This document shows positions 1 through 64,000 of a stretch of 64,000 bases of DNA, in pieces. The stretch covers positions 62,001-126,000 of the forward strand of contig MCFE01000020.1 of NCBI GenBank assembly GCA_002104905.1. The letters run 5' to 3'. A program made the position numbers and the translations under genes. The notes below the pieces were generated by a model. It saw nothing but the letters and a program-made list of their open reading frames with translations. It ran no database searches and had not been told where the DNA came from. Source of the stretch: Basidiobolus meristosporus CBS 931.73. Taxonomy: Eukaryota > Fungi > Basidiobolomycota. Each line of letters starts with the position of its first letter. Position 1 is the stretch's first letter.

Positions 1-90
1 CTTCCATCAAACTGAAGTATTGGTGGTTAGTGCGCTTCATATACTGAACCATATATGCCTATTTCATTGACTTGACTCCACGATTCCCAG

Positions 91-2482
91 CAAACGTCCC
101 CCTACGACATGGAGTAGTATGCAAAACTCTTCGACTCAACCGACCGCGCTCACCAACTGCATCGAGATAAGCGTTGTGAATTTCGAGGATTACAATCCAC
201 CTCAGTCTGAGGAGGACGACACGGAGGGCACCTCCCGCTCTGAGGCGGAAGATGACACCCCGTCACTAAAATATCCAAAAAGCGTACTTCGTGTCCGTTG
301 TGAGGGTGGGGCTGATACGGATGGAAAAATGATTGATGCTTTCGAGATAAACCCCGGTGAACTTGATGTTGAAAACCTTTTGATGCGAATTGCCGAACTA
401 CATGCGCGCGCTGTTATCACACGCTTCCGTGATATCTTGCTCAATTCTTCCTTCGTGAGTAATAGAATAGAATTTACAAAGGATGACCTTGAGATTTTGG
501 ACGAGCAGCATATCGGAACGTCGAAGGCGCAATCGTCAACCTGCGGACTGCAGGTTCGTTATCGCCAAGATCGCTATCTCACATTGAATGTGGATATCCG
601 AACCGGACGCGTGGTCATCGGGATGTCCGACAAGGTTATGCACGAAGGCGATGTCAAATTACGAGCACTTGAAGAAAAACTGAATGAGAATTTTGTTAAA
701 TTGCCGAGCTTGCTGCTTGAGCTGAAGTATGCCACTTTGATCGACGATGTGGAAAACATGGCTCGGTATCTTGGCTTGGAACCATACCCTATTCTTCCGC
801 TGCGAAACGAAGATATTGCCAAGTTTGGAACCACCAAAAGTCGCATGTTGTACCTGCAGTTTACACAACACCCAAGTTACTATCTTGTGGTCAGTATAGT
901 GGAAAACGCACTGAATTTCCGACTTATAAGCCTCGGTTCACCTTTGAGTGGCTCTCATTTGATGACTCTTAGTAGCTCTGTGCAGCTCGACTTGACGTCT
1001 TTACTTCGCCATCATCAGATATCGACCCAGGTGGCTACCCAGGGCCCCATTAGCTCGCGTCCGTCAGGTGGTAATGCCAAGCTTCCTAGCAAGGAAGCAA
1101 ACGAACTCACGATAGATCTGGGCCTGTTGTCGAAAATAGATTCATTTTGTCGAGCTCGGATATCGTTCGAGAAGCTCGAGAAGCAGTTGACTGGGCTCAG
1201 CATTGAGTACAAATATATTCAACCGATGCCTCTGGCATGTCACCCGGCTGATTTTTGCGCGCAAGACACAGCTAATCCAATCTCCCAAGTTCCCTTTATG
1301 CAAATCAAACCCCGAGACATCCCTCTTCGTAACAAGGGAGCCGATTGCTCAGAGTTTGTTGTTGGCAGTCTTAATATCCGTCTGGCAGATTGGTATGCAT
1401 CAGGGAAAAGCACCTGTCAAGTATCCATGGAGACCCGAATCCTGTCTCAATCCATCCCTAGCATTCAAGATGCTGACCAGGAGGCCGCCAAACGCCTACA
1501 TTTCGACCACGAGTCTCGGATCCTCTCCTTCAAGTACAGCGATTTTGACAGCTGTATTTCGCAATTTCTTAAGGATTGGGAGACCGTTATCATGGTGACT
1601 CTACTTGCAAAACAAACATGCCCAATCGTGAACTACTTTGACCTCACATCACTCAAAGCGTCCTATGGGAAAGAAAGATTCTCTCTGGCCGTCCGCTGGA
1701 AAACATCGAAGGGCTCTGGGAGTAACCAGGGGCATTATACGCTCGCATTGGAGGAGAACCTCGGTCAGATCAAACAAAGAAACCCTCATCGCAAGCTCCG
1801 TTTTTGCCTCGAAGATTACCTGAACCAGACGAAGGATTTGAAAAAGCTGATCAATCTGCTTAATGACACCTTGCCTTTACTTCGTGTCCTGGACGAGCTC
1901 CAGCGAAAGAGAAACGCCACAGATACATTCGGAAAGGGACTTACAGTTATCCCACGTCACGCAACACACATAAGATTGCAATTTTCAACCAGGTGAGTTT
2001 GTACATAGCCTTTACATCCCACATTACTAACACCTCCAATCAGATATGTTATCGACATCCGCATGTCTTCGGCAACCCGCATATTTATATCAGATGCTGC
2101 GTTCTCATTCTTAGAGCCACCGAACACATCCCAAGCAAATGCCATCCTACCGAGCCCAACTCAATTCGCCGGGGACCAAGCAATGATGCTGCTATCCCGA
2201 TCCCACATTAACCCCCAGCCAATCCCCGAGTTTGGGCAGTTCATCGCACAAGTTGGACAGGCACTTTCCCAACAATCACAATATTCGCAAGACGAACACG
2301 CCGTTGTCATACCGCTCCAACACGGCTTTATCTGCGGCATGTCCGTGTCGTCTTTTGTTCTCCACGAACTCAACAGCTTTATTGAAAGCATTGAGAGCAC
2401 AGCGGCGCCCACATCGTCCGAGATACCAACAAAACTCCCCACCCAAAATCTTCATTCAGAAAACTCCATCGAGATTGTATAA
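91..2482 (+). CDS. MED14: Mediator subunit 14 (Rgr1), 3' part; gene begins upstream of the window
   Basis: ORF 119-1996 splices via intron 1993-2043 (GTGAGT..CAG) into ORF 2063-2482, giving STR|YVIDIRMS. The sequence resembles the MED14 middle/C-terminal region (YLGLEPY, LYLQFTQHPSYYLVV). An upstream intron ends at CAG 90. Confidence 0.7.
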
Positions 2483-2842
2483 AAGCCTATATATAAAAGC
2501 ATAAAAACGCCATTGAATCTGTACTCTGAAAAAGCGTCTCAGCACGCTGAAAGCCAATCAACAGTGTTTTCTCTGATCACGCAATGCTGCCATATGGGGA
2601 GGAAGTAGTGGAATAAATCGACTGCAAGGTGTGGAATTATAAATGTGGCCGGATACAGATTAACAGCTTGATAATCATCCCATGATAAGATCATGCCCGG
2701 TGGTTGGATTGGAATTGGCCTTGTAGCTTAATTCCCAGATTATCAAAAATTTCGTCGGATTTTTTTCTTATCAAGAGGCCGAGTTTCTCGGGTGCTTGCT
2801 AATTCCACTCCAACTCATCCCACTTCCTCTTTTCGCTACCTC

Positions 2843-5121
2843 ATGACTACATACAAGGACAAGATCATCCTCAGGGATCTTATGGTCCAAACCACCTTGG
2901 GTGTGGATTCCTGGGAGCGCGAGAAGCCTCAGCCAGTCCTGTTGAACATCGTATTGTTCACTAATGTCTCGAACGCCGGTGATCATGATAACTTGACCAC
3001 CTCCATTCACTATGGCCACCTATGCAAGGGCGTCCAGAAGTTCGCCAAGGAGTCGAAACACCGGTCCATGGAAGCTTTCGCCAACGGAATTGCCCGGATT
3101 TGCCTGTACGACTTTAACGCTGCCATCGCCAACATCAAGGTGGAGAAACCCCGGGCTTTGCTCAACGCTGACTCGGCTGGGGTTGAGATCACGCGCGTCA
3201 AATCGGATTTCGAGGATATACCAGAGGCAGAGAGGCTCCAGGTGACTGAGGCCTTCAACCTGCCCAACGACACCATTTTCGTGAAAAATCTAAGACTCAG
3301 CGCCATCATCGGATGCAACCCTTGGGAACGAGAGCACAAGCAGACCGTTCTGTTGAACTTGATTATCCACTCCGACCCAAAGTACCTTGGGACCAAGATC
3401 GATCGTGTAGTGAAGCCTCACAACTATCTTACCATTGCCCGTGTGATTACCTCGCACGTAGAGGAGTCGGACTATAAAACAGTGGAGGCATTGTCAGCTT
3501 CTGTTGCGAAGGTCGCTCTCGAGAGATGCCATGTCCCTAGAATCACCGTCAAGGTCGAGAAACCCAGCGCATTGATATATGCTCAAGGCGCTGGAGTCGA
3601 GGTCACTAGGGACCAATCTGACTTCCCTGTGGAAGTCAGCACTGATGCCCACTCCGAGGACACCCTAAACACCCTCTATCCTACCAAAGATGAGCATGTC
3701 AGTATCCTTGCGGTTGGTACCAACCTTGGGGACCGTGTGGCGAACATCAAGGCCGCTTTGAAAGCCCTGCATGAGCATCCCGAATGCCGAGTTGTCGACA
3801 CTTCATTCTTGTATGAAACCCCACCAATGTATCTAACAGAACAGCCACCCTTCCTGAACGGCGCCTGCAAGGTATTTTCCACTTTACACTGGTCTCATTG
3901 TTTGTTGTTTGTTAAGTGTACCATCATCATTAGATTTATACCAAGCTCAACCCTACTGACCTTCTGGCGCTCTGTAAGACCATCGAAAAGGAGACCGGTA
4001 GAGTCCCAACCGTCCGTAACGGTCCTCGTGTCATCGACTTGGACATCTTGTTCTATGATAATTTGGAGTACAGCTCCCCTACTCTGGAGATTCCCCACCC
4101 TCGCATTCAAGAGCGGGCATTCGTCCTGAAGCCACTCTGCGATATTGCTTCGGATCTGGAGCATCCCAAGTTATTCCGTACATGTGGTCAACTCCTTTCG
4201 CAGCTTATATATGCCCATCCCGAGGTCGACCAGGAGATCTTTAAAGTGATGCCTATTGGCGAGACTCTTTGGAACTGGAGCCAGAAAACCTACATCATGG
4301 GAATCCTCAACGTCACACCCGACAGCTTCAGTGATGGCGGCCAGCATAGTACTCTTGACACCGCTGTCCAGCATGCTGAGAAGCTGATCGCAGATGGCGC
4401 CGATATCATTGATATTGGGGGTATGTCCACCCGTCCGGGGGCTGATGAAATCCCAGTCGAAGAGGAGATCAGAAGAGTGGTTCCAGTGATCAAAGCTCTT
4501 CGTGAAAAGGGAGTCACGGCCCCCATCTCGGTAGATACCTATCGCGCAGAAGTCGCCGAACGGGCCGTCGAGGCCGGTGCGGACTTGATTAATGACGTAT
4601 CCGGAGGATCGCTAGATCCCAAGATGTTCGAAACCATGGCCAAACTTAATGTGCCCGTGTGCCTCATGCACATGCGAGGTGACACCAAAACCATGGCAAC
4701 GTTGACCGAGTACAAAAACAATGATGTGATCGCCGATATTGTTGCCAAGTTGGCCGAGAGCATTCGCAGCTGTACTAGATCCGGACTCTACCGTTGGAAT
4801 ATCATCCTCGATCCTGGAATTGGATTCGCCAAGAACTCCGAGCAGAACTTCCAGATCCTGCGTCGCCTCCCCGACATTGTTAGCCCTGAAAGTGCTCTGA
4901 ACGGCTTCCCAACACTGGTAGGTCCCTCTCGCAAGGGATTCATCGGTCAGGTGACTGATAGAGCAGACGCCAAACATAGAGTCTGGGGAACTGCGGCTGC
5001 TTGCTCCGCCTCTATTGCCGGGGGCTCGAACCTTCTTCGTGTCCACGACGTTCAGGAAATGATCGACGTGGTGAAGGTGTCGGATGCCATCTGGAAGTCC
5101 GGGATTGAGAAAAACAACTAA
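2843..5121 (+). CDS. FOL1: Folate synthesis protein: tandem DHNA-DHNA-HPPK-DHPS
   Basis: Two dihydroneopterin aldolase domains (GVDSWERE..QPV, GCNPWERE..Q), HPPK (AVGTNLGDR, YETPP, GPRVIDLDIL) and DHPS (MGILNVTPDSFSDGG, IILDPGIGFAK, SRKGF, LRVHDV). Intron 3872-3933 restores the frame. Confidence 0.95.
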
Positions 5122-5351
5122 CGCTTGAAGCAGCAAATTGGTCGAACCCGCTGAACTTGTATTGTATGGACATTCTAGAACCCTCTTACGCTTACTCTTA
5201 CCGTTACTCTTTCTCACATCAATCCTCCTATCGTAAATAAACAACATATCTGCATCGAATTAAATCCAGCCAAGGTCTTTAATAAATTTTGGACGGTAGG
5301 TGTAGGGAAATTGATCAGGGATGACGAGATGCATCAGAGTAGACTCCTTCG

Positions 5352-6350
5352 TTAGTGATTTTTCATCGGAGCTCTCCAGAGAGTTCGCTTTTGTGCTTTA
5401 GGTGGTTTTCTCACCAAAGTAACCCTGCCTCCTACTTTCGTTCCAAACGCCAGCACGACCGACTCCTCCCCAGTGGCACTTCTTCTACTAGTATTCCGTC
5501 TCTTCTCCCGCCTAGAAACCACCTCCTTCGCAAAGTTGTATCGGTCCATATCTGAGGGAATGTGTAGATTTTGGGACTCGATGGATCTCTTCAGCCAATC
5601 AAAGGGTAGCTCTACGTAGGCTTCAACAAGTGATAGGTAATTCTCAGTCTTTCCACTAGTAAAAGCTTCGGTCTGCTTGGGCAATATTCTGGTTAGAAAG
5701 TCAAAGCAGTTTTCTCGTATATCTGCAGTATAGGCACCATAGCCGATTCCATCGGTTTGGTCCACAAACTGGGTGTATTCGAGAACAGTCTGTTGAGAGA
5801 TATTCTTCTTGGCGACTTCAGTGGCAGTAGCGCATAGTTCCTCTAGTTGTAATAAATAAGCCGTAGCTAATACGTTCAATGCGTTTGTCGGGTTGACCTG
5901 CAGCTGAGGAAACCCGGCGTAAAGATACCCAAGTGCTATCACTAGCCCTTCGTCCGAGATATTTGGATCTTCAAGGCTCAGAGTTAATTCCCGTGGGTTG
6001 GGGGAGGTGGTTAATAAATGATAAAAGAAAGTGGAGCGTGCTAATACGAGTGAATGCAACTTGTATACATTATTGGCTGAAAACTTAGGTACATGTAAAA
6101 TGACGTCCGAAAAAGCCCCGGCAAGAAACCCGGCTTGGTAAAGGTGTGTGCAGATTGCATTATGTTGAGTAGAAAATTCCCGTAGACTATGGTGACCTGA
6201 TGAATGGGTGTTATCTTGTTCTGCATTAGAGGGAAGGCCGTTTGTTAGAGGCCTGTTGACCTGTGCAATGTGGTGTCCATTCCCGTTAGCTTGAGATGAT
6301 AGATTCCAAGTTGTCTTGCTTTCACTTGATTGCCCGTTACCCTTAATCAT
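5352..6350 (-). CDS. BTB/POZ domain protein (germ cell-less-like)
   Basis: Intronless 332-aa ORF with a BTB signature: FSDVIL, YKLHSLVLARSTFF, ALGYLY, NVLATAYLLQLEELC. Confidence 0.8.
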   Translation of the reverse strand: MIKGNGQSSESKTTWNLSSQANGNGHHIAQVNRPLTNGLPSNAEQDNTHSSGHHSLREFSTQHNAICTHLYQAGFLAGAFSDVILHVPKFSANNVYKLHSLVLARSTFFYHLLTTSPNPRELTLSLEDPNISDEGLVIALGYLYAGFPQLQVNPTNALNVLATAYLLQLEELCATATEVAKKNISQQTVLEYTQFVDQTDGIGYGAYTADIRENCFDFLTRILPKQTEAFTSGKTENYLSLVEAYVELPFDWLKRSIESQNLHIPSDMDRYNFAKEVVSRREKRRNTSRRSATGEESVVLAFGTKVGGRVTLVRKPPKAQKRTLWRAPMKNH

Positions 6351-8846
6351 TCTATTTAATTTATGAGAACGTTTAAATCAGAACGCAAACCAATCTATAG
6401 ACCAGAGAGGACTCACTACAAGTAAATATGAGGCACCAAGGAGAAATAAATATTTGTAAATTTCAGAGTCGTTCACCAACAAATCACCCTGTTTGACCAA
6501 GGGCTTTATGAGTAAACTTCTCCATATACATGCAACTACCATGTATTGATAATATTATAGCAAACCAATTACATGTCAGTATTCCATCCAAACCCGGTAT
6601 TAAGCTCAGAATATTATCTGGGAGGCTGAGTAACTATCCAGTGTAGGATTGATTTGCTAGTCACATTTAATAGATACCAAGAGAAGTAAATTCCACTTGG
6701 TGATGAAATTCAAGCTACACGAAAGCATTTTCTAAAAAGTGGCATGTCCAATAGTGCCATTAAAGCCTCTTCTCGTCTTTCAAAGCAAGACTTAAGACAC
6801 TGGTCAGCATGTTTTCAGGAATCCTTGACCATAGGAAATCTGATCGGCTTGCTTCTGCAACTTCGCTGAACCCCCAAACCTAGACAATAGGTAGGCCATC
6901 AGGAGTCCCACCAGCTAATATACGTAGTGTAAATCCTAAAACTCGCTTTTCGCTTGTAACAATAGGCATATTGAAATCACCTTGCGGGACCTCTTCGCTG
7001 CACATTTAGCTTGCTTGGCTAGTATTTAAGATCAGAAACTCCCACCATCAATTTGACAATCTTGACAGAGCCACCATCTGCTGTTTCAGTTGAATTACTA
7101 AACTCCTCGCAATGTTTATTGTGCACTAAATGAGATCCAAGTCTGCAGTTCACTAAGCATCGCACCATCTTTCCTATCAAGCACTAGATTTTGAATTTTG
7201 AAGGCATATTCATATTCTCTATAAACCGAAATTTGACAAACAGTTGCATGTATCCTCATTCACATGAACCATTGATTAATTTTTTGAATGTATTGTGTTG
7301 AGCAAGTTCCCAGAATAGCTAATATTTGAACTCTAGAGCCGGACAGGCCTCATATGAATCGGAGGAACTTAGAATATACTAAAAATAGATTGCGAAAGAG
7401 TGCAAAACTAACCGCATTCCTTACCATTTCTCTAGTTGATATTAGCCCCATCATCTGTATCAGCTTGTGCCTTCTTCAATTTTAAAAATTGGCAACAAGT
7501 CATTTCAAGGTTGTAGCTGTAAATGAAACAGCATTATTACTGATTCAAGGAATAATGATATCTTAAACTACCATTGGATTTTACTAAGTTCTTTTTCACA
7601 TTCAGTCAAGACCTTTTGACATTGATTCAGTTTCACCCACAACTCCTCATCAGACACCTGATCAAAGCCTTCCATTCTAATACCATGTTAGACCATCAAG
7701 TCACAAGGAGCCATTTCGAACCTACTTTGATCTAGTCTGGCTGTAGTCTAATAGAATGATTTCATGAATCAAAGGGGTGGCATGAAAATGGTGACAAAGT
7801 CTCTCATACCATGATTATCAACGTGAGGCACCAGCTCCGCGAGATTCGAAGGTTCCCAAGTCAGAAATTTGGTAACCAATGCTTCCGCTAGATCACAAAT
7901 GTTTTGACACTACTGTACAATTGTATTCTGACGAAAAATTTACCTCGGCTTTCAAAATCCGTTAGCATCTTGTTGGCGTCAGAAGCATCTGGCGGATGAA
8001 TGGTTGCTAAATCTTTCAAGAAACGTTGCGTCTCAAAAAACAAATTGCCTAGGGATTGGCATGCATTGCTGATGCAGTGATTCAATATATATACAATTCA
8101 GAGGCTTAAAAGGCGAAGCATTACACCAATCTCGATTTGCTTTTCTCGATGACTATCAAGTCAGTATTCAGTTGATCAACCTCCCAAATTTTTTGCTGGT
8201 ATGCGTTCTCAAACCTATAATGATATTCCTTAGTTAGTGTGTAGAAGCAATCAAAAATGATGATTTTAACTCAGTCATCGTATTTGCTGTCTTAGCGGGA
8301 GAACCCAACACTTAAATAGCACCAAGGTAATGCATTGCAATGAATTGTATATGTATGCTAGTATTCTAATATCTGCATACTTTTGAGTCTAAAACCATGT
8401 AAATACCCCAAACGCCTGGGCTAAATAAACATCCAAAATCCAGTAGTGTATTTTGCAGCTGCGGATGTTTCAAACTGCACAATGCGGTTCTAGATGCTCT
8501 CAACCAGATGATCAGCAGAGCCAATGTAGCAATTTTTGCTAATTGGTTGTATAACAGATTCACAATAGAACGTATTGAAAATATACTAATGGCTTCTCAT
8601 CAGAAATATTAGGTGACACTTTTCATGATGTACAGTTGTATTTGTATATATGTATTCAGAGATTTTGTCATCTTGTATTAAGCTGGTATCACGCGACAGT
8701 TAGCGTCCCATATCTTCCTAACCGAGTATTAGGAGGAATGACCGAGGGTCTTAAATAAGTAAACAGATTTTAGCTAACCTGTCATATGTTTCAAATGTTG
8801 GAGAGGTGTCCGGCAAAACACCTCGACTCGCTCTGAACAGAACAAA

Positions 8847-9812
8847 TGGCAAATCTCCAGTCTACTCAACAACATACCTATAGACGAAAGATACAAAACA
8901 ACAGATAACATACAACAGGACATCCTGAATAATATAACCCTACATAATCAGTACGTCAAAACCTTCCTTCCAACACAAATATACCGACCAAATATTTGCA
9001 AACTTAAACGGATAAATCGCGGAGTAACTAGATACAATTGCTGGCCAGATACGCGCCCATCTAACATACAACATTGGATCAAACTCTCCAATCCCTTGCG
9101 ACATACACTACTGGCACCTGAACATAAAGAAACCATATGGTTCATGCTACATGTCAGGACTACTGTTAACACCCAGTTTAAATGGACAAATGGCCAATAT
9201 AATACAACATGCTCCCTGTGCAACCTTTTTCAGGAAACCAGAATGCATCTCCTCTGGGATTGTTGCCATGCCAGGAGATTCCTCCGATCCCTTATATATC
9301 TTTTTATGCAATTATTTGGACAAATACCTATCAACAGCGAACAACCGGGAATACACAATAACCTACAACTAGCCATGGATACAGTACAATCCGTTGAACA
9401 ATTCCCCAAATCGTTACATCCTTTGCGTGTCAAGATGACAATACCGTCGAAAATTCCCAATTTTTTGACGAAACAGAACACGAACACATATATTGCCTGA
9501 TTGTGGCCTTATATTTACTTACCATCTGGGAAACCAGATTGAAGATAATATACGACCATATCCCTTGGTCCAACAAGCTAATTCTGAACATCTTTCAAAG
9601 AAAATTTACCATCTACCTTAACTCGTATCAACATATGACACGATACAGGTACAAAAAACTTACCTTTACTGAGATATGGAATATCCAACCGAACATTATT
9701 ACAATTCAAAATGATCATACCCATGTAAACTGGGAAGAGACAATTTTACATCTTCTCTAACCTTCTTTGACTCATAAATCCTAACTACCCACAATAAAAT
9801 ATGGCCATCTAA
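8847..9812 (+). mobile_element. 5'-truncated non-LTR retrotransposon (LINE) remnant with zf-RVT domain
   Basis: CSLCNLFQETRMHLLWDC zinc knuckle typical of LINE ORF2 C-termini. Frameshift near 9498 (IA|LIVALYLLTIWETR). Flanked by a 17-bp direct repeat GCTCTGAACAGAACAAA at 8830-8846 and 9813-9829. AATAAA at 9793. Confidence 0.85.
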
Positions 9813-10323
9813 GCTCTGAACAGAACAAAATGCTAATCCATCAATCAGGAACCGCATCTGGATCTAGAGTATGAACACAGGTAAAGTTAAGACGGATGTT
9901 TGTGAGGCTTTATATTACATGCCTCAGTTTAAATTACTCTAACGGCTGATATCTAATTTTAAATAAAGTAAGTGGTGTGCGAATGCCATTTTGTTTATTC
10001 TTCAGCTCTATCATTCAGCAATAGCAGGGAATTTTTATTGAGGAGAGGGAGTCAAAGTGTGTTTTGGCACGGTTAATACTTCGGGGATTTTATTTGTCTA
10101 TTTTTTGATGCATAAGCTTCGAAGTTTAAGAGTTGCGTGTTGAAGAGTACTATGACTCAAAGACCATGCACTCTATATTGGTCCGTGACAGAGTTGAGCT
10201 GTTACAATTTTTATCTAGCTTAATAAAAGAATAACAACCTCAGCTAAGCCTCTTCAATCTCTTCAATCATCTGATTAGAGTCCAGTCTTTGGTTCGAACG
10301 CTATAAAAGTTATAAGTCGGGGC

Positions 10324-10873
10324 ATGAACAATTCAAATATTCTCCAAGAGCATCTAGAAAGAAGAGAAGTCAGTGGCTACTGTTGGACAAGCAAAAACTC
10401 CTGCCGCTGATGTTGTTCCTGAGGCTCCAATCGCTGAGGCCACTGAAGAAATCCAGGAAAAGGCAACTGAAGAGACCGAAACCACTCCTGAGCAACAGCT
10501 AGAGGCCACTCAACCTGAATCACCCATTTGACGGATCATCTCCAACTTCCTTTATCTCAAGAAGAGTAAGCAAACCGAGGTTCTACTAGACTCGACCGAA
10601 GTTCGAGTTTCAGAAAGCAACAATCTTGAGAAGCCTTTGGAAAATGGCAATGGCGTTGATGGAGAAATGACAGCTCAAACCTCAAACAAGGAGCAGTCAG
10701 CCACAGAAGAAACCACTGTTTTTACATTAAACCGTATATAAAAATTTAGTTCAATGGGACGCCCTGTCACTGTGCCCAAAGTCGCTCAATCAGCTGAGGA
10801 ACCTATCCCGGAGTCCAACCATGAGCAGCGTCTTGTTGTAGGTGAGCCTATTAAAGCTATCCAAGCTTACTAG
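10324..10873 (+). pseudogene. Decayed ORF for an acidic E/T/P-rich low-complexity protein
   Basis: One continuous frame (EAPIAEATEEIQEKATEETETTPEQQ...EEPIPESNHEQ) interrupted by TGA at 10529 and TAA at 10739, with a probable frameshift near the start. Confidence 0.5.
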
Positions 10874-11102
10874 TTAGTTGATTTCATAGTTGTTACAACT
10901 CTCATTAATTCTTCCCTGCGTATACTTTTGGTATACTAAATGATTTTCACTCAAGTTTTGGACAGCACCTATTTTATTCCTGTAATCCCTGATTAAAATG
11001 AGTTTTATGATTTTATGTACAAACAAATCTAATCATGATTTGTAAGAACACATTCGACTCATGATGTTGGAAAATACTTCAATCATTATGCCAAGAACAA
11101 TA

Positions 11103-11248
11103 TTGTTCCGCGAGTGCAACAAAAATAAGTTACTCCGCTAGTGCAAACAACCGATTACTCCGCTAATGTAATCAACCGGTTACTCCGCTAATGCAAATAA
11201 AAAAGTTACTCCGCTAGCGCGAAGAACAGGTTACTCCGCTAATGCCAG
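11103..11248 (+). repeat. About 25-bp periodic array with invariant core TTACTCCGCTA, upstream of ERG24
   Basis: Exact cores at 11130, 11155, 11180, 11206 and 11231 (spacing 25/25/26/25), plus a degenerate copy near 11103. Confidence 0.9.
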
Positions 11249-11348
11249 ACATACACTCAAAATAGAAGTCCATGATCAGGTGATTTCTAAATGATGTAGT
11301 ATTAAACCTACGAAGTGGACATCCTCACGATGCAAGGTTCTCTTTATC

Positions 11349-12755
11349 ATGTATACCTACACTAAGCTGAATCCGAAGTCGACAACTTTTGAGTTTATGG
11401 GCCCACCAGGCGCCATTCTGATCATTACACTTTGCAATGTATTGGTTTACTTTTTATACCTGGTTTGCAACGAAGATGGCTGCCCGCCCAATTGGTTATG
11501 GAACTTCAGCCCTCCGAATTTTTTGGCTTACGCTAACAAGCTGACCTTCTTTGAATACTCTACCCTATTTGTTTACCTCGGTTGGATCGCGTATCTTGCC
11601 ATTCTGTACTTTGTCATTCCTTGCGAAGAACGTGAGGGGACTCGGTTAAGAAATGGCCAAACTCTGAAGTACAAAATCAACGGTATTCCGTACGCTTTTC
11701 GGACCACTTTCCATATTCTTTCTAACACATGCCATTTTCACAGCTTTCAAGTCATTGTTGGTTACTCTCTTCTTGGTCATTCTTACGTTATTCGTCTACG
11801 GCCCCGCTCCTTTTGTATTTATTAGCGACCATTTTCTCTCGCTTATCACTGCAGCTGTGATAATCTCCACGACCCAGGCCTTCTATCTTTATTTTTCCTC
11901 TTTTGCTGATGGAAAGCTGTTGGCCCTTGGTGGTAATTCAGGCAACGTTATTTACGATGTAAGTAGCATTATTAGCGTTTATATATCCGAAACACCCCCT
12001 AATTCGGTGCTCAGTTTTTCATAGGGCGTGAGTTGAACCCTCGCATTGGCCCTCTAGATCTCAAGTATTTTTGTGAACTCCGACCCGGTCTTATTGGGTG
12101 GATAATGCTGAACTTTTCGATGACAGTCAAGCAATATGTTACATATGGGAAGGTCACAGATTCTATGCTTTTGGTGTTACTTCTCGAAGGCTATTATGTT
12201 ACTGAATCCCTTTACAATGAGGCGAAAGTGTTGACCACCATGGACATCACTACCGATGGCTTTGGATGGATGTTGAGCTTTGGAGATTTAACATTGGTTC
12301 CATTTACCTACACACTTCAGGCGCGGTATCTAGCTACCCATCCAATTGAGATCGGAGTGTTCTGGAGCTCCCTGATTGTCGGCACCAAGCTGTTAGGATA
12401 CTACATCTTCCGTAGTGCCAACAATGAGAAGAATGAGTTCCGTAAGAACCCAAACTCCCCCAAGGTGAAGCACTTGAAGTATATGGAAACAGAGACTGGT
12501 TCCAAATTAATTATTTCTGGCTGGTGGGGGATGTCCAGACACATCAATTATTTCGGTGATTGGCTCATGTCGCTTGCCTGGTGCTTACCCACTGGCTTCA
12601 ACACTATTTTCACCTACTACTATGCAATCTTCTTCGCGGTGTTGCTCTTCCATAGATCACTTAGAGATGAGCACAAGTGCAAGCTAAAGTACAAGAAGGA
12701 TTGGGACAGATACTGTGAGATTGTCCCTTACAAGATCATTCCTTACATCTATTAA
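11349..12755 (+). CDS. ERG24: Delta(14)-sterol reductase (ERG4/ERG24 family)
   Basis: Motifs GNSGNVIYD|FFIGRELNPR, DLKYFCELRPGL, TTMDITTDGFGWML, WWGMSRHINYFGD, CKLKYKKDW. Introns 11683-11743 and 11959-12014. Confidence 0.92.
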
Positions 12756-12848
12756 TTCACCAATAAAACACTCGCGATTCTCGGGGTTTATTTGATGGGG
12801 ACAATTTACACAGTTGACAGTGGGTTTCATCTGCAGTGAGGAGGTACT

Positions 12849-14363
12849 TTACTGGTTCATAAATAAGTCCCTCATCTTGCCGCATGTCTCATTGGTACAG
12901 CCTGGGCAGCGAAGTGGAAATTGTGGCGAATGCAGTGTTTCCTTCTCCAAGTTCTCCTTCACCGCCTCAGCCATGGCCTCCACGAAAAATGAAGAGTCGT
13001 TAAGAGATTCGGCTCTTTTGATACCGGTAATACCCAGCTATTTTTGAAAGAAGCGATGCTGGTTAATAGCGTGGATAAGGAATGCTCGATGCAATATTCT
13101 TCTACTAACCTGCTTTGCCTCATTACAGTATTCATGATCTAATTCATATAATGTCTCGATGTGATCAGAGGTAAATGCGATAGGTACAAGCAGTACGTTC
13201 TTCTGCTTTTGCTTAGCAAGCCCTTTTAAAGCATCGTTTGTTTGCGGGCCTAACCAAGCAGAGGGCCCAACCTGAGATTGCCAAACTAACCGGTATGGAT
13301 TGCTATAGCCCAGGCTGGCCATAACCCTGTCTACAGTGGCTCCTACCTCGGCGGGATACGGGTCTCCTCGATTAACGGTGGCCATGGGCAGAGAATGGGC
13401 AGAAAATAAGATCACCACTTTATCACGCTCTTCCTCGGAATATTCATTTAGCGCCGCTTGAACCCGGTCAGTAAATGCCTTCATATACTGTTAGATTTGT
13501 GTTTCATTAGGACACCAAACAGTAACACGTACTTTGATTAATTTAGGATGAGTAGACCATCTGTCTATCAGGCTCCACTTGATGGTACCATCTGCATCTA
13601 GCGTCTGAAGTCTTCTGTATAGTTCGTTCAAATTACTACCAGTAGTAGTACACGAATACTGTGGATACTGTGTGAACGCAACCACTCTACGCACACCATC
13701 TTTTTTTATCTCTTCCAAGGCATGCTCGGTTAACGGGGCAGCATATCGAAATCCAATGTAAGATTTATGTGGGGCTTGTCAAAGTACGGGTTATTACGGA
13801 TTCTTTAAATCAAAATTCACCTCCATTCCAGTTACCTGTGTTGGGGGAAATTTTATCCAACAGTTGTTCCATAAGCCTGCCCTGCTTTTGCGTCCAGCTA
13901 CGAATTGGAGAGCCACCGCCGATGGCGCCGTATTGGCCAACGATCTTGGGGGTTCGTCGTTTTGCGATGAGTGGAGCAAGCACCGATTGGAAAGGAAGTG
14001 GAATAATATCGGAGTCCGAAAAGAGCCTAGTCAAGAAGTCCTCTACTTCGGATAATTTGGAAGGTCCACCCATGTTCATTAGTAGCACACCAGTTGCGCT
14101 ATTATGGTGAAAAAGGGTTAAGGGGATGGGCAAGTTACCACAGCTGGGTGTGACTTACGGCTTGAAGTTGTTGGTCGTAGAAGGATCCAAACTCCTTTCA
14201 CTTGGGCCATCCGTGGCTATGGAGCGAGAGAGTATAGCTTTAGCGCTGAAAGCTATGGCGAACGATTAGATAATGCTGGTAACTGAGCAGTGAAGAGATC
14301 TTTACCATTAAAGCCAGCCCTGTTTCCCAAGCTTCCACGTAGACAATTCATCAGCAGTGACAT
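12849..14363 (-). CDS. HEM15: Ferrochelatase with mitochondrial presequence
   Basis: [64 protein letters not shown] and C-terminal RCPGC..ETC. The spliced N-terminus starts [11 protein letters not shown] at 14363. Confidence 0.95.
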
Positions 14364-14817
14364 GATTTCGATGACCTAGGGATATCAGTGATGCCTCTAT
14401 ATACGAGGGAAATTTTTGTTGCTAGCCCAATAGGAGAGGAATTTGATATTTATTCACATCCCAAAAAGAAAGATCTCACATTCTCATCCAACTTGTCAGT
14501 TATGAATCGGTGCGTTAGTCATAAATCTTTGATGCGGGGAAGAGCATGATTGATGATCGCTCCGTTAGCATTGGCTATTCAGCCTGAATACATTTTTGTA
14601 AATCCGGGTGAAAGGACGTATAAATCGGGATGGATGTGTGGTAATTTAGTGAGAAATACTGTGGGGTTCCGGAGGTTCACTTCTATATTAAGTGAACCAA
14701 AAGCCGAAGTTACCGTATTTGTGATGGGCTTGGTCATTTATTGAGGACCAAGTGATTTGAGGATTAAGGTTACTTGAAGCTAGCCAAACCATCAAGATGT
14801 GGATTGATTAATCCTGC

Positions 14818-16202
14818 TTAATCCTCAAGAGATCCTGGTTCTTTCTTTTTGACTGTTTCCCAACCGAAATCTTCACCAGCCGCATCTGTAACTATCTCAC
14901 CAATACTAAGCCGTACAGGAGGGTGATGGAGCATTACGAACATTCAACAGCTCCCGATACCTTGTTATCACCTTTTGAATATGTGCCTCAAGTTTTTAGT
15001 TATATTCCTACTTTCCGTTCCAACATATAATACCCAGCTGCTGCACCCTCTTTCTCAAAGATTTGTGCCATCACACCAGTAAACGATGGCTCGGCCATAT
15101 CTTTGCTTAAGGATGGTATCAGCTTCTGGCCAAGAATGCTCTCTTACTCAGATCGCGCCATACTTCTCCCAGCAATAAGGAGAAGTTATTCATAGCGAAG
15201 GACCAAAAGTATGGGTTTGTAATGGAGCCCTAGACATCGCTTAGTTTAAAATCCCAAAACTGATAATCTTCTCTTGCAAATGCTATACAGCCACCTGGGC
15301 CAACAATCAATTGGCGAACATGGTGAGCGTTGATCTAAGAAATGCATGGCTTCATTCACTGTATGGAGGATTTCACTCACAGTGGGAACGAGATACACTC
15401 CAAATGGGATACCACCACCATTGGGGACTGGATACACGTTCATTTTGACCAGGCCGCGATACTCTGGCTTCACTTTGTAACACGTGTCACAGAATGTCAC
15501 TACTCTTGCTGCTCCAGGGTTTTCCCAGAAAGGCCACCAACACGATCTAGATAGAAGCCTGCACATGTAATGATATTCTTGCCCAGGACTTCTAGGGTAT
15601 GCCCCTTGTTGGCAGGCCCCGCGCCACTAATCTGCAAGATCCTCATTAACAATGTGTCTACTGTAAGCAGGGATTGTACTTGGCATCACTCGATGATCTG
15701 ATGTATGAGTGAATTTTTCAGCTTAGCTTGATTTCTCCTCTCCTAATGTTTTCGGAAGATTGAGTCTTGAGCCCAAAATAGGAGATACTTACCCACTCTC
15801 TTTGATCTCTTGAGATAAATACTGTACTACTAGCCCAAAGTCCACGATTCATTAATTAGGTGAATATAAGGCGGAATAGGCACGAACATTGCGAAGCTTA
15901 CTTTCCTTACCATTAACCACGTCATATTCAGCTTTGGTATTTACTGTTCTGAAAGTGTTTTCTTTCCAGAAGCCTAATAGCTTCGAGAGACCAGGCTTTT
16001 CCCCTGAGTTCTCTCCCGGTAACTTCACCCGCAGGCGGGGCTTCTCTTGGGCCGAGAATTTGCTTAATCTATGAAACCCAGCGTGACTTGTTTGTGTGTG
16101 AGCACACGCCAATGCTTTGGGTTTTAAGATTCTACTAGGTCTGGAAGCAAGCATAGCCTTGGGTTTGCGTAGATTTGTGAGAGGCCTGTAATTGCTGAAC
16201 AA
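14818..16202 (-). pseudogene. L-2-hydroxyglutarate dehydrogenase (LhgO/L2HGDH) pseudogene
   Basis: Manual translation gives AEYDVV, then NVRAYSALYSPN**IVDFGLVVQYLSQEIKESG, IITCAGFYLDRVGGLSG, VKPEYRGLVKMNVYPVP, LIVGPGGCIAFARED, GVMAQ and LLNVRNAPSPSCT. Several stops and frameshifts; the FAD-binding GxGxxG segment is missing. Confidence 0.85.
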
Positions 16203-17286
16203 TAATTCGACTTCTGAACACCTGTCAATATGTACTGAGCGTATGTCACATGCTTAAGAAGGGTGGTAAACGGCACCTGGAGCAAACGCTGTATTTAATA
16301 TCGTACCTGACTTGACAATTATCAACCCCGGATAACGACATATAGGACAGATTTGGGTTGAAGTCGGCTTAATATTCGAAAGTCCAGACCAGAACAATGG
16401 ATTTGGTGAGTGTATGAACCTGCCCATTTTTGACCTCGTTCACGTTCAAATGCCCAATTGATATTCATCTGAACCTTATCCAACAACTAGACACATACTT
16501 TGGAATTGCTTATCATTCCGACAATCGTTTTGTACAGCAGCCATCTTTGTATGATCCAATATACTGTGGGTCGAGATACGTGATAGATATATTAGCCAGT
16601 TCGAATTTCGTCCCTATCTTTACGTTCATTGAGTAGCCCTATTAATCATGAGTGCTTATACCATGTTGGTAATGTTTCCCTATTTTGTGAACTGTCAACC
16701 TAGTAAGTTGAATATTGATCTCGAAGCAGCACTAGGTGTATTCTCGCTATTGCCCCATAACCTGTAGGATATCAATGGGCCAATGGGTAAGGACGAAAAC
16801 AATACAGTGTAAACCTCCCTGCACTAATTGCGAATCAGGGGTTCACTGTATCGCACACATTATTCCTCAGGAAAGAGATCTTATACTACATATAATCTAC
16901 ACTATATCAGGCAGGACTGGCCTGGTTGATAGTTTTGTGGCAGTCACACTTGTTAACGGTGCGATTGCCAAGCACTCTATTCCAGATGTGTAATCAACCG
17001 TGAAATACTCGTATACTTTCCCAATGTGGTTTCTCCTTTGCTCCGTGAAAATACCCACGACTGATTTAACGATATCTTAATTAGATTACGTCGATGGTTG
17101 TCTCCTACACTTGGCCCTTTTGTATTTTTGGATGACCTACTGGCTGACGGTATAGATGATATTCTGCTACCATGTGTTACACTAGTAAAATGACACCACA
17201 ACTTGCCTTCTTGACTAAGTAATGGCACACCTGTGAATTGTCGTTCAGATTTCTCAGCGGCCATGAGTAATCAGCGATTTATTTCC

Positions 17287-17643
17287 TCAAAAATCGAACA
17301 CCTTGTCTGTTTTACTAACAAGGACGCACCGATTGCTGTATGTCTGTTCGAACTTGAGGCTGGCGCCTTTTACAGTGGCTGTTATCGGGTCAAATATAGT
17401 CAAACACAATTTACCATTGTCTGAGAGCTCTTCAAAGGACCCAGATGCCTTGTCAAGAGATGAACAAGCAGCGTTAGCGTGAGGATGAGTGCCCCCAACA
17501 GGATGGCAGCTTAAGGTTACTTCGGACAATTTTGGACCCCCAGTATCCAGTCCTTGGTGAATAGTGAGCGTGTAGTGTGCTTCCCTTGCTGATATTATCA
17601 AGGAACTGCTTAGAAGAGCGCAAAATACAGCATACAGCCTCAT
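17287..17643 (-). CDS. Secreted Streptomyces subtilisin inhibitor (SSI, family I16)-like protein
   Basis: Signal peptide MRLYAVFCALLSSSLIISA, then VTLSCHPVGGTHPHANAAC, CLTIFDPITATVKG, FEQTYSNRC and terminal VFDF. Four Cys in SSI spacing; intronless. Confidence 0.9.
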   Translation of the reverse strand: MRLYAVFCALLSSSLIISAREAHYTLTIHQGLDTGGPKLSEVTLSCHPVGGTHPHANAACSSLDKASGSFEELSDNGKLCLTIFDPITATVKGASLKFEQTYSNRCVLVSKTDKVFDF

Positions 17644-18014
17644 GGATACAGCCAGCACACAAACCGCGCTATTTTATAGTTTATATTTGTAGATCTTATT
17701 AGGTATTGGTGATTAGGATGTAATTCGAAAGAATTCTTTAGAAACAATTGCGATTCAACTCTGCTTAACTCATTAGGTTATAAAATCAGGTAAAATGCTG
17801 AGTATGATTAATTGTGAAGATAGGTTTGCTACTGGAGATATCACCCTCACGGATTGCCAGACCGTAGCGTGCCTTACTGGCTACTACCTTGGTGGATAAC
17901 TAACGTCATGTTTGAAGATGTATTTGGCATACTAACAGAATATATGTTACAAGTTTATGCTGCATTGTGGCTGTTATAAGTTTTATGTTTGCACCTAAAT
18001 ATCTCAGCTGACTT

Positions 18015-18365
18015 AGTTACCTAGATCCTAGCTTATGAGCTTTACTATCTCCTGCCCAAATTCTTTGTCGGGATTAACTTCAGCAACTTTCCTGTTCTGG
18101 GTACCTGTCATTTTGGTGGAAATAGTCTAAACTGCCCAAAAGCCCCCAAGCTCTGCATGTATGCACTCCGGACCTTCCTAAGCATACTATACATGATGGT
18201 TTTGTTGTTAGAGTCTTGGGTGTTTGAAGGTGGCTTGGAGAACAAGTAGATTATGGGGTACTCACAAGAGTATGTGTGCTTAGTTTGGGGGTAGTTGGAT
18301 AACTTATCAGAGTTTCATGTTCTGGGTGCTTTGGTGAAAATAATCCAAGTAAATCCCTACAAAGT
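18015..18365. repeat. Degenerate LTR fragments of the same copia LTR family
   Basis: Patches match the LTR in both orientations: caaattctttgtcgggatt and ggaccttcctaagcatact in one, TGTTG..agagtcttgg at 18203, gagaacaagtagattatg and tttcatgttctgggt in the other. Confidence 0.65.
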
Positions 18366-18452
18366 ACAAAGCTCATATGATATAAATTTAATTAACAAGA
18401 TAGTAAAATATATAGGTAACATTATGTAATACATTTTCCTAGACTTTGCAAA

Positions 18453-18780
18453 TGTTGTAAGAGTCTTGGAGATATTGGAAGTGATTGGGAGAACAAGTAG
18501 ATTATGTGGTTTTCACTTAATGATTTATTGAATGTAAAAGTAGAGTTTATACTTTTACATGATATTGGCATAACAAACACGTAGTATAGGTTTAAAAAGG
18601 TCCCAAGAACATGTGTGCAAAGTTTGGGGCTGTTTGGTCAACTTATCAAATTTTCATGTTCTGGGTAAATATTCTAAGTAAATCCCAACAAGGAATTTGG
18701 CCAGTATTCTCTAAGATTTGTAGGTAATGATCCAAGTGACCAAGGTGAATATTTAGGTGGAATTACGAATCTTTACAGCA
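18453..18780 (-). mobile_element. Solo LTR of the copia family (328 bp), TSD GCAAA
   Basis: TGTTG...CAGCA ends; closely similar to LTR 61967-62298; GCAAA on both sides (18448-18452, 18781-18785). Confidence 0.92.
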
Positions 18781-18856
18781 GCAAAAGTATAAAAACTGCC
18801 TTTGTAAGTCTCCAAGTGCAACCATACAATATATTAGTTTCTAGTAACCTCCAGGA

Positions 18857-19069
18857 TGTAAATTTTGTAATTACACCTTGTTGTCCAAACAGTCCCAAAC
18901 TTGGCACACATGCTCTTGGGACCTTTCTTAGCGTATTCTACGTGTTTATTTTGCCAAGACAATGCAAAAGTTTAAATACTACTTTTACATTCAATAAATC
19001 ATCAAGTGAAAACCACACGATCTACTTGTCCTCCCAATCACTTCCAACATCTTCAAAGCTCTTACAACA
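18857..19069 (+). mobile_element. Internally deleted solo LTR, TSD CAGGA
   Basis: Starts TGTAAATTTTG, jumps to ttgtccaaacag and ends TTACAACA. CAGGA on both sides (18852-18856, 19070-19074). Confidence 0.8.
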
Positions 19070-19369
19070 CAGGAGATTGTTTTAGACTCTAGTGTGAGTG
19101 TCTTTAGTTATCATAACTGGCTGACAATATATATTTAGAGATTACACTAAAGTTTGATTTTCAATTACCATCTCTTTGGTGTAAGTAATTAATCTACACC
19201 TAAACTACTCAAATATCTTAGGAATTTACTTAACTTATTGCTAAACTATGGATAATATACATAAGATTTAGCTTGTGGGACGTCAGCTAATTGTCAGAAT
19301 TAGTAAAGGTCTGGAAGTTATCAGGATTTTTAAGCTGATTCAAAAGCCCCCAGAACTTACGCACAGATT

Positions 19370-19525
19370 CCCAAGACCTTTCTTAAAGCATAACTATCCT
19401 TAGCTTTACAAAGTTCCCCCAAGTGTATAAGCACTTTACTCGACCTCAATAAAATACCATATGAATCTCACGCAATTCTTCTAGTTCAACAAATCACTTC
19501 CAATACTCCCTCGAATCTTGCAACA
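19370..19525 (+). repeat. Old degenerate LTR-like fragment
   Basis: cccaagacctt ... aatcacttccaatac ... ttgCAACA resembles the LTR end. Confidence 0.5.
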
Positions 19526-20671
19526 ATCTTGAGCTCTTTAGATTTGCAGAAATACTGAAATGATAATCAACACTATAGTCCCCAAATGGTATATTTATCT
19601 GTGTACTAACTTTCATAACATATTCCAGCACTTTACATAAGCTGAAGTATAATTATAGTAGTTTTACTCACAAAGCCTTTCAGTATATATAGGAAACAAT
19701 TTTATAGTTGAAGCTTTAACCTGGTTCTTATGACTAGATTTCATATATTGGTACTCGTATACTAACAATACTGAAGCCTCATAGGCCTTATATTACTGCC
19801 AAACTTGTATGTGTGGCCAAATTTAGCGAGCTTCATTTGACTAGCGTGCACGTGTAACTGTTTATTAGCCAACAATCATGTGCCAAGTCAAGAAGAATTG
19901 GCTGCGAATAAAGATCCCACATCCCTAAAAATACAATAAAAAAGTATGGCACAAAGTGATTGCTGCCTCCGGAGCTCAAACAACCTGTTTGGTATATCAT
20001 TATCCGAGCATACCCGAGTTTGGTTTGAAATTCGCGTTACTCAGCAGTATGGTGCTTCATAAGAACTCAATAAGTATTGTACAACAATGTACGTTTTATG
20101 TCGACCACCGATGGGTTATGTATATGTGTTATCGTGAAGTGAACTCAACAACTAATGGGTAACTCTCCAGACATTGAATCACCATGAGACCGAATTTAGT
20201 ATTGTTCCGTTTCATATCCAAATTCGGTAATCTTCTGGAAACTCTGCAGATGCAATACATACATACTAGCGAAGCAATATAATCTAGCAACTTGGAATAG
20301 TTTCACAATCTTTTAATTTAGAAATGTTCTAGAAGCATATCCTTGTCGAACTGAATCATGCTCCGGATAATTTACATTGAAACGTAGTTACACTAAACGT
20401 CGCGCTAATATGCGATGATCAAAGGCTTTGTCATATCAAGAGCACTTAGGGAATGGGAATGAAGCATCTATTCATGGCGCAGGGATATCCCTGATATTAC
20501 GTATTCTGTGCAAGAAAAGATCAGCTAGGTATTTCCTCGCCTATAGGAAAAACCACAACACTCATTATATGCAAGTATCATATCTTATTCGATGCAATTG
20601 AGTGTATTACACAATATATCAAGATTTATTTTCTTTGAGAACTAGACAACATGCAATCAACATGAATGGCC

Positions 20672-21589
20672 TCAGTCAATCACCTGTAAACGCCTAGCGA
20701 TAATAATCGAATTTACCACCTCGTTGTAAGGGTGAACAACCAGGACTGGTTCAAAACCAGTCAGCATTTCTGTCTCAATCTCGGGGTACAGAAGCGTTCT
20801 GAGACTATGGGCGCTACGAAGAATTAAATACGAGCCGGTCTTCATGGCTTTCCATAATTGCTTTGTTATTTTCTGTTTCTCTGCTGGTTCAAGTCCCACA
20901 AGTGCTGCTAGATACACCACATCGTGTTTCTTGAGATCCTGGATGTCCTCAACACCTTGATGATGGAATTGCATATTGTCTTGGACATCTGCCAGTTGGT
21001 TCACTAAGGCCATACTAAGCTCCAGTGCTTCTGCGTCGATATCGTAGTTGTCAATGGCAAAGTTGGCCGGATTCGAGTTGCCCTCTTGGGAGAGTAGCTC
21101 TCGTGCCAAACAAATCGAAGTTAAAGGAAGTGGCCCTGAACCTAGAAACGCAATCCTTTCAGGCGATTTCATCAAAACCGACCGGATAGCATTGAGCTCC
21201 ATCTTAACTAAAGCAACATAGTTCTGATAATATGGAAAACGTAATAGCTCCATTGTTGTATCCTTTGGACTGGCAACAATTTGCGAGGCCCATTTCACTT
21301 CCAAGCGGAATTCCCCAAGCGCACAAAGTTGGCGAAAGTGCTGGGTGATCTCGGTTATTCTCCTGTCGTGCAGAACAATCTCTAGTTCATGACGAGGCAG
21401 TGTTTTTATGCAAATGCTGACTAATTCACTAAAGGCGTCATTGATTTCAGGGCAAGGATCCAATACGGCTGCCTTAGTAAGAACTTGGTATATGGAGCAT
21501 ATGCGATCCCTAATATTTGTCGTCTCGAGGCATCCATTTTGCTGAAGAAAATCAGTTGATTCGGATGGGATGCTGGTGCGGCTAAGCAT
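20672..21589 (-). CDS. NAS: Nicotianamine synthase
   Basis: Intronless 305 aa. NAS N-terminal helix (ICSIYQ..LDPCPEINDAFSELVSIC), LCALGEFRLE, FPYYQNY..L..ME, IAFLGSGPLPLTS, SAM-binding NYDID, VVYLAALVG and LRSAHSLRTLLYP. Confidence 0.95.
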   Translation of the reverse strand: MLSRTSIPSESTDFLQQNGCLETTNIRDRICSIYQVLTKAAVLDPCPEINDAFSELVSICIKTLPRHELEIVLHDRRITEITQHFRQLCALGEFRLEVKWASQIVASPKDTTMELLRFPYYQNYVALVKMELNAIRSVLMKSPERIAFLGSGPLPLTSICLARELLSQEGNSNPANFAIDNYDIDAEALELSMALVNQLADVQDNMQFHHQGVEDIQDLKKHDVVYLAALVGLEPAEKQKITKQLWKAMKTGSYLILRSAHSLRTLLYPEIETEMLTGFEPVLVVHPYNEVVNSIIIARRLQVID

Positions 21590-22140
21590 CTCTGGCTTCA
21601 GTTAAGTAGATTGAGAAGGATGAGGATCTATTTGAGCAGGGCAAAGTATTTTATACTGTAGATGCTAAGGCCGAGCACTGACGACGCATTTATTCGTACT
21701 TAACCCGAATATAATGCGACTAATAGACTCGAGATAGAAAGTGGCCCAGTTCAAATCTGAAAGAACCTCCATGCGACATGTTCTGTTTACTCTAAGCCAA
21801 CCACAGCTTTAAATTCCACAATTGTGCGTTAGAGATCATCTATATCCTAACTACATAAGGCTGGTATCATTCAAATCGCTTAATGGGAATCGAAGCAAAC
21901 TGGGCGAATATTCCTAAACTTTGTCAAACAGCACCACACCGTCCAATAAGGTATCCAGATAACCTCGGGCACTTCAATCTTTATGCTGTACAGCGCTTAC
22001 ATCAAATGGCGGAGGGTATTGCAACACAGCCTCAGAGGGATGTATCATGTTGATGGCCGCAGCGTTTACAGTCAAGCAAAAGTAATCCGTATTTAAACTG
22101 CAACTTCGGGGCATATCTCAAGATTTAAGCCACTATCATT

Positions 22141-23836
22141 ATGTCACCCAACAGGGAAGAGGGACTCGAAATCACGCCGCTGCCAACGAAACAGCTTGTT
22201 ATCCTATGTTTGGTCAGGCTTGCTGAGCCAATAAATTACACCATTCTCTTTCCGTTCATGTATAGGGTATGTTGCAGTTGCGAAAAGTACTGATACATTT
22301 TCTAATTCAATGGAGGGGCTAGATGGTAAGATGGCTGAAAGTTGGAGAGAGTGAAGAGGATGTTGGTTCTTATGCAGGACTGGTTGCTGCTTCTTTCGCC
22401 ATTGCCCAGTTTTTCAGCGGTACAGCGGGGGCATCTCTATTGTAATACTCAGCTTTGCTGACCATTTTCGAGATGTATAGGTGTTCCCTGGGGCTGGTTA
22501 TCTGACCGTATTGGCCGAAAGCCAGTGATTTTAATGGGTTTGCTTGGGAGTACTATCGGCATCATAATGTTTGGACTGAGTCAAAGCTATGCTATGGCTA
22601 TCATCAGCCGCTCAATAGCCGGTATACTCAATGGGAACATTGGAGTCATCAAATCGTTGCTGGCGGAGATCACTGATAAAACGAATCGAGCGAAGGCATT
22701 TTCACTGCTTCCGCTTGTTTGGGGTATTGGTAGTGTTGTTGGGCCACTGCTAGGTGGCTTATTGTCAGAGCCGGCTACTCAGTATCCTTCTGTATTTGGG
22801 AACAATGCTATGATGCTGAAATTCCCTTATCTTTTACCATGTTTAGTCGGATCTTGTATCAGCTTGGCTGGATCAATATTCGGATTCTTTTTCCTCGAAG
22901 AAACTTTGGAAAGAAAAGTACTGGAGAAGAAACAAAAGCAAGTAGATCTGGAGTTGAAGACTTCTCCACAGGTTGCTGAGGAGCATAACAAAAGGGTGGA
23001 GGCAAAGGAAGAGTGGTCGACAGTTGGTGCTGAAGATGAAAAGAAAGCACTTCCCCATGGGTCAGGGCCGTCACTGCGCACTGCACTTACCACACCAGTC
23101 CAAGTAGTAGTCCTATCCTATGTATTGTTCTCTCTACAAAATGTGACATGGGATGAGCTGTACAATCTTTGGACGGCTGCACCCATCGAGCATTACGGTC
23201 TTGGTCTAAACCAAGCCAAGATCAGTATTACCTTGGCGATTGTAGGGATCTTGACGCCAGTAGTTCAACTTTTGATTTATCCGCCACTTCAAAGACGCTT
23301 TGGAGATCTCACTTGTTACCGAGTGGTGTTGTTTGTTTATATTCCATTTTACGTATTTCAACCGTTTGTTGCAGATCTTGCCAAGTACGGGGAGCAGGTC
23401 AAGGAGAGTAATGGAAGCGGCTATGACTTGGTACGAGTGGGAGTTTGGGCAGGGGTGGGGCTATGTCTTGTAACGAAAGTGATTTGCTCACCCATCTGTT
23501 TCACTGCTACATCGATACTGCTTACAGATGTGTGCAAAGATAAGGGAGCTTTGGGGACAGTGAACGGGTAAGCTTATTGCTCTGGGGGTTCCATATATTC
23601 AGGTATTTGAATCCCATGTTCTTCACTGTAGATATTCTCAAGCAGTAGTCTCTCTTACCCGAGCAGTAGGGCCAGCAATGGGCGGTGCTCTACTTACGCT
23701 ATCGATCAAATCCACGCTACCATATCCTTTGAACAATCATTTGGTTTGGAATACCTTGGCACTGATCGCCCTCGTCACCTGGGTAGAATCGTTTTGGGTT
23801 AAGGCCGTTTTGAGGAAAAAGCGCAATCTCAAGTGA
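22141..23836 (+). CDS. MFS efflux transporter, ZIF/TOM-like (DHA1-related)
   Basis: Spliced N-terminus TPLPTKQLVILCLVRLAEPINYTILFPFMYR|MVRWL..EEDVGSYAG; motif A WGWLSDRIGRKPV; GILNGNIGVIKSLLAEITDKTNRAKAFS; GPLLGGLLSEPA..YP; GALGTVNG|YSQ..SLTRAVGP. Introns 22267-22322, 22420-22481 and 23568-23631. Confidence 0.9.
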
Positions 23837-24214
23837 TTCCCAAATAAAAAACTAGATGCATGGTGATGTGAGACAATGAGAAGCTATCAAGCAGTCAACA
23901 AATAGATAAAATTACATGGATAGTTTAAGCGAATCCACGAGTCCCGAAGAGTTCTCTTCAGGGCGGTACAATTGAATTGATACAATCGTGCATGAATCAT
24001 GCCAATAGCGGCACGGGTCAGAAGACTGATTGGGTTTAATATTAGAATAAACCTGCTCCTGGTGTGTACCTGTGTAAGGTGATCTTAACCACCAGGTATC
24101 CTTATATTGGTGAGGAAAGCAAGATCCACGTCTCCAAATGTACGAAGATGGATTCTTATAAAAGGTGATGATATGCCGTCCCATCCCCCACTCCAATACT
24201 CCTGATAATCTGGT

Positions 24215-26354
24215 ATGACTGACGACAAGGATAGCTACAGTATTTCCGATTCAAAAGGCGCTATTACCCAAGCTCTTTCTGCGCAGGGTCAGGATGCATC
24301 AGCTGTGGAGGAACGCCAGTTCACCCTCCGAGCGCTGGTTGTAGGTACCATATTGGGAGGGTTTGTTTCTGCTAGTAACTTGTATATTGGCCTTAAGGTC
24401 GGTTGGGTATTTGGTGCATCCATGTTCGGCGCTCTTTTTGGTTTTGCTATTTTGAAGCCATTCTCTCGTATGACTGGGAGCTATTTTGGCCCTAAAGAAA
24501 ACTGCGTCGTCCAGACTGCCGCCACTACCACCGGCGGGCTATATGTTGGGTTCTTTACCGCAATACCAGCCCTCTATCACTTGAAACTTATGTCAGCAAA
24601 CTTTATGGATGATATACCAGCCTTAATTCTCTGGACGGCAGGTAAGACCATTTCATGATGAAGTTGCCTTCCTCCTCGGTCGCCTAAGTGCCTCCCTTGT
24701 AGCCGCGGCATTCTTCGGGCAATTTTTTGCGGTGCCGCTGCGAAGGTACTTTGTCATAAAGCAAAAACTGCCCTTCCCCTCTCCAACCGCAACAGCCGAA
24801 GCCATCAGGCAACTGCATGCATCCATGACGGGCGAGCTCGAAGCCATGCGCAAAGCCAAGCTGATGTTTGGGTGTTTTATCGTCTCCGCCGTTGTGCCCA
24901 TTATCGGTGTATTCATTCCACTTTTAGAATCCGTTCACCTGTTGTATTGGATTGGGGTAGCTACTGGAAGTCAAGGGCTCATAGGTGCCGACCGTGTCTG
25001 GAAATGGGTGATTAATCTGGATCCAGCGTTCCTAGGTAAATTCATGGCCTTTCATATAACCAAAGCTCCTGGCGGCTAAAGTTTCGATTTGATCGAAGGG
25101 GCTGGAACACTCATTCCAAGCAGTACGGTGCTATCCTTATTTTTAGGGCAATTGATATCTTACGGAATAGCTGGTCCGCTTATGCTGACATCTGGTAGTA
25201 TCATCAGTGCAAGCGGATTCTCACCAAATGGACCATCTGCTCAATCATGGTTCCTCTGGCCTGGCATAGTTCTAATGTTGGTTTCCTCTTTTACCGAGCT
25301 GCTGTGTAATGGAGGAAGCATAGTGAGAGCGGTCCGTGGAGGATTCACAGGACTACGCAATGTTACGAGGCGCACCATAAGGCGCTGGAGGCGGAGCTCA
25401 GCAGTACACAATATCTCCCATGACGATGACGACAGAGACGACGATGATGACCCAGCGCCTAGGAATGAGAGGATCCCGGCATGGATGTGGATAGTCGGTC
25501 TGGTGATTGCAGCTATGCTTAATTGCCTGGTGTTAGGATTCTACTTCCACATGCCAGCACATCAGTCAATTTTGGCCATCGTTATTGCCTTTGTGCTATC
25601 CTTTGTTGGACTTCAATCGGTAGGGGAGACGGATATTAACCCGGCCGGCTCGATTGGAAAGACATCGCAGCTTGTGTTCAGTCAATTTTCTGCCCCAACG
25701 CTTGCCGATGCTCAACGACTCAGCCTTATGGCAGGAAACGTTGCAGGTTCGGCATCGTACCAGGCAGTGGATATGGTCAAAGATCTACTCACGGGTCACC
25801 TTCTTGGCGGAAGCCCGTTGGCTCAGTTTTACACGCAATTTGTTGGCTCGTTCTTCGCCATCTTCATAGGGGTGGGCATTTTCATTCTATATGCCTCTGC
25901 TTATCCATGTGTCACAGATGCCAGCAAAATGCCATGTGAATTCCAACTGGTCGGTGTGGTTGCTTGGAAGAATGTGGCAGTCACTATGACTACCGGCCTG
26001 GATATTCCATACGAAAGTAAAATGTTCTCGGTGGCATGTGGCATCTTCGCGGCCGTCTATACTCTATTCAAGAAGTTTGTCGTCCCAGAGAGATACCATG
26101 GGTACATGCTAAATATCAATGCACTAGGGATTGGTTTTGTTAATGCAGACCCTGGCTCGGCCTTTGGGATGCTTTGCGGCAACCTGATATTCATGCTCTG
26201 GAGTTTCATCCAGCCCAAGCGTGCGGAGTTCTACCATTACTCCGTCGGTGGGGGCCTGCTCTCGGGAGCTGGTATAGCTGGACTTATCAAAGCATTGCTC
26301 AATATATTCGGGGCCAATAAATCCTTTATAAGCTGGGGAACTCCCTCATCATAA
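24215..26354 (+). CDS. OPT-superfamily transporter, YSL (yellow stripe-like) clade
   Basis: QFTLRALVVG..LYIGLKVGW, KENCVVQTAA, VPLRRYF..LPFPSPTATA, AFL|GAGTL, GETDINP..GK..Q and DLLTGHLLG..P..Q. Lacks the NPG/KIPPR motifs of the peptide-transporting clade. Introns 24642-24702 and 25036-25098. Confidence 0.9.
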
Positions 26355-27166
26355 TTCCTAGTTAAATTCATCTCAAGTATGTAAGGAAATGTGAAATCCC
26401 AGCTTGCGCTTGTTTTATCTCAAGACAAGCTCAGAATCTCCTACGCTTGCGAATGAGCATCTCGTTGATTGCCCAAACTATTCATACATGATTTTCGACT
26501 TGAACAACTCTCTATGTATGGAATATTGACTGGTTCAGATGACCTGATACTATGAAGATAGTCCTCTACAGCCTCTCTTCGAGCGTTGCCATTCTTTTCA
26601 CAAATGTACACACCTCAGTATGATCATCAAACAACTGAATATTGTGAACACCTCTTTGTCCATGATACCCGCATAATACTCTCTAAAATCATGCAATTGT
26701 GATAAGGTACTACAGTGCTCTTCCATTTCTATGTTGAAAGTGGAAGCATGAACTTGTGAGTAAATATGCCTTTAGTATATTCATTAATTCTAGGAAATAG
26801 AGGATATACCAAGGTTCAGATCAAATATGCTGAAGTAAATAAACATTGGTATCCTGAAAGAAAGCATTTTGGCTATTTCAAAAATTACTCAATATCGTAC
26901 TAACCTGTCACTGACAAACATGAATATCATAACTAAGAAAATGCTATATCCAAAATATTTGAAGAACTAGGTGCTATATTTATTGCTTGCAATAATTTAA
27001 GTATATAAGTAGCTGCTGTATGCTCATCCAAATAAGCTGAGAATAAGCAACTGAGAGCTCCAGAGATGCAAATTGTTTTGCAACTAAGACTTCTCATCTC
27101 ATGTTTACCATTGTAAGACAGTAAGATGCCAAAATTGGCTCAATATCTTCTTATCCATGTATATCT

Positions 27167-27498
27167 TGTTGTAAAAATTCGTATTTCCACCTAAATATTC
27201 ACATAACTTAGTCACTTAGATCATTACCTTCATATCCTAGAGAATACTGACCAAATTCCTTGTCGGGATTTACTTAGAATATTTACCCAGAACATAAAGA
27301 TTCTCAAAGTTGTCCAAACAGCCCCAAACTTTGCACACACGTTCTTGGGACCTTCCTTAACCTATTCTACGTGTTTGTTATCCCAAGACCATGTAAAAGT
27401 ATAAATTCTACTTTTACATTCAATAAATCATTAAGTGAAAACCACATAATCTACTTGTTCTCCCAATCACTTCCAATATCTCCAAGACTCTTACAACA
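27167..27498 (+). mobile_element. Solo LTR (332 bp), TSD TATCT
   Basis: TGTTG...CAACA ends; reverse complement of LTR 61967-62298; TATCT on both sides (27162-27166, 27499-27503). Internal TATAAA followed by AATAAA. Confidence 0.95.
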
Positions 27499-27619
27499 TA
27501 TCTTTCATATTCCACAACTTCTGTTGCCAGAGATTAAGAAGCATTTGAAGGAAACTGTATATCTAGACAACTTAATTGACATATTAAAGTTGTATGTTTT
27601 GTGTATTCACCTATACATC

Positions 27620-27984
27620 TGTTGTAAGAGTTTGGAGATATTGGAAATGATTGGGAGAACAGATACATCCTGAGGCTCTCAGTGATTGATTGAATGACAA
27701 TGTGGTATTTACACTTTTACATGATCTTGGCAAAACAAACATGTACAGTATGCTTAAAAGGTCCCAAGCACATGTGTGAAAAGTTTGGGGCTTTTGGATC
27801 ACTTTGATAAGGTCTGACATTTAGGTGAAATACTCCAAATTAAACGCAAGAATATTTTACCATGTTGGGTACCCAGAACGTGGGAATTCTCAAAGTAACA
27901 CCTTTATATCCGTTAAATCGATGAAAATTGCGAAATCTACCAGTTTTCCCAATCACTGGCAATATCTCCAAACCTCTCACAACA
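27620..27984. repeat. Two divergent LTR fragments in opposite orientations
   Basis: TGTTGTAAGAGTTTGGAGATATTGG start at 27620. An opposite-orientation end, ..tcccaatcactggcaatatctccaaacctctCACAACA, finishes at 27984. Confidence 0.7.
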
Positions 27985-28544
27985 ACTACACATGTATTGG
28001 TTTATTTATTGAGTATTTGTACATTTATAGCCTTGTAAAACTAATGATTTAAATACTTTCAGAAGCAGATCCCAGGAAATGGTGTACAGGGTTCGGGGTT
28101 CTTTGTACATGTTTGGAAGGTTGAAAACTTCAAAGCATGCACTGATTCAGCTAATATATGCCGATTTACTCTTAAGCCAACAATTCATAATTCAGCAATT
28201 AGCAAATTATCTAGATGTATGAATGAGCCACCAGCAATAGAGTATTTGTGCTTTAAAGGGATCATATCCATGTATTTCTTTGGAGGAAAGTCTAGAAAAA
28301 GGTAATCAAAGGTTGGGCGGTATTGAAAACCTCATCTTTCAACACTGCCGATTTACAAATGGATGGACTCGAACGCTTTTACGATAATGCTCAGAAAACT
28401 TTCGATTCCTCAGGAATCCAATCTTCCAGCACTTGCACAGTATATGCAAGTCTGGTGAACGAACTAAGCACCCACACAAGCGAATGTCGCAAAATTAGGT
28501 GTAGTAGTTTATTTCTACACTGAGCACAAATTGTAAACAAGTAC

Positions 28545-29779
28545 TTAAGCTCTGATAACTTGCCAGACACGGATAAGGTTATCGGTATAGCCAGAGAAAA
28601 GAGTGTTGCCGTCAGCAGACCAGGCAAGGGAGATGCACTGGGGATCAGCAGATCTACGGCCAACACCGACAAATTCAGGACGGAGTTCGTCAACGACAGA
28701 CTTGGATTCCAAATCCCAGATCTTGATGCCAGATGAGGTGGCAGCGCAGAGCCAGTATCTGTTGGGGCTGAAGATCAAAGCGTTGACCTCATCACCAGCC
28801 TCAAGAGAGTACAAATGCTTGCCATCATTGAGATCCCACAACATGACAATGCCGTCCTTGCCGGCGGAAGCACAGAGGGAACCATCAGGAGAGATGGTGA
28901 CGGTGTTGACATATCCGGTGTGGCCGATGTGGTTGGTGCGAATCTTGCACTTGGAGAGATCCCAAACCTAATAACAGCGTGCGTTAGTACAGGCGATCCA
29001 TCACAGCATCAAGAAAGTCGATAATAAAATCCATCAGAATTTTGGTGAAATTTGTCTCATGTGAGGAGCGACCCTCTTCTGAAGTAGCAAATATATGAAG
29101 AACATCACGTAGGAATGAATGAAACCCGCATTCGGGAAAGACACCATACCTTCACGAGCTTATCCCAACCAGCAGAAACGATGACGGGGTTGGCGGGGTT
29201 AGGGGAGAATCTGACGCAGGAGACCCACTCGGAGTGACCGTTCTCGGTAAGGTTGTATTTGCATTCACCGAGAGTGTTCCACAACTTGATGGACTTGTCG
29301 CGAGAGCCAGACACGATTTGGCGGTTGTCAGCAGAGAAGGCAACAGAGGTGACATCCTTCTCGTGTCCGACAAATCTGCGGGTAGTGGCACCGGTGTTAA
29401 GGTCCCACAGGCGAAGGGTTTTGTCCCAAGAAGCAGAGAGAGCAAATTGGCCATCGGAGGAGATGGAGATATCGGAGACGAAGTGGTTGTGGCCACGAAG
29501 AGACTTGCGAGGAACACCGTATTGGGTTTCATCGCGGGTCAAGTGCCAGATAAGGAGGGACTTGTCGCGGGAGGCGGACAAAAGCATGTCAGGGTTTTCG
29601 GAGGTAGTGGCAATAGCAGTTACCCATCCGGTATGACCTACAGGAAGCTGGTTAGCTACATTCATTCTCTCCAGTCCATCTATCCGCTGCGTATCCATCC
29701 ATCGATATGGTCGATGCAGCAACCTGAAAAAAACTGCCGACTAACCTTCGAGAGTTCCACGTAAGATAAGAGTGTCCAT
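28545..29779 (-). CDS. ASC1: RACK1 / G-beta-like WD40 ribosomal protein
   Basis: [11 protein letters not shown]|[37 protein letters not shown]. Introns 29638-29745 and 28968-29149. Confidence 0.97.
29030..29112 (-). ncRNA. snR24: Box C/D snoRNA U24 (snR24)-like, intronic
   Basis: Minus strand of RACK1 intron 2: box C GTGATGT, guide ATATTTGCTACTT followed by D' CAGA, then TGAGACA, TCACCAA and box D CTGA. This matches my recollection of yeast snR24, which lies in the ASC1 intron. Confidence 0.85.
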
Positions 29780-30244
29780 TTTGGTGTGCTCTTGTGACCG
29801 AAATAACAAATACACCGGGAGAAGGACGTTCTACTAATCTAACAATTGCTTATAATCGCCCCTCCGTCCAAGTCACGTTTTTTTTTCCCGATCAAAAATT
29901 TCTTCCCACTGCTACCACTAAGGGTTAGGGAAATTTCATGGACCTCATGAGCAGCACCCCAAACACCATATTATTGGGCATGGCGCTATTTCAAGATCTT
30001 ACAATTTATGCTGCCTCCTAGCCCGTCGCCCTGGACTTCGGCCAGTGATACCGATCTGAAAGCACATGAAGTCTCCCCTCACTTCCAATTGTGCAGGCCA
30101 GAGGCAGGCACGCTTATAAGCGCAATTATGCCACCGGTCATATTCGAGCCAACACACATTGTCAAGCTATATATGCCCGGCTCGACGGAGAGCAGCCATT
30201 CATTACTTTATTAACTAATTTATCAGCATTGCTAAATAAGCCAG

Positions 30245-31444
30245 CTATTTGGAGGCACCTTCCATTACTTCGAGGATGAGGCTATTATACCTATCCTCTT
30301 GCTCTGCAGGAATGGCATGGCCAGAGTTTTCAAACACCTCTAAACGGGCATTCAGCTCTTTGGCTAGGTAATGGGAGTTCGTCGGTCTAATCAGATTGTC
30401 CTCAGTTCCCGTAACCACTAAGATCGGATACCCGAAATCACGAATTTTATGCAACCTGTCCTTGGATACGTAATGGCGCATCACAGCTGAGAGTTGACCA
30501 TATATCCCGGCTGTCTTCGGAGGGGGGACAACACCGGCAGCGTCAGTAAGTCGCTAAATGATAGGATATCGGTTCAGTGGTCGTTGGCTCTGTAAATGAA
30601 TGTTGATGCCGCAACGTTACCTTGACGATAACATCTTTGTTCGTCTTAAATCCGGAATTCTCGGGGGCAGCTGCTGCAAGCCAAGTCTACAACAATGCAA
30701 GCGTAAGGACCTTGAACTGGCATGAATATATATTGCTCTGTTTACCTGCGGGTATAGCATTTGGCAGTTGTTTTCAATCAGTTGGTCAGAGTTTTTGGCA
30801 AGAAGCCCCTTCATGACCCCAAGCAACCCGGCGATTGGCGTGAAGGTCATGCCGGCATGGGTGCTTGTTAAAATCAAACAGGATATAGTACCAGGCTTAG
30901 CGGCTAAAGCTAGTTCTTGTGCAATCATTCCTCCCATGCTTATACCGATTACTGTGACGTTGCTATTCCAGCCTAGGTGATTCAGTAGCTCAACTGCATC
31001 TAGCGCCATTTCTTTAGTTCTAAACGACGAGTGTGAGGAGAAACACAAGCGAGCAATGATGATGTTTGGTAGTTACGTGTAAAGACCGGACGGAGCATCG
31101 GAATGGCCAACACCACGGTTGTCGTAGGTGCAAACCTCATACCCCTTGGATGCTAAAAACTTCGACTATTTGGAACATTTAATTCGTCACCTCTAACCAG
31201 TCAGGCTGAAAATCAAAGGGTACCTGAATCTCCCAGGCGTAGTTACTTCCAAAGAGACCTGATGTTCAAGGCAAATTAACATTCCACGAATACTAAAATC
31301 AGTGTTGGTCTCAGCAGCAGACCTACCCATGATTAGAAGAGCTTTTTTGGAGGAGTCCTCCGATCCACGGACTTGGTAGTATAGATTAAACGGGCCGCCT
31401 GACCTCTCTTTGGCTAACAAAACTTTCCCGTTCCTCACACTCAT
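30245..31444 (-). CDS. Alpha/beta hydrolase, multi-exon
   Basis: LYYQVRG..LLIMG, MALDAVELLNHLGW..VIGISMGGMIAQEL (GxSxG), ILVVTGTEDNLI and SGHAIPAE (Asp/His of the triad). Confidence 0.88.
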
Positions 31445-32227
31445 TGCTGTATTCTAAAATCGTTAAAGAGGCCAATCGACGGTTATTTATAACATTGAAC
31501 ATTTTATTGGTATGACATCAACCCTTTTGCAGGATGGATATCGGACCGAAATATATCGACAAATGGTTTAAAATTGTGCCACAGGGTGATGAACTTTTTA
31601 TTGGCGCTACGCGCACATTGTCAGGAAATTCGGAGTTAATGCGTACATCCATTAGGAATCATCCCATCTTAAACAATATCGGTAACGAATGTTTCAATTT
31701 TGATATTATGAATATCCAAATTGTTGATGATGTTTAAGCTTGGCATTCGAGAAGTACAAAAGTCTTCAGGTGTATTGATAAGGTGAATCCCATAACTAGC
31801 TGCGGAAGATACATCCGCAATATATCACGTGCCCAAGTGGATTTTGAGTATAAAATGGAGTATATGTTTATAACGGGCAGCTCAATTCTCTGAAGTGCAT
31901 TCGTGTTTCTTATCTCCAGTTCTCAGGTGGTAAAGAAAAGCTACTTGCACTCCAAAGAGAATTCGTAAGCTGGATAATAGAACAATACAGCTGGCTGTTC
32001 AATTGTGGTTGTACTAAACAACGTCTTTGGATGATGATTTTAGCACACTTGTAACTTGCTGCGTTGCAAAATCTCACCCAGAATTTCGTTGAGTAAGTCT
32101 TACACAAACGACTTGTATGTGCCAATCAACCGCTTGGCGGCTTGTTACAACAATGACCATCCATATCTCTAACTCCATTATCTACGATGGTTTACTGCAG
32201 TTCAGACAGTACTCAGTTAAAGAAAAC

Positions 32228-38495
<6,268 letters not shown>

Positions 38496-39069
38496 GTATT
38501 ACATTATTACAGCGATCACCCGTAGCTGTTGCTGGATCTGTACATCAATCACTCGTTCGTCAGTTCATCGATTCTAATGTTGAAGATTTTTTATCTAGTT
38601 GTATACAATGTGCCCCAAGTATCTAAATATTCATCCTTGATTCCTGCAACTTGTAATTTATGTGTCTAATCGTTTCCTCTCACTTTGACCAAAAAAGTCA
38701 AAAAAAATCGGAAAAACAATATTTGCCATAAAAATCCCCAATTCCCCTCTGTAGATGTAGTATAAATATTTAAGGAAAAGACGAGGTTTCTTTGACTTGG
38801 TAAATAAATATGCAATATCTACAGATTCAAAGGTCCATGCGCGTACGCGAAACAGAAGCATTATACAACTTACAGGTGTAATTGAGAAGGGCATGCAAAG
38901 GAGCATCAACTCGTGAACGATGTGAATATTTATTACTGATGTTTAGAAAGATTTGATGGCATTCAAGGACAAGGTCATGCCAGATGAGCACGGATAACGA
39001 GGATTTCTAACTTGGATGTAACGCACACCGACACAAGTGCATCTTCTTTGTATCATGTTCATGCGGAGG

Positions 39070-40361
39070 CTATAGCGCTTTCTTCGCCAACAATCGAATG
39101 TTGTTAAGAAAGATCTTCACAATGGTCGAGTAGTTATTTGGCTCTCCACGTTCAATTTTCTTGCGTTCGTTCAAAAGAACTGTAGGGTCCGCAAACTCCA
39201 ACTCAAGCTCGTGTTTAAGCTCGGGCGTCCTCTCGGGAGGACGGTACCCATAGAATGATGGCTGTGGTCGAGATTGTTGCTAAGAGATGCCGAGCGGTCA
39301 GACACAATAGGTGATAATATCAATGAGCTGAACGGGTTACCTCATTTCCCTTGACTTGAGTGAGATCAAACTTCCATATCTCATGGCGATATGATAGGCG
39401 ATCCTTGTTACGTTCGAACTGGTGCTTGCCTTCGGGAAGTTTTTCTATAGATTGTTGAGCGTGCTGGCAGAGGAAAAATCAATCCGTTATGCGGGACTCA
39501 CTTGGAATTTCGGCACTAATGGTAATACGGAAGTCTAGTCGGGTATTCGGGGAATGAATGTTCAAGTTTGCTACTCTGGTCTTCTCTACAATCCCATTTG
39601 GAACAACCTAATCATCCAGTTAGCCGATGCATGCATAACCGAGGGAGTTTATATACCTCTCCGGTCTGTTGGTCAGTTGTCACTCGGACTTTAGTACCGT
39701 CGACCTGGTAGAACCTGTCGGTCTCTCGTGTATGCTTGTACTCGATGATCGAACCCTAATCCACTGGTCAATACGAGTCGCGATAGAGAGAATAAAGGGG
39801 CCATACTCGATAATTAGGTGCCTTGGAGTCGCTTACTCGCTTGTTGAGTATGGAGTTGAAATGTCTATGTTGCTCCTAGAATGCAGGACTCGTATCAATG
39901 AAAAGCCTCTACCAATTCTATAGTGGATTTGTCAGCCAACCAATTTCATGTCTGATTCGAAGCGGAACCATTTATCATCTTCCAGAGACAACACTAGAGA
40001 ACCATAAAGATCAGCAAGTTCACTCGCCAACCAACTCAGCCATGAGGGAAACGTCACCTGTCTCGGTTGCAACAGGAAGCTTGATTCGTTGATTAGTTCG
40101 TTTGTCAATCAATACACCCAACTTGGCTTCTATCTATCAGCACAAGAGAAACGTTTAGAAATGCATAGTCTTGGACGTTCCCAAATCAACAAGTACCTCG
40201 ACATAAGGACGATCTAAGTGTTTGTACAGGAAATCGGAAACCACTTTCAGAATGTCATCTAAGGGCTCCATACAGAAGATACTTCTTTCAAGCCGGGCCA
40301 GGTTTAAGCCCGACGATTTTTCTGGCTCTTCTCTGGGCCTCTTCCTACTTGCTTCGTCCAT
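39070..40361 (-). CDS. CET1: mRNA capping RNA 5'-triphosphatase (CYTH/TTM fold)
   Basis: Manual splicing gives VE|IEAKLG (motif A), FRFESDM, KHTRETDRFY..KVRVTTDQ, KTRVANLNIHSPNTRLDFRITIS, ERNKDRLSY (motif B) and KHELELEF (motif C). Stop at 39070. Confidence 0.88.
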
Positions 40362-41049
40362 TATATATTAACACTTGGTAAGTGTGAAGCTTCCGTTTTT
40401 TTGTGTATATATTGGTTCAACCCTTACAAACATCCTAGGCCCCTTTATCTAAATTCAGAAATTTCTCGTCATGAATGATATCTGATTGCTTAACTAGCAT
40501 ATGCCGTGGGTTGAATCACGTGCCTGCTCACGCTCGATTATTTGATTCACCGCAATCATAACATCCACAGGCCACAGTGATGAGTGAGAACCAGCACAAA
40601 ATTGGGTGATGGAGAATGATCCCGATGACGTGAGCCTCAGCTACATATACAGTTAGTGGGCCAGCACTTCACCTGCCAGACAACAGAGCACTCGGGGCAA
40701 GCGATGAACAGGATTTGACAGACGTTGATGCTCATGTCATCCGGTGGGGAGGACTATTTAGCGCCAAGGAAGCTCCGGAGTATGGATCAGAACCGGATTA
40801 GCTTTGGGTCAATGCTATCACGCGTCAATCGGCCCAACATTGATGTCTTCTGTAGTATTGTCATAGTATCAACTGATCATTTCTCGAGGGCAATGAGTCG
40901 CCTCCTGTGGTGGCCAGCTGCACGGCATGATTCTGGCGTTGGTGCAGGTATAGCATAGCCATGGTCAGTACTAGGTAAAGAGTTGGGATACTTTTTCCCA
41001 TGTCTTGTAAAAATCCAATGATGTTGCGGAGTTCACAGATCATATCGTG

Positions 41050-41071
41050 GTGTTACTAATATTAGTAACAC
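41050..41071. other. Perfect 22-bp palindrome GTGTTACTAATATTAGTAACAC
   Basis: The sequence equals its own reverse complement. Confidence 0.9.
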
Positions 41072-42007
41072 GGGGTAGCTGCTGGTTGTATGAAACGAAG
41101 AGACTTTCACGACAATCCCATGAAACGGCATATGAATGGCCATGTCGCGCGATCCATAGCCATGGAACGATGGGATGCCAATAGCACCATTCGAAGGTAC
41201 TTCCAGCTAGCCAGATGAGGGTAACCGATTGATTATGGCTGAGACTCCCACTCTGTGAATGGTATTTTGGGGGTGAAGGCAGTAAACCCTAATATTTAGT
41301 TGTCGAAAGAGATCAACAGACAGCCAAGCTGCAGTCAAATTTGCTTCACAGCCTACGAAGTGTGTTTAGGCGATCCTCATATGCATGCACAGAAATGTTA
41401 GCTCATGGTACGATGGTCGTAATGTTGGAACTACTGCTCTGCCATTTCGCTAAATTGATTTCCTACGAAGAAAGCCCCATTGACGAAGGTGATGGGATCG
41501 CTTGACCATCAAATATAACCAACGGATAGCCTGCCCTTGAGCCTAAGCGTATTTCATCCAGCATCAAGAACAACCAAGCATGGACAGATGATCATGTTGG
41601 ATTATGGGGATCCGCAACTCTCACCAAGCTGAAGCAATGTGGACATTAATGCGCCACTTAATCTGCCACTTCAATGGTCCACACTATCATGCTTTACCAA
41701 CAAATATAAGCTAATTACATAAATGATGATTATCCTTCCTAACCAATGGGCGTCCACCTGATATCCGTGAAATAACTCTGCGGATTTTACGGTACAACGC
41801 AAGACCCCAATCCAACCATTTTCTGAACATAATTTATGTGGGGAAAATCGAATAATCACCCCAACACAATTTTTGTTGAATCAACCCAACTTCCCCCGGC
41901 TCTCCGCATCATAAGGGTTTTTTTTTGAAATCATCCCAAGCTTTCGAGTAACCACACTCACCTTTCTTAGCCGTTTCTCGTTCACGCTAGCACCAAACTT
42001 TCAGACC

Positions 42008-42436
42008 ATGTTGTTCAAAGCCCTTGAAGAGCTCTTCCCCACCGTCTTTGCCGAGGAAGAGGAAGTTGAGGAACAACCTGAGGAGGTTGAGGAAGAAGAG
42101 GAAGAGGAGGAAGAGCCAGAGGATACCAAGCCTCAACTTGAAGAAGGTTTAGACACTTTTATCGGATTCTGCTAGGTCGTGCTTTCTCTAACTCGCTTCA
42201 CTTCTATCTATAGAATGTGCTCAATCTTCAAAGTGCGCTGGCTATGGCCATCACCTCGAGGAATGTGCTGCCAGAGTCGCCAATGGTGCCAACGAGAACT
42301 GCGTTGAGGAATTCTTCCATCTGCAACATTGCATTGACGCCTGTGTAAGTACAAGTGTCTCCAACCATGTCTAATCTGGCCATTAACTGAGAACATTGCT
42401 TAGGTTGCTCCCAAGCTTTTCGCCGGCCTCCAATAA
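42008..42436 (+). CDS. QCR6: Cytochrome bc1 complex hinge subunit
   Basis: Poly-Glu N-terminus, ECAQSSKC..HHLEECAARV..ENCVEEFFHLQHCIDAC|VAPKLF; two introns; not captured by the ORF track. Confidence 0.93.
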
Positions 42437-42820
42437 ACTCCAGTTGAACTCATCTCCCTCCCCACCACCCTCCTGTGTTTAATATATACAACCATCATTC
42501 CATCTCATGCCAAAGAAAATCACAATAAATTCAAATATCACTCTCCGTGTTTGACCGGGTGAGGAATCGATGTATACACCATATATCTGATTCAGTCCAA
42601 CTCAATCTCCTCGTATATTATCCAAATCACAAGATCTTGATAAATTTCTTATTTGAATCTAATCATCAACTTCCCTTTGGCTAAGCTTCCTTGACTGGTA
42701 TATTACTCTTCCCTCGCAAAGGCACGAGGTTCTCGTCGCTTGCTCACCTAAACAGTACTTTCTTGAAGTCTTACTTTCATTTCCCTCATATCCCACTTGA
42801 CGTTTGCGAGGTTCCAGGAA

Positions 42821-44306
42821 ATGAATAGCAAAAAATCGTTGGGGATTTTGGAGGGCACAGATCCTAACCATTACCTTACACCGCCGACGTTCTCTCCCCT
42901 TAATTCTGGTGGTATACCTTCCGATCTCCAGAACGCTTCAGTCAAAGGTTCTTTAGATAATAGCCCAGGGAAAGAAGGGGAGTTCGATGACATACAAGTC
43001 CCCAAAATCCTAAGCCAATATTTGAAGCAACAGCTATGTTACGACGTACTCCCTATAAGCTTTAGCGCAATCGTTTTAGATTCCGGTTTGTTGGTGAAAA
43101 AGGCGCTTGCCGCGTTGCTGCAAAACGGTCAGTTCTATTCGCGCTTCTATCTAGCCTACGCTGAGAAGAGCACTGGATCCCCTACTCACCATTCGTCTTC
43201 CCGCAGGCGTTGCCTCAGCTCCTATATGGGACCCGGTGGAACAGAAATTCGCTGGAATGCTGACCGTTGCTGATTTCATCAATCTGATTCAGTATTTCTA
43301 CCAGCATTCCTCATATACCGATGCCTTGGAGGAAATAGAGCAGCTCAAGATTCATGCGTTACGAGGTAGCGCATGTGCACTGTGAATGAAGACCCCGACC
43401 ACACATCTAACTATTTGGTTTTGTCTCGATTCTAGGCATCGAGGAACAGCTGGGGGTTCCTACACCGGCCATTATCTCTGCACATCCATTGGATTCGCTG
43501 TATCATGCCTCCAAGATCATGATCGATGCCAATCTACAACGCTTAGCGCTGGTAGACAAAGACTCGCAGACCGGCCATGACGTGATAATCTCCGTGCTGA
43601 CCCAAAGCCGTATCCTGAAGTTTGTCGCTGCCAATGTAATTATGGAACCTGTACAGCGTTGATTTAGCCATTTATTCTAACTTGGCTATGTCCAGTACAA
43701 AGAGAAAAAACTGTTTTGTCAATCACTGGCCGAGCTCAAGATCGGAACCTATGAGAACCTGGCGACGGCAACCATGTCGACTCCGGTGATTGAAATTATC
43801 AACACTTTTGTTCAGATGGACATCTCTGCCGTGCCCATCGTGGATGAAAATAGTGAGTTAGCCCAATTTGTGTGAGCGTGTCATGTCATTGACTTTTGAC
43901 TTACTGGTTCGGTCATTAGATACTGTTCTCAATGTTTACGAGCACTCGGACGTGATGGTAGGCAATTCCACCCTACTCTCCACTGCCCATCTCAGCTAAC
44001 CACGCACTTAGATCCTCGCTCACGAAGGGGCCTTTTACGATCTTGACATGCCTGCGGAGGAGGCTTTGCTCAGAAGGCCCGAGGTAAGTGCAAGGATTTC
44101 CAGGTCAGCAGTTCGGCTACTCACCGACCCATCGGTAGGATTTCGAAGGGGTCCACACTTGCCGCCTCAACGATACGCTACTCTCGATCTTCGACACGAT
44201 CCGTCAGTCTCGGGTGCGCAGGTTCATCGTGGTGGACTCCGATGACAAATTGCTAGGCATTGTTTCGCTCAGCGATATCCTAAGCTACTTGATTGTATCA
44301 GATTAG
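42821..44306 (+). CDS. SNF4: AMPK/SNF1 gamma subunit (CBS domains)
   Basis: CYDVLPISF..IVLDSGLLVKKAL..LLQN, APIWD..FAGMLTVADFI, ISAVPIVD, LLGIVSLSDIL; multiple introns. Confidence 0.9.
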
Positions 44307-44627
44307 CCAGGACTTTTATATCTCAAGTTACTTAATTTTTATCGGCCGGCCAGCCAGCCCCGACCGCTCACTTGCAGGCACCACCGCATCAGATGCTTAT
44401 GACTTCCCCCCATTCATTCACTTTGTTTCCACTCTCCTCCTCCATCCAATGGACATTTATAAAAGGAATCCCCATTTTCACGAACGATGATTTCAATGTT
44501 GAAGAAGCCACAGCTGTGTGTGAGGCAGTTGTTTCCTGAATGTGTGGTCATATACAAGTTTTTGGATGCAAGTTTGTTGGGTGATCGAGGTTGATATGTT
44601 GATGGGCTGTGGGAGCGCCAAAATTGC

Positions 44628-45619
44628 TCAATTACTCGCATGTGAAAGTATCTCCGCCACCAAGCCCATTGGAACAGTGGCGAGATTTGGCTGGGATGGA
44701 AAGACATTGCCGTGTGGCATTGACACCATCACAGGAGCTTCGCTTGTGTGCATCCCAACACCGTCGGCCTCAAGCGGGAACTGGATGAACTGGCCAGATT
44801 CCCGGACGTACCGGTGCCTAACGTTGCAAACACAGCCCCGGTGCCCAAGTGCCTGACCTTTCAGTTGCAGTAGCTCCTCTTTAAGCTGGCCCACCAATTG
44901 TCGAAGCTCTCTATTTCTGTTGGCAACCATCTGCGATCTTTGCTCCAGCTCCTTGACCCATATCTTCTTTTTCTGTCGACATTTGGATGCTGCAACTCGG
45001 TTGCGCTCGAGGAAACGCCGTCGCTTCTCATCATTTCCCTGGAAGCTTGATTCCTTTCTTTTGTGACTGTCTAATCTCGATTGCCTGTTGTCATCAGAGT
45101 TGCTGCTCTGACCTCGTTTGATGCCCATCTTAAGCGCTTTGCAGGCTGGCTCCAGCCAGTTTGGGTACATCAATTGCTGTAGCGGGTGGGAGAATGGCCG
45201 ACTACCTGTAGACGATTTCCTGATATCCACCGACTGCGATGCTATCGAGAACTGGGAGGCTCTCGAGAGTATTTCGTGGTAGGACAGTGGAAGAGTGGTG
45301 GTGTCAACAGGCGCGATATCAACTACAGCATCTTTACTGCTTGGATTGGCCGTGGATGTGCTGATTGTCCTCTTGCCGCCCAGTGGGGGGAAACTAGCAT
45401 CGAATGGGTTAACTCCGCCCAATGCTGATAAACTAGGAGCTGGCCTATACACAACACAGTCAAGAAGAAGCCGGGCAGGCTTCGGGTCAACCTCAACCTG
45501 AGTCCCTTGACACTCTCAAGATCAACACCTGAATGCTGAGCAATCTGAGGCGAAAGGCGAAGCTTACCTTCAGTGAAACCAGAACGTGAAAAATCAAACT
45601 CAGGCTCGGCTCCGTTCAT
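44628..45619 (-). CDS. ATF1/ATF2-like bZIP transcription factor
   Basis: Basic region EKRRRFLERNRVAASKCRQKKK with a leucine zipper. The proposed 5' exons MNGAEPEFDF.. are less certain. Confidence 0.88.
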
Positions 45620-46717
45620 TTAGAGTTGCTGTAAACGCCGAGCTGACTGATGCGACGATGTGAGGGAATAGGAGACTCCGGTTGCGTGGAGCGGCTTATA
45701 TACAAACTGAGCCCATATAATCCCTTACCCATGCTGGCCATGTTGTCTACGAACACTTCCTGCACACCAATCAACCTATTCAAGAATAAGACAGCACGAT
45801 ACAATCCAACAAAAACAGAAATTCTCCTCAGATACATGTCGATGTCGAGCCTGGACATTTGAGGTTTAAAGTTGCAAATGATTTCCCGTTGGCATGGCCA
45901 TACATTCGATTTGGCCCTGCTCTGTATGAACCACATTGAACCAGTACCCTCCTAAGATTTCTTCCCCTCGCACCACCCCTAAGCATGACCAACCTTCCTA
46001 AACCCCAGCGCAAGGACCCGGTCATCAAACAATGGCGAGCTGCGATATCATACATCAGTCACTGCACTCTTCAACAATCTGCTAATCTCTGGCGACTATG
46101 GCGAGGAAGGCATTTATTCCAGACCACCGGCGCTTCCTCAAGCAACTGTGATGTAATGCTGCACCAGTTGATCGAAGACCCGACCCACATGTAGTGTGAC
46201 ATCATCCAAGGTGGGATCATATCTGCCACTGCGCCTGCAGCTCTCCAGGAAGACAGAGATCCCGCCCAAATACACACCATAGAACCCTCGGTTGTCAGGC
46301 GATTAAGCACCACCAAATCAAGCGATTACTAGGTGATCCGAACCTAGAGGATCAGCGATTGGAAGCACCAACACAAGCAATACCCTACACGGTTGGCCCA
46401 AACAATGTTCCTAATAGTGTATTAGGCGCCCGGTCACATGCGCACCTCCATGAACGTTTAGCTTCCCATGGAAGAGCGCAGAGCAAACCGAGTTTCGGGT
46501 GTTGGCGGTGACAGACTAGTGTATGAACGCTCAGGGCACTCTAGGTTGATCAGCAGAGTTGGGGATTAGGCAGACATAAGCAAGAATACAAAATATCCAT
46601 GGAACTGGCAATGGTGGAATCAAACATGATTTTATTAGAGAATCAAAGCACTGGTTGCCTTGTGTTCACTTGTATAGTAGGTTTAACGTATTGTTGGTAC
46701 AACGTTGCTCGGCATCC

Positions 46718-46949
46718 TTAACGGTACTTGGCAAAGCCGATATCGCTAGCGTATTGACGGAAGCACTGTCTGCATACGTTCAAACCATACTTGCGGATGA
46801 GACCGGCACGGTGGGTGCAAACACGGCTATCAATTGGAGACGGTCATTTAACCAGCACATATAGGCAAAGACTACGGGATCGCTTACCATTCACGGGAAC
46901 CTTTGCCAAAGTTGCGGGGGCGAGAGAACCAGACAGCTTCGTGGGCCAT
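46718..46949 (-). CDS. RPS29: 40S ribosomal protein uS14
   Basis: [21 protein letters not shown]|[23 protein letters not shown]; intron 46827-46887. Confidence 0.96.
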
Positions 46950-47391
46950 AATGTATCGATGTGCGATTAAGGACCGTAGAGGAATAGGAAGAGGAGAAAG
47001 ATCGGAGGCCCTCGTGGTAGAGATATCAATCAATTGGATCAACGAAAAAAAACCGCCCAGACCAATCAGATGCCTCGGCCGGCAACCCAAGTCAAAGACT
47101 GGGCATCTCGCCGAAAATTTTCTCAAGTCAATCTTGATCAGCTCCCGCTGATGCTGAGCAAATGCCGAGCAAGCGGGTGTCCAGGGAAAAAAAGAAAAAA
47201 AACGGCCCATCGAGGGGTGGACCCTAAAGTTGGGATTGATGCTAGAAATGTCTAGGTGTGTCATAAAGTGACCCTTCTTTCCCTGTTGGTTCTAACCTTT
47301 CTGTTTTGCTCGGTAAGTGAGGCTATCGATTCGCGTTGCTCCGGTACATCCATCTGACTTGACATTGGTTTCTGTTTAGGTCTGAGGAACC

Positions 47392-47991
47392 ATGGCCCTT
47401 CCTGCTGAAATTATCGGAGATGCCCAAGGCATCAAGCTTTTCAACAAGTGGTCTTACGAAGATCTCGAGATCAAGGATATCTCCTTGACCGACTACCTTC
47501 AAGTCCGTGCCCCTGTCTACTTGCCCCACACCGCCGGTAGATATGCCACCAAGAAGTTCAGAAAGGCTCAGTGCCCCATTGTCGAGCGTTTGACCAACTC
47601 TCTTATGATGCACGGTCGTAACAACGGCAAGAAGCTTATGGCTGTTCGCATCGTCAAGCACGCCTTCGAGATCATCAACCTTCTCACTGACCAAAACCCC
47701 ATTCAAGTCCTCATCGATGCCATCATCAACTCTGGCCCCCGTGAAGACTCTACCCGTATTGGTAGCTCCGGCACCGTCCGTAGACAGGCCGTTGATGTTT
47801 CTCCTTTGAGAAGAGTCAACCAAGCTATCCACCTTTTGACCACTGGTACTCGTGAGTCTGCCTTCAGAAATGTCAAGACCATTGCTGAATGCCTGGCTGA
47901 TGAGCTCATCAATGCCGCCAAGGGTTCTTCCAACTCCTATGCTATCAAGAAGAAGGACGAATTGGAGCGCGTTGCCAAGTCCAACCGTTAA
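47392..47991 (+). CDS. RPS5: 40S ribosomal protein uS7
   Basis: [44 protein letters not shown]. Probable 5'-UTR intron at 47313-47379. Confidence 0.98.
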
Positions 47992-48560
47992 TTCTATCCA
48001 TTTATTTCAGGTTTATTGGCTTCATCCACTTCGCTGTACAAAGATACAGAAAGAAATAAAGTACACCAGCATTCCTGTGCCTTCGCACTTGATCCATCGG
48101 TAATCGGTTCCTGCACGTATCACGCATCCCGTCAAGGGATTCGTCAGTGCGCATCCATAATCGTGAGTCTCCCAATTGTGGAATTAATGTGCCCATATGG
48201 ATACAGACCCCTCTAGACCCGGTCCGAGCCTGATGGGTGCGCGGGTTCGACAGTTCCCGTCTCCAATTTAGGTTTGGTGTTCTACACCTTATTGTCGGTA
48301 GTAGGTATACCCACGGTCAGTAAAATAATGCTGCAGCATTCATTGCAGGAAAGACAACGGCATTTCTGATATTTTTGGCATCACTTGGAGTCGGCTGGGT
48401 AATTATTAACCAGATCCCTCAATCCTTATTTTCGCTTCCCACTTGAATTATCGCGAAAACGTCCCTTGAAGCACTCTTTCCCAATATCATATCCCACTGT
48501 TACACCACCTCATACACACAATACCTACCAAAGGGCGCCACACGTTCTTTAGAGTCCGCT

Positions 48561-49579
48561 ATGATAGAACCCAACTTCATGCTCTTTTTGGAGTACGCAC
48601 CTGATGCGACCGTTCTCTATGTTTCGGCTAATATAGCGGAAGTACTGGGCTTTAAGCCTGATGAGGTGATCGGGCTCAAGTGGGACTTCCTTTACCATCC
48701 TGATGATAAAGAGGGGGTGAAGACCGTCTACCACGCTGCACTCAAGGAAGATAAGCTTTTCTCGGTCATACTATGCAGAGCACGACACAAGGAAGGATTC
48801 TACGTTTACGTAGAAGTGATAGGGGTGATATGCCACGACATGATTGTGGTGTTTTACTCCTTGATAACTGGGCCGCCCCGGTTCAAATGTCAACTGATAC
48901 GTAAGTGCTCTGGTTGCAGGATTCCCGACAGCCACCACTGAACTGACTTTGCCCTTCCATTTCTAGCATATCAGCGAGTTGCCCTGGTAGAGAGAACCAG
49001 AGTGCTTGATCAGGGTTTGGAGACAATGGTATGAATGTTTCGCAGTTGCTATCTCATTGTGGCTGCTCTCTTACGATACCCGTGCTGTAGGACTCATTCA
49101 ACAGGCCGATATCGCTGATTAAATACCCCAATGTAGACGCAGCCTTTAGAAACTTGACTCCCGAGCCAAGGGTATGTCTGGTCATCAACCGATTTACCCT
49201 GCGCCATGCCATTCTGTTTGCGTCGAACGCCTCCGAGAGTCTCCTGGGCATAATGCCGGAAGAGATGATCGGCGTACCGCTCCTCTCCTACATCCTTCCG
49301 GAGGATATGTGCACAGTGGACCATGCATTTTTCACGATAAAATCACACGAGTCGATGACATCCTTTCCTGTTGTCTTTCTCTCCCCCAGATACGGAGAAC
49401 TCAATCTGCATGCAGTGGCCATATCCTGCAGCGATGGGATCATCCTGCTGCTTCGACCCGACAACAATCGATATACGGTGAATGAGGAGGTCTTCATCTC
49501 GGGTCGATATACACGCTCCACCCCGAGACGACACCCCCCGCTGCTGCGATCGGAACCGCACTTCGAGACAATCTCTTAG
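48561..49579 (+). CDS. Tandem PAS-domain protein
   Basis: PAS 1: VLYVSANIAEVLGFKPDEVIG..LYHPDD. PAS 2: ILFASNASESLLGIMPEEMIG..YILPED. Joined by introns; no output domain recognised. Confidence 0.8.
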
Positions 49580-50030
49580 CAGCGCATCCCCCACTCTAAA
49601 CGCATACCATGGGAGTTGTAAATACCTACTGATGACTAGCACTGCTGTTCCCAACTTATAGGTATTTCCACTGCAGTGGTGCCGGTTTCCTTCGGTCGAT
49701 CTTATCCCTCATCCGACTAATTCTTCACCACCACCCACACGAATCTTGTTCCTGTAATATATTTAGTGCGTCTAGCGTCTAGCGTATACATCCACATCTG
49801 TATCACAAATAAATAGAAAGTGCACCAGATCGCCCCATTCGTGGGGGCCTTTGGATATCCGAATCGTTTCCATCGGCACGACTGAGCTTTCCTAATACGC
49901 ACCTATCGGATGGCGCTGATCCATTGGTCGGTTCGATCGAGGGGAATCGGTTGTTTTTGGTATGCATCAAAAGCGAGTGGAAAGAGGTGGTGGAGCCTCC
50001 TTTTGCATCCTTTCTTAGGCAATCTTCGAA

Positions 50031-50475
50031 ATGGTTAGTACATCCATCAACAGCGCATCCGTTAGACCCGAGCGGGGCGGGGAAGCGGCGGCCGGAGTAG
50101 TTCCACGCAGAGTCTAACCATCGCCTTTTTCTAGGCTAAACGTACTAAAAAGGTTGGAGTCGTTGGTAAATACGGTACCCGTTACGGTGCCTCTCTTCGT
50201 AAGCAAGTCAAGAAGATGGAAATTACCCAGCACGCCAAGTACACCTGCACATTCTGTGGCAAGGTAAGGGCCCGCCGGCTTCGTGGGGCATGTTGAATCC
50301 CTGTTAATGACGATTGCTGGACATCTAGGACGCCGTCAAACGCCAATCCGTTGGTATTTGGGAATGCCGTGGCTGCCGCAAGGTAATGGCCGGAGGCGCT
50401 TGGACCGTATCCACCACCGCCGCCGCCACTGTGCGCAGTACCGTCCGTCGTCTTCGTGAGTTGATGGAGTCTTAA
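50031..50475 (+). CDS. RPL43: 60S ribosomal protein eL43
   Basis: M|[29 protein letters not shown]|DAVKR..GIWEC..C; two introns. Confidence 0.97.
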
Positions 50476-50825
50476 ATCTTTACGAATACGAAGTGTACGT
50501 TTATTCTCCGAGTTAAATAAATACATTTGCTATTGCAGCTCTCGCGCAATGCTGGCTCATGACATTCGATGCTGTCCCGCCTAGCACCAGTGATGCTCGA
50601 TGGCACTTTGTCACCAGCGCAAACCTGATCAAACACTGTTTCTGTGCTATTCGGCACAACAACAATTTTACTGCCCCATCAGGATGGCGAGTGATTGTTG
50701 AGCAGCGATGCTGGATCCGATTATCCCAGCCACCTGCCAACCCGAATAACCATCCCATATTAGCCAGAAACCACCATTTGATTGCTCGAATTATTCAACG
50801 AAATAAATCGCTACTCCCAATCATG

Positions 50826-50882
50826 GAGAGTGGAATTTTTTTCGCGACTTTTTTTTTCTTCATCGTCGCAGTTTTTTTTTTC
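50826..50882. promoter_or_regulatory. RRPE-like and PAC-like elements upstream of NOP58
   Basis: GGAATTTTTTTCG (RRPE-like) and CTTCATCG (partial PAC-like) between poly-T tracts, about 110-160 bp before the ATG. Confidence 0.35.
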
Positions 50883-50986
50883 TCCTACTAACCTATCTTC
50901 AAGGCCCTTGTGGCTCGAGGCAGCCTTTGACTTCCCCGTACGGTGTTTGTTTCTCAATACACTTTTGATAGTCAGCTTCTTTTAAT

Positions 50987-52611
50987 ATGTTAGTACTTCA
51001 CGAGACACCCGCTGGTTATGCCTTGTTCAAACTCCTGGACGACGGAAAGATCGAGAAACCCGATGATTTGTATAAGGAATTCGAGACCGCCGAGAAGGCC
51101 AACCAAACGTGAGTAATGCTCATAAGCGCACCGAGATGTCCTTGGTTAACTGATTTCTCCTCCCTCCAGCATCAAGCTAAAGGCCTTCCAGAAGTTCGAG
51201 AACACCATCGATGCTTTGTCCGCTGCCACCGCCATCGTTGAAGGAAAGCTCGACAAAAGCTTGAAGAAGTTCTTGAGTGACGAGATCAGTGAGAAGGAGA
51301 TGAAGAAGGAGAGCTTGGTTGTCGCCGACTCTAAGCTTGGTGAGTGCATTATTTCGTCGATAGGCCTTTGGCGTACGTACTGACATGTAGACCTCAGGTG
51401 GCGCCATCTCCAAGAAGCTTGGCATCAAGATCGTTTCTGACTCTACTGTCAACGAGCTTTACCGCGGTATTCGTAGCCAAATCTCCTCCTTGTTGACCGG
51501 CATTCCCCAATCCGATATGAACGCCATGGCCCTTGGTCTTTCTCATTCCCTCTCCCGTTATAAGCTCAAATTCTCCCCTGACAAGGTTGACACCATGATT
51601 GTTCAAGCCATCGCCCTTCTTGACGATTTGGACAAAGAGTTGAACACCTACGCCATGCGCGCCAAGGAATGGTACGGCTGGCATTTCCCTGAAATGGCCA
51701 AGATCATCGTCGATAACTTGGCTTTTGCCCGTGTCGTCAAGGCCATGGGCTTCCGTACCAACGCCTCCAAGACCGACCTCTCCACCATTCTTCCTGAGGA
51801 ACTTGAGAAGGAATTGAAGGATGCCGCCGAGATCTCTATGGGTACCGAAATTTCTGACGAAGATATCATGAACATCACCCACTTGTGTGAGCAAGTCATT
51901 TCCATCACCGAATACCGTACCCAGCTCTACGAATACCTTAAGAACCGTATGGTTGCCATTGCTCCCAACCTCACCACCCTTGTTGGCGAGTTGGTTGGTG
52001 CCCGTTTGATCGCCCACGCCGGTTCCCTCATGAACCTCGCCAAGCACCCCGCTTCCACCGTTCAAATCCTCGGTGCTGAGAAAGCCCTCTTCAGAGCCCT
52101 TAAGACCAAGCACGACACACCCAAGTACGGTTTGATCTATCACGCCTCCTTGATTGGACAAGCTGGTCCTAAGATGAAGGGCAAGATCGCCCGTATGCTT
52201 GCCACCAAGGCCGCCATCTCCATTCGTGTGGATGCTCTTGGTGACAAGGATACTCCTGAAGTTGGTATGGAGAACCGTGCCAAGGTCGAGGCTCGCCTCC
52301 GTCAACTGGAAGGACGCTTCGCCGCTGGAGCAGCCAGAACCCCCAACAAGACCCCTAAGAGTCAAAAGAAGTTCGAGCTTAACAACAATGTGAATACCTA
52401 CAACACCAAGACCGACGCTGTTGTCCCCACAACCCCCTCCAAATCCGAGTCCGACGAAGTCGCCGTAGAGACCCCCAAGACCGAGAAGAAGGAAAAGAAG
52501 GACAAGAAAGAGAAGAAGGAGAAGAAAGAGAAAAAGAGAAAGGCCGATTCCGATGACGAGGACGCCAAGAAGGAGAAGAAGGACAAGAAGAAGAAGAAGA
52601 AGTCCGAATAA
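50987..52611 (+). CDS. NOP58: Box C/D snoRNP protein Nop58
   Basis: [63 protein letters not shown] and a KKE/D tail; two introns. Confidence 0.95.
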
Positions 52612-53249
52612 ATGCATCCATTCATTTTCCTTCCAGGATTCTTCGACTTCCGCACCCAAACCATCAGCCATGTCTTCCTCTTCTCCCTCACACCCTGACC
52701 AATATTTTCTCGACGGGTATACGAGGATGCTGGTTGGCTTATTCATCCACTCTAGTTGTAGGGCTTTTTCGAGTCCCCTTTTTATCTTCGTATTTTTAGA
52801 ATGTACTTAAGATTTTATATATTTTCCTTTTCCCTTCTTCCACTACCTCGACTATACTACTTTTATAAATCGGAAACGATGAGAAACTGCAATAAATATT
52901 TTCTTAGAATTTCATAAAGCATTCGGCCTTGCTAGCTTGCACCCACACCGCCATCGACTGGCATACCACAGGATGATTGTTGCGGTAAGATGAAATGTCA
53001 GCATGAGGGGTACGAACCAGCTAGCGAAGGTGGGTCAATGTTATTTCATGTGGGTTGCTCCTACAACAGGATTGAAACGAATAATATCCTTGTCTATTCA
53101 AAGGAGTTGGTTGGGTGGCATTGATTGGGATCACGTGGATAGGATCGAGGTGTAACCAACCGAATTTCGCACTTAGTGGGATAGTTGTCTCCAACCACAG
53201 TCAACTTCCGGATCTTGGAGCAGCTCCACCGTTGGCCTAGAGGAGGGGG

Positions 53250-56200
53250 TTAGTCTGAATCGATGGGTGCCGGACGGGGCTCTTCACCTACCAGTAATGC
53301 TGGTTGGTCTTGACACTGAGGACCATTGGGATCATATCGAAGCTTATGGTCTTGACTCGGATGTAGGTGTTGTCAGGAAATTGCTTCACGGCCTCCAAGA
53401 ATGCGGTAAGGTCCGGAGTTGGGACCCCGTTGATATGTGTGATCCACATGGTCGGGACCTAAAATTGGGTTGTCGCTCCTGTTAACCGTTGTCGCTGCTT
53501 CATGGGTCTCGGTTCGTTACTTACCATACCGTACTGGTACGCAGGAGAGCCCTTGCTTCGCGCGGAAATATATACATGGGAGGGTAGGGTTTTGGATTGC
53601 TGCAGGACTGCTTTGTGTGGCTCTGCAAAATGGTTCACGAAAGGTTAATTCTCCATCTCGGCGGATGCGCAGTATCATGCGTAGGGCTGTCTGAGTACCT
53701 TGAATCGCTGCACCAGCCCAGAGTACAACCCGGTTGGTCCCTTCACCGGAGGTAGGGCTGGTGGGAACTTTGATGGCCATTTCGACCTTTTCGCGTAGAA
53801 TCACCTAGCAAGGAAAGTGGGTTCAGTCAAGTGGTCTGATGGGCATGTATGTAGAAGAGTACCATCTCCAGTTCCTCCAGATCATACTGGATGTCCAAAT
53901 CGTACATCCTTGTCACGGTCTTGCCATTGACGGAGAGGATGATGTCCAATTCCTTCAAAACCTCAGCACTCCGACTACCTGCCTCCGTTTGCCGAATCAT
54001 GAACAGCTGATGCCTATGTGGACTGGCTTCCTCCACCTTTCTAACCCAATCCTCGGTCAGGCCCATATGGCGGGCTTGTACGATCTGCACGGGCATCAAT
54101 TCAACATTGATGAATCGAAGGTCGGGCTTTACACCCTTGCAAAGCGGCTCCAATACGGGCAGAACCGTTTTGATATTCAGACCCAGATAGTACTCATTGT
54201 CATGGCCAGAGACTGTGCGTTCACCCAAATAGGACAACCAAAGGGCTTGCACATGACCATTATCATCACACAAGACACCGCTAGAGCACTGCTGGGCAAT
54301 GGGAGTGTCAACCGTGACTGCTTCCAAATTAATGCTCCTGATAAGAGGAAGCAGGTTAGAGAAAATCCGAGGAGTCGATTGTGCGATCGTGACGGCTCTA
54401 CCTGAATCTGGGCGTTGCGTTCTGTGGGATGGTGACACTGGTGACATCGGTTACCACGGTGTTGATGCAGATAGGTCGATGGTTATGGTTGAAAGCCACA
54501 AAGCCAACACTCCGGCCTAGGGGGAAAGAGATTTACTGGGTGCCGACGGTGGATAGGAAGGGGGAGTGGTGGGGTACCTTGGATTAATGGTGCTTCACTG
54601 ATCACCGCGGACTTAACAGGGGTCTCACCAATCAGCTTGGGATCGTAGGAAATGAAAGTAAGGTTGTGTGTAGGATGGAGGTACTCCACCTTGCCGGGGA
54701 TGATGATGGAGTCAGCGAAGGTAAGCGACAAATCACCCAAGGCAAAAGGAACAATACTACGGCCAACAACGACCAAACCACGTTGAGCATCCAGGATAAG
54801 GCCAGCTCCTTGTTTCTGCAGCGCAAATTGGTGATGAGTAGGGTTCCGTGAAAACGGTCAATCTAGTAAGTCTTACCCTGCTTCTAGGGAAGCCGTCGAT
54901 CTTGCAGGGCATGTAATAGCTCACTCTCACCAAGGAATTGATCAGCTGCTTACCGGCCCCCAGGCTATTGTCGAGCGTAACGAATTTGGCAGTGGCAGGG
55001 TTCAACGGCTTGGGCGGGATTGGGTCGCCAAGGTACGTGAAGTCCCAGATGCCGCGGATATCTAAACTCAATTCAAGTAAGCAACCATCTTCGAAGAGGT
55101 CCCGTTTTGGCACTGCTTACCGTTCCTGACTGCTAGTTTGAAGCTCGACCAGTGCCTCTCGACCTGTACTACGGCAACACTGCTTGTGTGTGTATCCGCG
55201 ATTGAATAATAAACCACTGGAACTCGCTCCCGATCGGGTATGCCCTTCATGACTTCTATGAAGGCATCAAGGTTTGGCGTCGGCTTGTTGTCGACGGAAG
55301 ATATGATCCATCCGTTATCTTGACCCTCCAACCTGAACATTCCACTGGGTTCCGAAACGTAGACACCGCCGACAGGAACACAGTAGGAGCGAGCAAGTTG
55401 ATACGACAACTCATTTAGCTTGGCTCCGCCAATCTCAACATATCGATCAGGAGTGCTGAAAAACGGGTTAATAAGCGTAGGTAGGAGCTTAGGAGGCTGG
55501 TCGAAACTCACATCGAGTGTAGATCCTGAACTGCCAATTTAAACTCCAGTGGAACGCCGCCGCGCTCGATGACCACCGTGATTTCTTTTCCTACGTTGTC
55601 GTCCAGATAGACTTCCAGAGGGACAAACTTGGTCACATATTCCCCGTTTATCGATATGAGTATGTCTCCTTCCTCCATGTATGCTGATCCTGGTCCTTTG
55701 GGCACAACGGTCTCCGCAACCAACATGCCGATCTCTTCGGGGAACTTGGAGCGGATGAACGTCTCCGTTTCATTCCGAAGGCCCAGACGTCTCACCTCAT
55801 CAAAAGGCCGATACCTGTCCAATCAGAAAGTCAATAAAGGCCAAGAGACAAACGATCACCCACTAGGTACTAACAGAAATTGGACTTGAATGGTTCCTCG
55901 AGACACGGGTTTTCCCTCCCTGATCAGGTCCAAAGCCCTTTTGACTCGATCCAGTGGCAAGAAGAAGTCGGTGGCAGCTTTGGTATGGCCACCTTTTGGG
56001 ATTGAAGCGTTGTTAGCATACTGATGATAGCACGAATCTACAGAACTACGCGAGGGTACCAACCTGCTTGTAATGCAACCGCGTTACCGTTGATATCGAT
56101 GACCGGACTTCCCGAGCTACCTGAAATCCATGGTTAATTCATACGACTTGCTGATGACATCCCTCGATTCAAGAAGCCTCACCTCCACTGGTACTAGAAG

Positions 56201-57181
56201 CTGCTTGCCTTCAAATGAAATATCAGTCTCATCGCACCTTGTTTCAGGCCATATGTATTACTTACAGATAAAAAGTGTTGAAGTCGTTGTAGGTCATATC
56301 TCCATACTCAGGCGCGTTTCGGTCCAGTCTAGAAATCGAGCCGGCAAGGATGGATAGCTTTTCACCAGCATCGTTACCTACCACTCGGATGTCGATTCCG
56401 ACACGCGCCAGATGAGGTCGGAGTGGGATGCCTGTCAGCTTCATGTATTTGATTTTGGACGTATCGAATCGCAAGAAACTGGAAGGGATTCCAAAGTTAA
56501 GGAAAGGAGGATGACAAGTCTGTTGGGTTGAAAGCATACCCGAAGTCATGAACTGGATCCCTGATTTGACGGGTAATGTTAGCATACGATGCGGCGTTAG
56601 TTCCCTATACAAACAGAAGTACCTATAGACGGGGTAAACATCCACTTCTTCGTGGTCGTGGGCAACCGCCTCGCCAACAAACGGTCCTGCACCAACTACG
56701 TGTCTGGAGGAATGGTTACCAAAGCAAGTCTCAGAGGAGATAAAGCTGGGCGATTACCCACCTGTTTGTCAAGATCAATCCCTGTTCAGCGTCAACTATG
56801 AATCCAGTGGCTTCGGAGTTTTCCGGTCCTGAACAGCAAGGGTTAAAGTGGTTCGTGCTATCCCAGGTTCGTCACACTATCTATGCGGTAACACCGTCAG
56901 TTAAGCTAACCTTCGGTATCGAATGCGGCAACCTGGCTAAACCGAATGGAGACGATAGCTTTGATCGCATTTTCGATGGTGGCTTGCCATTGAGGCGGCT
57001 GAAGGGCGGGGATACTAGCGGCAACGGCGTTGGTATCTTCGGTCAAAGATTCACGTCGGTAGCCAACTGCAGTAAGTGAGTTGGTGCGTCTACGTTTGTT
57101 CTGAGTGGGCCGCGGTGATCCGGCTGGATTGCCATTAGGGGCAGCTTCCATATTCTGTATATCAGCAGTATCCACGTCCAT
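53250..57181 (-). CDS. NMA111: Nuclear HtrA/PDZ serine protease
   Basis: [61 protein letters not shown] and repeated PDZ/protease segments; many introns. Confidence 0.93.
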
Positions 57182-57985
57182 GTTCAAGAAAATTGGGTGC
57201 AGCGAAGGTTCTACTCCACACTAGACAAAAATTCAAGGTTTCAACGTCACTAAAATAAATCCCTTTTTTTCAATTTTCTTTAAACGCTTACCTTGATTAC
57301 TTCAATGAAGTTGCATAAAAGTCCCATGGCTCTGGTGGTGATGTACCCTCTCCCATTGACTCTGAGTTACGATCTCTCAATGAAATCGATTTTTTTTGGA
57401 TCACTAGGATTCCATGATGCTCTTGACAGTCTTTGTTGATTCCATATCAGGCGTGATAGCATGATGGAAACTTTCCTGATCGACATATTGCTCTCTCTCT
57501 ACCATCAACAATGGAGACCCGCCTACACATCAGTGGCTCATGCCTGACCGTTTAGGTGACCAACAGAGGAGTCAGAAAACACTCGTGCTCATTTCGCGCC
57601 ACTGATCAACAAAGTAAAATGCCTCAGAGTCTAGAAGATCCGGCGTGAATCGTTGGCGAGAAGTGACAAATCATGACTGATTATCTGGGGTTTTTCAGGA
57701 AACGCAATAAGCATATTGTCGACGCTCTTTCCCAACCAATTTAATCTAACTCAGGTCTGCTCGAATAACTCTATTAATATCCTCGTAATATGGCCCTGAT
57801 CAGCTCGGATAAATACGAAATCAGCTGACCTGAAATGACATATATGACTTAATTATACACTGTGCTTTATTTGGTCGATACAATACATTAATACGGTGGA
57901 CTGTTTGAAAGGTCATGCTATTATGGATGGGTTATGTCATGGAGATTATACATAGGAATTGGCGAGCTTAGGCTGGTTGATGTGT

Positions 57986-59920
57986 CTAATCACGATACTT
58001 CTCCATGAAGCCTTGGTGGAAGCGTTTAAGCAAATCAATGAACTCGCTGAAAAGCTCCTCCGGGGGAAGGAAGGTAGCACGGAAGTGAGAGGTGTCTTTC
58101 TCTTGTCCAAACCCGCTTCCGGGAACTACGCACTGTTAGAATATAGGTTAGCCAAGATGCAGGAATAATAGGTATTGCGTGGATCCACGTACCACTCCAG
58201 TTTCGTTCAGCATGGCTAGCGAGTAGAAGTCGTCAGGGGTTTTCCCCGCCTTGGTGGCAGCCTTGATAGCTCCTTCGGGAAGTCTGACCCTGGGGAACAG
58301 GTACAACGCACCCTCGGCTCTGTTGCAAGTGACTCCTTCAAGTTCATTGAAAGCGTCGCACAGAAGGTTGCTTCTGCGTCTGAGAGACTGGTAGATATCG
58401 TCGACCTCTTTTTTGTATAGGTCATAGGATTCGTCACCTGGTCTTGGCGGACTCACCATAAGGTCGACCATGATTTGTCCTTGAATATTCGGGCAGAGTG
58501 AAACCGAGGAGATCTTGTACATCTCGTCCACAACCTCTTTATCGATTCCCTGGCATTCGAAGTAGCCACCACGACGGCCACACTCACCAATCATCCCTTT
58601 GGAGATGGAATGGAACGAAATGAGCTCGACATCGTCGAAGCTGGGGCCCATGGATTTCAATACTTTCTTGAACGAGTGGAATGGCCGGGTGCTAGGCATG
58701 TAGATGTTCTCCTGATACACCTCATCGGCAAGCAGCACAAGTCTCTCTCGTTGGCAGAATTCTATCACCTCGCGCATGTTTTGCTCGGTGAGACACTGAC
58801 CGGTTGGGTTACCAGGGTTGATGATACACAAGGCCCTGACGTCGATGTCCTTTCGACGAGCCTCATCGACAGACTTCTTTAATTCTCCGATCTAAACAAC
58901 CAGCCACCATTAGTTGGGCAACCAACAGTCAAAATAGATGAGCAATACTAACGTCCATGCCCCAGTCCTTCTCTTCGTTCAAGTAATACGGGACGGCCTG
59001 TCCATCATAAAGCGACAGTGTAGCGGTGTAGAGAGGATATTGGGGGATCGGGATCATGATTCCAACCTTGGAGTGCTCGATGATAAAGCGCAAAGCTAAC
59101 TGAACCCCGGCAGACGCACTGAACGAACAGCTGATTAATATCACCTTATGAAGGGATGTGATGCGCCAGTAAGCCTACCCCATGGTCAAGAAGATCTTGT
59201 TCATATCGGCCGGATACCCGTCACGCTCTAGAGTGAATCATGCCGTTAGTGGCTAGTTGGGTTGCTGCGTTCGAGGTTGCACATACCTTCGATGAATTTG
59301 GCAACGTTCTTGCGGATGTGAGGGATTCCTTGGGAGTGGCTGTAGGCACCAACACTTCCGCCGCAGGCGTTGACCAGGATCTTGGCTCTCTCGATGGCGT
59401 CAGAGGCGAATAGCAGCTTGGCTTTGTCCCGATTTTCGTCCAACAACAAGTCGGGATACTCGACGAGAGAGGCCACCTACGAACCAGATTGGTTGGGAAT
59501 CAGCTCCCTGAGGGGATCAGAATCAGACGGAGGGTGACTTACCTGGCGGAAGAAGGTGATTGGCTTCTGTTTCAGTTGCTGGGGATTGCCGATATTGATG
59601 TTGACGATTTCATTGAAGGGGAGATTGGATCCCTTGGTTTCGAGCTCCTAGAAAGCCGACCAGTTAGTCCGACAGCACGGTTCAAATGGGACCAGGCCAG
59701 ACTTACGCTCTTGAGCTCCTCAGCACGGATGGCGATCTCTCCGCGGACCGCATACTGAACTTCTCGTACTTGAGGGTTAATGGTGTCAACTCTCAATACC
59801 TTTTTGCATTTGGGGACTAGACGAAGGGCAACAGGTTAGCTAGGGCCAACACATTTGGGCCGATTCGAAGGTACCTTTGAAAGTGCTGGTTTCAGAACCG
59901 GTGTGTAGTTGTGGAGACAT
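57986..59920 (-). CDS. ALT1: Alanine aminotransferase (PLP class I/II)
   Basis: QYAVRG, NIGNP, GAYSHSQG, PIPQYPLY, IINPGNPTGQ, LADEVYQEN, SFHSISKG..GECGRRGGY, CVVPGSGFGQ. Confidence 0.95.
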
Positions 59921-61966
59921 TTGTACAATAACGAGGGAAGTCGAGAGGGATGAATATAGTGTGACCAAGGCCAAGCCAAGTCTTTTATAGGTGCGATGAA
60001 ATGGCTACCATATAGAGTTGGGCCGAAATCTCCTGCATCTCAGGTCATATTGGCAGCCAAGTACCACAAAAAGCAACCAGCTGATCTACCAAGGGCAACC
60101 AGCCAATCTCTGGTGGTTGAAAATGGCGAGATTTCAGGGATTCCACGATGGTATATTATGTAATTATTACATTTCCGGGTCCGATGAAATCATTTCCGAT
60201 CATTCCGTTCCGGGGGATAAATGCCGCCACCCAAAACGACACTAGAATTTGCCTACCCTCGCTCCACGCGGTGCCACCCGTTCTGCCTTGAAAATCCGAA
60301 CCATGTTACTCCGTATGCACACCCCGTGATTAGGTTAAACTCAATTTGGGCCATGTTTTGCGGGCTCTGATTATCGGTGAGCCCATGGAATCATGGGGCT
60401 ATCAAGGCTTTCATGATCGAATTCGCATCAAAGCCCAGCAACGATGTGATGGGTGGGATGTGCTGGGTTGCCTTTTTGGTAGCGGTGCTTTCATCAGGCT
60501 GATGAAACCATTCTCTCATGCGTGAGTGTCGTAGGTCAGGTGAATAACCCACGTAGCATTGATTATCTTGAGTCCGCGAACAAACTGATCTCAGATCTGC
60601 GAAGTTCATCCTGGGATCACCCGGGTCTGAATCAAGCGTCTCCTACGACTATATACGTCTCGAGGTTCAGATGTTTGTGGCGCATTTGGGTGTCTGCAGG
60701 TAATCCCTACCTAACGGCTGTGGGCACCGGCAAGCCAATCTCATCCAATCATCCTCATAAGCGCAGTTTATCACCAGCGATGCCGTAGAATCCAGTTGGA
60801 TTCAGCGCACCAGCATCGAACTAATGAGATTCATCCCATAAGCAATTCATTGCCCGTTAACTGATGTGGCCGAGCCCGATTGAGCAATATACATGCAAGC
60901 CAACGCCCACTAGTTAGGCATCTTGTGATGGAATGGATAGCCCGCTCGACGCTGAGAGCGACCGGTGTCGAAGGAAATATGCTTCATGCGTGCGGGTAAA
61001 AAGCATGACTCAAGGGGGGGGGGTTCCTTGAGAGATCGAAGAGCCATTTCTTGTAGTCCAATGGACTTGTTCCAGCGTTAGGTGTTCAAAACGGCCACCA
61101 GGCTCTAGTGAATCCTTATTTAGACAAGCCCTATCCAGGCTATGACCCGCAAATCCTTCCCTCACACTGGCCTGAACGGCCCACCTTATCCTAAAATGGC
61201 CATCAGAGTCTGGAACTCACCCACCACCATTGACGGAATGGGATCAGGGAGCCACTATACTGATTCCGGCCCGGGGGCCATTCCATCAAGTGAGTCGAAC
61301 TATAAAGAACATCCATTTTCATCCACCGACCAGCTTAACTAGCTACAAATGAATGTCAAAGTCCCCTCCATGGGATCCGCTTGTACTTTGGTGGTTTTGG
61401 AAATTTCCGTTTCCCAATATTGTCATCTTGCTCATGATAAGGATTCTTGGCGATTGAGCGCCTCACTAATTGTGGCTCTCTGCCGCATGGTGATGGTAAT
61501 TCGGAGTGTCAATGGGCACATATTGGGTCGGGGTAGGTTGACCAGGTGCCAATTGGATGTTGCCATTGCCAACATGGAAATTATGGATAATCGATTCTGT
61601 CTCTGGTTAGGTTGTGGGTTTATTGATGGGTTGCTCGCCTTGTAATCTACTTTGGGACCACTCTGCGTTTGCTAAAGTTGCTCAATTTGCTCCATGTCAT
61701 GTGCTTGTCTCCACATCTGTATTTTGACATTGAAGTTTGACAAAGATTGGTCTTCCTATCATACCTGTCAGTGATGATCCAGATTCCTTATGGGCCTCAA
61801 ATCCCTACCTGTTTGTGTACCCAGGTGGAATACTATGTAACATTAGGTAAATGAGAACTTTGGAACTTGGCTCTTATCCATCAAAGAAGCACTCAAAGCT
61901 TAAGGAATTGCTCAAGAGAACAAAACACACTATGGATCCTCCTACCTGGCAAATGTAGCTTTATAG

Positions 61967-62298
61967 TGTTGAAAGAGTTTTGGAGATATTGGAAGTGATT
62001 GGGAGAACAAGTAGATTATGTGGTTTTCACTTAATGATTTATTGAATGTAAAAGTAGTATTTATACTTTTACCTGGTCTTGGCATTACAAACACGTAGAA
62101 TAGGTTAAGGAAGGTCCCAAGAGCATGTGTGCAAAGTTTGGGGCTGTTTGGACAACTTTGAGAATTTTCATGTTCTGGGTAAATATTCTAAGTAAATCCC
62201 AACAAGGAATTTGGTCAGTATTCTCTAGGATTTGAGGGTAATGATCTAAGTGACTAAGTTAGGTGAATATTTAGGTGGAATCACAAATTTTTACAACA
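61967..62298 (-). mobile_element. 3' LTR (332 bp) of a Ty1/copia element
   Basis: TGTTG...CAACA ends. On the minus strand it is directly preceded by the polypurine tract GAGTGGGGG (62299-62307) just after the RNase H stop. Confidence 0.93.
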
Positions 62299-64000
62299 CC
62301 CCCACTCAGCTAAATGTTCATACTGACTAGTCCTAATTTTGACCTAAGATATTCAAACTTGTCTCTAGCTAATGGTTTGGTAAATATGTCTGCAATCATT
62401 TCATCTGTAGGACAGTAAACTAAGCTAACTAAGTTATTCTCTATAGCTTCATGTATGAAATGATGTCTAATATCTATGTGCTTGGTTCTAGCATGAAAAG
62501 TTGGATTTCTACCTAATTGTATACATCCTTGATTATCTTGAAATAAAGTAATAGGCATTTTTTGACATAGGCCTAAATCTGTAAACAGCTTTCTTAACCA
62601 CATTGCTTCTTTTGTAGCTTCACAGGCTGCCATATACTCTGCCTCTGTGGTGGAAAGTGCTACAGTTGGTTGCTTTCTTGAATTCCATGAAATTGCTCCT
62701 TTACAGTAAAGAAAGGTGTATCCTGTGGTGGATCTTCTGTCTTATAACATTTGTCCCCAATCAGCATCAGAGTATCCCACAAGATCCTGTTCTGAATTCT
62801 TATAAGTATATCTTAAGCAGATATCAGCAGTTCCTTTTAGGTATCTAAAAATCCGCTTAACTGCTGCAATATGATCAGATCCATAGTTCTGATTATGTTG
62901 GCTGACAACTCCCACTGAATATGAGATATCTGGACGTGTTCCAAGCATGATATACATCAGACTGCCAACCATAGATTGATAAGGAAAGTCAGGGCTTTCA
63001 GATGGCACCAAGCTCTCTTGATTTGGTTGAGTTTTGACCAAGTTAAGGTTTGTCTCCATTGGGGTAGCTGCCAGTTTACAGTCTTCCATTTTGTACTTCT
63101 TTAGTATATCTTGAATATACTTGGATTGACTTAGGGTGATAGTCTGGGTACTTCTGTCTATGGAGAACTTAATCCCTAAGTAGCAACTAAGTTCTCCTAG
63201 ATTGGACATCTTGAACTCTTTAGATAGGCTGGATTTAGTCTCTTCCAATGTTTCTAGGTTATTGGTGGCTATAATAAGATCATCCACATATAGAGCTAAT
63301 AGAACTGGATTTGCTCTATCTGGCTTATAGTATATACTATAGTCAGCATTACTTCTTTTGAAACTCAAAGATTCCAAATAAGAATCTATCTTGCAATTCC
63401 AGGCTCTTGGTGATTGTTTGAGACCATATAGTGACTTTTTAAGCTTGCAGACCAAATGGGGGTTATCTTGGTCAACAAACCCATCAGGCTGGTCCATATA
63501 CACGTCCTCATCAAGTTCTCCATTCAAAATGGCAGTTTTTACATCCATTTGATGAATAAAAAACTTATATTTGGCTGCAATAGCCAATATTAATCTGATG
63601 GAATTAAACTTGGCTACCGGTGCAAAGGTCTCAGTATAGTCAAGTCCTTTTGTTTGAGAGTATCCTTTGGCTACAAGTCTTGCTTTGTATCTCTCAATTG
63701 TACCATCAGCCTTGTATTTTGTCTTGAAGACCCATCTGCATCCAATTGATTTTTGGTTGATTGGTAATTTGACCAAGTCCCAAGTTTGATTTTCCATCAG
63801 GGCCTGATATTCCTCAGTCATTGCAGATCTCCAAAACTTTGTCTGAGGGCTATTTAGGGCCTCTTTTACAGTCTGGGGCTCATCAATATGGACTGAATAG
63901 GCATAGGCTAAGTTTGTACCCTCATTGATATAGTAATTTGGGCTATTTCTTGTCCGATTGGATCTCCAGGCATTTGATACTGGAATGATCACTTCTGGGA
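62299..64000 (-). mobile_element. Ty1/copia pol: reverse transcriptase and RNase H, with a premature stop; element continues beyond the window
   Basis: EPQTVKEAL, WDLV, RYKARLVAKGYSQ, QMDVKTA, KSLYGLKQSPRAW, LYVDDL, TRPDI, YSDADW, then TAA at 62742-62744 in frame with [42 protein letters not shown]. Confidence 0.97.

What the first reader, a model, noticed from the sequence alone, without database searches (positions are those of the whole stretch)
20672..26354. Candidate fungal nicotianamine metallophore gene cluster: synthase, TOM/ZIF-like exporter and YSL importer
Seen: three consecutive genes. NAS (-) is divergent from an MFS (+) across a 551-bp shared promoter, and a YSL-clade OPT (+) follows 378 bp later; no other recognisable intact gene lies within several kb on either side. 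Established: NAS builds nicotianamine from three SAM molecules; in plants, ZIF/ZIFL/TOM-family MFS proteins export nicotianamine or phytosiderophores, and YS1/YSL transporters import the metal chelates, but those genes are dispersed. Bacterial opine metallophores (staphylopine Cnt system) cluster synthase, MFS exporter and importer. Fungal NAS is known, e.g. from Neurospora. Inference: this is a clustered eukaryotic make/export/re-import module for Zn, Fe or Ni scavenging, paralleling plant Strategy II. I am not aware of such a fungal cluster being described, but I cannot verify that here.
Basis: partly seen in the sequence, partly recalled or inferred. Interest (0 to 1): 0.92.

Follow-up and report, generated by a model that had tools for sequence, protein, structure and literature searches.

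The report
Fungal nicotianamine synthase–transporter gene cluster
In the gut fungus Basidiobolus meristosporus, a gene predicted to make the metal-binding molecule nicotianamine sits beside an exporter-type and an importer-type transporter gene. The trio is kept together in other copies and species, which suggests an undescribed fungal metal-handling system, but nothing about its function has been tested.

Summary
NAS (20672-21589, -), a 4-exon MFS gene (22141-23836, +) and a 3-exon OPT gene (24215-26354, +) are intact. They are separated by 551 and 378 bp. The window is Basidiobolus meristosporus CBS 931.73.

- **Recurrence:** the same triad, in the same order and orientation, occurs as a paralogous copy in this genome and in B. 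ranarum. The outer neighbours differ in each case.
- **Chytrid parallels:** one chytrid has NAS next to a related OPT, and two chytrids pair NAS with a ThrE-type exporter.
- **Background:** Mucorales, a Sordariales fungus and 45 metagenomic NAS loci lack the arrangement.
- **MFS:** it has the antiporter motifs of efflux pumps. Its nearest reviewed relatives include Arabidopsis ZIFL2, ZIF1 and ZIFL1 (26-29% identity).
- **OPT:** it is on the YS1/YSL side of the family, not the peptide side. It belongs to a pan-fungal clade typified by yeast YGL114W. It keeps barley YS1's three proton-coupling aspartates but not its substrate-binding Lys482 or Tyr451.
- **Regulation:** Zap1-type zinc-response motifs are strongly enriched next to NAS in the paralogue and in chytrids, but absent from the window's copy.
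- **Limits:** no RNA data could be found, so function, metal and membrane are inferred.
- **Prior reports:** I found no published description. The scan had already noted the paralogous copy elsewhere in this genome.

The parts
20672..21589 (-). Nicotianamine synthase gene (single exon, 305 aa, core NAS domain without the plant C-terminal extension)
   Evidence: Pfam NAS E 2.2e-72. GSGPLP SAM-binding motif at residue 150. 73% identical to the paralogue P0002 and to B. ranarum P0003. In the tree it is monophyletic with the other Basidiobolus NAS and sister to Spizellomycetales chytrid NAS (94/86). Nearest solved structure is archaeal thermoNA synthase, E 2.5e-11.
21590..22140 (.). 551-bp intergenic region shared by the divergent NAS and MFS genes (presumed bidirectional promoter)
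   Evidence: Coordinates follow from the gene models. It aligns poorly with the equivalent regions of L001, L002 and L003. No ACC-N5-GGT, CARGGT or ATCWGATAA site is present.
22141..23836 (+). MFS transporter gene of the DHA1/TetA-like, ZIF-like subfamily. Exons 22141-22266, 22323-22419, 22481-23567, 23632-23836; 504 aa
   Evidence: Model built and identical to deposited protein P0241. Pfam MFS_1. Motif A GWLSDRIGRK at residue 79 and antiporter motif C GSVVGPLLGG at residue 158. AF2 model pLDDT 89.5. Nearest Swiss-Prot models: A. fumigatus mfsB 30%, AtZIFL2 29%, psiT2 27%, AtZIF1 26%, AtZIFL1 28%, YCR023C 22%, then a drop to MdtG at 16-18%. The NAS-linked Basidiobolus MFS genes form one clade with support 100.
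23837..24214 (.). 378-bp intergenic region between the MFS stop codon and the OPT start codon
   Evidence: Coordinates follow from the gene models. No ZRE-like site; four CCAAT boxes.
24215..26354 (+). OPT-family transporter gene, YSL-like (non-peptide) branch. Exons 24215-24641, 24703-25035, 25099-26354; 671 aa
   Evidence: Model built and identical to deposited protein P0121. Pfam OPT on all three exons. AF2 model pLDDT 83.7. Barley YS1 is the only solved structure with this fold (TM 0.61/0.67, E 4e-19). Swiss-Prot fold ranking: YGL114W, then 27 plant YS1/YSL proteins, with the first peptide-clade OPT at rank 30. Proton-coupling Asp triad conserved as D432, D478, D482.

Best explanation
The three genes form one nicotianamine (NA) handling module. 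Inferred steps: NAS condenses three S-adenosylmethionine units into NA in the cytosol. The ZIF-like MFS moves free NA out of the cytosol, probably as a proton antiporter. The YSL-like OPT brings metal-NA complexes back in, probably as a proton symporter. I think the most likely setting is the plasma membrane, which would make this a small-molecule metallophore system for scavenging zinc or another divalent metal. It would be analogous to grass Strategy II and to bacterial staphylopine-type (Cnt) systems. Shown here: the gene identities, the intact reading frames, the transporter subfamilies and their direction-related motifs, and conservation of the trio as a unit. Inferred: the product, the substrates, the membrane, the metal and co-regulation.
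For: (1) Families: NAS scores 244 bits. The MFS sits in the ZIF1/ZIFL subfamily and carries antiporter motif C. The OPT is nearest to YS1/YSL and far from peptide OPTs, has the YS1 fold, and keeps the proton-coupling aspartates. (2) The trio is conserved as a unit. Order and orientation are the same at the window, L001 and L002, but outer neighbours differ: SSI and WD40 in the window, a cation-ATPase fragment and kinesin at L001, 6PF2K at L002. Coding regions are 73-84% identical while the intergenic DNA barely aligns. (3) A third Basidiobolus lineage keeps NAS head-to-head with the same MFS clade (L003). (4) Partial recurrence outside the genus: in the chytrid Gaertneriomyces, NAS is followed 750 bp later by an OPT of the same branch and preceded divergently by a ThrE-family exporter. 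Spizellomyces keeps the ThrE-NAS pair. These chytrid NAS are the sister group of the Basidiobolus NAS. (5) The background rate is low: none of 45 metagenome NAS loci of 5 kb or more has such a neighbour. Cokeromyces, Benjaminiella and Bombardia have no transporter within 10 kb. (6) Zap1-type ZRE-like ACC-N5-GGT sites: 17 occur in 10.1 kb of NAS-flanking intergenic DNA against 1.6 expected (P about 2e-12). They include ACCCTAGAGGT and ACCCTGGAGGT in L001, which resemble functional yeast ZREs listed in PMC2535606. This fits the reported induction of Neurospora NAS by zinc deprivation (Trampczynska 2006, as cited in the preprint read). (7) All members of this OPT clade that the search found in Basidiobolus lie at NAS clusters: three next to NAS and one at a contig start, 99.5% identical to L001's OPT. 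They share a long stem branch.
Against: There is no expression, metabolite or transport evidence of any kind: no RNA run could be listed and the runs laid were DNA. The window's own copy has no ZRE-like site in either intergenic region. The OPT clade is pan-fungal and includes yeast YGL114W, from a species which, to my knowledge, has no NAS, so the clade cannot be NA-specific as a whole. By sequence alignment, barley YS1's substrate contacts Lys482 and Tyr451 are Gly in this protein; only the aromatic caps are kept, as Phe535 and Trp543. The closest characterised plant relative of the MFS, AtZIF1, works at the vacuole rather than the cell surface (Haydon 2012, listed). Most NAS-bearing fungi sampled show no clustering.
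Confidence: 0.45

Rival explanations
1. Intracellular NA buffering or storage. The MFS loads NA into the vacuole, as Arabidopsis ZIF1 does. The OPT releases metal-NA from the vacuole or another compartment, as proposed for AtYSL4/6. The module would then tune cytosolic zinc, nickel or iron availability or tolerance rather than scavenge metal from outside.
For: The gene-family evidence is the same as for the main reading. AtZIF1 and AtZIFL proteins are among the nearest characterised relatives of the MFS, and vacuolar NA is the established role of ZIF1 (Haydon 2012, listed). AtYSL6 is the third-ranked fold match of the OPT. The literature read here treats fungal NA as an intracellular chelator.
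Against: Nothing in the sequences tells which membrane is used, so this rival is not excluded. Zinc-starvation-type ZRE motifs at the paralogue and in chytrids fit acquisition or remobilisation better than detoxification. The chytrid partner is a ThrE-type amino-acid exporter, a family I know from bacterial cell-membrane export.
Confidence: 0.25
2. Linkage without a shared pathway. The MFS is a general drug or metabolite efflux pump, and the OPT imports peptides, glutathione or another substrate. The trio persists only because the copies arose by recent segmental duplication.
For: The nearest Swiss-Prot relative of the MFS is named a multidrug transporter (A. fumigatus mfsB), and psiT2 and azaK are secondary-metabolite cluster pumps. 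The OPT clade occurs in fungi without NAS (YGL114W). YS1 substrate contacts are not conserved. The order of duplication relative to speciation is unresolved. The window copy has no metal-response motif.
Against: The outer flanks differ among the three triads while the trio stays intact. Intergenic DNA has diverged beyond alignment, so the copies are not recent. NAS-OPT adjacency arose or persisted in a chytrid too. A different exporter family sits head-to-head with NAS in two chytrids. No such neighbours appear at 45 other NAS loci.
Confidence: 0.2
3. Uptake of foreign NA. The OPT mainly imports metal-NA or related chelates made by other organisms, for example plant matter in the gut and dung habitat. 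NAS and the MFS would serve a separate internal role.
For: Basidiobolus is described as an amphibian gut symbiont (from my own knowledge of Tabima et al. 2020, not read here), and NA is abundant in plant food (abstract of PMC12552558). The OPT belongs to the chelate-transporting branch.
Against: This does not explain why the OPT stays within 400-700 bp of the MFS-NAS pair in three loci, nor the adjacency in a free-living chytrid.
Confidence: 0.1

Closest known systems
Grass Strategy II iron acquisition (NAS, then mugineic acids; TOM1 efflux; YS1/YSL15 uptake)
   Same: The same three protein families and the same logic: a SAM-derived aminocarboxylate chelator, a ZIF-like MFS for efflux, and a YS-type OPT proton symporter for re-uptake (PMC9691689 read).
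   Different: There are no NAAT or DMAS genes in the cluster, so the product would be NA itself. The OPT is only 19-22% identical to YSLs and lies in a fungal clade. YS1's Lys482 and Tyr451 are not conserved. The metal is unknown; zinc is suggested for the paralogue.
Bacterial opine metallophore operons (staphylopine Cnt, pseudopaline)
   Same: Clustered synthase, exporter and importer for a NA-like metallophore used in zinc and other metal scavenging (PMC7438024 and PMC9175090, seen). The NAS gives a weak hit to the CntL model (E 2e-6).
   Different: There is no opine dehydrogenase (CntM) or histidine racemase gene in the cluster. The CntL score is far below its cut-off (27 against 350 bits). 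The importer is an OPT rather than an ABC system. The genes are eukaryotic, with introns and separate promoters.
Neurospora crassa NAS (Trampczynska et al. 2006)
   Same: A fungal enzyme of the same family, shown to make NA and induced by zinc deprivation (as cited in the preprint read). Sordariales NAS genes fall within the same fungal radiation in my tree.
   Different: NA is treated there as an intracellular chelator, and no linked transporters are described. The one Sordariales locus I examined (Bombardia) has no transporter within 10 kb.
Arabidopsis ZIF1/ZIFL1/ZIFL2 and the fungal homologues mfsB, psiT2, YCR023C
   Same: The same MFS subfamily at 22-30% identity, with a clear drop to the next family (MdtG, 16-18%). 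One fungal member in the hit list is auto-named after ZIFL2 (P0295).
   Different: The NAS-linked Basidiobolus MFS genes form their own long-stemmed clade. Their substrate and membrane are unknown.
Yeast YGL114W and the pan-fungal YSL-like OPT clade
   Same: The nearest reviewed relative (23% identity, TM 0.73). The 150 nearest cluster representatives sampled are fungal, from chytrids to Dikarya, and some are auto-named 'YSL7'.
   Different: YGL114W has no known substrate. The papers found mention it only in screens, judging from their titles and abstracts. The Basidiobolus proteins differ from the otherwise 90%-or-more conserved family residue at 26 positions.

Membership tests
Nicotianamine synthase (Pfam PF03059) | Full-length match to the NAS model above the curated cut-off | tested here: met
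   244.2 bits against a cut-off of 27.1, covering 9-273 of 276 model positions.
Nicotianamine synthase (Pfam PF03059) | SAM-binding glycine-rich motif and family-invariant residues | tested here: met
   GSGPLP at residues 150-155, invariant across 26 fungal, moss and metagenomic NAS sequences.
Nicotianamine synthase (Pfam PF03059) | Groups with eukaryotic NAS rather than bacterial or archaeal NAS-like enzymes that make shorter products | tested here: met
   Nested among fungal NAS and sister to chytrid NAS (94/86). The CntL equivalog scores only 27 bits against a 350-bit cut-off.
Nicotianamine synthase (Pfam PF03059) | Makes nicotianamine from three SAM molecules | not testable with these tools
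   Needs an enzyme assay or LC-MS.
YS1/YSL transporters (OPT family, metal-chelate branch) | OPT fold with YS core and scaffold domains; closer to YS1/YSL than to peptide-type (PT) OPTs | tested here: met
   Barley YS1 is the only solved structure matched (TM 0.61/0.67). 27 YS1/YSL proteins rank 2-28 and the first PT-type hit is at rank 30 with 14% identity.
YS1/YSL transporters (OPT family, metal-chelate branch) | Membership of the plant YSL clade itself | tested here: inconclusive
   The best reviewed match is yeast YGL114W (23%), with YSLs at 19-22%. The 150 nearest representatives score E 1e-43 or better, and every named one in a sample of ten is fungal. A joint tree with plant YSLs could not be built because no plant sequences were obtainable.
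YS1/YSL transporters (OPT family, metal-chelate branch) | Proton-coupling aspartates of HvYS1 (Asp446, Asp490, Asp494) | tested here: met
   They align to D432, D478 and D482, which are invariant or nearly so in the fungal clade.
YS1/YSL transporters (OPT family, metal-chelate branch) | HvYS1 substrate-contact residues (Gly76, Phe130, Tyr451, Lys482, Tyr547, Tyr551) | tested here: not met
   In the phmmer alignment Gly76 is kept as G63, Tyr451 aligns to G437, Lys482 to G470, Tyr547 to F535 and Tyr551 to W543. The TM2 region around Phe130 aligns ambiguously. The paper notes that NA-specific YSLs also vary at Phe130 or Tyr551.
ZIF/ZIFL/TOM subfamily of MFS (DHA1, TetA-like) | 12-TM MFS with motif A and the antiporter motif C | tested here: met
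   GWLSDRIGRK at residue 79 and GSVVGPLLGG at residue 158, conserved in all four Basidiobolus copies. The motif definitions are from my own knowledge. Top NCBIfam hits are the Tet efflux models, and the top PDB hit is MFSD10.
ZIF/ZIFL/TOM subfamily of MFS (DHA1, TetA-like) | Nearest characterised relatives are ZIF1/ZIFL proteins | tested here: met
   AtZIFL2 29%, AtZIF1 26% and AtZIFL1 28% fall within the top six, together with fungal mfsB and psiT2. The next family scores 16-18%.
ZIF/ZIFL/TOM subfamily of MFS (DHA1, TetA-like) | Orthology to TOM1 or ENA1, and NA or phytosiderophore efflux | not tested
   TOM1 and ENA1 did not appear among the Swiss-Prot matches and no sequences were obtainable. 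Transport needs an assay.
Cnt-type opine metallophore system | CntL-type enzyme together with an opine dehydrogenase (CntM) in the cluster | tested here: not met
   The CntL model scores 27 bits against a cut-off of 350. No further recognisable gene lies within 2-3 kb of the trio.
Fungal functional gene cluster | The same genes are kept adjacent across paralogues and species while the flanks change | tested here: met
   The window, L001 and L002 share the trio but not the outer genes.
Fungal functional gene cluster | Co-regulation of the members | not testable with these tools
   No RNA run was listed and the runs laid were DNA. Motif evidence exists only for the paralogue.

The most novel reading that the evidence does not exclude
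Basidiobolus, and in a variant form the Spizellomycetales chytrids, secrete nicotianamine as a true small-molecule metallophore and take the metal complex back up through a YSL-like OPT. This would be the first Strategy-II-like system outside plants in a eukaryote. It would also give a first substrate to the orphan pan-fungal YGL114W-type OPT clade and to fungal ZIF-like MFS pumps. The two Basidiobolus copies may have split their regulation between metals, with zinc for copy B and an unknown signal for the window's copy A.
Probability: 0.3. Interest if true: 0.85.

Novelty: new variant of a known kind. Interest (0 to 1): 0.6.

Why it matters
Known fungal zinc scavengers are proteins (Pra1/Aspf2), and known fungal small-molecule metallophores are iron siderophores. 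A clustered NA synthase, exporter and importer would point to a third route.

It would turn several open questions into direct experiments:
- What the orphan fungal YSL-like OPTs and ZIF-like MFS pumps carry.
- Whether fungal NA ever leaves the cell.
- What YS-type transporters did before plants acquired NAS from fungi, a question raised in the 2026 preprint read.

The cluster also gives a compact three-gene set that could be moved into yeast to test each step.

Tried and rejected
- **RNA evidence:** no RNA run was listed for the 5.7-kb stretch. The six runs found with the NAS gene were DNA, and the two that held it gave unspliced contigs identical to the window. Splicing and co-expression therefore could not be checked.
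- **Promoter conservation:** the four NAS-MFS intergenic regions align poorly. They share no 7- to 9-mer beyond chance.
- **Other regulatory motifs:** the A. fumigatus ZafA core CARGGT and the SreA-type ATCWGATAA are not enriched. CCAAT counts are unremarkable.
- **Bacterial block transfer:** rejected. The nearest relatives of all three proteins are fungal.
- **L009 as a third triad:** rejected as independent evidence. Its OPT is 99.5% identical to L001's and lies at a contig start, so it is probably an allelic or redundant contig.
- **L008 (third MFS lineage in this genome):** no NAS or OPT within 10 kb by tblastn.
- **Metagenome scan for more clusters:** 80 NAS loci were fetched and none has an OPT or ZIF-like MFS neighbour.
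- **Clade-specific residues:** the NAS-linked OPTs differ from the family consensus at 26 conserved positions, several in the segments that form the YS1 pocket. The Gaertneriomyces OPT also lacks the family's Lys484 and Arg494. I treat this as a lead only. Three closely related sequences and a divergent chytrid protein cannot carry a statistical claim, and I had no model coordinates to measure distances.
- **Joint trees with plant proteins:** no tree with plant YSL, TOM1 or ZIF1 sequences could be built, because no tool supplied those sequences.


Full report
**What is there.**
The window carries a single-exon NAS gene at 20672-21589 on the minus strand (305 aa; Pfam NAS E 2.2e-72).
- It lies head-to-head, 551 bp away, with a four-exon MFS gene at 22141-23836 (504 aa).
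- A three-exon OPT gene follows 378 bp later at 24215-26354 (671 aa).
- My spliced models use canonical GT-AG introns. They are identical, residue for residue, to proteins deposited for Basidiobolus meristosporus CBS 931.73 (P0241, P0121). That both identifies the genome and confirms the models.
- The nearest recognisable neighbours are a subtilisin-inhibitor-like ORF 3.0 kb to the left and a WD40 gene 2.0 kb to the right.
- Further out lie ferrochelatase, ERG4/24, an alpha/beta hydrolase and RNA polymerase II Rpb1.

**Is the linkage more than chance?**
I fetched the DNA around NAS homologues elsewhere.
- The same trio, in the same order and orientation, occurs on another contig of the same genome (L001, MCFE01000045) and in B. 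ranarum (L002). The genes outside the trio differ in all three places.
- Proteins of the three triads are 73-84% identical. The intergenic DNA barely aligns and shares no 7- to 9-mer beyond chance, so these are not recent copies.
- A third Basidiobolus lineage keeps NAS head-to-head with an MFS of the same clade but has no OPT nearby (L003). Its B. meristosporus MFS counterpart stands alone (L008).
- L009 holds an OPT 99.5% identical to L001's at a contig start, so it is probably a redundant contig.
- The order of the A/B duplication relative to the species split is unresolved.

**Outside the genus.**
- In the chytrid Gaertneriomyces, NAS is followed 750 bp later by an OPT of the same branch. 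It is preceded, divergently, by a ThrE-family putative exporter.
- Spizellomyces keeps the ThrE-NAS pair. Powellomyces has neither called.
- In the NAS tree these chytrid enzymes are the sister group of the Basidiobolus enzymes (94/86).
- In the mucoralean Helicostylum, an OPT lies 7.7 kb from NAS with two genes between.
- Cokeromyces, Benjaminiella and the Sordariales fungus Bombardia have no transporter within 10 kb.
- A metagenome scan returned 80 further NAS loci, 45 of them 5 kb or longer. None has an OPT or a ZIF-like MFS neighbour.
- The arrangement is therefore lineage-restricted, not a general property of NAS genes. Within its lineage it is kept as a unit.

**What the transporters are.**
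- *MFS.* It has MFS motif A and the antiporter motif C that marks proton-coupled efflux pumps (motif definitions from my own knowledge).
  - Its structure model (pLDDT 89.5) matches best A. fumigatus mfsB (30% identity), Arabidopsis ZIFL2 (29%), psiT2 (27%), ZIF1 (26%), ZIFL1 (28%) and yeast YCR023C (22%). There is then a clear drop to bacterial MdtG at 16-18%.
  - It therefore belongs to the subfamily that contains the plant NA and phytosiderophore pumps. That subfamily also contains fungal pumps named for other substrates.
- *OPT.* Its model (pLDDT 83.7) has the fold of barley YS1, the only solved structure it matches.
  - Among reviewed proteins it ranks yeast YGL114W first (23%), then 27 plant YS1/YSL proteins (19-22%). 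The first peptide-type OPT appears only at rank 30, at 14%.
  - An exhaustive sequence search shows that its close family is pan-fungal, from chytrids to Dikarya.
  - 'YSL clade' is thus right as a contrast with peptide transporters, but the protein is not a member of the plant YSL clade proper.
  - Mapping the barley YS1 residues described in PMC9691689 onto the alignment gives a mixed result. The three proton-coupling aspartates are conserved, Gly76 is kept, and the two tyrosine caps are replaced by Phe and Trp. Lys482 and Tyr451 both align to Gly.
  - Proton symport is therefore plausible. The substrate pocket differs from that of a phytosiderophore transporter.

**Regulation.**
- No RNA data could be used.
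- In the promoters I noticed palindromes of the form ACC-N5-GGT, the frame of the yeast Zap1 zinc-responsive element ACCTTNAAGGT (PMC2535606).
- Across all loci held, these sites are strongly concentrated in the intergenic DNA flanking NAS: 17 in 10.1 kb against 1.6 expected.
- The counts are four in L001, three in L002, five in Gaertneriomyces, three in Powellomyces and two in Spizellomyces. In L001 and L002, two of the sites (those that match the stricter ACCYYNRRGGT pattern or miss it by one base) lie at matching spacing, 145 and 147 bp.
- This fits the reported zinc-deprivation induction of Neurospora NAS (cited).
- The window's own copy has none, in either intergenic region. The same is true of L003, the Mucorales and Bombardia.
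- For this window the controlling signal is therefore unknown. The two Basidiobolus copies may have diverged in regulation.

**Interpretation.**
- The most economical reading is a three-part NA module: synthesis by NAS, efflux of NA from the cytosol by the MFS, and return of metal-NA by the OPT. I put 0.45 on the extracellular, scavenging version.
- I put 0.25 on an intracellular version modelled on Arabidopsis ZIF1 and YSL4/6. The sequences do not say which membrane is used.
- I put 0.2 on linkage without a shared pathway. Its main support is that the OPT and MFS families have members with other or unknown substrates, and that the window copy lacks any metal motif.
- I put 0.1 on uptake of foreign NA.

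**Novelty.**
- Searches for nicotianamine with fungal clusters, transporters, zinc regulation, Basidiobolus and YGL114W found no description of such a cluster.
- The two recent phylogenetic studies of NAS and YSL (PMC12454661 and the 2026 preprint) do not mention synteny. The Laffont and Arnoux 2020 review could not be read.
- The parts and the logic are known from plants and bacteria. The new element is finding them as a conserved cluster in a fungus, hence 'new variant of a known kind'.
- The scan had already noted the same kind of cluster, and a NAS-MFS pair, on other pieces of this genome. This window is therefore one of at least two paralogous copies, not a unique locus.

Noticed in passing
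window 17290-17673 (-): ORF with a clear Pfam SSI (subtilisin inhibitor-like) domain, E 6.5e-18. I know this family mainly from actinobacteria, so it is a candidate bacterial gene transfer into Basidiobolus.
   Followed up: no
L004 7481-9333 (-) and L011 7288-9123 (-): In two Spizellomycetales chytrids, NAS is paired head-to-head with a ThrE-family putative amino-acid exporter. It is a different exporter family in the same position as the Basidiobolus MFS.
   Followed up: partly
L001 9531-9720; L002 5155-5312; L004 9717-9840 and 11582-11659; L010 9647-9941; L011 9393-9655: Clusters of Zap1 ZRE-like ACC-N5-GGT palindromes in NAS-flanking intergenic DNA: 17 sites against 1.6 expected. They are absent from the window's copy.
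   Followed up: yes
L001 20022-20906 (-): A C2H2 zinc-finger gene with a weak Zap1_zf1 Pfam hit lies about 9 kb from the NAS of the paralogous cluster.
   Followed up: no
L007 196-10909: In Helicostylum pulchrum the order is OPT, saccharopine-dehydrogenase-like gene, protein kinase, NAS. The kinase-NAS pair is also present in Cokeromyces and Benjaminiella.
   Followed up: no
window 13041-14107 (-) and 11295-12752 (+): Ferrochelatase and ERG4/ERG24 sterol reductase genes lie 7-9 kb upstream of NAS. They are probably housekeeping neighbours.
   Followed up: no
window 8778-9497 (+): An ORF with a reverse-transcriptase zinc-binding domain (zf-RVT) lies in a low-GC stretch (37-39% GC at 6-10 kb). 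It is likely a retroelement remnant.
   Followed up: no
window 44631-45515 (-): A bZIP transcription factor ORF lies about 18 kb downstream of the cluster. There is no evidence of a link.
   Followed up: no
L063 3510-6757: A metagenomic contig with four NAS-like tblastn segments spanning 3.2 kb, suggesting tandem NAS genes.
   Followed up: no
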